Source of the DNA: a virus
Lineage: Duplodnaviria > Heunggongvirae > Uroviricota > Caudoviricetes
Length of the DNA: 40,763 bases
Direction: 5' to 3' (one strand)
IMG/VR virus record: IMGVR_UViG_3300029156_000001
Location: 128,001-168,763 of that record
This document shows positions 1 through 40,763 of the stretch, piece after piece (position 1 is the stretch's first letter; every line of letters begins with the position of its first letter). The translations under genes were made by a program, and so were the position numbers. The notes under the pieces were generated by a model. The model was not told the DNA's origin. It was given only the letters and a program-made list of their open reading frames with translations, and ran no database searches.

Positions 1-1
1 C

Positions 2-619
2 AGCTATCAGTTTGACAGGTGGAGACGACTCGCCCGTTACTTTAGTTTTGACCACTATTTCCTAGCCAATCCGGTGACGATTGGTGAGTACAAGGTATGG
101 GGATACGACAATGTACATTACCTCCCTTATGCTTGCGACCGTGAATTACATGGAAGGCCGCTGGAGCATCCCAAAACACACGACTTGGTGCTTGTTGGCA
201 GTATCCGCGACGACCGCCGCGATCTTGCTCGCGAGCTTACTGGACATGGCCTAAAGTTAGAGCTTATCAGTGATGTTTTTCGCGAAGATTACATTGATGC
301 CCTAGCATCAGGAAAGATTGTCATCAACCAAAATCCGGACATGGGTAGGGGACTCCTGAACATGCGTTTCTTTGAAGCTCAGGCAGCGGGCACCATTGTT
401 TTTACAGAAATGGCCGACCTAGAGGTCAATATGACGGCAGGACTCATGCACATGTGCAACTTTGTGCCCTATCGTACCGTCGAAGACATTGTGACCGGCC
501 ATGCATCTGCCCAAGGGTCGAACATTCAACGAGGGCAAGAACTCGTTTTCGAACACCACACCTATCAGAATCGCTGCGAAGATATTCTCAACACGGTATT
601 TCCTTATGAAAGAGACTGA
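2..619 (+). CDS. CgeB-like (Glyco_trans_1_2) glycosyltransferase, 5'-truncated by window edge
   Basis: Frame is open from position 2 (SYQFDRWRR...). Motifs YLPYACD, LVGS, KIVIN..NMRFFEA.AAG and HTYQNR are typical of CgeB-type GT-B C-terminal domains. Confidence 0.75.
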   Translation, partial: SYQFDRWRRLARYFSFDHYFLANPVTIGEYKVWGYDNVHYLPYACDRELHGRPLEHPKTHDLVLVGSIRDDRRDLARELTGHGLKLELISDVFREDYIDALASGKIVINQNPDMGRGLLNMRFFEAQAAGTIVFTEMADLEVNMTAGLMHMCNFVPYRTVEDIVTGHASAQGSNIQRGQELVFEHHTYQNRCEDILNTVFPYERD

Positions 620-1274
620 CGACATTTCCGTACTAGTTTGCGTCCATAGTCAGGATGCACAACACGACAATCTTTTACGTGAAGCATTAGATTCTCTCGT
701 CACACAGACATATGATGATTTCGAGACAATCGTGGTGCTAGATGAATGCTGGGAGTTCACCCGTAGCCTTGTAGATAAGTATCGCCAAGTGCTTGATCTA
801 AAGGTCTTTGAACGTCCTCAAAAGCAGGGACTAGCGGCGGCCAAGAACTTTGGCATTGGCAAGTGTACTGGTCAATGGATTGCTTACCTTGATGCTGATG
901 ATCGTTACATGGATTCTAAGCTTGAAGTACAGCGTCAATGGATGTTAGATAATCCAGACATTGATTTTTGTGGTACGAATGCCTGGGATGTAATGGAAAA
1001 TGGATCAATTGTGGTGAACTGCTTTTCCGTGGCAGACTATGTTTTACACGAGGAAATCGTTGCTGCTTTGCCGCAAGAGAATGTTCTCTGCCACGGAAGT
1101 ATGATGATTCGTAGGCTGGCCCTCGTTTCTTTGAATGGCTATGACCCAAAGTCCCTTGTGCTTGGGCGAGAAGATTGGGACCTATGGCAACGTGCAGCGA
1201 ACGCTGGCTTTAGATTCATGAAGGTACCCGAGAGACTGTATTTGTATTCGTTAGGAACAGGGGTGGCAAGATGA
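606..1274 (+). CDS. Family 2 glycosyltransferase
   Basis: ISVLVCVH, SLVTQTY.DFE.IVV.D, GLAAAKN.GI, IAYLDADD, EDWDLW.R. Start taken at ATG 606 (MKETDD). Confidence 0.9.
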   Translation: MKETDDISVLVCVHSQDAQHDNLLREALDSLVTQTYDDFETIVVLDECWEFTRSLVDKYRQVLDLKVFERPQKQGLAAAKNFGIGKCTGQWIAYLDADDRYMDSKLEVQRQWMLDNPDIDFCGTNAWDVMENGSIVVNCFSVADYVLHEEIVAALPQENVLCHGSMMIRRLALVSLNGYDPKSLVLGREDWDLWQRAANAGFRFMKVPERLYLYSLGTGVAR

Positions 1275-2245
1275 GAGTTCTATACGTAGGTTTACTATAC
1301 AACTACGGCAAGTCTGACGAGGGCTTTTCGTATGAGCATTTCAACCTTGAGGCAGGCTTTAAGGACTGTGTGGAGCGTGGCCTATTTCAAGCAGATTTTC
1401 TATATCCTGATAACTGTGAGGATATAAATGCTTCTGCGATGGAGTTGGTTCTAGAAGGAAATTACGACGCCATCTTCCACGTCGCATTCAATGAAAGCCT
1501 AGACTTTCCTGCGGCGGCAGCCAAGATGGCCATGCGACGTGATATTCCTGTCATTCAATGGGACTGTGATTCGTCCTGGCGTTTTCAGCAATGGATTGCC
1601 CCCCGTAAAGATCGCGTGACTCACTTTGTTACTACGCATTCCAAGACGATGCCGTGGTATCAGAGTGGTGGAATGAACGTGATTCGTTCTCAGTGGGCAG
1701 GTTCTCCCTACTATCATCCACGCGATCACGAGAAGATCTATGACGTGACGTTTGTGGGGCAAAAACATGGACGCAGACCGGACGGTCGCTTCCTGCGTGC
1801 CGAGGCTATTGATGCCATCATGGATGCGGGTATTCAGATCGATCTCTTTGGTAACTATTGGGATGGCTATGACAACTGGCATGGCTATCTGACTAATTTT
1901 CACGACATGATTGATGTGTTTGACCAAAGCCGTATCTGTCTCAACCTATCAAACCCGTGGCACTTCGGCACCATGCCACAAATCAAGGGTCGTCACTTTG
2001 AAATTCCACAGGTCGGCAACATGCAAATTTGTACACCGGCAGACGATCTTGATAGTTACTTTGTAGACGGCAAGGAACTTGTGGTGGCCCGTAATGACGG
2101 CGACCTGATCGATAAACTACGCTATTATCTTGAGAACACAGAAGAACGTGAAGCTATCGCTCAGGCGGGCAGAGCCCGTATGCTCAAGGAGCATCAGTGG
2201 CATCATCGTCTTGAGGACATTTTTAAGGAAGTGGGTGTTCTATGA
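1271..2245 (+). CDS. CgeB-like glycosyltransferase
   Basis: W.CD..WRF, YDVTFVG, SRICLN, QIKGRHFEIP, YF.DGKE, REAIAQAG..R..KEH.W.HRL. Confidence 0.85.
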   Translation: MRVLYVGLLYNYGKSDEGFSYEHFNLEAGFKDCVERGLFQADFLYPDNCEDINASAMELVLEGNYDAIFHVAFNESLDFPAAAAKMAMRRDIPVIQWDCDSSWRFQQWIAPRKDRVTHFVTTHSKTMPWYQSGGMNVIRSQWAGSPYYHPRDHEKIYDVTFVGQKHGRRPDGRFLRAEAIDAIMDAGIQIDLFGNYWDGYDNWHGYLTNFHDMIDVFDQSRICLNLSNPWHFGTMPQIKGRHFEIPQVGNMQICTPADDLDSYFVDGKELVVARNDGDLIDKLRYYLENTEEREAIAQAGRARMLKEHQWHHRLEDIFKEVGVL

Positions 2246-2889
2246 CCAAGGGATACAATAAGTACAAGCGTACTAGCGACAATCATGATTTCATGACACA
2301 AGAGCATATCTCTGGATTCTTGCGGAACCATAGGACGGGCACAGATAACCTAGGGCGGCACGCCCTAGCGAAAATTATTGCTCAACATGATACTCCTACT
2401 GTTATCGATGCCGCATGTGGTACGTGTGTCAATTGGGAAGTCTTTAAGCAATACGGATTTCAGTGTAACTACATTGGAGTAGATAGAACGAAAGGCATGC
2501 TCACGGAGGCCGCTCGTCGGTATCCTGAAATTGAGTTAGTCCAGGGGTACGTACAAAGTCTACCGTTCAAAGATGGGGCGGCCGACGTGGTGTTGATGCG
2601 TCACATCTTAGAACATCTCGAAGAGGGCTATGAACTAGCCATTCAAGAGGGCCTCCGTGTGGCTTCAAAAGAGCTTGTGATTGTGTTCTTTCTTGATCCG
2701 TCGTATCAAGAGGAGGACAGCATGGAAGAGTCTGATCCAGACGAGAACGAATGTACATATCATTGGAATACGTATAGTTGGCTCAAGTTCACGCGATTTG
2801 TGGCTAGCCTTGGTGTTCGAATGAAGTTCGACCGCGTTGTTACCCCCGGAGCAGCACACGCCGACACGATTGTAAGACTCATCAAATGA
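2242..2889 (+). CDS. Class I SAM-dependent methyltransferase
   Basis: VIDAACGT motif I, YIGVD, LPFKDG..DVV..RHILEHL. Confidence 0.85.
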   Translation: MTKGYNKYKRTSDNHDFMTQEHISGFLRNHRTGTDNLGRHALAKIIAQHDTPTVIDAACGTCVNWEVFKQYGFQCNYIGVDRTKGMLTEAARRYPEIELVQGYVQSLPFKDGAADVVLMRHILEHLEEGYELAIQEGLRVASKELVIVFFLDPSYQEEDSMEESDPDENECTYHWNTYSWLKFTRFVASLGVRMKFDRVVTPGAAHADTIVRLIK

Positions 2890-3704
2890 TTCCCGATATC
2901 ACATACTTTATCCTAGACTACAATCCGCGTTGCGACGAGAAGGCATCGGAGTATCTGAGTGCGTGTATGGATTCGTTGTTTATTGGTCGGAATCTTTCCA
3001 TTTCGAGCGAAGTCTATGTGATTGATCAGGGTAACGGTATCTCTGACTACAGGAACAACCTTGCTAATGAAGCTGCTGGGTACGGCTTCAACTTCATTAG
3101 TTTAGATTCCAACGTTGGTATCGCTGGAGGCATCAATTTTGCGGCCCGCCTGAGCCGTAGCCCTCATCTTTGTATGGTCACCTCTGATACGACATTCACG
3201 CCTGACCTTGATACGGTCCTCCTGGGCGAGCTAGAGGCTCACTCAGATATCCATCAGATCACTCCTGCTGTGGACAGGGGCGACGTACCCTATCAGGTCC
3301 AAGGGTACACCGAGGACACTGAGCCGATCAGATGTATCTCGCAGGAGCTAACGATTCAGTGTTGGAAACGTCAGGTCTTTGACAAGATTGGCTATTGGGA
3401 TGAACGTTGGATCGCCTGTTACGAATCCCTTGACTATCCTCTACGTCTATTTCTAGCTGGGCTGTCAGCCGCCATTACCCATAAGGCCGTGTGTCATCAC
3501 GAACACAACACGACTCTTCATAACGGCTCTCTGGCTGACGCCTACGGTGGCAACTTTGATCATGGTCCGTTGCGACAACTATGGAATCAGAAGTGGCCCG
3601 GCCTCGACTGGAATATGATGTATGACCTGAATCAATACAATAAGGTCACCCGTTCGTTTCTGGCTAAACGCTATTTTCAGAACATCAAACTAAATTACTC
3701 TTGA
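2886..3704 (+). CDS. Family 2 glycosyltransferase-like protein
   Basis: YVIDQG, NVGIAGGIN, VFDKIGYWDER, DY.LR, CHHEH. The DxD position reads TSD. Confidence 0.75.
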   Translation: MIPDITYFILDYNPRCDEKASEYLSACMDSLFIGRNLSISSEVYVIDQGNGISDYRNNLANEAAGYGFNFISLDSNVGIAGGINFAARLSRSPHLCMVTSDTTFTPDLDTVLLGELEAHSDIHQITPAVDRGDVPYQVQGYTEDTEPIRCISQELTIQCWKRQVFDKIGYWDERWIACYESLDYPLRLFLAGLSAAITHKAVCHHEHNTTLHNGSLADAYGGNFDHGPLRQLWNQKWPGLDWNMMYDLNQYNKVTRSFLAKRYFQNIKLNYS

Positions 3705-3728
3705 CACATCTAGTGAAACTCGTATAAT
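3701..3728 (+). promoter_or_regulatory. Consensus sigma70-type promoter
   Basis: TTGACA (3701-3706), 16 bp spacer, TATAAT (3723-3728), in one of the few intergenic gaps, 20 nt before ATG 3749. Confidence 0.85.
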
Positions 3729-3748
3729 TGAATTGGAAGAGTTACAAC

Positions 3749-4546
3749 ATGTCTAAAGTTTGTTTCATCATTGCTCACAAGTATTACAGGGGCTACGAGT
3801 CCTATCTTAGATACTACATCGATAACATCCATAAGCTCTATCCAGGGGCACTCACGATTGTCGTAGATAACAACTCGCAGTATGTTGAAGATGTATTCGG
3901 CCCTTTGCGGGGCCGTGATAATGTGGTACTTCTGAGCAATGACATTGAAGCCAAGTTCGAGCTTGGTGCGTATCAGGTTGGCATGAGGCACATCCTCGAC
4001 AACGATCTACTAGATGAGTATACTCATTACGTCTGCACCCAAGATACGTTTGTGCTCAAGAATCATTACGACTTCAGTCAGGGCTCTTTAGCATACCCCA
4101 TTAACTCTATGTATGCAGACGGGGCATGTAAGGATGTTTGTGATAAAGTGCTGGGCACTCTAGGCATGAACGATAATTGGGATAAGGTTAACTTCTGCTG
4201 GTGCAGTAGCTTTGTCGTCTCCTCCCAAAGAGTCGAGAAGATGTATGGCTGGCTTCAACAGATCGTTCAGACGACCCGCTGGGAAAGTGAAGGTGCAGAA
4301 CGCTATCTCGCTCGACTTCTTTGGGAGTTGAATGATAGACAACCCTGCGGCGACATTGATGGTACCGCTGCCGACCTACATGTTCGTCACTATGACACAT
4401 GGCAAGTAAATATCTATGATGATGCCACCTCACACTTTGTCAAGAAGGTTCAGCAGAAGAACGAGCACACCCAAGACAAGAGTGTCCCCCAGCAGATTGT
4501 CCATGTACCTTCCCCTATCAATAAAGCAAACCACGACCGTAAGTAA
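3749..4546 (+). CDS. GT-A/GT2-like protein
   Basis: IVVDNNS, FELGAY, CTQD, ERY motifs and glycan-cluster context. Start taken at ATG 3749. Confidence 0.55.
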   Translation: MSKVCFIIAHKYYRGYESYLRYYIDNIHKLYPGALTIVVDNNSQYVEDVFGPLRGRDNVVLLSNDIEAKFELGAYQVGMRHILDNDLLDEYTHYVCTQDTFVLKNHYDFSQGSLAYPINSMYADGACKDVCDKVLGTLGMNDNWDKVNFCWCSSFVVSSQRVEKMYGWLQQIVQTTRWESEGAERYLARLLWELNDRQPCGDIDGTAADLHVRHYDTWQVNIYDDATSHFVKKVQQKNEHTQDKSVPQQIVHVPSPINKANHDRK

Positions 4547-5325
4547 TGACGTGTTTTGCAGTATGTGGGGACTCGGGAACGGGCAAGACTACGATGGCAA
4601 TGACGCTGGCTCGTCATTTGTCAGATGCGGTAGTGCTAGAGTGTGACAGATATCATAAATGGGAACGAAACGACCCTCATTGGCAAGCCTATACTCACTT
4701 GCACCCAGATGCAAACGAGCTTAGTCTTATGAACGTAGACGTATGTACGTTGAATAGCCAAAAGAGCGTCTTTCGTAGGGGTTATGATCATGCAACGGGT
4801 AGGTTTACGCCAGCACAGGAGATTAAGCCAGCGAAAAATACAGTGACATGTGGATTGCACACCCTCATGTGTGCCCATGATGTTGGCGTTTTCATGGACA
4901 CAGACGACATTCTCAAGACCCAATGGAAAATTGCCAGAGATATTGGTAAAAGGGGTTACACACTACAGCAAGTAAGAGACCAAATTAGTGGCCGCCAAGA
5001 AGACTATCGGAGATTCTTGCGGCCCCTTATGTTACGTGCAGATGTCGTGGTAAACTTCTGTACTGAAACCGACAGCTACATTGATTCCATTAAAGGCATT
5101 GGAAGATTCCTAAAGGTCTTTGTTAGAAAGACATACCAAGTCAGTGACATGTTGCGTGAGTTTGATGATCGGGGTGTCGATTACTCCTTCTTGGAAAATG
5201 GTGATAGGGAGGGGTTTTGGCAAGTAGATATCAAGCACGTAGGCGAGAGCGGCTACTATTATGATCACATTGTTTTATGTATCTTGGATGTTGCGAGGCA
5301 GAAATGCAGTACAGTGAACTCATAA
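4546..5325 (+). CDS. Phosphoribulokinase/uridine kinase family P-loop kinase
   Basis: Walker A GDSGTGKTT, D.YHKWER, YDH.TG.F, GLH, WKI.RD..KRG. Confidence 0.85.
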   Translation: MTCFAVCGDSGTGKTTMAMTLARHLSDAVVLECDRYHKWERNDPHWQAYTHLHPDANELSLMNVDVCTLNSQKSVFRRGYDHATGRFTPAQEIKPAKNTVTCGLHTLMCAHDVGVFMDTDDILKTQWKIARDIGKRGYTLQQVRDQISGRQEDYRRFLRPLMLRADVVVNFCTETDSYIDSIKGIGRFLKVFVRKTYQVSDMLREFDDRGVDYSFLENGDREGFWQVDIKHVGESGYYYDHIVLCILDVARQKCSTVNS

Positions 5326-5948
5326 AGCTGGGTCATTGTCTGTCGCCCTTTGTGGTGGGGACCGAAGGTAACGTTTCTCAAAGAACCGCCGAGGGCTTTG
5401 TTGTTACGGCCAGTGGGTCTTCGTTCACGTATCTTAGTGATGACGACATTGTGCGTTGCAATATCGACGGCGATCCCGCGACGGGAGAACATAATAAGCC
5501 AAGCATGGAAGCCAGTTTTCACGCCTGGATCTATCAGAATTCAGACTATAAGTTTGTAGCTCATACACACCCCACGAACACATTGAAGATCTTATGTACA
5601 GATTGGTGTCATTCGTTTGCCAGAGAGAAGCTCTTTCCAGATCAGGTTGTGTTCAATAGTGATGCGTGCGTGGTGCCCTACGCTTGCCCCGGCGAGAGCC
5701 TTGCTTATATCATTGACGAAACAATTAAAGAATATGGCTCGTTTCCTCGTCTGTTGCTGTTACGGAATCATGGTATCATCTGCTGTGCAAACTCAGCTAA
5801 GGAAGCATTGATCATGACAGAAATCTGCGAGAAGGCGGCAGAGGTTTTCATTGGTGCCAAAAGTATAGGATGTCCCTTGCCCTTGAGCTATGTGCAGACA
5901 CAGACAATTATGGGGCATCCAGACGAAGTATATAGGAGACAGGTTTGA
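5304..5948 (+). CDS. Class II aldolase/adducin family protein
   Basis: EGNVS.R, TASG, PSME..FH, AHTHP, LL.NHGI (Zn-binding His set). GAGG upstream of ATG 5304. Confidence 0.9.
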   Translation: MQYSELIKLGHCLSPFVVGTEGNVSQRTAEGFVVTASGSSFTYLSDDDIVRCNIDGDPATGEHNKPSMEASFHAWIYQNSDYKFVAHTHPTNTLKILCTDWCHSFAREKLFPDQVVFNSDACVVPYACPGESLAYIIDETIKEYGSFPRLLLLRNHGIICCANSAKEALIMTEICEKAAEVFIGAKSIGCPLPLSYVQTQTIMGHPDEVYRRQV

Positions 5949-6256
5949 TGGATGTTTTCGTAGACATTGACGAGACGATCTGCTTTTATGAAGAGGAGAT
6001 TGCTCTTGATGGCAAAAAGAACTACGCCAAAGCGAAGCCAGATTATGCGAACATCGCTAAGATCAATGCTATGTTTGATGCTGGGCACATCATTACCTAT
6101 TGGACTGCCAGAGGTAGCAGAAGCGGCATCAACTGGAGTGAGTTTACACATCAGCAACTTCAATCATGGGGAGCCAGATATAATCACCTACGTTGCGACA
6201 AGCCCTATTTCGATATGTTTGTAGAAGATAGGTCAGTGAGAATCGAGGAGCTATAA
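5945..6256 (+). CDS. Small HAD-superfamily (capsule-type) phosphatase
   Basis: VDIDETI motif I, WTARG, KP..D.FVED. Confidence 0.85.
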   Translation: MMDVFVDIDETICFYEEEIALDGKKNYAKAKPDYANIAKINAMFDAGHIITYWTARGSRSGINWSEFTHQQLQSWGARYNHLRCDKPYFDMFVEDRSVRIEEL

Positions 6257-6894
6257 TGAGTTACGATAATACACACCTATCACACAGAGACGCCATTCTC
6301 AAAGAGTACGGCGATTTCTTACAGGGGAAGGCGTTCTTTGAGTTTGGAGTATTTCACGGTACGTCTATGGCCATGTGGCATGGACTATATCAAGCCAATA
6401 GTCTACCAACCAACTTCTATGGCTTTGATTCTTTCCAGGGACTACCGCCCGAGAACGAAGACGAGAACAGTTTTTGGGACGTAGGAGATTTTAGTACACG
6501 GGGAGAGGTGTCATCTTTCTTCAAGAACAACGGCATCACCATTGTCCCTGGTTTCTTCGAAGACTCCCTGACTGACGAGCTAGCAGAGTCCTTAGAGGGC
6601 ACCGAGATTGGCCTTGTACATATTGATTGCGACACTTACTCGTCAACCGTCACAGTTTGGGAATGGCTTTTGAAGCATGGTTTGCTGGCGAAGGGTGCTA
6701 TCGTAGTATATGACGATTGGGGAGCGTACCTAGAGGCGGGGTGTGACGAGTATGATGTTGGCGAAGCGAAAGCACATAAGTTCATCGAGAAGACACACGG
6801 AATCAATTTCACTGACCTGGGCGGGTACGTTGTGGATCCTGCGTTCTATGTAATCAAGGTATTTAGGTATGAAGATCATTTCACACAGAGGTAA
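6256..6894 (+). CDS. TylF/MycF-family sugar O-methyltransferase
   Basis: EFGV..G.S, GFDSF.GLP, GFF.DSL, VHIDCDTY.ST, IVVYDDW. Confidence 0.88.
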   Translation: MSYDNTHLSHRDAILKEYGDFLQGKAFFEFGVFHGTSMAMWHGLYQANSLPTNFYGFDSFQGLPPENEDENSFWDVGDFSTRGEVSSFFKNNGITIVPGFFEDSLTDELAESLEGTEIGLVHIDCDTYSSTVTVWEWLLKHGLLAKGAIVVYDDWGAYLEAGCDEYDVGEAKAHKFIEKTHGINFTDLGGYVVDPAFYVIKVFRYEDHFTQR

Positions 6895-7312
6895 TATCAA
6901 TGGCCCCTTGCCCGACCAAGAGAACGAGCCGTCGTACATCGATGAGGCCATTGCTTTGGGTTTTGATGTAGAAGTTGATGTCAGGGTGATAGATGGCAAG
7001 ATTTACCTTGGTCATGATGATCCTGACCATGAAGTAGATTTAGATTGGTTACTTCACAGAAGGGAGAGTCTTTGGGTACATTGTAAGAATTTAGAGGCGG
7101 CATATTGCCTTGATATTAATTTGCGATGCTTTTGTAGTATAAGTGATCCTTTTTGTTTCATGTCACGGGGTTATTTGTGGCTGAATGACGTAGAAGTTGA
7201 ACCGAAGAATAATTGTATTGTGCCATTACTGAATGCTGACGACATCAAACGATACAAATTTATGGGTAAACCCTGTGGTGTGTGTACCGATTACCCAATG
7301 GAGATCCAATAA
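6869..7312 (+). CDS. Glycerophosphodiester phosphodiesterase/PI-PLC-like protein
   Basis: ISHRGN, EN, DVEVDV, LGHD, WVHCKN, GVCTDY. Confidence 0.8.
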   Translation: MKIISHRGNINGPLPDQENEPSYIDEAIALGFDVEVDVRVIDGKIYLGHDDPDHEVDLDWLLHRRESLWVHCKNLEAAYCLDINLRCFCSISDPFCFMSRGYLWLNDVEVEPKNNCIVPLLNADDIKRYKFMGKPCGVCTDYPMEIQ

Positions 7313-8844
7313 TGGTTCAATTGATTGTACCGATGGCTGGCAATAGTGCATTTTTCACGGACGCTGGCCCTAGATGGCTAATTGACATCGATGGCAAACC
7401 CATGATCCAACATGTCGTTGATCAATTTCCTGGGGTGACGGACGTACTGTTTATTTGCAATAGAGAAGAGTTGCAAAATCCAGACGTGATGAATGTATTA
7501 GAGTCGTTAGGTGGCAAAGTGGTTGGAGTATCCCCAAACACTCGTGGCCCCGTGGACACCATTCTACAAGCAAAAGAATACATTTCAGACGAAGAAGAGA
7601 TTGTCGTAAGCTACTGTGATCATGGAATGGTTTGGAACTTTCGCTCCTTCTTAGAAGAGGTAAGGCGTGGAGACTTTGATGGTGCTATGACTTGCTACAA
7701 TGATTTCCAGCCACATATGTTAGGGACAACTGGGCTGTACACTTTTTGTCTAGAGCATAATCGCAGACTGCTGGAGGTACAAGACAAGGAGCCTTTTACG
7801 GAACAGAGAAGTTCTCAGTTTGTTTCAAGCGACGTTTTCTACTTCCGAAGTGGTAGCATGCTCAAAAGGTACTTTGAGAGAGCCATTCACCATCCAGACT
7901 TGAGTCATGGCGGGAACTACTTTATTGCTTTGGTATACAATCTATTGGTAGCAGACCGCTTGGACGTTCATATCCATAAGATTAACAAGATGTTGCTGTG
8001 GGCCACACCGGAGGATCTAGCGGTTTACAAACAGTGGTCAAGATATTTCGCCCAGAGGCAAAAGACAGATAGGGCACCAGAACAAGACTTCACCCTGGTC
8101 CTTCCTATGTCCGGTAAGGGTACAAGGTTTGCCAAAGAGGGGTACGAGTTGCCGAAACCACTACTTCCTATTGACGGTAAGCCGATGGTTGTTCAGGTTG
8201 CGGGGTGTTTGCCAAGACACACAGACGACATCTTTGTTTGTTTAAAGGAACATTCTATTGATGCTACGCTTCGAGATCATTTTCCTAACTCTACGGTGCG
8301 GGTTATAGATGATGTTACAGAGGGCTATGCTGCCTCGTGTGCATTAGGTATTGATCTCATTGATGAGGATAGCCCCATCATGATTTCCCCCTGTGACAAT
8401 GGCGTTTCGTACGATGAGCAAGCGTTTCTGGATATGGTTGCCGACGAAGATAACGACGTGATCGTTTGGTCTTTTAGAAACAGTCAGGCGAGCAAGATCA
8501 ATCCAGCGATGTATACTTGGATGGATGTTGATGAGGATAATTTTTTGTGTGATATGCTTTATAAGCAAGTGCCCAATGGAGACCCTCTAAAGATTCATGT
8601 CAGTGTTGGTATCATGTATTTCAGGAAGGCCAAGTACCTACTGGAAGGTCTCAGAAAGAACCGTGAACAAAACCGAAGGCCAATTGGCGAGCTTTGCATA
8701 GACAGTGTTGCACACCAGCTTGCAGACAGTGGTTATAATGTTAAGGTGTTTGAAGTAGACCATTATGCTTGCTGGGGAACGCCCAACGACTATCGTACAT
8801 ACAACTATTGGAGTGACTACTTTGCTCAAAATCGTAGAGATTAA
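7312..8844 (+). CDS. Tandem two-domain sugar nucleotidyltransferase (NTP_transferase-like)
   Basis: Domain 1: IVPMAG..., IDGKPMI, YCD, WATPEDL. Domain 2: LPMSGKGTRF..GY.LPKPL, IDGKPMV, PCD, WGTPND. Confidence 0.85.
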   Translation: MVQLIVPMAGNSAFFTDAGPRWLIDIDGKPMIQHVVDQFPGVTDVLFICNREELQNPDVMNVLESLGGKVVGVSPNTRGPVDTILQAKEYISDEEEIVVSYCDHGMVWNFRSFLEEVRRGDFDGAMTCYNDFQPHMLGTTGLYTFCLEHNRRLLEVQDKEPFTEQRSSQFVSSDVFYFRSGSMLKRYFERAIHHPDLSHGGNYFIALVYNLLVADRLDVHIHKINKMLLWATPEDLAVYKQWSRYFAQRQKTDRAPEQDFTLVLPMSGKGTRFAKEGYELPKPLLPIDGKPMVVQVAGCLPRHTDDIFVCLKEHSIDATLRDHFPNSTVRVIDDVTEGYAASCALGIDLIDEDSPIMISPCDNGVSYDEQAFLDMVADEDNDVIVWSFRNSQASKINPAMYTWMDVDEDNFLCDMLYKQVPNGDPLKIHVSVGIMYFRKAKYLLEGLRKNREQNRRPIGELCIDSVAHQLADSGYNVKVFEVDHYACWGTPNDYRTYNYWSDYFAQNRRD

Positions 8845-9757
8845 CGACTCTCGGATCTGTCACGAGACGCCAAGTGTTTGGACTAGTGAGTATCATAACT
8901 ACTGTGTACGCTTATTGACCCAGGCGTTAGAGCGTGTGCAGAGTCCAGTCAATGTTATATTTGGCCCTGTGGATCCAATCTTTGCCAGAAGTATTTTCAA
9001 GAACGACAACAGAATTATTCGTGGAGACATTCAGTCAGAACATACTCTAGTAAAGATGGGTGGTAGGTCAGTTGATGAAGTTGTATGGGGTGACACCGAT
9101 CTTCTTTTTGAAGAGGGGAAGTATCTCATCCGGGTTCCTGACTATGATTACTACGCCGGTCTTGATTTTACTATCGAGTACAGCATGCCGAACATCGTTA
9201 ACATGGGAACCAACAGTAGATTTGATGACTATCTAAAGAAAGCTACCTATATTGCTCCAGTGATTTATGATGCTCCAGACTTTTCACCCTACTCCATGAC
9301 ACCTAAAGTTGCTACTGTTACGATGGGCAACACCAGTGAAAGACGTTCTGAATTTCAAACACTAGCAAGTGAAGGGGGCCTAGACATTAAGAATATCACC
9401 GGCCTCATTGATCAAGAGCAATTGAGACGCATATATGGTAGTATTCGTACTATGGTTAATGTACATCAGACAGATCATCATCACACCCTTGAGGAGTTGA
9501 GAATTCTGCCTGCTCTTGTAAATGGCGTGATCATTGTGTCTGAGTACGTACCGCTGAGACACACGGTTCCTTACGCTGACTCTATCTTATGGTCTACTTA
9601 TGGTGGCCTAGCTGATACAGTAAAGAGCGTGCAAGAGCACTATGACGAATACTACGAGAAGATCTTTACTGGCAAGCTGAAAGATACAATTCGACAACTT
9701 CACGAGGACAATCTTATGAACATGACAAAGGTGATATCGGTGGAGTTGTATAAGTAG
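8822..9757 (+). CDS. Glycosyltransferase-like protein (GT-B C-terminal motifs)
   Basis: EYS..NI, VNVHQT..H.TLEELRI.PAL.NGVI.VSE. Start uncertain, TTG 8822 lies 8 nt after GGAG. Confidence 0.6.
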   Translation: MLKIVEINDSRICHETPSVWTSEYHNYCVRLLTQALERVQSPVNVIFGPVDPIFARSIFKNDNRIIRGDIQSEHTLVKMGGRSVDEVVWGDTDLLFEEGKYLIRVPDYDYYAGLDFTIEYSMPNIVNMGTNSRFDDYLKKATYIAPVIYDAPDFSPYSMTPKVATVTMGNTSERRSEFQTLASEGGLDIKNITGLIDQEQLRRIYGSIRTMVNVHQTDHHHTLEELRILPALVNGVIIVSEYVPLRHTVPYADSILWSTYGGLADTVKSVQEHYDEYYEKIFTGKLKDTIRQLHEDNLMNMTKVISVELYK

Positions 9758-10311
9758 TGGGAAAATCATTAGATCTAGATGGTAAGCGTTTTGGTATGTT
9801 GATTGCTACGAATGACCTTAAAGTATTCCCTGGTAAAACCAGAGGTGTCACAATGCGTCTATGTCACTGTGATTGTGGACAAGACACTTGGGTTGTCACG
9901 ACTAAATTACAGAATGGCCACACTAAGAGCTGTGGATGTAATCAACGTAAGGGGCGTTCATTAGCACCTGGGCGTTCTGCTCACAACCAAATCTTAGACG
10001 GATATAAACGTGGAGCACGTTATCGTAATCTTGTGTGGCAACTGACAGATGATGAGTTTGATTCATTGACGGCAGGGAACTGTTTTTACTGCGGCCAATC
10101 GCCCTCAAAAGAAAAGGTTACAAGAGGACAAAACGGGTCCTTTATTTATAATGGCATTGATCGTAAGGATAATACCCAAGGTTATATTATGGATAACGTA
10201 GTGACATGTTGCCACGTATGCAATAGAGCAAAGCGTGCTATGCTATTTGATGATTTTGTAACATGGCTTAATCAGCTTTCTGAATATAGGAGTACGTTGT
10301 GCGTGTCTTAG
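9757..10311 (+). CDS. Free-standing HNH homing endonuclease
   Basis: GKRFGML..LC.CDCG..KSCGC N-terminal domain, CFYC..NGIDRKDN..GY..NVV.CC..CN nuclease core. Confidence 0.88.
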   Translation: MGKSLDLDGKRFGMLIATNDLKVFPGKTRGVTMRLCHCDCGQDTWVVTTKLQNGHTKSCGCNQRKGRSLAPGRSAHNQILDGYKRGARYRNLVWQLTDDEFDSLTAGNCFYCGQSPSKEKVTRGQNGSFIYNGIDRKDNTQGYIMDNVVTCCHVCNRAKRAMLFDDFVTWLNQLSEYRSTLCVS

Positions 10312-11303
10312 TGACTGGTAGTTCGGGTTTTGTAGGCCAACACGTTCGTCGCGAATTAGAAAAACGTGATCATGAATTATTGACTCCTTCGAGTCAGGAA
10401 TTAAACCTATTGACTGGCCATAAAGATGTTTGTTTTAATACTCAAGATCTTATTAAATTGGATCTTATAAACCATAAGGTAGACGCCATCGTACATCTCG
10501 CTGCAACCTGTGGTGGCATCGGTATCAATGCAGACAACCCCGGTCGTTTTATCTACGAGAACCTTCAGATGGGCATTAACATCTTGGAAGCCGCCAGGTT
10601 AGCTGGCGTTTCCAAGGTGGTAAATCTTGGTAGTGTCTGTGCATATCCAAAGTTCACACAAGTCCCCTTTAAAGAAGAGGACTTGTGGAATGGATACCCC
10701 GAGGAGACTAATGCTCCTTATGGTATTGCCAAGAAGACGATCATTGAACTTGGCATCGCGTATGCTCGCCAATATGGTATGAATGTCACCAATCTACTCC
10801 CGGCCAATATGGCCGGGGAGTGGGACAACTTTGATCAGTATTCCTCGCACGTCATTCCGGCCCTTGTTGCAAAATTTGAGGATCCACATTATCGAGGGTT
10901 TGTAACAAAAGACGGTCAGGAGTACAGAGGGATTATGATCGATTCTAATGAAATACCTGTACATCCATTTGTTACTTTATGGGGCACCGGCTCCGCGTCC
11001 CGGGAGTTTCTTTATGCTGGTGATTGTGCCAGAGCCATCGCTATTGCTCTAGAGAAAGATACGGGGCCCCAGCCTATCAACCTTGGTACCGGTCAAGAAA
11101 TTACAATCCGAGAACTTGCTAATCTAGTCAAGCGTGTAGGCGAATACGACGCCGAGATCACTTGGGACAATACTAAACCTGACGGTCAACCCCGTCGTGC
11201 TCTCGATGTAAGTCGAGCAAAGAGCGTGTTGCGGTGGGAGGCTACCACGTCGCTTGAAGAAACAGTCAAAAGGACTATCAGATGGTATCGAGAACAGCAG
11301 TAA
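10299..11303 (+). CDS. fcl: GDP-L-fucose synthase
   Basis: VTGSSGFVG, HLAA..GGI..N, GSVCAYPK, PEETN.PYGIAK, SHVIPAL, WGTGSASREFL, KPDGQPR. Confidence 0.93.
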   Translation: MRVLVTGSSGFVGQHVRRELEKRDHELLTPSSQELNLLTGHKDVCFNTQDLIKLDLINHKVDAIVHLAATCGGIGINADNPGRFIYENLQMGINILEAARLAGVSKVVNLGSVCAYPKFTQVPFKEEDLWNGYPEETNAPYGIAKKTIIELGIAYARQYGMNVTNLLPANMAGEWDNFDQYSSHVIPALVAKFEDPHYRGFVTKDGQEYRGIMIDSNEIPVHPFVTLWGTGSASREFLYAGDCARAIAIALEKDTGPQPINLGTGQEITIRELANLVKRVGEYDAEITWDNTKPDGQPRRALDVSRAKSVLRWEATTSLEETVKRTIRWYREQQ

Positions 11304-12316
11304 TCACGGGTATCACTGGCCAGGATGGTTTTTACCTGACCAGTTACCTACTTGAACAGGGCTACCGTGTCGTAGGGATCGTACGTCGTACCTCCCTCCC
11401 AACCAATACACGGCTGCGGACTCTACGTGGTAGCCCTAACCTTCACTTGGTACATGGTGATCTCACCGACGTTTCAAGCATTCAAAAGGCCGTCAGGGAG
11501 TTTCAACCTGATGAATTCTACAACCTAGGGGCCCAAAGTCATGTGGCAATGTCATGGGAATATCCTTTGGCGACCGCTGACATTACTGGTATTGGCGTAC
11601 TGAATTGTCTAGAGGCCATTCGTCAAGAGAAACCCGATTGTCGCTTCTATCAAGCTGGTAGTAGTGAGCAATTTGGTAACTCGATTGGTAAACCAATCGA
11701 AGGGGAGATGCAACGTTATCTCAATGAAGATTCACCCATGGAACCCGAGTCTCCATACGCTGCGGCCAAGTGTTTTGGTTATGACATGACTCGTGTCTAT
11801 AGACGTTCCTTCGATATGTTTGCTACTTGTGGTATTCTTTTCAATCACGAATCTCCTCTGCGTGGCGAAGAGTTCGTCACTCGTAAGATCACGAGCAACC
11901 TTGCCCGTGTGAAGTGGGGTCTGCAAGAATATGTAGAGCTTGGCAACATGGCAGCCTATCGTGATTGGGGTTTTGCTGGAGATTATGTGCGTGCTATGCA
12001 TATGATGTTGCAGCAAGATCAACCAGATGATTTTGTTATCGCGACTGGCGAGACGCACTCTGTCCAAGAGTTTTTCGTCAAGTGTTGTGATTGGTATGAC
12101 TTGGATCCCATCAAATCATATAAGAAAAATCCCAAGTATTATCGTCCAAAGGATGTTGATGTTCTATTGGGCGACAGCCATAAAGCACAGCTACAGTTGA
12201 CGTGGAAACCACGGTGTAGTTTTGATGAACTAGTTGATAAGATGTGTAGATATGATTATCACCTACAATCCCCCGACCCCTCAATGTCACGTAAATCCGA
12301 TGAGTTCCTTTTTTAA
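11282..12316 (+). CDS. gmd: GDP-mannose 4,6-dehydratase
   Basis: ITGITGQDG.YL, YNLGAQSHV, FYQA.SSE.FG, SPYAAAK, GILFNHESP.RGE.FVTRKI, RDWG.A.DYV. Confidence 0.97.
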   Translation: MVSRTAVITGITGQDGFYLTSYLLEQGYRVVGIVRRTSLPTNTRLRTLRGSPNLHLVHGDLTDVSSIQKAVREFQPDEFYNLGAQSHVAMSWEYPLATADITGIGVLNCLEAIRQEKPDCRFYQAGSSEQFGNSIGKPIEGEMQRYLNEDSPMEPESPYAAAKCFGYDMTRVYRRSFDMFATCGILFNHESPLRGEEFVTRKITSNLARVKWGLQEYVELGNMAAYRDWGFAGDYVRAMHMMLQQDQPDDFVIATGETHSVQEFFVKCCDWYDLDPIKSYKKNPKYYRPKDVDVLLGDSHKAQLQLTWKPRCSFDELVDKMCRYDYHLQSPDPSMSRKSDEFLF

Positions 12317-12328
12317 GGGAGAAACAGA

Positions 12329-12982
12329 ATGAGTAATGATCGTGGAGGCCGTGCGTGGCGAGCGGCAAAAGATAAGCAAACATCAAGGGTACGTCCTACT
12401 CTTGATCGCCCACAACGTATTGAATTTCTAGAACTTGTAGCACAAATGTCAAGTCGTATTACCTTTGAGCGTAAGCTTGGACTCAATGCTGCTGATGTCG
12501 AATTCTATAAGCGTGAATTTGATGTGGAAAGTCCAGACGAAGCTCGGCGTCTCGCTCGTAGTCTGCGTACCGCAGGCGATGACGAACGTGAGGCACGTAT
12601 GCTGGAAGAGACACAGAAAGCACGAGACGCCGAGGAGATTGCTCAGGCACGCCTTGAGGCCCTCGAAGCCAAGAAGGTGGCTGATGCCGCTTCGAAACCA
12701 GCACGTAAAGTGGACGTGAATAAGGTTCGTCAGGAAGACGCTGAACGTCAACGTCGTTTTGCAGAACAGCAAGCAGGCGTAGAGAAGCCTGACAGAACAT
12801 GGGAACTTCCTATGGAAGAAGGTCAGGGCTCACGAGCCGAACAAATTGATCGGTTCCGTCGTGACCTTGTTTATCATGGTCTAAGTTTTGTGCGTAGAAA
12901 GCATGGTGCTACGGCCCAGCAGGCTCGCTACGAGGCGGCACGTCTTGGTATCAAGGTAAACTGGGATATCATTCGTAAGTAA
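12329..12982 (+). CDS. Hypothetical protein with central charged coiled coil
   Basis: 217 aa ORF with GGGAG RBS, E/R/A-rich helical middle, TAATG-coupled to the next gene. Confidence 0.7.
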   Translation: MSNDRGGRAWRAAKDKQTSRVRPTLDRPQRIEFLELVAQMSSRITFERKLGLNAADVEFYKREFDVESPDEARRLARSLRTAGDDEREARMLEETQKARDAEEIAQARLEALEAKKVADAASKPARKVDVNKVRQEDAERQRRFAEQQAGVEKPDRTWELPMEEGQGSRAEQIDRFRRDLVYHGLSFVRRKHGATAQQARYEAARLGIKVNWDIIRK

Positions 12983-13704
12983 TGAAATTGACGAAGGAAC
13001 GTTTGGAAAAGCTATACGCCACTAGGTCGTTAGCTGAGTTAGCCGACCATCTCAGTATGGCTCGGTCTACGTTATATTATCACATGAAAAAGCTGGGAGT
13101 AGAACGTCGTTCTAAGAGTGAAGCTCAAAAGCAACATCTCGCCTCTGCTCCCCATCAAAGGATGGGTAAGCAGCACTCACAAGAAACAAAATCGAGGATT
13201 TCTGAGGGTACACGACAATTCTGGGATTCTGACGAAGGCGAGAAACAGAAGGAACGTTTGGGGGAGCTACGGCGTCAAGAATGGGATCAACGCTCCGCAA
13301 AGCAACGGTCGCGTGTGCTCAGCCGACTACAATCGGCAGATCGCCCAGCCCCCGGCGAGCTTTCCAGATTTGGTGAAAAGCTCACCGCGTTCCTGGGCGA
13401 ACGAGAGGATGTATCTACCGGAATCAGGCTAACACCTGGGCACGTATCTGATATCATTCTAACGTCACAAAGGGTCGTTCTCGAACTCTTGCTGCCAGTG
13501 TCCGTCTATGGTGAACAACAAGAACAAAAGCTGGCAGCAAGGTATGACCGACTCTGTGAGCAACTCAATGATGCTGGTTACCGCGTAATGATCGTAGAGG
13601 ATCGTTCTAATTCTATCTCGTTGGCAAGGTGCCAACGCATCTATGATGAACTCCTTGTTTTCTTTGAAAACAAGAAACTACAAAGGACAACTGTGATCTC
13701 ATGA
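12982..13704 (+). CDS. HTH + NUMOD3-like DNA-binding protein with Vsr/DUF559-like C-terminal domain
   Basis: SLAELA..L....STLYYHMKKLGV.RR (HTH), GKQHSQETKSRISE (NUMOD3-like), DII....VVLE...D..L..AGYRV. Confidence 0.6.
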   Translation: MKLTKERLEKLYATRSLAELADHLSMARSTLYYHMKKLGVERRSKSEAQKQHLASAPHQRMGKQHSQETKSRISEGTRQFWDSDEGEKQKERLGELRRQEWDQRSAKQRSRVLSRLQSADRPAPGELSRFGEKLTAFLGEREDVSTGIRLTPGHVSDIILTSQRVVLELLLPVSVYGEQQEQKLAARYDRLCEQLNDAGYRVMIVEDRSNSISLARCQRIYDELLVFFENKKLQRTTVIS

Positions 13705-14366
13705 AAGATCTATTCGAAACCAATTGGGAAGAGTTGCTTGAAGAAGGCGACCGTGCTACCCGCAATGAAGGCAGCGACACTATTGAAGTAGTTCTGCTCG
13801 CTGGTCTACAACGTCTAGCTCGTCAGGCTGGTATTGCAGAACAATCTTGTGTTATTCAGACGCCTGCACCAACGATGGTACAGGCCATTTTCACAAGCAC
13901 ATTTCGCGTTTGGGATGCAGCGTTATCAGAATATCTTGATGTATCTTTCGTTGGTGCAGCCGACTGTACCTCCAAGAACACGCAGGGCAAGTTTGCACAC
14001 TATCCAACCGCCGTCGCAGAATCACGAGCGGAAGCTCGTTCGCTTCGTAAGGCACTTGGGATTCGTATGTTGTCTTCGGAAGAAATTGGCTTCCGCGAAG
14101 GAGCGTCTTCGCTTGAAGCTTCACCGACCGGTAAGGCAGCAAGCTCCCTTGTCGCGGCCATCGTTAGCCTGTGTGAAAGTCGTGGAGTTGAACAAGTACA
14201 GGTACTTGAAGAAGTGCTTGATGATGATAGGGCTGCGACAATTTTTGAGCTATCAGAATTAACCACTAAAGAAGCCCAGGCAGCTATGTCGTGGCTCAAC
14301 GGACAAAAGCCCGCCACTAAATCAAAGCGTGCGTCTCGTAAAGCGGAATTGGAAGCCAAACAATGA
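13701..14366 (+). CDS. Putative ssDNA-annealing protein/recombinase (Rad52/Sak-like fold)
   Basis: LAGL.RLA, AVAESRAEARSLRKALGI..LSSEE helix motif, C-terminal L.ELT..EA helical domain. Confidence 0.5.
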   Translation: MKDLFETNWEELLEEGDRATRNEGSDTIEVVLLAGLQRLARQAGIAEQSCVIQTPAPTMVQAIFTSTFRVWDAALSEYLDVSFVGAADCTSKNTQGKFAHYPTAVAESRAEARSLRKALGIRMLSSEEIGFREGASSLEASPTGKAASSLVAAIVSLCESRGVEQVQVLEEVLDDDRAATIFELSELTTKEAQAAMSWLNGQKPATKSKRASRKAELEAKQ

Positions 14367-14578
14367 AACAAAAAATAGAGTTTGTGGAACGTCGTTTCAC
14401 TTATCATTCCCCCAAGGAAGGGCAACCAGAACGTTATGTTGCTCTTAGAGACAAAGCAAAAGAATTAGCCTACTTGATTGTTGAATCCACGCCTCACTCA
14501 GAGGAGCAAGTAAGGGCACTAGATAAGCTAGACGAAGTGGTGATGCTAGCTAATGCAGCAATTGCAAGGAATGAATAA
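14363..14578 (+). CDS. Acb2/Tad1-like helical-hairpin anti-defence sponge protein
   Basis: RFTYH.P...Q..RY..LR..AKELA..I....P.S.E...AL.KL.E.VM.ANAAIAR pattern. Confidence 0.7.
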   Translation: MKQKIEFVERRFTYHSPKEGQPERYVALRDKAKELAYLIVESTPHSEEQVRALDKLDEVVMLANAAIARNE

Positions 14579-14892
14579 TGGCAAATGTAACTGTAAGATG
14601 TGGTAATGTAACCGTCGAAGCTGAGGGTCAGAAGGAACTATTTGAACTCCTGGCAACGTATCAAGAGGTCTTTGGTGTCAGTGAGTGTGGTGGATGTAGT
14701 GGTACCAACCTACGCTACACCGTACGTAAGCAAGCTGACGGCAAAGGAAAAGAGCACACGTACTATGAACTACGTTGCCAGGATTGTTATGCCAAACTAC
14801 CGTTTGGACAACACGACAACGGCAAGACGTTGTTTCCCCGTAAAACCTGGGTCCGTTGGGATCGCGAACGTAACGAAGAGGTAGAGCTATGA
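14578..14892 (+). CDS. Hypothetical Zn-ribbon protein
   Basis: CGGC ... CQDC, coupled on both sides. Confidence 0.7.
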   Translation: MANVTVRCGNVTVEAEGQKELFELLATYQEVFGVSECGGCSGTNLRYTVRKQADGKGKEHTYYELRCQDCYAKLPFGQHDNGKTLFPRKTWVRWDRERNEEVEL

Positions 14893-15281
14893 GTCTATCA
14901 TTTGGTGATTATCAAGAACGTACTGCGATCACAGCTATTTATGGCGAGAAGATTGCAGAGATTCTAGCGGCCTTGGACCTGACTCCAGATCAAGCCGCCC
15001 CTATTCTGACGTTACTGAATATTGCCTATGTCAGTAATGGTCTAGGAGAAGTTGGCGAGGTACAGGGTAAGGTCAAGAAGGTCATTCGTGATAGCGGTGG
15101 CGTGATTGATGATGAGCGTCGTCAGCAACTTGCTGGCGAACTTGGTGACGTGCTGTGGTACCTAAGTCAAATGGCCACAGAGCTTGGTCTTTCGTTAGAA
15201 GAAGTTGCGACATCAAATCTCGATAAGCTGGCCGGTCGCAAAGACCGGGGCACGCTACAAGGGAGTGGCGACAATAGATGA
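14889..15281 (+). CDS. MazG-like nucleotide pyrophosphohydrolase
   Basis: GEVGEV..KVKK..RD, ELGDVLWY, N..KL..R..RG.L.GSGDNR. Confidence 0.9.
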   Translation: MSLSFGDYQERTAITAIYGEKIAEILAALDLTPDQAAPILTLLNIAYVSNGLGEVGEVQGKVKKVIRDSGGVIDDERRQQLAGELGDVLWYLSQMATELGLSLEEVATSNLDKLAGRKDRGTLQGSGDNR

Positions 15282-15568
15282 AGCGTCTCAATAGTAGACC
15301 CGCCGACAAACGATCTTTTGCCTGTCCTCAATGTGACAGATTAACATTGTTGCGTCCCCTAGACTATACTCCAAAGCTTGAAAAACAAGAATACAAGACG
15401 CGGGACGGATCGACTGTCGAATTGTTCACGGACGTTTGTGATAAATGTCAGGCCCGCAATTGGCGTAAGCATTTTGAGCCCTCTAAGAGTGATCTGCGAC
15501 GTGTCTTAAGGTCCATCCATGGAGACGCCGAACTAAGCGAAGAAGAGTCGCTCGAAGACCTACTGTAA
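15278..15568 (+). CDS. Hypothetical Zn-finger protein
   Basis: CPQC ... CDKC, acidic C-terminus, ATGA overlap. Confidence 0.65.
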   Translation: MKRLNSRPADKRSFACPQCDRLTLLRPLDYTPKLEKQEYKTRDGSTVELFTDVCDKCQARNWRKHFEPSKSDLRRVLRSIHGDAELSEEESLEDLL

Positions 15569-15571
15569 TAT

Positions 15572-16798
15572 ATGGCTAATCATCAGAACTATTGGTTCGG
15601 TACATGCCCGACGCGGCACACGGTCTCGTCGGGCCTTGTTCGTAATGCGGACGTGCTGATTATCGGCGGCGGGATCGCGGGCATGAGTATGCTATACAGT
15701 TTGCTCAACGCGGGCGTCACCAATGTATACCTAGTAGAAGAGTCCACTGTGGCGGCCCACGCATCGGGACGTAGTAGTGGTCAACTCATGCTTAGGGGTT
15801 TCAAGCTATTTCATGAATATGGTGAAGAAGTAGGGTCTGAGTATTTGCGTTTTATCGCGGACAACAATAGGCGATTCTTACGTGGTCTACGTGCCGTTGA
15901 TTTTGATGCTGACCTACGTGATACTGGTGGTTTGCGATTGGCCAGTAGTAAAGAAGAGCTAGAAAAACTTAATCTTGAGTCTGAATTTATTCTTAAGCAC
16001 TATAACCTTGAGTGCCCCATGCTAACGGCCAGTGAAGCACGGGGGATTGTGCCGCAGTCTAATTTTTTGGGTGGCATGTTTGTGCCCACTGAGGCTATCT
16101 TTAATCCTTACAAGGCAGTCAATGGTTTACGTGAGCTAATCGAAAAGAAAGGCTCTAGGGTTTTAACAAATTGTCAAGTGACTGGCGTTACTCGTGATGC
16201 TAATGGGTTAGCTGTTTCAATTCGTCACAGAGGTAGCATTCGGGCCAAGAACGTAGTGTATTGTACCAACGGCTATTCCTCAGAACTACTGCCCGAATTA
16301 AACGATGTAATGACACCGTTTCGAGGGCAGATGATTGCCACTGACTATCTTGATAGCTCCGTGGTGCAGCTTCTACCAGCGATGAGCATGACGTGTAATG
16401 ATTGCCATGAATACTTCCGTGTCCACAATGGCCGACTTTTGGTTGGCGGCATGAGGCACGAGGTACGAGGACAGCAGATGGGGTTAATCAATGATGGCGA
16501 GATTAGTCCTTCTGTTTTTGATAAGCTGCGTGGTTTTGTAGCCAAGTCGTTGCCTGTTGTCAAGGACGCCAAGTTTACTCATACGTGGTCAGGTATTATG
16601 GCCGCCACACCGGACTCTCTTCCTTTAATTGGTGCATTGCCGGGCCGCCCTAATGAATTCATTTTGGGAGGCTTCAATGGCTACGGTTACTGTCATGCCC
16701 TCTATGGTAGCATAATCGTGAAAGACCTCATTCGTAGTGGAAGTTCGATCCATCCCGGTACACAATTGTTTGATCCTGGGAGGTTTCATGTCCGGTAG
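15572..16798 (+). CDS. FAD-dependent oxidoreductase, DAO/DadA/PuuB family
   Basis: IIGGGIAG, ASGRSSG, P.RGQM, WSG....TPD.LPLIG, GFNGYG. Confidence 0.9.
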   Translation: MANHQNYWFGTCPTRHTVSSGLVRNADVLIIGGGIAGMSMLYSLLNAGVTNVYLVEESTVAAHASGRSSGQLMLRGFKLFHEYGEEVGSEYLRFIADNNRRFLRGLRAVDFDADLRDTGGLRLASSKEELEKLNLESEFILKHYNLECPMLTASEARGIVPQSNFLGGMFVPTEAIFNPYKAVNGLRELIEKKGSRVLTNCQVTGVTRDANGLAVSIRHRGSIRAKNVVYCTNGYSSELLPELNDVMTPFRGQMIATDYLDSSVVQLLPAMSMTCNDCHEYFRVHNGRLLVGGMRHEVRGQQMGLINDGEISPSVFDKLRGFVAKSLPVVKDAKFTHTWSGIMAATPDSLPLIGALPGRPNEFILGGFNGYGYCHALYGSIIVKDLIRSGSSIHPGTQLFDPGRFHVR

Positions 16799-17327
16799 TT
16801 TTTGTACACGCTGTAATGCGTATGTGACAGAAGAACATTGGTATTGGATGAATGATTCACGCTATACGGCCGGTGGCAAATGGCGTTGTAGACAGGCTAA
16901 ACGTGATGCCAATAAGCGATATAGTGATCGTATCAAAAGTGACCCCGATAAACTTGAGCGTCGGCGTCAGTATCATAGAGACTATCATCAACGTCATCCA
17001 GAGATGGCACGTTACAAATCTATGGTTTCTGGTGATAGCAAAAAAGGTAGAATGTGTGATATTAGCATAGAGTCTTACCGAGACATGATTGCTAAACCAT
17101 GTTACTACTGTAGCGTGACTGAGTGTGGCGGTCTTGATCGTATCAATAATGAACGCGGTCACGTTTGGGATAATGTAGTGCCGTGTTGTGAGAAGTGTAA
17201 TAATATCTTAGGCGACCTCCCTATTGAAGCCAAAGAAAAATTGAAAGCTGGATTACATGAAATTCAGCAAGAGAATTTGTTGGTGGATTGGGTTATCCCA
17301 ACCAAGAGGAGTCGTCAGAATGTTTGA
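16788..17327 (+). CDS. Free-standing HNH endonuclease
   Basis: CYYC..GLDRINN..GH..DNVVPCC..CN. GGAGG upstream of ATG 16788. Confidence 0.85.
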   Translation: MSGSFCTRCNAYVTEEHWYWMNDSRYTAGGKWRCRQAKRDANKRYSDRIKSDPDKLERRRQYHRDYHQRHPEMARYKSMVSGDSKKGRMCDISIESYRDMIAKPCYYCSVTECGGLDRINNERGHVWDNVVPCCEKCNNILGDLPIEAKEKLKAGLHEIQQENLLVDWVIPTKRSRQNV

Positions 17328-19272
17328 TATTGCCAAGTTGTGTTTCAAGTTGCCCGAGTCCTTCTTAAAGACTTACAGAAATAAGCAGCCTGATTTTGGC
17401 CCGATTGGCCTATTCACTTTCAAGAGAACATATGCTCGCCAGATCGAAGGTGAAGATCGTACAGAAGAGTATTGGGAAACCTGTCGTCGCGTAGTAGAGG
17501 GCACTTTCTCGATTCAAAAGAATCATTGTACACGCAATCACTTGCCCTGGGACGAACGCAAGGCTCAACGTACTGCGAAACGTATGTTTGAACTTATGTG
17601 GACTTTTAAGTTTCTGCCCCCGGGGCGTGGACTATGGGCAATGGGTACCGACTATGTAGCTCAACGCGGTGGTGCTGCGTTGAATAATTGTGCTTTTGTT
17701 AGCACGAAAGATCTTGGTCAAGACGCCGTTAAACCATTCTTATTCATTATGGACATGAGCATGGTTGGAGTTGGGGTTGGATTTGACACCGAGGGCTCTG
17801 CCATGGCTGAGATTGTTGCCCCCGAAGGCAATGTAGAGTTTGTGGTAGAAGACAGTCGCGAAGGGTGGGTAGACGCCCTTCGTGTTTTATTAGAAGCATA
17901 CACCCAGGGTGGACCCCGGCCAAACTTCGACGTTTCACTTGTTCGTAAGGCAGGTTTGCTAATCAAAGGATTCGGAGGCACGTCCAGTGGCCCCGAGCCC
18001 CTCGTACAGATGCTCCATGATATTGAGGAGATTCTACGAGCAAGGCTTGGTGACGCATTGACCTCCTCTGATATCGTAGATATCGGCAACCTCATTGGTC
18101 GTTGTGTTGTGGCGGGGAACGTGAGACGTTCTGCTGAAATTGTCTTTGGTGATCCCGATGACAGTGAATTCTCTCTTTTGAAGCAGGACAAAGAAAAACT
18201 CCGAAGCCATCGCTGGGCATCTAACAATAGTATCTTTGCTAGGGTTGGCATGGACTATGATTGGCACGCCCAACAAACTGCCGTCAATGGAGAGCCGGGC
18301 TATATGTGGCTCGATAATGCACGAGCCTACGGCAGAATGAAAGATGTTCCTGATTGGGCCGATCGCGAAGCCGTTGGTGGCAATCCGTGTCTTGAGCAGA
18401 CGCTTCATAACTATGAGCTTTGTACTCTTGTAGAGACCTTTCCTTCGAGACATGAAAACCTTGAGGAGTATTTAGAGACACTCAAGATTGCATATCTATA
18501 TGCCAAAAGTGTAACGTTGGTGCCAACCCACTGGCCAGAAACCAATGCGGTCATGACCCGCAATCGTCGGATTGGCCTTAGTCAGTCCGGTATCATCAAG
18601 GCGTTTGGTCGTCATGGTCGTCGTGAGATTATGGAGTGGTGTGATAAAGGGTACGAATTCATCAATGGACTTGACATTCAATATTCAAACTGGCTTGGAG
18701 TTCCAAAGAGCATCAAAAAAACTTCAGTCAAACCTAGCGGCACTATTAGCCTCCTGCCCGGCGAACCGCCCGGTATCCACTATCCGCATTCGGAATATTA
18801 TATCCGACGCATTCGTGTCGGCATCCATAGCCCGCTATGGAGGGCCGCTGCTGCGGCAGGCTATCAAGTCGAACCTGCTGTTGGACAAGAAGAAAGCACA
18901 ATGGTCGTTTCTTTTCCTGTCCAAGAAGAATTCTTCCGTAAGGGCAAGTCCGATGTTACCCTTTGGGAACAGGTCACAAATGCGGTAAAGTACCAGCGGT
19001 ATTGGGCTGACAATCAGGTGTCTATTACCGTGACCTTTAATGCCGATGAAGAAGATGATATCAAGCATGTCCTTGAATTGTATGAAGATTCTTTGAAGGG
19101 AATCTCTTTTTTGCCCCTGGATGATCACGGCTACGTTCAAGCACCGTATGAAACAATCACTCAGGAAATGTACGAAGAAATGATGATGGGGGTAACGCCC
19201 ATTGATTTAGGTGACGTAGATTCTCAAGCAGAGGCCCCACGCTTTTGCGACGGAGATCGTTGCACAATCTGA
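17320..19272 (+). CDS. nrdJ: Class II (B12-dependent, monomeric RTPR-type) ribonucleotide reductase
   Basis: FLPPGRGLW, NNCAF, AGNVRRSAEI, NGEPG, NPCLEQ, CTLVE, NRRIG, VKPSGT, C-terminal CDGDRC. Confidence 0.95.
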   Translation: MFDIAKLCFKLPESFLKTYRNKQPDFGPIGLFTFKRTYARQIEGEDRTEEYWETCRRVVEGTFSIQKNHCTRNHLPWDERKAQRTAKRMFELMWTFKFLPPGRGLWAMGTDYVAQRGGAALNNCAFVSTKDLGQDAVKPFLFIMDMSMVGVGVGFDTEGSAMAEIVAPEGNVEFVVEDSREGWVDALRVLLEAYTQGGPRPNFDVSLVRKAGLLIKGFGGTSSGPEPLVQMLHDIEEILRARLGDALTSSDIVDIGNLIGRCVVAGNVRRSAEIVFGDPDDSEFSLLKQDKEKLRSHRWASNNSIFARVGMDYDWHAQQTAVNGEPGYMWLDNARAYGRMKDVPDWADREAVGGNPCLEQTLHNYELCTLVETFPSRHENLEEYLETLKIAYLYAKSVTLVPTHWPETNAVMTRNRRIGLSQSGIIKAFGRHGRREIMEWCDKGYEFINGLDIQYSNWLGVPKSIKKTSVKPSGTISLLPGEPPGIHYPHSEYYIRRIRVGIHSPLWRAAAAAGYQVEPAVGQEESTMVVSFPVQEEFFRKGKSDVTLWEQVTNAVKYQRYWADNQVSITVTFNADEEDDIKHVLELYEDSLKGISFLPLDDHGYVQAPYETITQEMYEEMMMGVTPIDLGDVDSQAEAPRFCDGDRCTI

Positions 19273-19301
19273 TTAACAACCTAGTCCGCAGGACGTATAA
19301 T
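19273..19301 (+). promoter_or_regulatory. Sigma70-type promoter
   Basis: TTAACA (19273-19278), 17 bp spacer, TATAAT (19296-19301), 9 nt before ATG 19311. Confidence 0.8.
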
Positions 19302-19310
19302 AGAGACACT

Positions 19311-19622
19311 ATGAATCAACCACAACCGACTGAACAAATTGTAATTACTCACCCGAAGGATGCCGACGGCCAAGATGTCAAGTATAGTTTTATGCTTACT
19401 CTTAGCAAGAGAATCGAAAAAGACCTTGAGGGCCGCCTGATTCAAGCCGTTGGCACTCTTGACGGTATCGATAATCTCCAACCTAATATGGGTCGCTACA
19501 CCATTGGTATTACTGTTGCTCGTAGCTTCGATCCTGACGAAGTTATTACCGAACTTAAGCGTCGTCTTGAGGCCGACGTTCTAAGTGATATCGTGCGACC
19601 TACGCTGGTTGTACCTGAGTAA
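19311..19622 (+). CDS. Hypothetical protein
   Basis: ORF from ATG 19311 (MNQPQP) just downstream of the promoter. Confidence 0.7.
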   Translation: MNQPQPTEQIVITHPKDADGQDVKYSFMLTLSKRIEKDLEGRLIQAVGTLDGIDNLQPNMGRYTIGITVARSFDPDEVITELKRRLEADVLSDIVRPTLVVPE

Positions 19623-19780
19623 TGTACTATACCCCCACTGTTATTGTGCCTGGGTTTACCGCACACGGTAACCTGGGGAACGCTGTGGCTATGGCAAAAC
19701 GTGATGGCACGTATGTCATGGACAACGATTTCAACACCATAGACGAATTTGACTTCCGTGTTACCTGGACTACAGCATGA
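19622..19780 (+). CDS. Small hypothetical protein (52 aa, absent from ORF track)
   Basis: MYYTPTVIVPGF...RVTWTTA*. TAATG overlap upstream and ATGA overlap with thyX; fills the gap exactly. Confidence 0.7.
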   Translation: MYYTPTVIVPGFTAHGNLGNAVAMAKRDGTYVMDNDFNTIDEFDFRVTWTTA

Positions 19781-20550
19781 ACGTACAAAAAACCGAGAAG
19801 CCGCCCGGAGCTATCGATCTCTTTGGTGGCCAGGGATTCATTGCCCGCCTTGACGACAACTGTGCAGGCTCCGATCTCACTGTGGTCAACTCTGCTCGCG
19901 TCTCCTTCGGGGGCCGCGAAGATGGCCTCACTGAGCGTGGTGAAAAACTGCTAGCTTACTTGGCTGAGCACAAACATATGTCGCCATTTCGGCACCCTCA
20001 AATCTGTTTTCATTTGAAGGCTCCCGAAATGATGATGCGACAGGCGTATAAACACGTTGTCGGAATCGATTGGACCTCGGGTGCTCCTCCTATCAAGGAT
20101 CATGCATGGAACGAAATTAGTGGGCGATACGTTATGTATGATGACGTGTATGAGCCCACTGAGTTTCGCCCACAAAGCCAGGACAACAAGCAGGCTAGTG
20201 AAGATGGTGACCTGAGTAAAGAGTGGACAAACCTTACTTGGTATCCGGACGACGATGACGAAAAGTTGACCGTTCGTGAAGCTTACAAGCTCGGCATTGA
20301 TAACTGTAAAAAGATCTATCAGACACTAGTTGACGCTGGAGTTGCTAAAGAGCAAGCACGCTTAGTGATGCCATTTGCTACCTTCACCGAGGTCATCTGG
20401 ACCTGTTCGCTCGAAGCGGTGATGCATTTTGTAAAACTTCGGCAACATGCTGGTGCTCAATGGGAGATCAGAGAGTTTGCCGAGGCCGTCGAAACCTTGA
20501 CGCGGGAACGATTCCCTGTCTCAACTGAAGTTCTTTTGAAGCATCTATGA
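19777..20550 (+). CDS. thyX: Flavin-dependent thymidylate synthase
   Basis: DLTVVNSARVSF, YLA.HKH.SPF.H, RQ..KH, WNEISGRY, GVAKEQAR.V.P, LR....AQWEIR. Confidence 0.93.
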   Translation: MNVQKTEKPPGAIDLFGGQGFIARLDDNCAGSDLTVVNSARVSFGGREDGLTERGEKLLAYLAEHKHMSPFRHPQICFHLKAPEMMMRQAYKHVVGIDWTSGAPPIKDHAWNEISGRYVMYDDVYEPTEFRPQSQDNKQASEDGDLSKEWTNLTWYPDDDDEKLTVREAYKLGIDNCKKIYQTLVDAGVAKEQARLVMPFATFTEVIWTCSLEAVMHFVKLRQHAGAQWEIREFAEAVETLTRERFPVSTEVLLKHL

Positions 20551-21101
20551 TTAAACAAATCACCATCGCGGCCCTTGCCGTACTCATGTTTGTTGGTGTG
20601 GCAGCATCGCTTCCACAAACTCTCGTGGCCCAGCCCGCACCCATCCCCCCACAGCAGGCACAGGCACTCTTTATTGGACAACCTAACGTCGGCCCCGAAG
20701 CCACTGAGGATTTTGTCACGATCACCATTCGTGCTCTCCCGATTAGTGGTGGCCCCGGCAACCCGGGCACCTTCCTTGTCCTGCCGGAAAACGTCACACA
20801 AACGCCGGGCGGCGGCCTTGCTGTGGCTAACGACCTAACCCTTGTGCTCACGGATGTTCGCATCACCTACCTGAATAACCCTTCTACTCGTTTAGAGCTA
20901 AGGGAACAGTCACAAACTCTCAGTGTAAACAGACTGTTACTTACGGAAAGTAGCATGGTGGATGGCTGGCAGTCGTCTGTTGGCGTAACATTTACCGGCG
21001 ATACTTCGGTGGGCCTTGGTGTCGTACTTACAAAAGCCGATAATCTAGATCCTAATCCAACTGTGGATCTTGAATTGGTGGGCTACGTGACCAATAGATG
21101 A
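20547..21101 (+). CDS. Putative exported protein
   Basis: MIKQ followed by a hydrophobic stretch (IAALAVLMFVGVAA), a P/Q-rich linker and a beta-rich domain. Confidence 0.65.
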   Translation: MIKQITIAALAVLMFVGVAASLPQTLVAQPAPIPPQQAQALFIGQPNVGPEATEDFVTITIRALPISGGPGNPGTFLVLPENVTQTPGGGLAVANDLTLVLTDVRITYLNNPSTRLELREQSQTLSVNRLLLTESSMVDGWQSSVGVTFTGDTSVGLGVVLTKADNLDPNPTVDLELVGYVTNR

Positions 21102-21487
21102 GCGAGGATCTCATTTGGGCCGCTGGACTTTTTGATGGCGAAGGCTGCATTGGTATTTACAATACCACAGACGGCACCAATCTTGCGTTTCAGCTTGGCA
21201 TGACAGATGAACCTACCGTAGCTCGTTTTGCAGACATTTTAGATTTAACTTATATAGAGCGTGGTGATCAATCATCACGCTTTTTTGTTGTTGCTATAAG
21301 CCATGCAACCGCAGAACGTGCTGTACGTCTACTGTGGCCATATTTATACACCAAACGGCGACAAGCACGTTTAGCCTTAATATTTCGTAGTACATTTAGT
21401 GGCTATGGACGCCTTTCAGATGAGACAAAACTGGTACGTGATCGCTGCAAAGACCTTATTGCTAGAGCTAAGAAGCCTCGTAAATAG
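21098..21487 (+). CDS. Single-motif LAGLIDADG homing endonuclease
   Basis: WAAGLFDGEGCI, MTD, L.PYL.TK..QA.L. Confidence 0.85.
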   Translation: MSEDLIWAAGLFDGEGCIGIYNTTDGTNLAFQLGMTDEPTVARFADILDLTYIERGDQSSRFFVVAISHATAERAVRLLWPYLYTKRRQARLALIFRSTFSGYGRLSDETKLVRDRCKDLIARAKKPRK

Positions 21488-21502
21488 TGTACTGTTAGGT
21501 GG
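21485..21502 (+). promoter_or_regulatory. Candidate phage-specific (late) promoter motif
   Basis: TAGTGTA-ctgtta-GGTGG. The same heptamer occurs sense-oriented in three other intergenic gaps. Confidence 0.45.
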
Positions 21503-21550
21503 TCACGTTTAGTCTCATCCCAGGATGAGGGTCTCTAAAAAGGTAAAGTA

Positions 21551-21994
21551 ATGACTAACTTAGTACAATCTATTGTCGGTTCCGGTACTGTCCCTCCGGT
21601 TCGTGCCATTTTGCCCGCTGATCAGCGAGGCTCAGAGCCCTTGGGTGGGGGTGTACGTACCGGCATTCAAGTGATGGTCGGCAACCCCGAAGACCTATTG
21701 GCCGTCGATGCATTTGCAGCATCCGGTATTACGGTAGGCACAGCCGCCATTGATATTCTCAGTCCTGGACGCAATCCGTTGCCTAGGTGTCGCGAAGTGT
21801 TAGTTGAAAACGTTGGTGGTGCTGACGTATATCTCAGCCACAATCCAGACTTCCCTACGGAAGATGCGTTTGAGCTTGCCACAGAAGGTACGGCGGGTCG
21901 CGAGACGCGAGTACGATTGCCGCTTCTACACAACGTATCGTTATATGCTAAGACTGCGGCAGGAACCAGCAGCGTTCGACTGTTGATTTTCTAA
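21551..21994 (+). CDS. Putative virion structural protein (paralog of next gene)
   Basis: Beta-rich, shares QS..GSGTVP and the C-terminal domain pattern with 22022..22465. Confidence 0.55.
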   Translation: MTNLVQSIVGSGTVPPVRAILPADQRGSEPLGGGVRTGIQVMVGNPEDLLAVDAFAASGITVGTAAIDILSPGRNPLPRCREVLVENVGGADVYLSHNPDFPTEDAFELATEGTAGRETRVRLPLLHNVSLYAKTAAGTSSVRLLIF

Positions 21995-22021
21995 GGGGCT
22001 TCCCTTTAAAGGAGGCTCCTC

Positions 22022-22465
22022 ATGGGCAACTATGAACAATCAACCGTAATTGGATCGGGAACGGTTCCGTCTCTATACCAGGGTCCTACTCATGGTATTG
22101 CAGACGGCACGTTCCCTATGCCAACACAAAGGGATTCACTTAGAACTCGTCGTGCCGACAGAGTGGCCGTTGCCAACTGTGAAGATTTTAGTGTTAACAT
22201 TGGTCTACTTTCTGCTGCTGTTACTGTCGCTACATCAGCCACGCCGCTACCCGCTGTGTCGCTAGAGTTTCGCAGAGCACTTGTAGTACATAATAATAGC
22301 TCGGTCACCGTTTTCTTGGGTGACTCATCTGTCACGACCGCTAACGGATTCCCTCTCCTTGCAGGAGAGAAGATGGCCTTTGACATTCAGGGTAACCAAA
22401 ATGTGGTTGTCTATGGCATTGTGGACAGTGCTACCGCCGATGTGCGAGTGATGGAGCTTGCATAA
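22022..22465 (+). CDS. Putative virion structural protein
   Basis: GGAGG RBS. VTV.TSAT.LP....RRAL.VHNN...VFLG...VT..NGFPL pattern. Confidence 0.55.
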   Translation: MGNYEQSTVIGSGTVPSLYQGPTHGIADGTFPMPTQRDSLRTRRADRVAVANCEDFSVNIGLLSAAVTVATSATPLPAVSLEFRRALVVHNNSSVTVFLGDSSVTTANGFPLLAGEKMAFDIQGNQNVVVYGIVDSATADVRVMELA

Positions 22466-22869
22466 TGAATATTGGCGTTGGCGGTATCGTTTCTGTTGGC
22501 GGCGGCACCGGAGGCGGTGGCGGCTCTAGTAGTGGTATCACTACCGTTAACCCCGGTAACAGCACTGGTCCCATTGTTGAATGGCAGGGGGTTAACGGTA
22601 TTAGCGTTACGTCGCCCAGCACCAACGTCGTGCTTATTGATGGGGCGGGTGCTTCGGGTGTGGGCGGTACGGTATCCAAGTTCGCTCAAGATTTCACGAA
22701 CATCACCAGCGGTGTCTTTACGCATAGTTTTGGTACCCTAGACGTGATCATCCAAGTCTTCGACACAAGGAGACAGGTGATTTTGCCTGATACCATTATC
22801 GTGGAAAACGCTAATGAAATTAGCTTGACTTTCAATCGGCCACAATCTGGTCGGGTCGTAGTAGTATAG
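22465..22869 (+). CDS. Gly-rich tail-fibre/virion accessory protein
   Basis: Poly-Gly N-terminus, C-terminal FTN.TS....H...T..VI.QV.D...ILPD.I....AN.....FNR.QSGR.V domain. Confidence 0.6.
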   Translation: MNIGVGGIVSVGGGTGGGGGSSSGITTVNPGNSTGPIVEWQGVNGISVTSPSTNVVLIDGAGASGVGGTVSKFAQDFTNITSGVFTHSFGTLDVIIQVFDTRRQVILPDTIIVENANEISLTFNRPQSGRVVVV

Positions 22870-22884
22870 TGTACTCCTTGGTAG
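22867..22884 (+). promoter_or_regulatory. Candidate phage-specific (late) promoter motif
   Basis: TAGTGTA-ctcctt-GGTAG, followed by GGAGG RBS. Confidence 0.45.
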
Positions 22885-22897
22885 GGAGGATGTAGAT

Positions 22898-23572
22898 ATG
22901 GGATTTCCGATTAATGGCGACATTGTTCCGAGCCTCAGTGGCTTTGCGAACCTGGGTGTAGACGTTAGTGCCAACGGCATTAATGCTTTTGATTTTGATA
23001 CTATTAGACCTTTTGGGCACATTCACCAGAACAGTGGTGTCTTCCATCATGCCACTTCGACAGGGTGGGAATCTGGTGTCCTAAGATTTAATTCAGCTAC
23101 ACCATGTTTTGAGGTATCAACTGATGGTGGTATCTCTTTTGCTTGTGTGGTCACTAGTGCCGGTGGATCTGTCGTAACATCTGTTGGTGTTCTTGGTGAT
23201 ACAGACCTCACTGGTGACGTTGACTTTGCTAGTCCTCCGAGTGGCTTCATTGTGATCGAAGACACGGGTAACGCATCGCCCCTATTGTGGAGCGTTGATA
23301 CCCTTGGATTGTCTGGTCTGTGGGGATTCCCCACTAACGGCTTCAGTAGCGTTCCAACCTGTTACAATGAGACTTTCACAAATCAAACTTCCGTAGCGGC
23401 AAACCACGCTCTCAATACTTCAAATGTTATTGTTCAGGTGTATGACAACGAATCTCCTCCCGCACAGATTCTACCCGATATGATTGTCATTACCGATGCT
23501 AACAACGTTACTGTTTCTTTTAACAGACAGCAGAGTGGACGCATTGTCATTATGGCATGCGAAAATAGCTAA
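22898..23572 (+). CDS. Tail-fibre/virion accessory protein
   Basis: N-terminal domain shared with 23572..25596, C-terminal domain shared with 22465..22869. Confidence 0.6.
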   Translation: MGFPINGDIVPSLSGFANLGVDVSANGINAFDFDTIRPFGHIHQNSGVFHHATSTGWESGVLRFNSATPCFEVSTDGGISFACVVTSAGGSVVTSVGVLGDTDLTGDVDFASPPSGFIVIEDTGNASPLLWSVDTLGLSGLWGFPTNGFSSVPTCYNETFTNQTSVAANHALNTSNVIVQVYDNESPPAQILPDMIVITDANNVTVSFNRQQSGRIVIMACENS

Positions 23573-25596
23573 TGGCTAGACAAACCGGAGATCTTTATCC
23601 TAACGCTAGTGGTTCTGCTAGTCTTGGAGTTGAGCAGCTATCGCAAGATAGTTTCTCAAACGATATTCGTCCATATGCAACTGTTCACATGAACAGTGGT
23701 GTGTTTCACGATCCTCTTAATGGTCAATCTGGCATCATGCGATTTGTCAGATGGCCCAACAGCGATCGTACATTTGAATTTTCTAGTAACGGTGGACTAG
23801 ATTATCACTTAAGATTTGGTAGTATTGACGAAGGAAGTGCATTAGCTGGCTCTAAAATTGTCAGTGATGGTCCTCTGAACATGCAGGCTAGTGGTTTTTT
23901 CTTTACTAGTTTTCCAGGTAATAGCACGGGGGATGCGTTCGTCTTTGTGGCAAGGCGTGGCGAAGCAGCAAATAACGCAAATTTCATTGTTGATACAAAA
24001 GATGATGTTAATATTACTGCCGAAAGTTCTGTAACCATCAATGGTTTTGAAGGCATCAATCTAAATGCTATTTCCGATGGCAATATTGTTGCGAACGCCC
24101 AAGGAGAAACGGGTGGCCAAATTTGGCTCCGTTCTTTTGGTGCTAGTGGTCAGCTACGCTATCAATTTGGTCCGTACGAAGCGTGGCATGTGAGCCCAAG
24201 TCATACGTCAGATTACTTCCCGATTGCTCACTCGGGTCAAGTAAATCAGATGATCTTGGAATCTACTGTTGGTGTTGTTGACCTAGATTTTGCTTACGAT
24301 AATGGCAATGTAATATCGCCGCCATTGAACGGCATGGCTTATCAGGGTGCCACTATTAATGAACCAACATTGGCTACAGGTGATTTTATTGATCACTTAG
24401 ATCCTATTGTTGGTCATACCTCTTTTGGCTTAGCGGTCAGTGGATCTACACCAAACGCCGGTATTTTGCGTTGTGGTTCAACGTGGTTGCACATCTTATC
24501 TTCTGGTGCTACGAATGGTACTTTTTTAGGTTACAATAATTTAGGTGATTCACAAACTTTACTGAGTGCTAGTGGTGCTATGCTCATTGAGGCTCTCGGT
24601 GGCGACCTAGATTTATTTAGTAATAATGATGTAGATATTCGTGGAGACGAGAGAGTTAGAATTCGCTCTACTGGTGTTGCTGGAACTTTCGAGCTTGAAA
24701 CAACAACGAGTGCAGATATTGCGGCGGGCACTACGTGTACTATAAACGCTGATACTGACGTTAATATTTCTGCTGGATCTTCTCTTACTGGAGTTGCAAG
24801 CGTCAATATTGATCTTAGTGCTGGTACTCTGCTGTCTGATAGCGGTGGACAAATTACACTGTCGTCCTTTTCTACCAGTGGACAGTTAGAATATAGATTT
24901 GGTCCTCATCAATCTTGGTACATGAAGACCAGTGATTCGAGCACCAGTGGCCCATTTGGTGATGGTTTCAATCCATTGGTGCCATCTGGCCAAGTTCAGC
25001 AGATGATTCTTGAAAATTCGGTGCAAAGCATCGCAGACAGAGAAGGAAATATCACTGATGCTACAGCCCTTACGATGGTTGGCTGTAGTGGTGTTGAAGT
25101 TAGCGTTGATGAAATCACAGACACTATCACTGTCAGTGGTGTAGAATGCGTAGCTCACTTTTTCCAGCGAGGCACCGGTACGGTTTTCACGACCGGATTC
25201 GTTGTTCTTGACTACGACAATACCGTACGCTTGGATGCCGGTTACAGCTATTCTGCTGGTGTCTTGACTGTGCCCTTCACTGGATGGTATAAGATTTCTG
25301 CCACCACTAATATTCAGGTCAATAACGACAACGGTAATACCAGATGTACGTCTCAGACATTCATGACGTATAACGGACCTGTTGGTGGCGGTGGAGCATC
25401 TATCTTCCCAAGTGTAACCTATGGTCACCACTACGACTCAACTGTTGGTCGTCAAACCGGCAGCAATTGTTTCTACTACTATCTGTTTGGTGGCGATAAC
25501 ATCAGACTACAGAGTAGACGTTTGGCGGGCGGTGCTTTGGATCTTGAACACACCCTGGGTAGTACGTTATTGGTTGAGTTCAAGGGTAACAAATAA
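23572..25596 (+). CDS. Tail fibre/spike-like protein with C1q-like C-terminal domain
   Basis: G/S/T/N-rich 674 aa, internal duplicated module, beta-repeat stretches, GVLTVPFTGWYKISA ... YL.GGDNIRL. Confidence 0.65.
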   Translation: MARQTGDLYPNASGSASLGVEQLSQDSFSNDIRPYATVHMNSGVFHDPLNGQSGIMRFVRWPNSDRTFEFSSNGGLDYHLRFGSIDEGSALAGSKIVSDGPLNMQASGFFFTSFPGNSTGDAFVFVARRGEAANNANFIVDTKDDVNITAESSVTINGFEGINLNAISDGNIVANAQGETGGQIWLRSFGASGQLRYQFGPYEAWHVSPSHTSDYFPIAHSGQVNQMILESTVGVVDLDFAYDNGNVISPPLNGMAYQGATINEPTLATGDFIDHLDPIVGHTSFGLAVSGSTPNAGILRCGSTWLHILSSGATNGTFLGYNNLGDSQTLLSASGAMLIEALGGDLDLFSNNDVDIRGDERVRIRSTGVAGTFELETTTSADIAAGTTCTINADTDVNISAGSSLTGVASVNIDLSAGTLLSDSGGQITLSSFSTSGQLEYRFGPHQSWYMKTSDSSTSGPFGDGFNPLVPSGQVQQMILENSVQSIADREGNITDATALTMVGCSGVEVSVDEITDTITVSGVECVAHFFQRGTGTVFTTGFVVLDYDNTVRLDAGYSYSAGVLTVPFTGWYKISATTNIQVNNDNGNTRCTSQTFMTYNGPVGGGGASIFPSVTYGHHYDSTVGRQTGSNCFYYYLFGGDNIRLQSRRLAGGALDLEHTLGSTLLVEFKGNK

Positions 25597-25907
25597 TGCT
25601 GTATCAATTCCTAGCAGTTTTAATGCAAACTGACGCAACCATGTTGTCAGAATTACTACAACAGTATGGGCCTATGGGTTTAGCTTTTGGTGGAGTCTTA
25701 GCTCTTACGCTACAGCAGCGTAAGCGTATTGAAAACCTAGAAAAGCAACAACAAGAGGACCACGTACAACATCTCGCTGATCAAAAAGAAATGATCAATG
25801 AGTATGTAGAATTGGTAAAAAATAAGACCCGCGTACTAGCGGATCTTACTGGTTGTCTTAATGCCATCAAGGGCACTATCGAACGTATTGAACGTAAGGG
25901 GCCTTAG
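25596..25907 (+). CDS. Holin-like small membrane protein
   Basis: QYGPMGLAFGGVLAL hydrophobic segment followed by a coiled coil, located after the fibre genes. Confidence 0.5.
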   Translation: MLYQFLAVLMQTDATMLSELLQQYGPMGLAFGGVLALTLQQRKRIENLEKQQQEDHVQHLADQKEMINEYVELVKNKTRVLADLTGCLNAIKGTIERIERKGP

Positions 25908-26155
25908 ACAATCCTCGGGGTGTTTGTCCCCGGCCCCTGTGTTTTGCCTTCTTTTCTAGCTTGATCAGCGGCCATGCTTGCTTCGCCAGTCATGACGGCA
26001 GCACCAAAGGGCTTCTGTTCTGGACGCTGAAAGAACGCCAAAATCTCTTTGCGAAGTTCGTTACGAACCTCGGTCGGCACGTCAAACTGTTCCAGACGCT
26101 CACGCAGGATACGCTCTAAGGTTGTATTCAGGTTAGTTTTCTTTTCGCTGGGCAT
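25904..26155 (-). CDS. Hypothetical protein
   Basis: GGAG RBS before ATG 26155. Stop codon overlaps the convergent stop of the holin-like gene. Confidence 0.7.
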   Translation of the reverse strand: MPSEKKTNLNTTLERILRERLEQFDVPTEVRNELRKEILAFFQRPEQKPFGAAVMTGEASMAADQARKEGKTQGPGTNTPRIV

Positions 26156-26660
26156 TGTTATCTCCAAACCAAGACTTACGGAATCGGTTTACCAATCGCT
26201 GTTTGCGGCTGACCGCCTGAGCCGTGCGAGTCTTGGTCATACGCTCGGCTAGTGCCTGCTGCTCCTGCGTGTCGAGATCACTCAACATGTCTTTATGAGC
26301 GGCGGCGATAGTTGTTTTGATCTGTGTGGTCGGCTTCTTGCGAAAGAAGACCACCGAACGGATGCTAGGAATGGTAACCCTTTTCAGTGTTTTAAGCCAA
26401 TCGGCACACGTAGCATCCATAGTGTCAATCGTACCATTGACTTCATCAATAATGCGACTGTCGTTGTATACCATTACGTCTTCCATTACACTCATGTCAC
26501 GAAGTTCGCAGAGTGCCTCGTACAAAACTTTGTATGTGTGATGTGCTGACTGGAAGATGGGGTCACCTTGTTCAGTTAAAGCCGGGGAGCAGCGTCGAGC
26601 CACGCCGACACCCTCCCCGGTTACATAGTAACCATCTTCATTGAAGAAGACAGTAATCAT
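26133..26660 (-). CDS. Divergent RNase H-like fold protein
   Basis: Y.VLYEAL ... VMVYNDS.IIDEVNG resembles the RNase HI 'EY.AL...DS.LV..QVNG' pattern, with acidic residues incomplete. Confidence 0.4.
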   Translation of the reverse strand: MITVFFNEDGYYVTGEGVGVARRCSPALTEQGDPIFQSAHHTYKVLYEALCELRDMSVMEDVMVYNDSRIIDEVNGTIDTMDATCADWLKTLKRVTIPSIRSVVFFRKKPTTQIKTTIAAAHKDMLSDLDTQEQQALAERMTKTRTAQAVSRKQRLVNRFRKSWFGDNNAQRKEN

Positions 26661-27187
26661 TACGCTTCTAGTAGACTAGTTGCTTCACTGATCTCTGTTG
26701 TAGTCATACTGGTAGCGGTGCGTAGACTATTAGCAATAGTTGTCAGCAACTCCCGAGTACGGGGCGACAAAGCGACCTGTCCGTTTTCATCTAGCCACTG
26801 TAAGGCTCCACGCCGCAATAGTTCTTGCTCTACTACAAGTAGTAGCAATTGAATTTCAGCATTCGTCACACCAGCGTTTTCAAGAGCGGGCGTGATCAAC
26901 GACGTGGCCCCCGCGATCAATTCTTGATCGCGTACGATTTCTAGAGTAGCCGCAGCAAGCTCAAGATCTGTTTGCGACACAACGCCAGCTTCGACAAGAC
27001 GATTGGCTCCAACACTAACGCCAAGCGAAAGTATTAGCTGTCGTCTTGCCCAATCGGCTTCGCTCATTTCTTCAATGAACTCGATACCTTGTTCACCGTC
27101 ATTGGTACCGACACATCCGGTACTAACGGCACCGCCAAATAACGTCAGCGTGACGAGACCGGCGATCAGTAGTTTTCTAATTTCCAT
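26660..27187 (-). CDS. Putative lipoprotein
   Basis: AAGGAG RBS. MEIRK, hydrophobic stretch, STGC lipobox-like site. Confidence 0.6.
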   Translation of the reverse strand: MEIRKLLIAGLVTLTLFGGAVSTGCVGTNDGEQGIEFIEEMSEADWARRQLILSLGVSVGANRLVEAGVVSQTDLELAAATLEIVRDQELIAGATSLITPALENAGVTNAEIQLLLLVVEQELLRRGALQWLDENGQVALSPRTRELLTTIANSLRTATSMTTTEISEATSLLEA

Positions 27188-27196
27188 AGTTGCTCC

Positions 27197-27796
27197 TTAG
27201 AGATCTCTAATACGTACACCTTTCGGTGCCCTTCCAGACATGTACTGTTCTTTCGCATCGGAGGTTTGCTCCGGGATATCCTTGCGACACTCAGTACATT
27301 TGCGGTAGATAAAACGTTTACCTCCCCGCATGGTTGTTTGGATACGACCTTTATTCATATGACGACACTTGTCGCCGGTCGCACCTAACGCTCGGCCGAC
27401 AGGAGAGTCGCCCGAAGGTTCTCTTGGCTCCTCCTCTTCGGAGTCGTCGTCGCCAAGGACGCCATGCTCACGCAGGGACGCCTTCTTTTCTGCGACAAAC
27501 TGAGCATCACTTTCTAGAACAGCATCAGGATCGTCATCTAGATCGCCTAGTGTCTGACTAGAGCGACCACGGCTTGACGAACGTGATTCGTCCTTAACTG
27601 ATGCCGTAAAATCCCAGCCCTCTGGGAGTGGATCGCCACTAACAAGCTGTCGTTCTAACTTGGAAGCGGCTTCTGGAGAGAGGTCATAAGAACGACCTCT
27701 GGACTTGCCTTTTGCTTTGATAGTAATGCTGACCGTGGTGTCAGGATCATATTCCTGTTTAGTAAGGTCGCACTCTTGAATAGTACGTTTAGCCAT
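27197..27796 (-). CDS. Hypothetical protein with Lsr2-like N-terminus, acidic linker and C-terminal Zn-finger
   Basis: MAK....D.....D.TV.........DLS...A.KL...L, two SRGRS motifs, CRH...CTEC. Confidence 0.45.
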   Translation of the reverse strand: MAKRTIQECDLTKQEYDPDTTVSITIKAKGKSRGRSYDLSPEAASKLERQLVSGDPLPEGWDFTASVKDESRSSSRGRSSQTLGDLDDDPDAVLESDAQFVAEKKASLREHGVLGDDDSEEEEPREPSGDSPVGRALGATGDKCRHMNKGRIQTTMRGGKRFIYRKCTECRKDIPEQTSDAKEQYMSGRAPKGVRIRDL

Positions 27797-28466
27797 TATA
27801 TTTCTCGTGTTCTCGATATGCGATTAAGATCTCTTTGACGATACGGCTACGCTGGACGCATTCCACGTCACTCATTTCAACAATGCCGACGCCGCTGACG
27901 CCATCCAGTACGTTGATGGCCTCGGCAAGAGAACTGTCACGCGGATCAATGTCACACTGGTCTAGGTCACCAGCGATTACCATCTTACAGCTTTTGCCAA
28001 TTCGTGTGAGGATCATCTTCATAGCTGCACCATCAAGAGGCACGTTTTGTGCCTCCTCTACAATGACGAAGCAGTTGTTGAATGATCGTCCACGACACAT
28101 GCTCAGTACCGTAAACTCAAACTTATTCTGAATGAGATACTGTAGATCTTGTTCGTTATGTAGACACACCCTAAGGTTGTCTTTGATAGATTCTACGTAC
28201 GGCAATACCTTTTCTTCTAGCGTGCCGGGTAAGGCACCAATTCTTTCACCTGTGTTTGAAGGAATGTAGGGTCTGATGATTACAATTCTTTGGATACCAT
28301 CACGCTTACCCGAGTTTTGCATCATGTTTACGGCCTCAGCCAGAGCAAGGAACGTTTTACCTGTACCGGCTAGACCGGTACAGATGGTTACGTCGTTTTC
28401 TCTGATGGACTTAACGTATGGCTCTTGACCCTTTTTTGGTTTAGGCGGAATGAAGTTTTTGAGCAC
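27789..28466 (-). CDS. phoH: PhoH-family ATPase
   Basis: GLAGTGKTFLA, RP, G.LPG.LEEK..PY, RGRSF, EEAQN, LTRIG..KMVI.GD..QCD, RS.IV. GTG start after GAAGGGG. Confidence 0.93.
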   Translation of the reverse strand: MLKNFIPPKPKKGQEPYVKSIRENDVTICTGLAGTGKTFLALAEAVNMMQNSGKRDGIQRIVIIRPYIPSNTGERIGALPGTLEEKVLPYVESIKDNLRVCLHNEQDLQYLIQNKFEFTVLSMCRGRSFNNCFVIVEEAQNVPLDGAAMKMILTRIGKSCKMVIAGDLDQCDIDPRDSSLAEAINVLDGVSGVGIVEMSDVECVQRSRIVKEILIAYREHEKYNG

Positions 28467-28467
28467 G

Positions 28468-29070
28468 TTATACCCCTTCAAATGCTGTAATAAGCTGATT
28501 AATCCATGACATGAATTCGTCATGTGTTAGGTTTCGTTTTGCTTTGTTGCAAATTTCACAACAAGGCACACAGTTTTTGGGGGTATAACCTTTAGTATTA
28601 TTTTGTCTATCAATACCGTTTAGTTTGATAGCAGCACGTTCAGACCATTCTTGTGAAACACGATGTCTCTCTGAGTGTCTCCGTGCATATACATTCTGAA
28701 TCTTATGTGGTTTAATCTTGCAATAATAACATGCCTGCAATGCTAGTTGTTTGAATTGTTCGCGAGACAGTGTCCAGTTGAATCCACGACGCTTTGCGTT
28801 AGTTTTGTAGTTTGCCAAAACGCTATTGATAGTCACTTCTTTAGGGTCGTCATATTTTCGATTCTTGATGACGCCTTTTGACATACATCCACAAGAAGGA
28901 TTATGAGATCTCTTGAGAAATTGACCCGAAACAACCTTCTGCTTACCACATTCACATTGACATAACCAATGTGGTCGTTGGTATTGTAGACATTTATTGG
29001 GTTCGGAGCGTGCTAAGACTTCTAACATGCCATATCGTTGGCCAACTTCTATTTCTACAGGTCTTCCCAT
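28468..29070 (-). CDS. Free-standing HNH homing endonuclease (paralog of 9757..10311)
   Basis: GQRYGML, WLCQCECG, SCGC, CYYC, NGIDR.NN..GY..NCVPCC..CN.AK. Confidence 0.88.
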   Translation of the reverse strand: MGRPVEIEVGQRYGMLEVLARSEPNKCLQYQRPHWLCQCECGKQKVVSGQFLKRSHNPSCGCMSKGVIKNRKYDDPKEVTINSVLANYKTNAKRRGFNWTLSREQFKQLALQACYYCKIKPHKIQNVYARRHSERHRVSQEWSERAAIKLNGIDRQNNTKGYTPKNCVPCCEICNKAKRNLTHDEFMSWINQLITAFEGV

Positions 29071-29078
29071 ATTGGTCT

Positions 29079-29097
29079 CTACCTGTATAATACACTA
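29079..29097 (-). promoter_or_regulatory. Candidate phage-specific (late) promoter motif
   Basis: Minus strand TAGTGTA-ttataca-GGTAG before the HNH start. Here TAG is not the upstream stop codon. Confidence 0.45.
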
Positions 29098-29100
29098 AGA

Positions 29101-29742
29101 TCACCTATTGCGACAACGAGATTTCTTAGCTGCTTTATTTTTAGCTCTTCGTTTTTCAATACGTCTGCGGCTTGCTGAGTCGATTCTCATACCATACTTT
29201 GTTTTGCGTGTCTGTTCTGTTAACTGTTTTTCTAGTTCGTGCGTAATTAGCTTACCGTCTAAATGTGCCATTTCATGACAGACCGCACGAGCCCAGAACC
29301 CCTCAAAGGTTTCAGTTTGTAGTTCGCTATCGAGATCAAAGTATTGGAGTGTTACTTTTTTAGGACGACGAATTCTAGCACCCATGCCAGGGAGCGACAG
29401 GCAAGCTTCTCCATCATTTTTAGTTTCTTTACTGACACTCAGAACGACGGGGTTAATGTAGGCACAATTGCTTGCCGACTTACCATTCATGGCGGGACCA
29501 TTACGAAGCACAAAAATGCGACGAGGTACACCAATCTGCACAGCGGCCAAGCCAGCCGCCTCTTCGTCAAGATAATCGAGAATCCGGTCCATGTCTAGGA
29601 CGGCCTGCTCGTCCGCTGGAGAGATGGGAATGGGACACGGTTGCGAGACCATTTCCATAAGGGGCCAACGCTCTTGATCACCGGGGGTAATGATGATAGG
29701 ATGCTTCTTCGGTGCTTCTTCTTGGGGTTCTGCCATGTTCAT
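29101..29742 (-). CDS. def: Peptide deformylase
   Basis: AAGLAAVQIG, INP, EACLSLPG, AR..CHEMAHLDG, basic C-terminal tail. Confidence 0.92.
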   Translation of the reverse strand: MNMAEPQEEAPKKHPIIITPGDQERWPLMEMVSQPCPIPISPADEQAVLDMDRILDYLDEEAAGLAAVQIGVPRRIFVLRNGPAMNGKSASNCAYINPVVLSVSKETKNDGEACLSLPGMGARIRRPKKVTLQYFDLDSELQTETFEGFWARAVCHEMAHLDGKLITHELEKQLTEQTRKTKYGMRIDSASRRRIEKRRAKNKAAKKSRCRNR

Positions 29743-30518
29743 GATAGTAGCTCGTATCCGTCGTTAGTGACTAATAGGCACCGCTCTGAGTGAGCGGCAA
29801 GTTGGCCTTGGGCTTGTCGTACAGTCCATTGGTCCTCATCTATAATGATATCACAGGAGCCAAATGTTGTTACGGGTTCAATGCAAATAGTTTGCCCGGT
29901 CTTTAGTGTTTGTCCAGCGTATCTATTCTCTTCAATTTTCCTGCGAATAGGACTACGTTCTAAAGCACTAGGAATGAATGGATCCATGTGAATCTGCTCC
30001 GCAATGCCATGTCCTCCCCATTGGGGCATGATCTGCACTCCCCACTTGACCGCCTCTGCCTCTGATGCTCCAATCATCTGTAGAAAAGTACAGTCATTTT
30101 TGACAACGGATAGCTGGGCATACAGGATAGCCTCTGTGGCGTCCACGAGTTTCTGTGCATCTTTTGATTCTTTTCCAGGGATCACACGACTGCGAGCAGC
30201 ATCGACAAAGTAACCATTATACTCTGTACCCACGTCAATCGTGAGTAGATCTCCGGGCTGTAAAACATAATCATTAGGGATGCCATGAACGACCACTGCA
30301 TTAGGACTAATACACGCAGTCGCGGGAAATGGTAACGGATATCCTTCTGGTTGATAACCTTTAAAGGCAGGAACGCATCCCGCACGCCTGATCCACCGTT
30401 CCATTGCCTCGTCAACCTCTTTGAGAGAGCGTCCCGGTATAGCTAAACGAAAACCGTGCTCAATAGCATCTTGATTAACTTTACCGGCGTGTCGCATGCT
30501 AGACAGTTTGTCGCTCAT
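29739..30518 (-). CDS. map: Methionine aminopeptidase type I
   Basis: PAFKGY, CIS.N..VVHGIP, IDVG, FVD.AR, GHGI...H.DP, IEP, AAHSE. All five metal ligands recognisable. Confidence 0.93.
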   Translation of the reverse strand: MSDKLSSMRHAGKVNQDAIEHGFRLAIPGRSLKEVDEAMERWIRRAGCVPAFKGYQPEGYPLPFPATACISPNAVVVHGIPNDYVLQPGDLLTIDVGTEYNGYFVDAARSRVIPGKESKDAQKLVDATEAILYAQLSVVKNDCTFLQMIGASEAEAVKWGVQIMPQWGGHGIAEQIHMDPFIPSALERSPIRRKIEENRYAGQTLKTGQTICIEPVTTFGSCDIIIDEDQWTVRQAQGQLAAHSERCLLVTNDGYELLS

Positions 30519-31104
30519 CAGCAATCCATTTCTTAATCTTAGTCCAATGGGGTAGGGTTGTTTGATATGCTCGTTCTGGACTTCTTAGATGGTAAGAAGG
30601 ATGGTAGCTTACAATTACCTTCGCCACATGATCTCCCACTTGATAGCGAAGCCACCCATCTTTTTGTGTGATATTCTCTGGGAAAAATTGCTTGAGTGCC
30701 CCCTTGATGGGGCTGTCTTGCATCTGTTGGGTCGCGATGCGACCCAAGAGGATGATCAACTTAGGTTTAAGAAGTTGGATTTGCAAATCGAGTCGCCACT
30801 TGCACGCCTCTAGTTCTTCGCCACGGGGATTCCTGTTCTTCGGTGGGCGACATAGAACGGCGTTCGTAATATATACGTCGGAGCGGCTCATGCCTGCGTA
30901 CGCAAGCATCTTCGTTAGCTTTTCCCCAGCCGCTCCGACGAAGGGAGCACCCTCAATGTCTTCTTGCTCGCCGGGTGCTTCACCAATAACCATTACAAGC
31001 GGACTGGTGGTTCCCGTACCAAACACAACGTTAGTGCGATCTCGGCATAGATCACACGAACCGCACGCAGACATTTGTCTTTCTAGTTCAACCAGAGATT
31101 GCAT
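30499..31104 (-). CDS. Family 4 uracil-DNA glycosylase
   Basis: C..C.LC, IGEAPG..ED..G.PFVG.AG, YITN.V.CRPP.NR.P, LGR.A, YHPS. Confidence 0.93.
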   Translation of the reverse strand: MQSLVELERQMSACGSCDLCRDRTNVVFGTGTTSPLVMVIGEAPGEQEDIEGAPFVGAAGEKLTKMLAYAGMSRSDVYITNAVLCRPPKNRNPRGEELEACKWRLDLQIQLLKPKLIILLGRIATQQMQDSPIKGALKQFFPENITQKDGWLRYQVGDHVAKVIVSYHPSYHLRSPERAYQTTLPHWTKIKKWIADERQTV

Positions 31105-32030
31105 TAGAGGTGTCCTGTAAATAGGTCATTGTTCCAACTCCCGCGTTGCTTTTGTTGTAATGAGTCTACCCCAAAGTCTAGCACATCTGCCATGTTGTCG
31201 GCACATGCCACAATTTTACCTTCAAGTGTATGAATGTCGGCACGTCTATTGCAGATGTTTTCAAGTGCCTGTCGTTTACTCTCAGGAATCTCAATTTGTA
31301 GATTGCTCTCAGTAGTCAACATAAGATGGTCAATATAGCGAGCACTTGCCCGATAGATACCAGTCATATGATAAGCGTCTCGTGACCTAAGATGATCGCC
31401 TTGAAATCGAGTAGTAGTATGCCAGCCGATGTTACGTAGAGCACAGCCCACCATGACTAGGGCTGAACTAAATGGCATATCTAATTCTGATGCTTGATTG
31501 GTGGCAACTCGGGCCAGCCGCATAGAATGAACAACATGTACCAAGAGGCCGCCGCGATAAGCCATAGGGCCAGTGATGCCGTACGGTGACTCTTTGAGTG
31601 CCTGCATCAAATCGAGACGATGAATAGCATTACCCATCACGTCCCTGTAGATGGGATCTGACACAGAGATAAGCTCATCTTCCACTTCGCCCGCATATGC
31701 CGTGAGTTCGTGTTCGCTGACGCCTAGTACGTAGTCGTATTGATTTTGTGGTGCAGCCGTGGGTCGTACGTTCTGCCCCTGTGCCTGGAATTCGATTTCG
31801 CCACGATACACCTTCGTATCGAGTGACACGAGAGCATAGTCGCCCTCTTGTAGATTGTCCGAGTAATCCCAAACGACCCCTTCAAGTTCGCCGGTTGTAT
31901 CCTTGAGGGTGAGGCGAGCAAATGGCTGACCGGTTCTTGCTTTCATGCTTTGATTGTACTTAATCGCTGCTACTAAAAACACTTGCTCATAAGGATGGTT
32001 ATGTTCTAGACTACCAATAGGGATATACAT
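31104..32030 (-). CDS. YhaM/Cbf1-like OB-fold + HD-domain protein with degenerate HD
   Basis: G.PF..LTL.D.TGEL...VWD (OB fold), AY.GGLL.H, ALRNIG in place of LHDIG, AD near the C-terminus. Confidence 0.75.
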   Translation of the reverse strand: MYIPIGSLEHNHPYEQVFLVAAIKYNQSMKARTGQPFARLTLKDTTGELEGVVWDYSDNLQEGDYALVSLDTKVYRGEIEFQAQGQNVRPTAAPQNQYDYVLGVSEHELTAYAGEVEDELISVSDPIYRDVMGNAIHRLDLMQALKESPYGITGPMAYRGGLLVHVVHSMRLARVATNQASELDMPFSSALVMVGCALRNIGWHTTTRFQGDHLRSRDAYHMTGIYRASARYIDHLMLTTESNLQIEIPESKRQALENICNRRADIHTLEGKIVACADNMADVLDFGVDSLQQKQRGSWNNDLFTGHL

Positions 32031-32031
32031 A

Positions 32032-32190
32032 TTAGTTCCAGTCAAGGTCTCCGAACTCATCGTACAGAATGTTCGCTATGTTTTCGAGGATCTCTTGTTC
32101 AATTTCGTGATCTAGACCAATGTCGAAGCCGCTGCGGCCCCGAATGTTGTCCCAGATTTTTTGGGCCGCTTCGTTATGTTTATCGCTCAA
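32032..32190 (-). CDS. Small hypothetical protein
   Basis: AGGA RBS and TTG start at 32190 (SDKHNEAAQKIWD...), acidic. Confidence 0.6.
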   Translation of the reverse strand: MSDKHNEAAQKIWDNIRGRSGFDIGLDHEIEQEILENIANILYDEFGDLDWN

Positions 32191-32383
32191 ATCGTTTCCT
32201 CTTGCCGCCCCTTGTTCTATCCATTCGTTCTTTGCAACCAGTACATGCAGAGATTTTACGAATATTGAAAGCAACTTCGTCGGGAAGCTTGTCTTCGGTG
32301 CCCGGAAACAGTGTCACTTTCTTTTTACCTGAGAAATAAGAGCCGCGACAGGTGCGACACTCGATAATGTCAAGCGTTTTCAT
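32180..32383 (-). CDS. Small Zn-ribbon protein
   Basis: CRTC ... CTGC, basic tail. Confidence 0.65.
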   Translation of the reverse strand: MKTLDIIECRTCRGSYFSGKKKVTLFPGTEDKLPDEVAFNIRKISACTGCKERMDRTRGGKRKRFER

Positions 32384-32897
32384 GACTGAGCCTCATCTGT
32401 AGTACATCAAGTAGACGATTAACTCTGTTGGCCACCGTAACATGGGATACCGTGCCATCTTCTCTCGCAATCTGACGAAAGGACTTATCACGAACAAAGT
32501 GCTCGCGTAACAAATCAACATGATCCTGGTCAGACAATAAGTCAAAGATGGTTTCAATCGTGTCATTATTTTCTGCACAGTCGTCGCGAAACTCTCTATC
32601 ATCGAGTACAGCCGCGTCCTCGTCTACCTGATTGGGCTTGTGACGTGTGGCCTTGGTGATATACCGCATGATATAGCCACGAATGTATGTGTACGCAAAC
32701 GTTACGAACTTGGCTCTATTGGGATCGTACTTTCTGGCAGCACTAAGTAGCCCCAGCCAAGCTTCTTGTTGTAGATCGTCTACACGAATGAGTTGATCTC
32801 TAGCACACAGAGGCAAGAATGGCTTAACGATACTTAGGATGATCGCGTCCCATTCGTTTTGAGGAATAACATTGAGGGGATTATCGTTCGAAACCAT
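32370..32897 (-). CDS. Sigma-70 family RNA polymerase sigma factor (regions 2 and 4)
   Basis: DDL.QEA.LGL..A..KYDP...KFVTFAY..IRG.I, and S.RQIA....VSH.TV HTH. Confidence 0.88.
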   Translation of the reverse strand: MVSNDNPLNVIPQNEWDAIILSIVKPFLPLCARDQLIRVDDLQQEAWLGLLSAARKYDPNRAKFVTFAYTYIRGYIMRYITKATRHKPNQVDEDAAVLDDREFRDDCAENNDTIETIFDLLSDQDHVDLLREHFVRDKSFRQIAREDGTVSHVTVANRVNRLLDVLQMRLSHENA

Positions 32898-33267
32898 TGA
32901 TCTGTGCAACTAGCAACCTTGTGTAAGTATCTTTTTCGTCTTGCGTCAGGGTACCCCATTGTTTGATCACATTGCTGTTACCACCCACAGGGACTTCTTC
33001 GTTGCCGGCCGTTAGTGTTTTGTGTCGGTATAAGATACGGCCTTCTTTGTCTTGTACAACGAGCGTCAATACGTTGTACCTAGTATTTTCTGAAATGCTC
33101 CACAAAAAGTTTAGGAAGTCTTTAAACTTAACAATAGACTTTCTAGCCTTTCCATCAGACATAATCATCACGAAGACAATTTCTGTCTCGGCAGTCAATG
33201 TCGGTAGTTCTGTCAGGCGTTGCTGTACAGCACGAATTTTACCCCAGTCTAATCTGATGTTCATCAT
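32881..33267 (-). CDS. Hypothetical protein
   Basis: AGGAGG RBS, 128 aa. Confidence 0.7.
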   Translation of the reverse strand: MMNIRLDWGKIRAVQQRLTELPTLTAETEIVFVMIMSDGKARKSIVKFKDFLNFLWSISENTRYNVLTLVVQDKEGRILYRHKTLTAGNEEVPVGGNSNVIKQWGTLTQDEKDTYTRLLVAQINGFER

Positions 33268-33276
33268 GGATGCCTC

Positions 33277-33294
33277 CTAACTAACACTACACTA
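33277..33294 (-). promoter_or_regulatory. Candidate phage-specific promoter motif
   Basis: Minus strand TAGTGTA-gtgtta-GTTAG running into the GGAGG RBS. Confidence 0.4.
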
Positions 33295-34548
33295 AGCACT
33301 AGTGTTGACTTCCACCACAGATCCATCTTCAATGTAGACCCCGATACGGTCTGTGTCGTTTCGTGATGCGTACTCAATCCAGCATTGATAGTCGTTATCG
33401 CCTGCCATTTCGTTGACAATTCGCATACTCTCATCATCTAACAGAGAGCCGTCAGCAATACGAATCACCCTGAGAGTAGGGTTGGCCGCCATAGCAATAC
33501 CAAGAGAAATTCTAAGCTGTTGTGCCGCAGACGCTTGACAGAATGGTACATCTAGTCCCTCTTCGTTCGTCACCATGATGCCATCCTCTGTGATTTTCAG
33601 ATTTGTGACAGGCAACGGCGAAGCTTCTAGGGCCTCTGCCTTATTGATACCAACGAGTTCCATCTGATCATTGAGGCGGGCGATCTCTTCTTCCACCAAC
33701 GTCAAGCCGCCACGAAGCTTGTTATACTCAATGACCTCGCGGGCACGTCTATTGATCTTCTGAATGTTCTCAAGCTCGCCCTGCAAGAACTCAATGTCGG
33801 GCGTCTCGGGTTGTTCCGATAGCTGTCTACATACATTCTCTTTTTCAGCAGTCAACTTGGCAAGCTCCGCATTAAGAGCATCGATTCTATCATCAAGTCC
33901 CGTTTTACGTGCAGACAATTGTCTGAATGTGGTCTGCGTTGTAATGGCATCTGTGATAGCTTGAGTAAGGTCTTGACTAGAGATTTCTTCTGTTGGATCT
34001 ACCTCAGTAGGAGGAGCCACTTGAGTCAACAGGGCACCTAGCCGTTTCTTTTCTTTGTTGGCTTCTGATCGTTGTTCGAAGGCTTCTTTGTGTTGCACGT
34101 CGAAGTCGGCTAGATCGACCGCACCTTCGGTGATATTATAGAGTACGTCAGCAAGCATTTCTCGCTGGTCGCTCTCACGTTTACGCGAGAACTCCCAGGG
34201 GTCGAAGCTTAGGTCTCCGATCATGCCGTCCAGTAGTTTCTGCGGCGAAGGGATTTTGCTGCCGTCGGGCTTCCGGATTTCGAGCGTGCTACCAGACGGA
34301 GTGAACTTACGGGTAACGATGTATTCACCCAGGTCAATCTCCACCATGCCCTTCTTCTGGCCCGCTCGGAGAGGATCGGGGTTGCCCTTTTTAGCTGCCT
34401 TGTATTCTAGAGCAAGCCAAATAGAGTCAAGGACCGAGGTTTTACCCTCGCCGTTCATACCACTGAGGACAATTACGTTGTCATCAGGAGTAATGTCAAT
34501 CGCCTTGACTCGTTTGATGTTCTCGGAATGAAGCTGGATGATTCTCAT
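33292..34548 (-). CDS. SMC/Rad50-like (AAA_23) ATPase
   Basis: ENIKRVK, GMNGEGKTSVLDSI (Walker A), coiled coil, AS.AQQ signature, I.DGSLLD. Confidence 0.85.
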   Translation of the reverse strand: MRIIQLHSENIKRVKAIDITPDDNVIVLSGMNGEGKTSVLDSIWLALEYKAAKKGNPDPLRAGQKKGMVEIDLGEYIVTRKFTPSGSTLEIRKPDGSKIPSPQKLLDGMIGDLSFDPWEFSRKRESDQREMLADVLYNITEGAVDLADFDVQHKEAFEQRSEANKEKKRLGALLTQVAPPTEVDPTEEISSQDLTQAITDAITTQTTFRQLSARKTGLDDRIDALNAELAKLTAEKENVCRQLSEQPETPDIEFLQGELENIQKINRRAREVIEYNKLRGGLTLVEEEIARLNDQMELVGINKAEALEASPLPVTNLKITEDGIMVTNEEGLDVPFCQASAAQQLRISLGIAMAANPTLRVIRIADGSLLDDESMRIVNEMAGDNDYQCWIEYASRNDTDRIGVYIEDGSVVEVNTSA

Positions 34549-34608
34549 TTTTTGAAAATTGGAGGTAGGTAGATGCGAGGAGTTGTCCTGTCCAGCACCT
34601 TAGGTATT

Positions 34609-35100
34609 CTATTTCAAGGGACGCCAGATGAAATCTTTGACAGGAATACGGTACGCTGGCTTGAAGCCAAATCCTTTCCAGGGGACAACCTTATATTCCT
34701 TCATGATTCTGTCGAGGGCCTCTGGCTTTAGCATGGTGAACTCAGGGACTTCCTCATCTGATCCATTGACCATGAGGATCGTAGCACCCTTCTTATGATA
34801 CTGCTTTACCTGATTGACTTTCAGGTGGAACGTTCTAGTGAGCAACGGCTTGGCGAACTTGACTTCTACTTGGCCATAGCCATCGACCGTGAAGTCTGGT
34901 TCGGTAGAGACCTGTTTATCTTCTAAGAACTCGCCGTTCTTGCCACAGCCAGTGTCTTCGAAGTCAGGACGAGTGCCTGTCTCGCGTTCGATTAGATCTA
35001 ACCACAGGAGGAACAAAGCACGTTCCGCCATCGTGTGATCTTTGATGTCTCTCTTAAACTGCTTCTCACTACGTTCGTCAAAACGATAGTTGCCGCCCAT
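34609..35100 (-). CDS. PD-(D/E)xK nuclease-like protein
   Basis: AE, EPDF.....VEVK, K..Q...Y. Confidence 0.65.
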   Translation of the reverse strand: MGGNYRFDERSEKQFKRDIKDHTMAERALFLLWLDLIERETGTRPDFEDTGCGKNGEFLEDKQVSTEPDFTVDGYGQVEVKFAKPLLTRTFHLKVNQVKQYHKKGATILMVNGSDEEVPEFTMLKPEALDRIMKEYKVVPWKGFGFKPAYRIPVKDFIWRPLK

Positions 35101-35101
35101 A

Positions 35102-35308
35102 TCAGGCCAGGATACCCTGGCGTCTGAGAGCACGTTCCGCCATCACGAAGGCACGCTCACGAGAGTATGCCTTTTTGCGATCTTGGTGAATCCATTTCCA
35201 GTACCAAGAACCGTTATCCTTGAGTGCATAGACAGCTTCCCATCCAGCGGCATGAAGGATACGACGCTGGTGGTCACGGTGCCTTTTGTTGGGGTCGTAG
35301 TTAGCCAT
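35102..35308 (-). CDS. Hypothetical protein
   Basis: 68 aa, abuts or overlaps neighbours on the same strand. Confidence 0.65.
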   Translation of the reverse strand: MANYDPNKRHRDHQRRILHAAGWEAVYALKDNGSWYWKWIHQDRKKAYSRERAFVMAERALRRQGILA

Positions 35309-35906
35309 TAATTAGAGCCTCTGCGAATTCGGGATTAGAGAATACCTTACGGAAACGATATAGAACCTGAAAGGCACAATGCGAATCGTATAGAGCCGCG
35401 TGGAATTTGCTTTTGCCTAGATAAGACATGTCAATACTCAGCCCCTTGATAGCTTGCGTCAAGGTGGCACCAGATTTTACATTGTCGTGGCCTGCAAACA
35501 ATCTAATGAGTGGCAAGCTATCAAGGGAGCGGTACGTGAAGGTAGCTTCGAATTCCTGCTTGGAACAATCGAAAATCTGTTTCGAGATAATCGGACGATC
35601 ATAGCTGGCTTCATTGTGTCCACCAATCATGGCGACACCATTGTTGAACCACAGGTCAGAGAAACGATCTCGGATCTCCTCTGTCGGAAGACCTTTTGCA
35701 AAGGCTTCCTCCGGGGTGATTTTGTGAACCTCAATCGCCTTGGGGGTGTACACGTAGTCGTCTAGCGACGGCATACGATGGTACGCCTCGAATTGATCGA
35801 TGATCTCTCCGGTATCGAGATCACCAACGAGGGCACCTACAGAAAAGACGCTGTGCTTATCAACGTTGAGACCACCGGTCTCGGTATCATACACTAATAC
35901 TCGCAT
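35301..35906 (-). CDS. DEDDh (DnaQ-like) 3'-5' exonuclease
   Basis: YDTETGGL (ExoI), GHN...YD (ExoII), H.ALYD (ExoIII). Confidence 0.9.
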   Translation of the reverse strand: MRVLVYDTETGGLNVDKHSVFSVGALVGDLDTGEIIDQFEAYHRMPSLDDYVYTPKAIEVHKITPEEAFAKGLPTEEIRDRFSDLWFNNGVAMIGGHNEASYDRPIISKQIFDCSKQEFEATFTYRSLDSLPLIRLFAGHDNVKSGATLTQAIKGLSIDMSYLGKSKFHAALYDSHCAFQVLYRFRKVFSNPEFAEALING

Positions 35907-36339
35907 TGACAACCCTTTCTGATAGAGCACGCAGTCGTGCTACAATATTGATTGCTCGTGGACGCTGACGTGTTTCAATGGTATCTTCGCCATTACCAAA
36001 CTGAATCGTGTCTTCCAACACGTCGTCGGTTTCGTCAACCGTTGGCTTGAATTCCGGACGGAAACTACTGATAAACTGTTGGGCAGTTGTATCGGTGATG
36101 AATGACATTACCATTTCACTTTCGCTATCGACACCATTTTGAACGGCGTCTTGAATACGACCAGTGATGATAGCACGAGCAGTAGAACGACTGAAATTAT
36201 CTTGTCGATCCGGATGGAAAAGGCCGCTGCGGCCTGTGCCATCGTTGACGATAGCGAATGCTACAATGAGGCGGTCTCCGGTGCTAAAGGCACCGACGCT
36301 GACGCCCGCTCTCGGACGATGAGAAAATGCTTTAACCAT
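35887..36339 (-). CDS. Hypothetical protein
   Basis: ~150 aa with D.FSR..AR.I..GR pattern. Start uncertain (36339 or 36363). Confidence 0.65.
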   Translation of the reverse strand: MVKAFSHRPRAGVSVGAFSTGDRLIVAFAIVNDGTGRSGLFHPDRQDNFSRSTARAIITGRIQDAVQNGVDSESEMVMSFITDTTAQQFISSFRPEFKPTVDETDDVLEDTIQFGNGEDTIETRQRPRAINIVARLRALSERVVNASISV

Positions 36340-36517
36340 TAGAAGGACTCTCTTCTCTGACAATCGGTGGTTGTACTTGACTGATATCGTTAAGACGAAT
36401 CCACAAGCTCAGACAGAAGTTTGTTGGAAGCTGAGCGTTCGAACTCAGCATGGATGCCATGAGGCCACGAGCCTCATCGCCAGTAAGATAGAAGTTATTT
36501 TCAGGCTGTTGGTTCAT
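36332..36517 (-). CDS. Small hypothetical protein
   Basis: 61 aa, overlaps both neighbours on the same strand. Confidence 0.6.
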   Translation of the reverse strand: MNQQPENNFYLTGDEARGLMASMLSSNAQLPTNFCLSLWIRLNDISQVQPPIVREESPSNG

Positions 36518-37181
36518 AAGGTAATAGTCCTAGTTCTACGAGTGTCGTTCGAACGAATTGGCTAAGGTTTTCGAGCGACCCGTCGTTGACAAAGTATCGC
36601 TCGAAGGTGGCGTCATCTAGAGCGGTCTCGCTCAAGTGGTCATCAACGAAACCCGTGTCACGTACAAGTCTGATCACAACGCCCTTGCGTTCTTCCGTAA
36701 CACGTTTTTCGTTGGGGAATCGGCAGTCTGTAATGAACACTACGTCGTATCCGTTCCAGTCACGTCGAAAGGGAGAGTTAGCCCAAACATCATTTTCAAA
36801 CATGGTTCGAAAGATATCGGTGCCCATCACCTGTAACACTTCGCGTACGGTCATGGGGCCAGATCGCGGTGGCGTGAATAGAGGACGCTCCTCTTCTTCG
36901 CTCGCATGTTTTAGGCGAATATTTAAAGGGAAGGTGTCCCAGAGGATATGAGTGAGAGTTTCTTTGTGTTCATTGGAACCATAGACTAGTTGTCTGGGGA
37001 CACCTAACACATTGATTGCAACGTCTTTTAGGCTCTCAGCGAATGCCGTGATGCCGACCGTGTATCCAGCCTTGATCAGCATTTTTTCTGCGAACGCGGT
37101 CGCTGTGTCTTTGCCAACTTGCTTCTTGCCTGACCAAGCGATGTACAGAGGACCGGGGGGTCTATCGGTAGGGTTACTCAT
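36501..37181 (-). CDS. Deoxynucleoside monophosphate kinase
   Basis: SGKKQVGKDT, FAESLK, REVLQ.MGTD..R, TDCRFPNE, HLSE. Confidence 0.9.
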   Translation of the reverse strand: MSNPTDRPPGPLYIAWSGKKQVGKDTATAFAEKMLIKAGYTVGITAFAESLKDVAINVLGVPRQLVYGSNEHKETLTHILWDTFPLNIRLKHASEEEERPLFTPPRSGPMTVREVLQVMGTDIFRTMFENDVWANSPFRRDWNGYDVVFITDCRFPNEKRVTEERKGVVIRLVRDTGFVDDHLSETALDDATFERYFVNDGSLENLSQFVRTTLVELGLLPYEPTA

Positions 37182-37187
37182 GCTGTC

Positions 37188-37216
37188 ATTCTACGCGACA
37201 GGGCCGCGAATGGTAA
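37188..37216 (-). promoter_or_regulatory. Sigma70-type promoter, probably giving a leaderless mRNA
   Basis: Minus strand TTACCA, 17 bp spacer, TAGAAT, then only 6 nt to ATG 37181 with no SD. Confidence 0.65.
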
Positions 37217-37289
37217 GTGGTTTCAAGGATTTCTAGCACTCCACGGTGCTAACTCTGAAAAACGTAGGAGTGTACAGGTTTACTATAAG

Positions 37290-37775
37290 CTAGTAGTCGC
37301 CAAGAATGGCCTTAACGATTTCCAAACCCTCCCGAATGGTAGTAACTCGGAAGCCAGTGCATTCGTTGATCATAGCGTGATCGTGCAAATTGCCAGATTC
37401 TTCCATGATTACTACCGATGGAATTCTGTTGGCGTCTGCCCATGCAATTTCCATACAGGTACCGATAGATACTCGCTCGGTTCCCAATAGGTTTACGAAT
37501 AGAACACTGGTATTTATGCAATCGAATCTGTCGCGAGTGGTGATGCCACGAGCGGTACTCATGTTAGTGAACGCCGCACTATCAATGTCGCCATCGTCGT
37601 AGTGATCTTTGATGGGCTCAGTACACTCGCGAAGGTAAACCTTCGCTCGTAGAGGGCTCACGGCCTTGATGCTGCTACGTAGTAGCTGATCCTTTACTTC
37701 TTGACGCCAGTCAGTTGCCTCGCCGTAAGAGAGGCCACTGATAGGGCCCGCCAAATAAACTGTCTTATGTACCAT
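37290..37775 (-). CDS. Nucleoside 2-deoxyribosyltransferase-like protein
   Basis: VYLAGPI, WR, SP.R, RD..D, S.GT.MEI.WA. Confidence 0.8.
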   Translation of the reverse strand: MVHKTVYLAGPISGLSYGEATDWRQEVKDQLLRSSIKAVSPLRAKVYLRECTEPIKDHYDDGDIDSAAFTNMSTARGITTRDRFDCINTSVLFVNLLGTERVSIGTCMEIAWADANRIPSVVIMEESGNLHDHAMINECTGFRVTTIREGLEIVKAILGDY

Positions 37776-37987
37776 TAGTCTTTCTCCATTTCAATGATGC
37801 CGATACAGCCCTCGGCCGCACCGGATCCAGGTGGTTTCAAGCCGACCCAATCGAGTCCACTAGTATCTAATGAAGCTACACCAGGGCCTTCATGTTGATC
37901 GTTGTCTCGTTTTGCCATGCATTCGTCCGTGAATGCGGCATAGTGTCCAAGGTGTTCCTTGACGACTAGAAAGAGCTTAATTCGCAT
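37775..37987 (-). CDS. Hypothetical protein
   Basis: MRIKLFLVV..., TAATG-coupled to the downstream gene. Confidence 0.6.
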   Translation of the reverse strand: MRIKLFLVVKEHLGHYAAFTDECMAKRDNDQHEGPGVASLDTSGLDWVGLKPPGSGAAEGCIGIIEMEKD

Positions 37988-38210
37988 TCGTATATAGCCC
38001 CGTTTTGCCGTCGTATTGCACAACGCCCTCAAGTTTCATCGCGTTTAGTTCTTTTCTTACGTCAGAAGGATGTTCGCTGATTAGATCAGCAATACTACCA
38101 GGAGAACCGACATCATGTTTCGCAAGACAACGATAGATACGAATACGTAGTGTTGTTCGTGGTTGCTTATTAGGTTGCCACAACGCCTTTATATGTTTCC
38201 AGATTTTCAT
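37977..38210 (-). CDS. Winged-helix-like small protein
   Basis: IY..L.....SIADLI...PSDVRK.L..M...G.V......Y pattern. Confidence 0.55.
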   Translation of the reverse strand: MKIWKHIKALWQPNKQPRTTLRIRIYRCLAKHDVGSPGSIADLISEHPSDVRKELNAMKLEGVVQYDGKTGLYTNAN

Positions 38211-38401
38211 ACTATCCAAAGTGCCCGTTTGAGGTTACGATGATTCGTTCTTCTTATGGCGACACACCATGCCTCCAACTTCACTTCGGGAGAGGCGTCG
38301 TCCCACATCTTTTGAACCATCTGTGAAAAGATAGAGTTGTTGTGCGGGCACAATATAGACTTAACCAAAGAGGGCGGCAGTTGAGTTGTATATCGGTTCA
38401 T
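38207..38401 (-). CDS. Small hypothetical protein
   Basis: ATGA overlaps on both sides. Confidence 0.6.
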   Translation of the reverse strand: MNRYTTQLPPSLVKSILCPHNNSIFSQMVQKMWDDASPEVKLEAWCVAIRRTNHRNLKRALWIV

Positions 38402-39462
38402 GCTGCTTCTTTTACCTCTTCGAGAACCAATTTCCAGACCTTCTCCTCGATCTCTTTCTCATCGAGGAGAGCAAACACCAAACCACATTCACGGTTCGGC
38501 ACATTATCTTGGACCCACAGGGCGTACGTTTTTCTCGACTGGTTTTCACCAATCTCAGAAAGCATACGATTGCGACTGGCATGAGCATCGGTGAAGATAC
38601 GATTATGGATACCCTGTACGTGAGCACGCACGTCGTCAAAATCACGAGCGATTGCAGGGGGCAGTTGCTTTACCGTTACGCCGTACTCGCGGCCACGAAT
38701 AAGATCTACTACGCCCTTCGGGCTTAGATAGTTGAGCAGTCTGTGGATACGGAGGTAAGTAGGGCTCTTGACCTTCACTCTCAGGCCGCAGCCGAAACGT
38801 GCTACGTATCCTTCGGTGTTTTCTTCCCACTCGATCTCGCCAGCGATGTTGATGTCGTACCGCTGCGGCCTACGAAAGTTGCATACCTCAGCCACTTGGT
38901 CAACTCTACGCTGATGCCACTCGGTACCATTATGGTCGAAGATTGCGAGGAGGGCCAAGAATGATTCGCCTCGGTAATCTACTACAATTCTGTTTTCAGG
39001 ATACACAATCTCGAAAACAGGAGTGCAGCCATCCGGTAGATGACGCCAATTGTATTGCTGTAGCATTTCTGTACCAGCGATTGCCTGATCAGATTCCATG
39101 CTGCCCGGCGTAGCCAGTTTCCAACGGACTTCATTCCAGATCGGTTCCGTAGCCTGATAGCCAATACCACAGGACCCGTCAAGCTTTTCGAATACTTCCA
39201 CGCCGTTCTTCCAGGGAAGAGCGTCGGCGTGGGTGTCTGGACGTTCGTTGAGATTGAAGAACTTTTCAAACGGACGGGCCACCACGGTCCCGTCCGTGTG
39301 AAAGATGATGCCGCGAGCCTGTCGGTTCACGTCGTTCCACTCATCATTGATGTGCGTACCCTGTGTGTATTTGAATAGTGTCAGAAATCCTGATCTACTT
39401 GCGGTAACACGACCCGCTTCGACTTCCTTCCACAACTTATTCAACAAGATGGGGTCTTTCAT
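38398..39462 (-). CDS. T4 Rnl1-family RNA ligase
   Basis: ARG..F, RPF.KFFN..E, EKLDGS (motif I), FEI..P.NRIVV.Y, EGYV, KVKS..Y...H. Confidence 0.9.
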   Translation of the reverse strand: MKDPILLNKLWKEVEAGRVTASRSGFLTLFKYTQGTHINDEWNDVNRQARGIIFHTDGTVVARPFEKFFNLNERPDTHADALPWKNGVEVFEKLDGSCGIGYQATEPIWNEVRWKLATPGSMESDQAIAGTEMLQQYNWRHLPDGCTPVFEIVYPENRIVVDYRGESFLALLAIFDHNGTEWHQRRVDQVAEVCNFRRPQRYDINIAGEIEWEENTEGYVARFGCGLRVKVKSPTYLRIHRLLNYLSPKGVVDLIRGREYGVTVKQLPPAIARDFDDVRAHVQGIHNRIFTDAHASRNRMLSEIGENQSRKTYALWVQDNVPNRECGLVFALLDEKEIEEKVWKLVLEEVKEAA

Positions 39463-39941
39463 TGCCAAGTCCTTTTTTTGATGACGTTGCGGATAGCTGC
39501 TCTTGAAACGTCGTACTCTTGTGCTAAGACGCCATAGCTTTTGCTGGGGTAAATATTCCTGATGTGATGCACTTGTTCTGTTGTCAGTTTACTGCGACCA
39601 TGCTGCTCTTTAGTTACACTTACTCTACGAGACTTGCTGTCCATGTCACGAACGTTATCTTGTCGTGTGCCCAAGAATAAGTGTGACGGACGTACACACA
39701 GCCTGTTATCGCACTTATGTAAAACGCACTTGCTTCTTGGATCCTGCACATAAAGTGCGTATGATACCCTGTGAGTCTTTAGTATTTTCTTTTGTTGTGT
39801 ATCCCAAATGATACCATAGCCACAACTGGTGCCTCCGCTCCACTCCCAACATTGGGTCGGGAAATTACCGTCTGCCCCATAAACGCCTGAGCGTTTATTG
39901 GTTTGAGATAGTAGTTTGTTTAGTAGAATCGGATCCTTCAT
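39433..39941 (-). repeat. Peptide-level direct repeat MKDPILLNKL (39912-39941 and 39433-39462), synonymously recoded
   Basis: ATG AAG GAT CCG ATT CTA CTA AAC AAA CTA versus ATG AAA GAC CCC ATC TTG TTG AAT AAG TTG. Confidence 0.95.
39459..39941 (-). CDS. HNH homing endonuclease (HNH_3 type with C-terminal HTH)
   Basis: CWEW.G....GYG, HRVSY, VLHKCDN..CVRP.HLFLGT..DN..D...K.R, SKLT..QV..IR, LA..Y.VS...I..V.....W. Confidence 0.92.
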   Translation of the reverse strand: MKDPILLNKLLSQTNKRSGVYGADGNFPTQCWEWSGGTSCGYGIIWDTQQKKILKTHRVSYALYVQDPRSKCVLHKCDNRLCVRPSHLFLGTRQDNVRDMDSKSRRVSVTKEQHGRSKLTTEQVHHIRNIYPSKSYGVLAQEYDVSRAAIRNVIKKRTWQ

Positions 39942-39943
39942 GT

Positions 39944-40090
39944 TCACTTCTCTTGTATCGGAGACATACGGTACGTCACCACACAATCATGACACCAATA
40001 GTATCTGTAGACCTTGATTACTTTAGGATTATCTGATACAGTAGTCATAATAACAAATTGGTTGTGGTTCACGTAGGCGTTAGTGATCAT
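39944..40090 (-). CDS. Small hypothetical protein
   Basis: ATG 40090 overlaps the upstream TGA, contains CHDC. Confidence 0.55.
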   Translation of the reverse strand: MITNAYVNHNQFVIMTTVSDNPKVIKVYRYYWCHDCVVTYRMSPIQEK

Positions 40091-40239
40091 ACTCGCTTTG
40101 CTCGTGGGCGTTTGCCCGTGCCCCCACAATCAGGACATTGAATCATGTAGTCGTCAGGCGGCACGATAAATATTACGTCCTTGTACTTAGGATTAAGCAC
40201 TTGTCCTGTGCCGCCACATCTATGACACTTCTTTCTCAC
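40087..40239 (-). CDS. Stand-alone DnaJ-type Zn-finger miniprotein (50 aa, absent from ORF track)
   Basis: MRKKCHRCGGTGQ...CPDCGGTGKRPRAKRV*, two CxxCxGxG motifs, GTGA and ATGA overlaps. Confidence 0.75.
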   Translation of the reverse strand: MRKKCHRCGGTGQVLNPKYKDVIFIVPPDDYMIQCPDCGGTGKRPRAKRV

Positions 40240-40376
40240 CTTTTGTAACCTTGTTCGAGTGCCTCTTCCATGTCAGCGAGAAGCTCACCGATAACCGCAA
40301 GTTGATCCTGGTAGTCAAGCTCCAGAATCTTGCGTGCCATTTGTACGTGCTCGGGCTTTCGTTTTACGTCCTTCAT
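40236..40376 (-). CDS. Small hypothetical protein (46 aa, absent from ORF track)
   Basis: MKDVKRKPEHVQMARKILELDY...QGYKR*, coupled on both sides. Confidence 0.65.
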   Translation of the reverse strand: MKDVKRKPEHVQMARKILELDYQDQLAVIGELLADMEEALEQGYKR

Positions 40377-40582
40377 TTTAGTTCTCTAGACCACGTATGA
40401 CCACTAATCGGACCACGCTTTTCCTCAACCCGAACCTCTTGTGTGAATACGCCCATCGTAGTGAAGATAGGGATGTTCACGGTGTACTCCTGCACTTTAG
40501 CAAAGGTCCAGTCTAGTGCCGTTGTCGTCATGGCTGAAATGATGATAGTGACTAGTGCGGTCTGCTTCTTTGTTAGAGCCAT
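40373..40582 (-). CDS. Small putative membrane protein
   Basis: KK followed by hydrophobic ALVTIIISAM near the N-terminus. Confidence 0.6.
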   Translation of the reverse strand: MALTKKQTALVTIIISAMTTTALDWTFAKVQEYTVNIPIFTTMGVFTQEVRVEEKRGPISGHTWSRELK

Positions 40583-40589
40583 TCTTTAA

Positions 40590-40763
40590 TCACATTTCTT
40601 CCGCAGAAAAAGGACAGTGATCGTGTCCGCATTCATCACACACGGAGTCATCGGCGGCAACGTGTCCCTTGCATTTGTGGCACGCATAACATAGGGGCAA
40701 CCCCATGAGTGCGTATTCAGGATCTCGGCAGATGTAACATCTGTCGCTATACACATCGGTAGA
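40590..40763 (-). CDS. Cys-rich hypothetical protein, 5'-truncated by window edge
   Basis: Open frame STDVYSDRCYICRD...CYACHKC...CDECGHDHCPFSAEEM*. Confidence 0.6.
   Translation of the reverse strand, partial: STDVYSDRCYICRDPEYALMGLPLCYACHKCKGHVAADDSVCDECGHDHCPFSAEEM

Follow-up and report, generated by a model that had tools for sequence, protein, structure and literature searches.

A phage HNH endonuclease gene that begins with the first ten codons of the adjacent RNA ligase gene: a putative splicing-free homing element with replacement of the host gene 5′ end

In the genome of an uncultured phage, a free-standing HNH endonuclease gene and the RNA ligase gene that directly follows it start with the same ten residues, MKDPILLNKL, encoded by two copies that differ at every nucleotide where a synonymous difference is possible. 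The layout is, with high probability, that of an HNH element inserted without splicing after codon 10 of the ligase gene, with replacement of the displaced codons. The favoured full model (probability roughly 0.6, by analogy with known elements) is a splicing-free homing element: the old ligase start would have been fused to the nuclease, and the replacement start is predicted to resist the element's own cut.

Locus and features

The window, i.e. the whole stretch of DNA analysed (40,763 nt), is the last part of a 168,763-nt virus record that has matching ends. The HNH/ligase sequence is found, identical and free of variants, in two contig sets of one study; both are probably its source, and they are not independent. 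One 60-kb contig spans it, also variant-free. The two runs in which it occurs carry the label aquatic metagenome. The features are as follows (coordinates in the window; basis in brackets):

38398..39462, minus strand: T4 Rnl1-type RNA ligase gene, complete, 354 aa, proposed host gene of the insertion (Pfam, PHROG, profile, motif)
39433..39462, minus strand: downstream copy of ligase codons 1-10, the ligase start; synonymous divergence from the upstream copy is maximal (12/30 nt differ)
39433..39911, minus strand: putative mobile unit of 479 nt that comprises the HNH body and replacement codons 1-10 (copy spacing, missing in relatives; boundaries inferred)
39459..39462, minus strand: ATGA, in which HNH stop and ligase start overlap (sequence)
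39459..39941, minus strand: free-standing HNH endonuclease gene, intact; the 160-aa product has a helical bundle predicted at its C-terminus (Pfam, PHROG, alignment, model)
39470..39474, minus strand: AAGGA at the end of the HNH reading frame, 7 nt ahead of the ligase start codon; candidate ribosome-binding site that the element would supply (sequence; function inferred)
39648..39740, minus strand: HNH_3 core, residues 68-98 (Pfam match)
39912..39941, minus strand: upstream copy of ligase codons 1-10 (MKDPILLNKL), the in-frame HNH start (sequence)

The ligase matches Pfam RNA_lig_T4_1 (PF09511; E 2.4e-16) and PHROG 562 (E 7e-60). Its family profile matches the T4 RNA ligase 1 chains 2C5U, 5TT6 and 9DO4 (E ~1e-28), and K93, D95 and G96 (KxDG motif) are invariant among 57 homologues. 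With the PF09511 match, the motif and its full length, it is of the T4 Rnl1 type.

The HNH protein matches Pfam HNH_3 (PF13392; E 1.1e-8, 35 bits for a gathering cut-off of 24.8) and PHROG 59 (E 1e-25). It keeps every one of the 21 columns that are invariant in an alignment of 13 family members, with H75, C77, C82, H87 and N96 in place; given the Pfam cut-off, the conserved core and the open frame, it belongs with the HNH_3 endonucleases. Near-invariant W11 of the family is lost. The AlphaFold model (mean pLDDT 84, pTM 0.59) has three C-terminal helices; a search of solved structures with the HNH profile gave no match up to E 0.1. The genome carries four more HNH genes (G000:C1 2998-3408, 22783-23232, 33957-34316 and 120323-120610), none with a duplicated neighbour start (N-terminal match scores 0-7). 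A 22-nt piece of the HNH gene (window 39833-39854) matches a second place in the 60-kb contig of run X2, perhaps a paralogous HNH gene.

The genome encodes 25 tRNAs. One of them, outside the window (G000:C1:20945-21020), has a CUA anticodon and is a possible amber suppressor; TAG ends 24/109 long frames, so there is no clear recoding. A gene resembling those for CCA-adding enzymes (labelled after its homologue in locus L016) lies ~1.7 kb upstream of the HNH/ligase locus, across the record end. Two phages of the clade have a related HNH gene that overlaps the CCA-adding-enzyme gene at its 3′ end (L001:366-875 and L016:2522-3004), which suggests a recurrent HNH landing site in the clade; the window genome has no HNH gene there.

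Relatives of the locus

Ligase loci were compared when ligase identity was at least 48% and the 5′ end was intact (23 loci; L093 and L095, whose 5′ end is missing, were excluded). None of the 23 has a duplicated ligase start, and 22 have no HNH gene directly upstream of the ligase, so the HNH gene is optional, as expected of a free-standing homing endonuclease. HNH-less alleles pass directly from MKDPILLNKL into WKEV, as the original prediction had anticipated. No near-identical empty allele was found: the run search listed two runs, from one study and likely the source, whose contigs contain neither an uninterrupted joint nor a variant; no RNA run was among those listed. A relaxed DNA pattern search gave 23 stretches, among which there was no new ligase or HNH locus.

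HNH-ligase adjacency requires no capture of a start, since it also occurs without duplication. In L016, an HNH gene (39% identical) with an ordinary HNH start lies directly upstream of the ligase gene with an ATGA overlap. In Streptomyces phages Comrade and Stigma, an HNH gene directly precedes an RNA ligase gene and the two have no common N-terminus. The L016 HNH was considered as direct ancestor of the window HNH and rejected: it belongs to a different clade and is not sister in the tree.

Two observations concern an HNH-less relative. The ORF directly before its ligase gene (L001:2114-2482), which is not an HNH gene and has no Pfam match, also starts with MKDPI, by chance or as a relic of the same process. 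Its nucleoside deoxyribosyltransferase-like gene (L001:3694-4683) encodes 329 aa, vs 161 aa for that of the window (37290-37775); the in-frame insert looks LAGLIDADG-like by eye, and Pfam found the transferase only.

Divergence and polarity of the two copies

Both ORFs and both 30-nt copies were verified, and the readings made beforehand stand at the nucleotide level. The HNH copy is ATG AAG GAT CCG ATT CTA CTA AAC AAA CTA; the ligase copy is ATG AAA GAC CCC ATC TTG TTG AAT AAG TTG. All 9 degenerate codons differ, with 12/30 nt changed; by calculation, this peptide allows no more. The HNH stop TGA overlaps the ligase ATG. Identity between the copies ends abruptly after codon 10. No longer peptide is repeated on one strand within 4 kb anywhere in the 168,763-nt genome.

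For two independent spellings of the peptide, about 6 differences of 12 are expected. The probability of 12/12 is 6.7e-4 with the codon usage of the genome, 6.4e-4 with that of 15 related ligases and 4e-5 with position-specific usage; the choice of this locus from a very large scan is not corrected for in these values. With the same reservation, the probability of 11 or more differences is 7e-3 to 9e-4 and that of all nine codons differing is 0.012.

The 15 related ligases are non-redundant (L016 is included; duplicates were removed, as were the two starts that diverge most). They are synonymously saturated: 1245/3023 ligase-body codons are shared (41%). The native copy is therefore recognisable only in codons 6-10. 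There, the HNH copy differs from six relatives by 2, 3, 2, 2, 4 and 3 nt, vs 8, 7, 7, 7, 6 and 7 nt for the ligase copy. This signal comes mainly from the three TTG leucines of the ligase copy; TTG accounts for 1/43 leucine codons in codons 2-11 of the 15 relatives. Codons 2-5 give no polarity signal; the codon most frequent among the relatives is used by the ligase copy at positions 2, 3, 5 and 9, where the HNH copy has a less common one. Position-specific likelihood favours the HNH copy as the typical (native) one by only ~4 bits.

HNH-less alleles had been predicted to resemble the HNH copy. This holds for the four distinct alleles that encode the full peptide: they differ from the HNH copy by 4, 6, 4 and 6 nt, from the ligase copy by 11, 9, 9 and 8 nt and from each other by 3-7 nt, vs 12 between the window copies. 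It fails at the codon level, where the 15 ligases share 34/103 codons with the HNH copy and 40/103 with the ligase copy, so that neither is closer. Given saturation, a nucleotide signal confined to codons 6-10 and an overall likelihood difference of ~4 bits, the HNH copy is suggested, not proven, to be the native start. A second recoded patch, considered at ligase codons 18-29 because of a dip in codon sharing, was rejected: most relatives show the same dip.

The same insertion could have occurred with neutral spelling: an HNH gene already located before a foreign ligase allele, as in L016 with its ATGA overlap, would have been recombined in together with ten foreign codons; the enzyme would cut elsewhere, as free-standing enzymes usually cut at a distance (PMC2988022); and 12/12 would be the tail of saturated divergence (41% shared codons, about half of the possible differences expected) picked out by a large scan. 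This is unlikely. The probabilities of 12 (6e-4 to 4e-5) and of 11 or more differences (7e-3 to 9e-4) stand against it, tempered by the choice of the locus from a very large scan, as do TTG at all three leucines and the position of the L016 HNH, which is not sister to that of the window.

Selection of the difference against repeat recombination that deletes the HNH gene, rather than for escape from cleavage, is improbable. It would account for the longest identical in-register run of 5 nt and for the lack of a deleted form in the two contig sets, which are not independent and whose contigs drop rare variants. Recombination between 30-nt repeats should be suppressed by a handful of mismatches, and the clustering of the atypical spelling by the junction is more in keeping with a recognition site. 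Both pressures may act together.

Origin of the shared peptide

The best 119 of 1361 ligase matches and the best 119 of 141 HNH matches were compared. The exact MKDPILLNKL start is present in 18/119 of these best-ranking ligase homologues and MKDPILLN in 39/119. It starts none of the 119 HNH homologues (best of 141), and DPIL is absent from their first 60 residues. The HNH family starts with an RFWxKV helix, at the place of which the window HNH carries ligase residues. The sister HNH P0122 (54% identity, support 99/97) keeps the ordinary RFWxKV start; its genomic context was searched for and not located. The ligase residues and the lost W in the window HNH, the start of its sister and the homologue counts together indicate, by sequence comparison, that the peptide is of ligase origin and does not belong to the HNH family. 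The ownership expected from an HNH gene inserted into the ligase gene is thus borne out, and the idea of a selected N-terminal tag common to both proteins, raised as the alternative, fails.

It is very improbable that the HNH gene was upstream first and had its start overwritten later by a copy of the ligase start, or that the two genes share a selected tag. The commonest codons at positions 2, 3, 5 and 9 of the ligase copy, with minority codons in the HNH copy, speak for such a history. The peptide is, in contrast, found in no other HNH of the clade and in none of the best 119 of 141 HNH matches. Moreover, a copy made in place would begin identical, and retention of 10/10 residues through 12 silent changes is unlikely in a variable HNH terminus. 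The upstream copy (39912..39941) would be read as the old ligase 5′ end of the recipient, and the downstream copy (39433..39462) as a replacement 5′ end brought by the element.

Expression signals and splicing

AGGA is enriched ahead of long ORFs in the genome (19/121 vs 3.6 expected), and the promoter scan was at chance level (2 vs 1.4). The ATGA overlap possibly couples the translation of HNH and ligase; such overlaps are common in related phages, so this one is not diagnostic.

The insertion had been described as intron-less, and this agrees with the findings: no intron-like Rfam match at E up to 1 (one chance miRNA match elsewhere), and coding sequence throughout the 479 nt between the copies. 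The HNH gene has its own start and stop and appears to lie in neither an intron nor an intein; the insert has no match to a ribozyme core, unlike a group I intron with an HNH ORF. In group I introns, the exon ends in U and the intron in G; inspection found no register inside the repeat that fits this rule. A cryptic self-splicing intron, envisaged because HNH genes are often located inside phage group I introns (PMC2988022), is hardly credible given these results and a ligase gene with its own ATG and candidate ribosome-binding site.

Survey of other HNH loci

HNH loci with usable flanks (186 non-redundant loci, from 225 ORFs) were scored for the match between their N-terminus and that of the next gene. 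The window locus has the best score of the 186 (48), which was reached by none of 12,000 shuffled non-cognate pairs. The screen for HNH/neighbour pairs with matching N-termini, suggested at the outset, gave one clear case (the window), one plausible and one doubtful; 25 further HNH loci added none (score at most 15). The layout of an HNH gene with the start of its neighbour is rare.

The plausible case (score 32; 0.09 expected) lies in a prophage-like region of Noviherbaspirillum malthae (L276:1435-2431). An HNH gene of the same family starting with MFGIDHAIVK precedes a gene starting with MFDLDHTLVK. Among 401 genomes, two syntenic HNH-less relatives (L366 and L367) share the end of the upstream gene, with no HNH gene between it and the downstream gene. 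GC3 of the downstream gene is 0.50 in codons 1-24 vs 0.88 after. Codons 1-10 do not separate the copies (14 vs 13 and 15 vs 12 nt). From its sequence, this locus is plausibly an older case of N-terminal capture by an HNH gene.

The other locus (L331:1480-2632; score 29, 0.17 expected) is doubtful as a capture case. Its HNH start, ETDPVKLAERFW, resembles ECDPFAMHERLW, the start of the next gene, which has no Pfam match and which we take, from its motifs, to be terminase-like.

Proposed mechanism

The mechanism is proposed by analogy with that of the WHO elements of yeasts (PMC7282813), with the 5′ end in place of the 3′ end. The HNH body and replacement codons 1-10 (479 nt) would form the mobile unit. 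In uninterrupted ligase alleles, a site straddling the codon 10/11 junction would be nicked by the HNH enzyme; nicking is also the activity of the related Mob enzymes (PMC2988022). During repair, the left arm would find its partner in the genes upstream together with the fused copy, and the right arm would find its own in the body of the ligase gene. Repair would leave the nuclease with the start, ribosome-binding site and first codons of the recipient, and would join the replacement start to the ligase body, so that the ligase frame stays whole without splicing.

Several features would follow. Owing to the pairing of the left arm, each recipient would refresh the fused copy. Both copies would thus have diverged as ligase alleles under ligase constraint, which would give ten identical residues and silent changes with no selection on the HNH terminus. 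If cutting is limited to alleles that differ from the element's copy, the two copies would be biased toward maximal difference. The fused copy would be safe from the cut because codon 11 onward is HNH sequence. In the predicted structure, captured residues 4-12 form a helix (pLDDT ~82) in register with the RFWxKV helix of the family; the fusion is probably tolerated since the first helix of the ligase would replace it.

Immunity conferred by the replacement start is plausible: in WHO6, resistance is given by 8/24 synonymous changes (bioRxiv 10.64898/2026.08.13.744650), so silent changes can give resistance. The original prediction of a rebuilt and recoded ligase 5′ end is kept for the replacement layout; rebuilding in place is not, as the element most likely brought a 5′ end that was already divergent. 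Points against the full model are that free-standing phage endonucleases often cut far off, that the layout is rare, that W11 is lost and that polarity is absent at the codon level.

Relation to known elements

WHO elements of Torulaspora yeasts are non-splicing homing units that replace the 3′ half of FBA1 (PMC7282813; bioRxiv 10.64898/2026.08.13.744650). As proposed for the phage locus, an endonuclease gene is accompanied by a replacement end of the host gene, with the displaced native fragment on the opposite side (PMC7282813). Resistance of WHO elements is through allelic sequence difference, the phage counterpart of which is predicted. WHO elements differ in their target, the 3′ half of a nuclear gene, and in their LAGLIDADG enzyme, which is transcribed independently, and they form clusters (PMC7282813). 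In the phage locus, the enzyme is a predicted HNH, only 10 codons at the 5′ end are concerned, the putative displaced fragment is the in-frame start of the nuclease and the differences are purely synonymous. The phage element would thus work alike and is no member of the WHO elements proper, which have HO-related LAGLIDADG enzymes at the FBA1 3′ half vs an HNH at the ligase 5′ end here.

Mobile endonuclease ORFs (mORFs) of fungal mitochondria create gene hybrids: a foreign C-terminus arrives with the ORF and the native terminus is displaced (Allomyces atp6; Glomus atp6, atp9, cox2 and nad3; PMC3630166), and GIY genes duplicated with the atp9 N-terminus have been described (PMC7487136). Likenesses to the phage locus, as proposed, are a foreign gene terminus brought by the endonuclease element and an ORF sometimes in phase with the host gene. 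In mORFs, the displaced native terminus is nearer that of relatives; in the phage locus, this is seen in the four full-peptide alleles and in codons 6-10 and is absent at the codon level over 15 relatives. Differences are that mORFs are mostly C-terminal, encode LAGLIDADG or GIY-YIG enzymes, are organellar and have the foreign piece fused to the endonuclease vs the putative native piece in the phage locus. The layout common to WHO elements and mORFs, an endonuclease gene between two copies of a host terminus with the host frame whole, is that of the phage locus.

The Seg and Mob genes of T-even phages ('intronless homing') resemble the locus: they are phage-borne and include free-standing promoterless HNH genes that rely on the signals of their neighbours, with start/stop overlaps (PMC2988022). 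They differ in being intergenic and in encoding enzymes that cut hundreds or thousands of bp away; no duplicated host terminus is reported in the parts of that source consulted (PMC2988022).

In Cluster O mycobacteriophages, an unspliced HNH gene (Corndog gp56) lies at the start of the tape-measure gene (PMC4351075). It starts (L441:659-1270) at the ATG that begins the tape-measure gene of Catdawg (L442:145). In the Corndog tape-measure gene, the opening codons are respelled. Like the phage locus, Corndog has a non-spliced HNH gene that holds the host ATG, with the host gene restarting behind. It differs in that the ATG alone is taken, no peptide is common and the host restart is non-canonical; it is not described as a terminus replacement in the consulted parts of PMC4351075.

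Replacement of a 5′ terminus by a phage endonuclease was not found described in the literature covered, mainly papers open without subscription; the accessible portions of PMC10448857 and PMC12724721 make no mention of it. By comparison with these systems, the phage 5′-fusion form appears to be new, and its logic would be that of the known terminus-replacing homing elements of yeasts and fungal mitochondria.

Significance

The pair of 10-codon copies narrows the predicted target to ~30-45 bp, so an allele-specific cleavage test would be simple. Terminus replacement would be a third route, beside RNA splicing and protein splicing, by which a selfish nuclease resides inside a phage coding sequence; this route has so far been worked out in yeast nuclei and fungal mitochondria only. 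It would account for annotated phage genes with chimeric starts and for HNH proteins with odd N-termini, and would be a natural counterpart of engineered recoded-rescue gene drives. More tentatively, and with the balance still against it, phages may harbour a widespread third homing class, distinct from introns and inteins and acting as a natural home-and-rescue drive, in which the HNH invades the opening codons of a gene, wears the N-terminus and ribosome-binding site of its victim and restores a cleavage-proof start, with an arms race between alleles that would drive maximal synonymous recoding.
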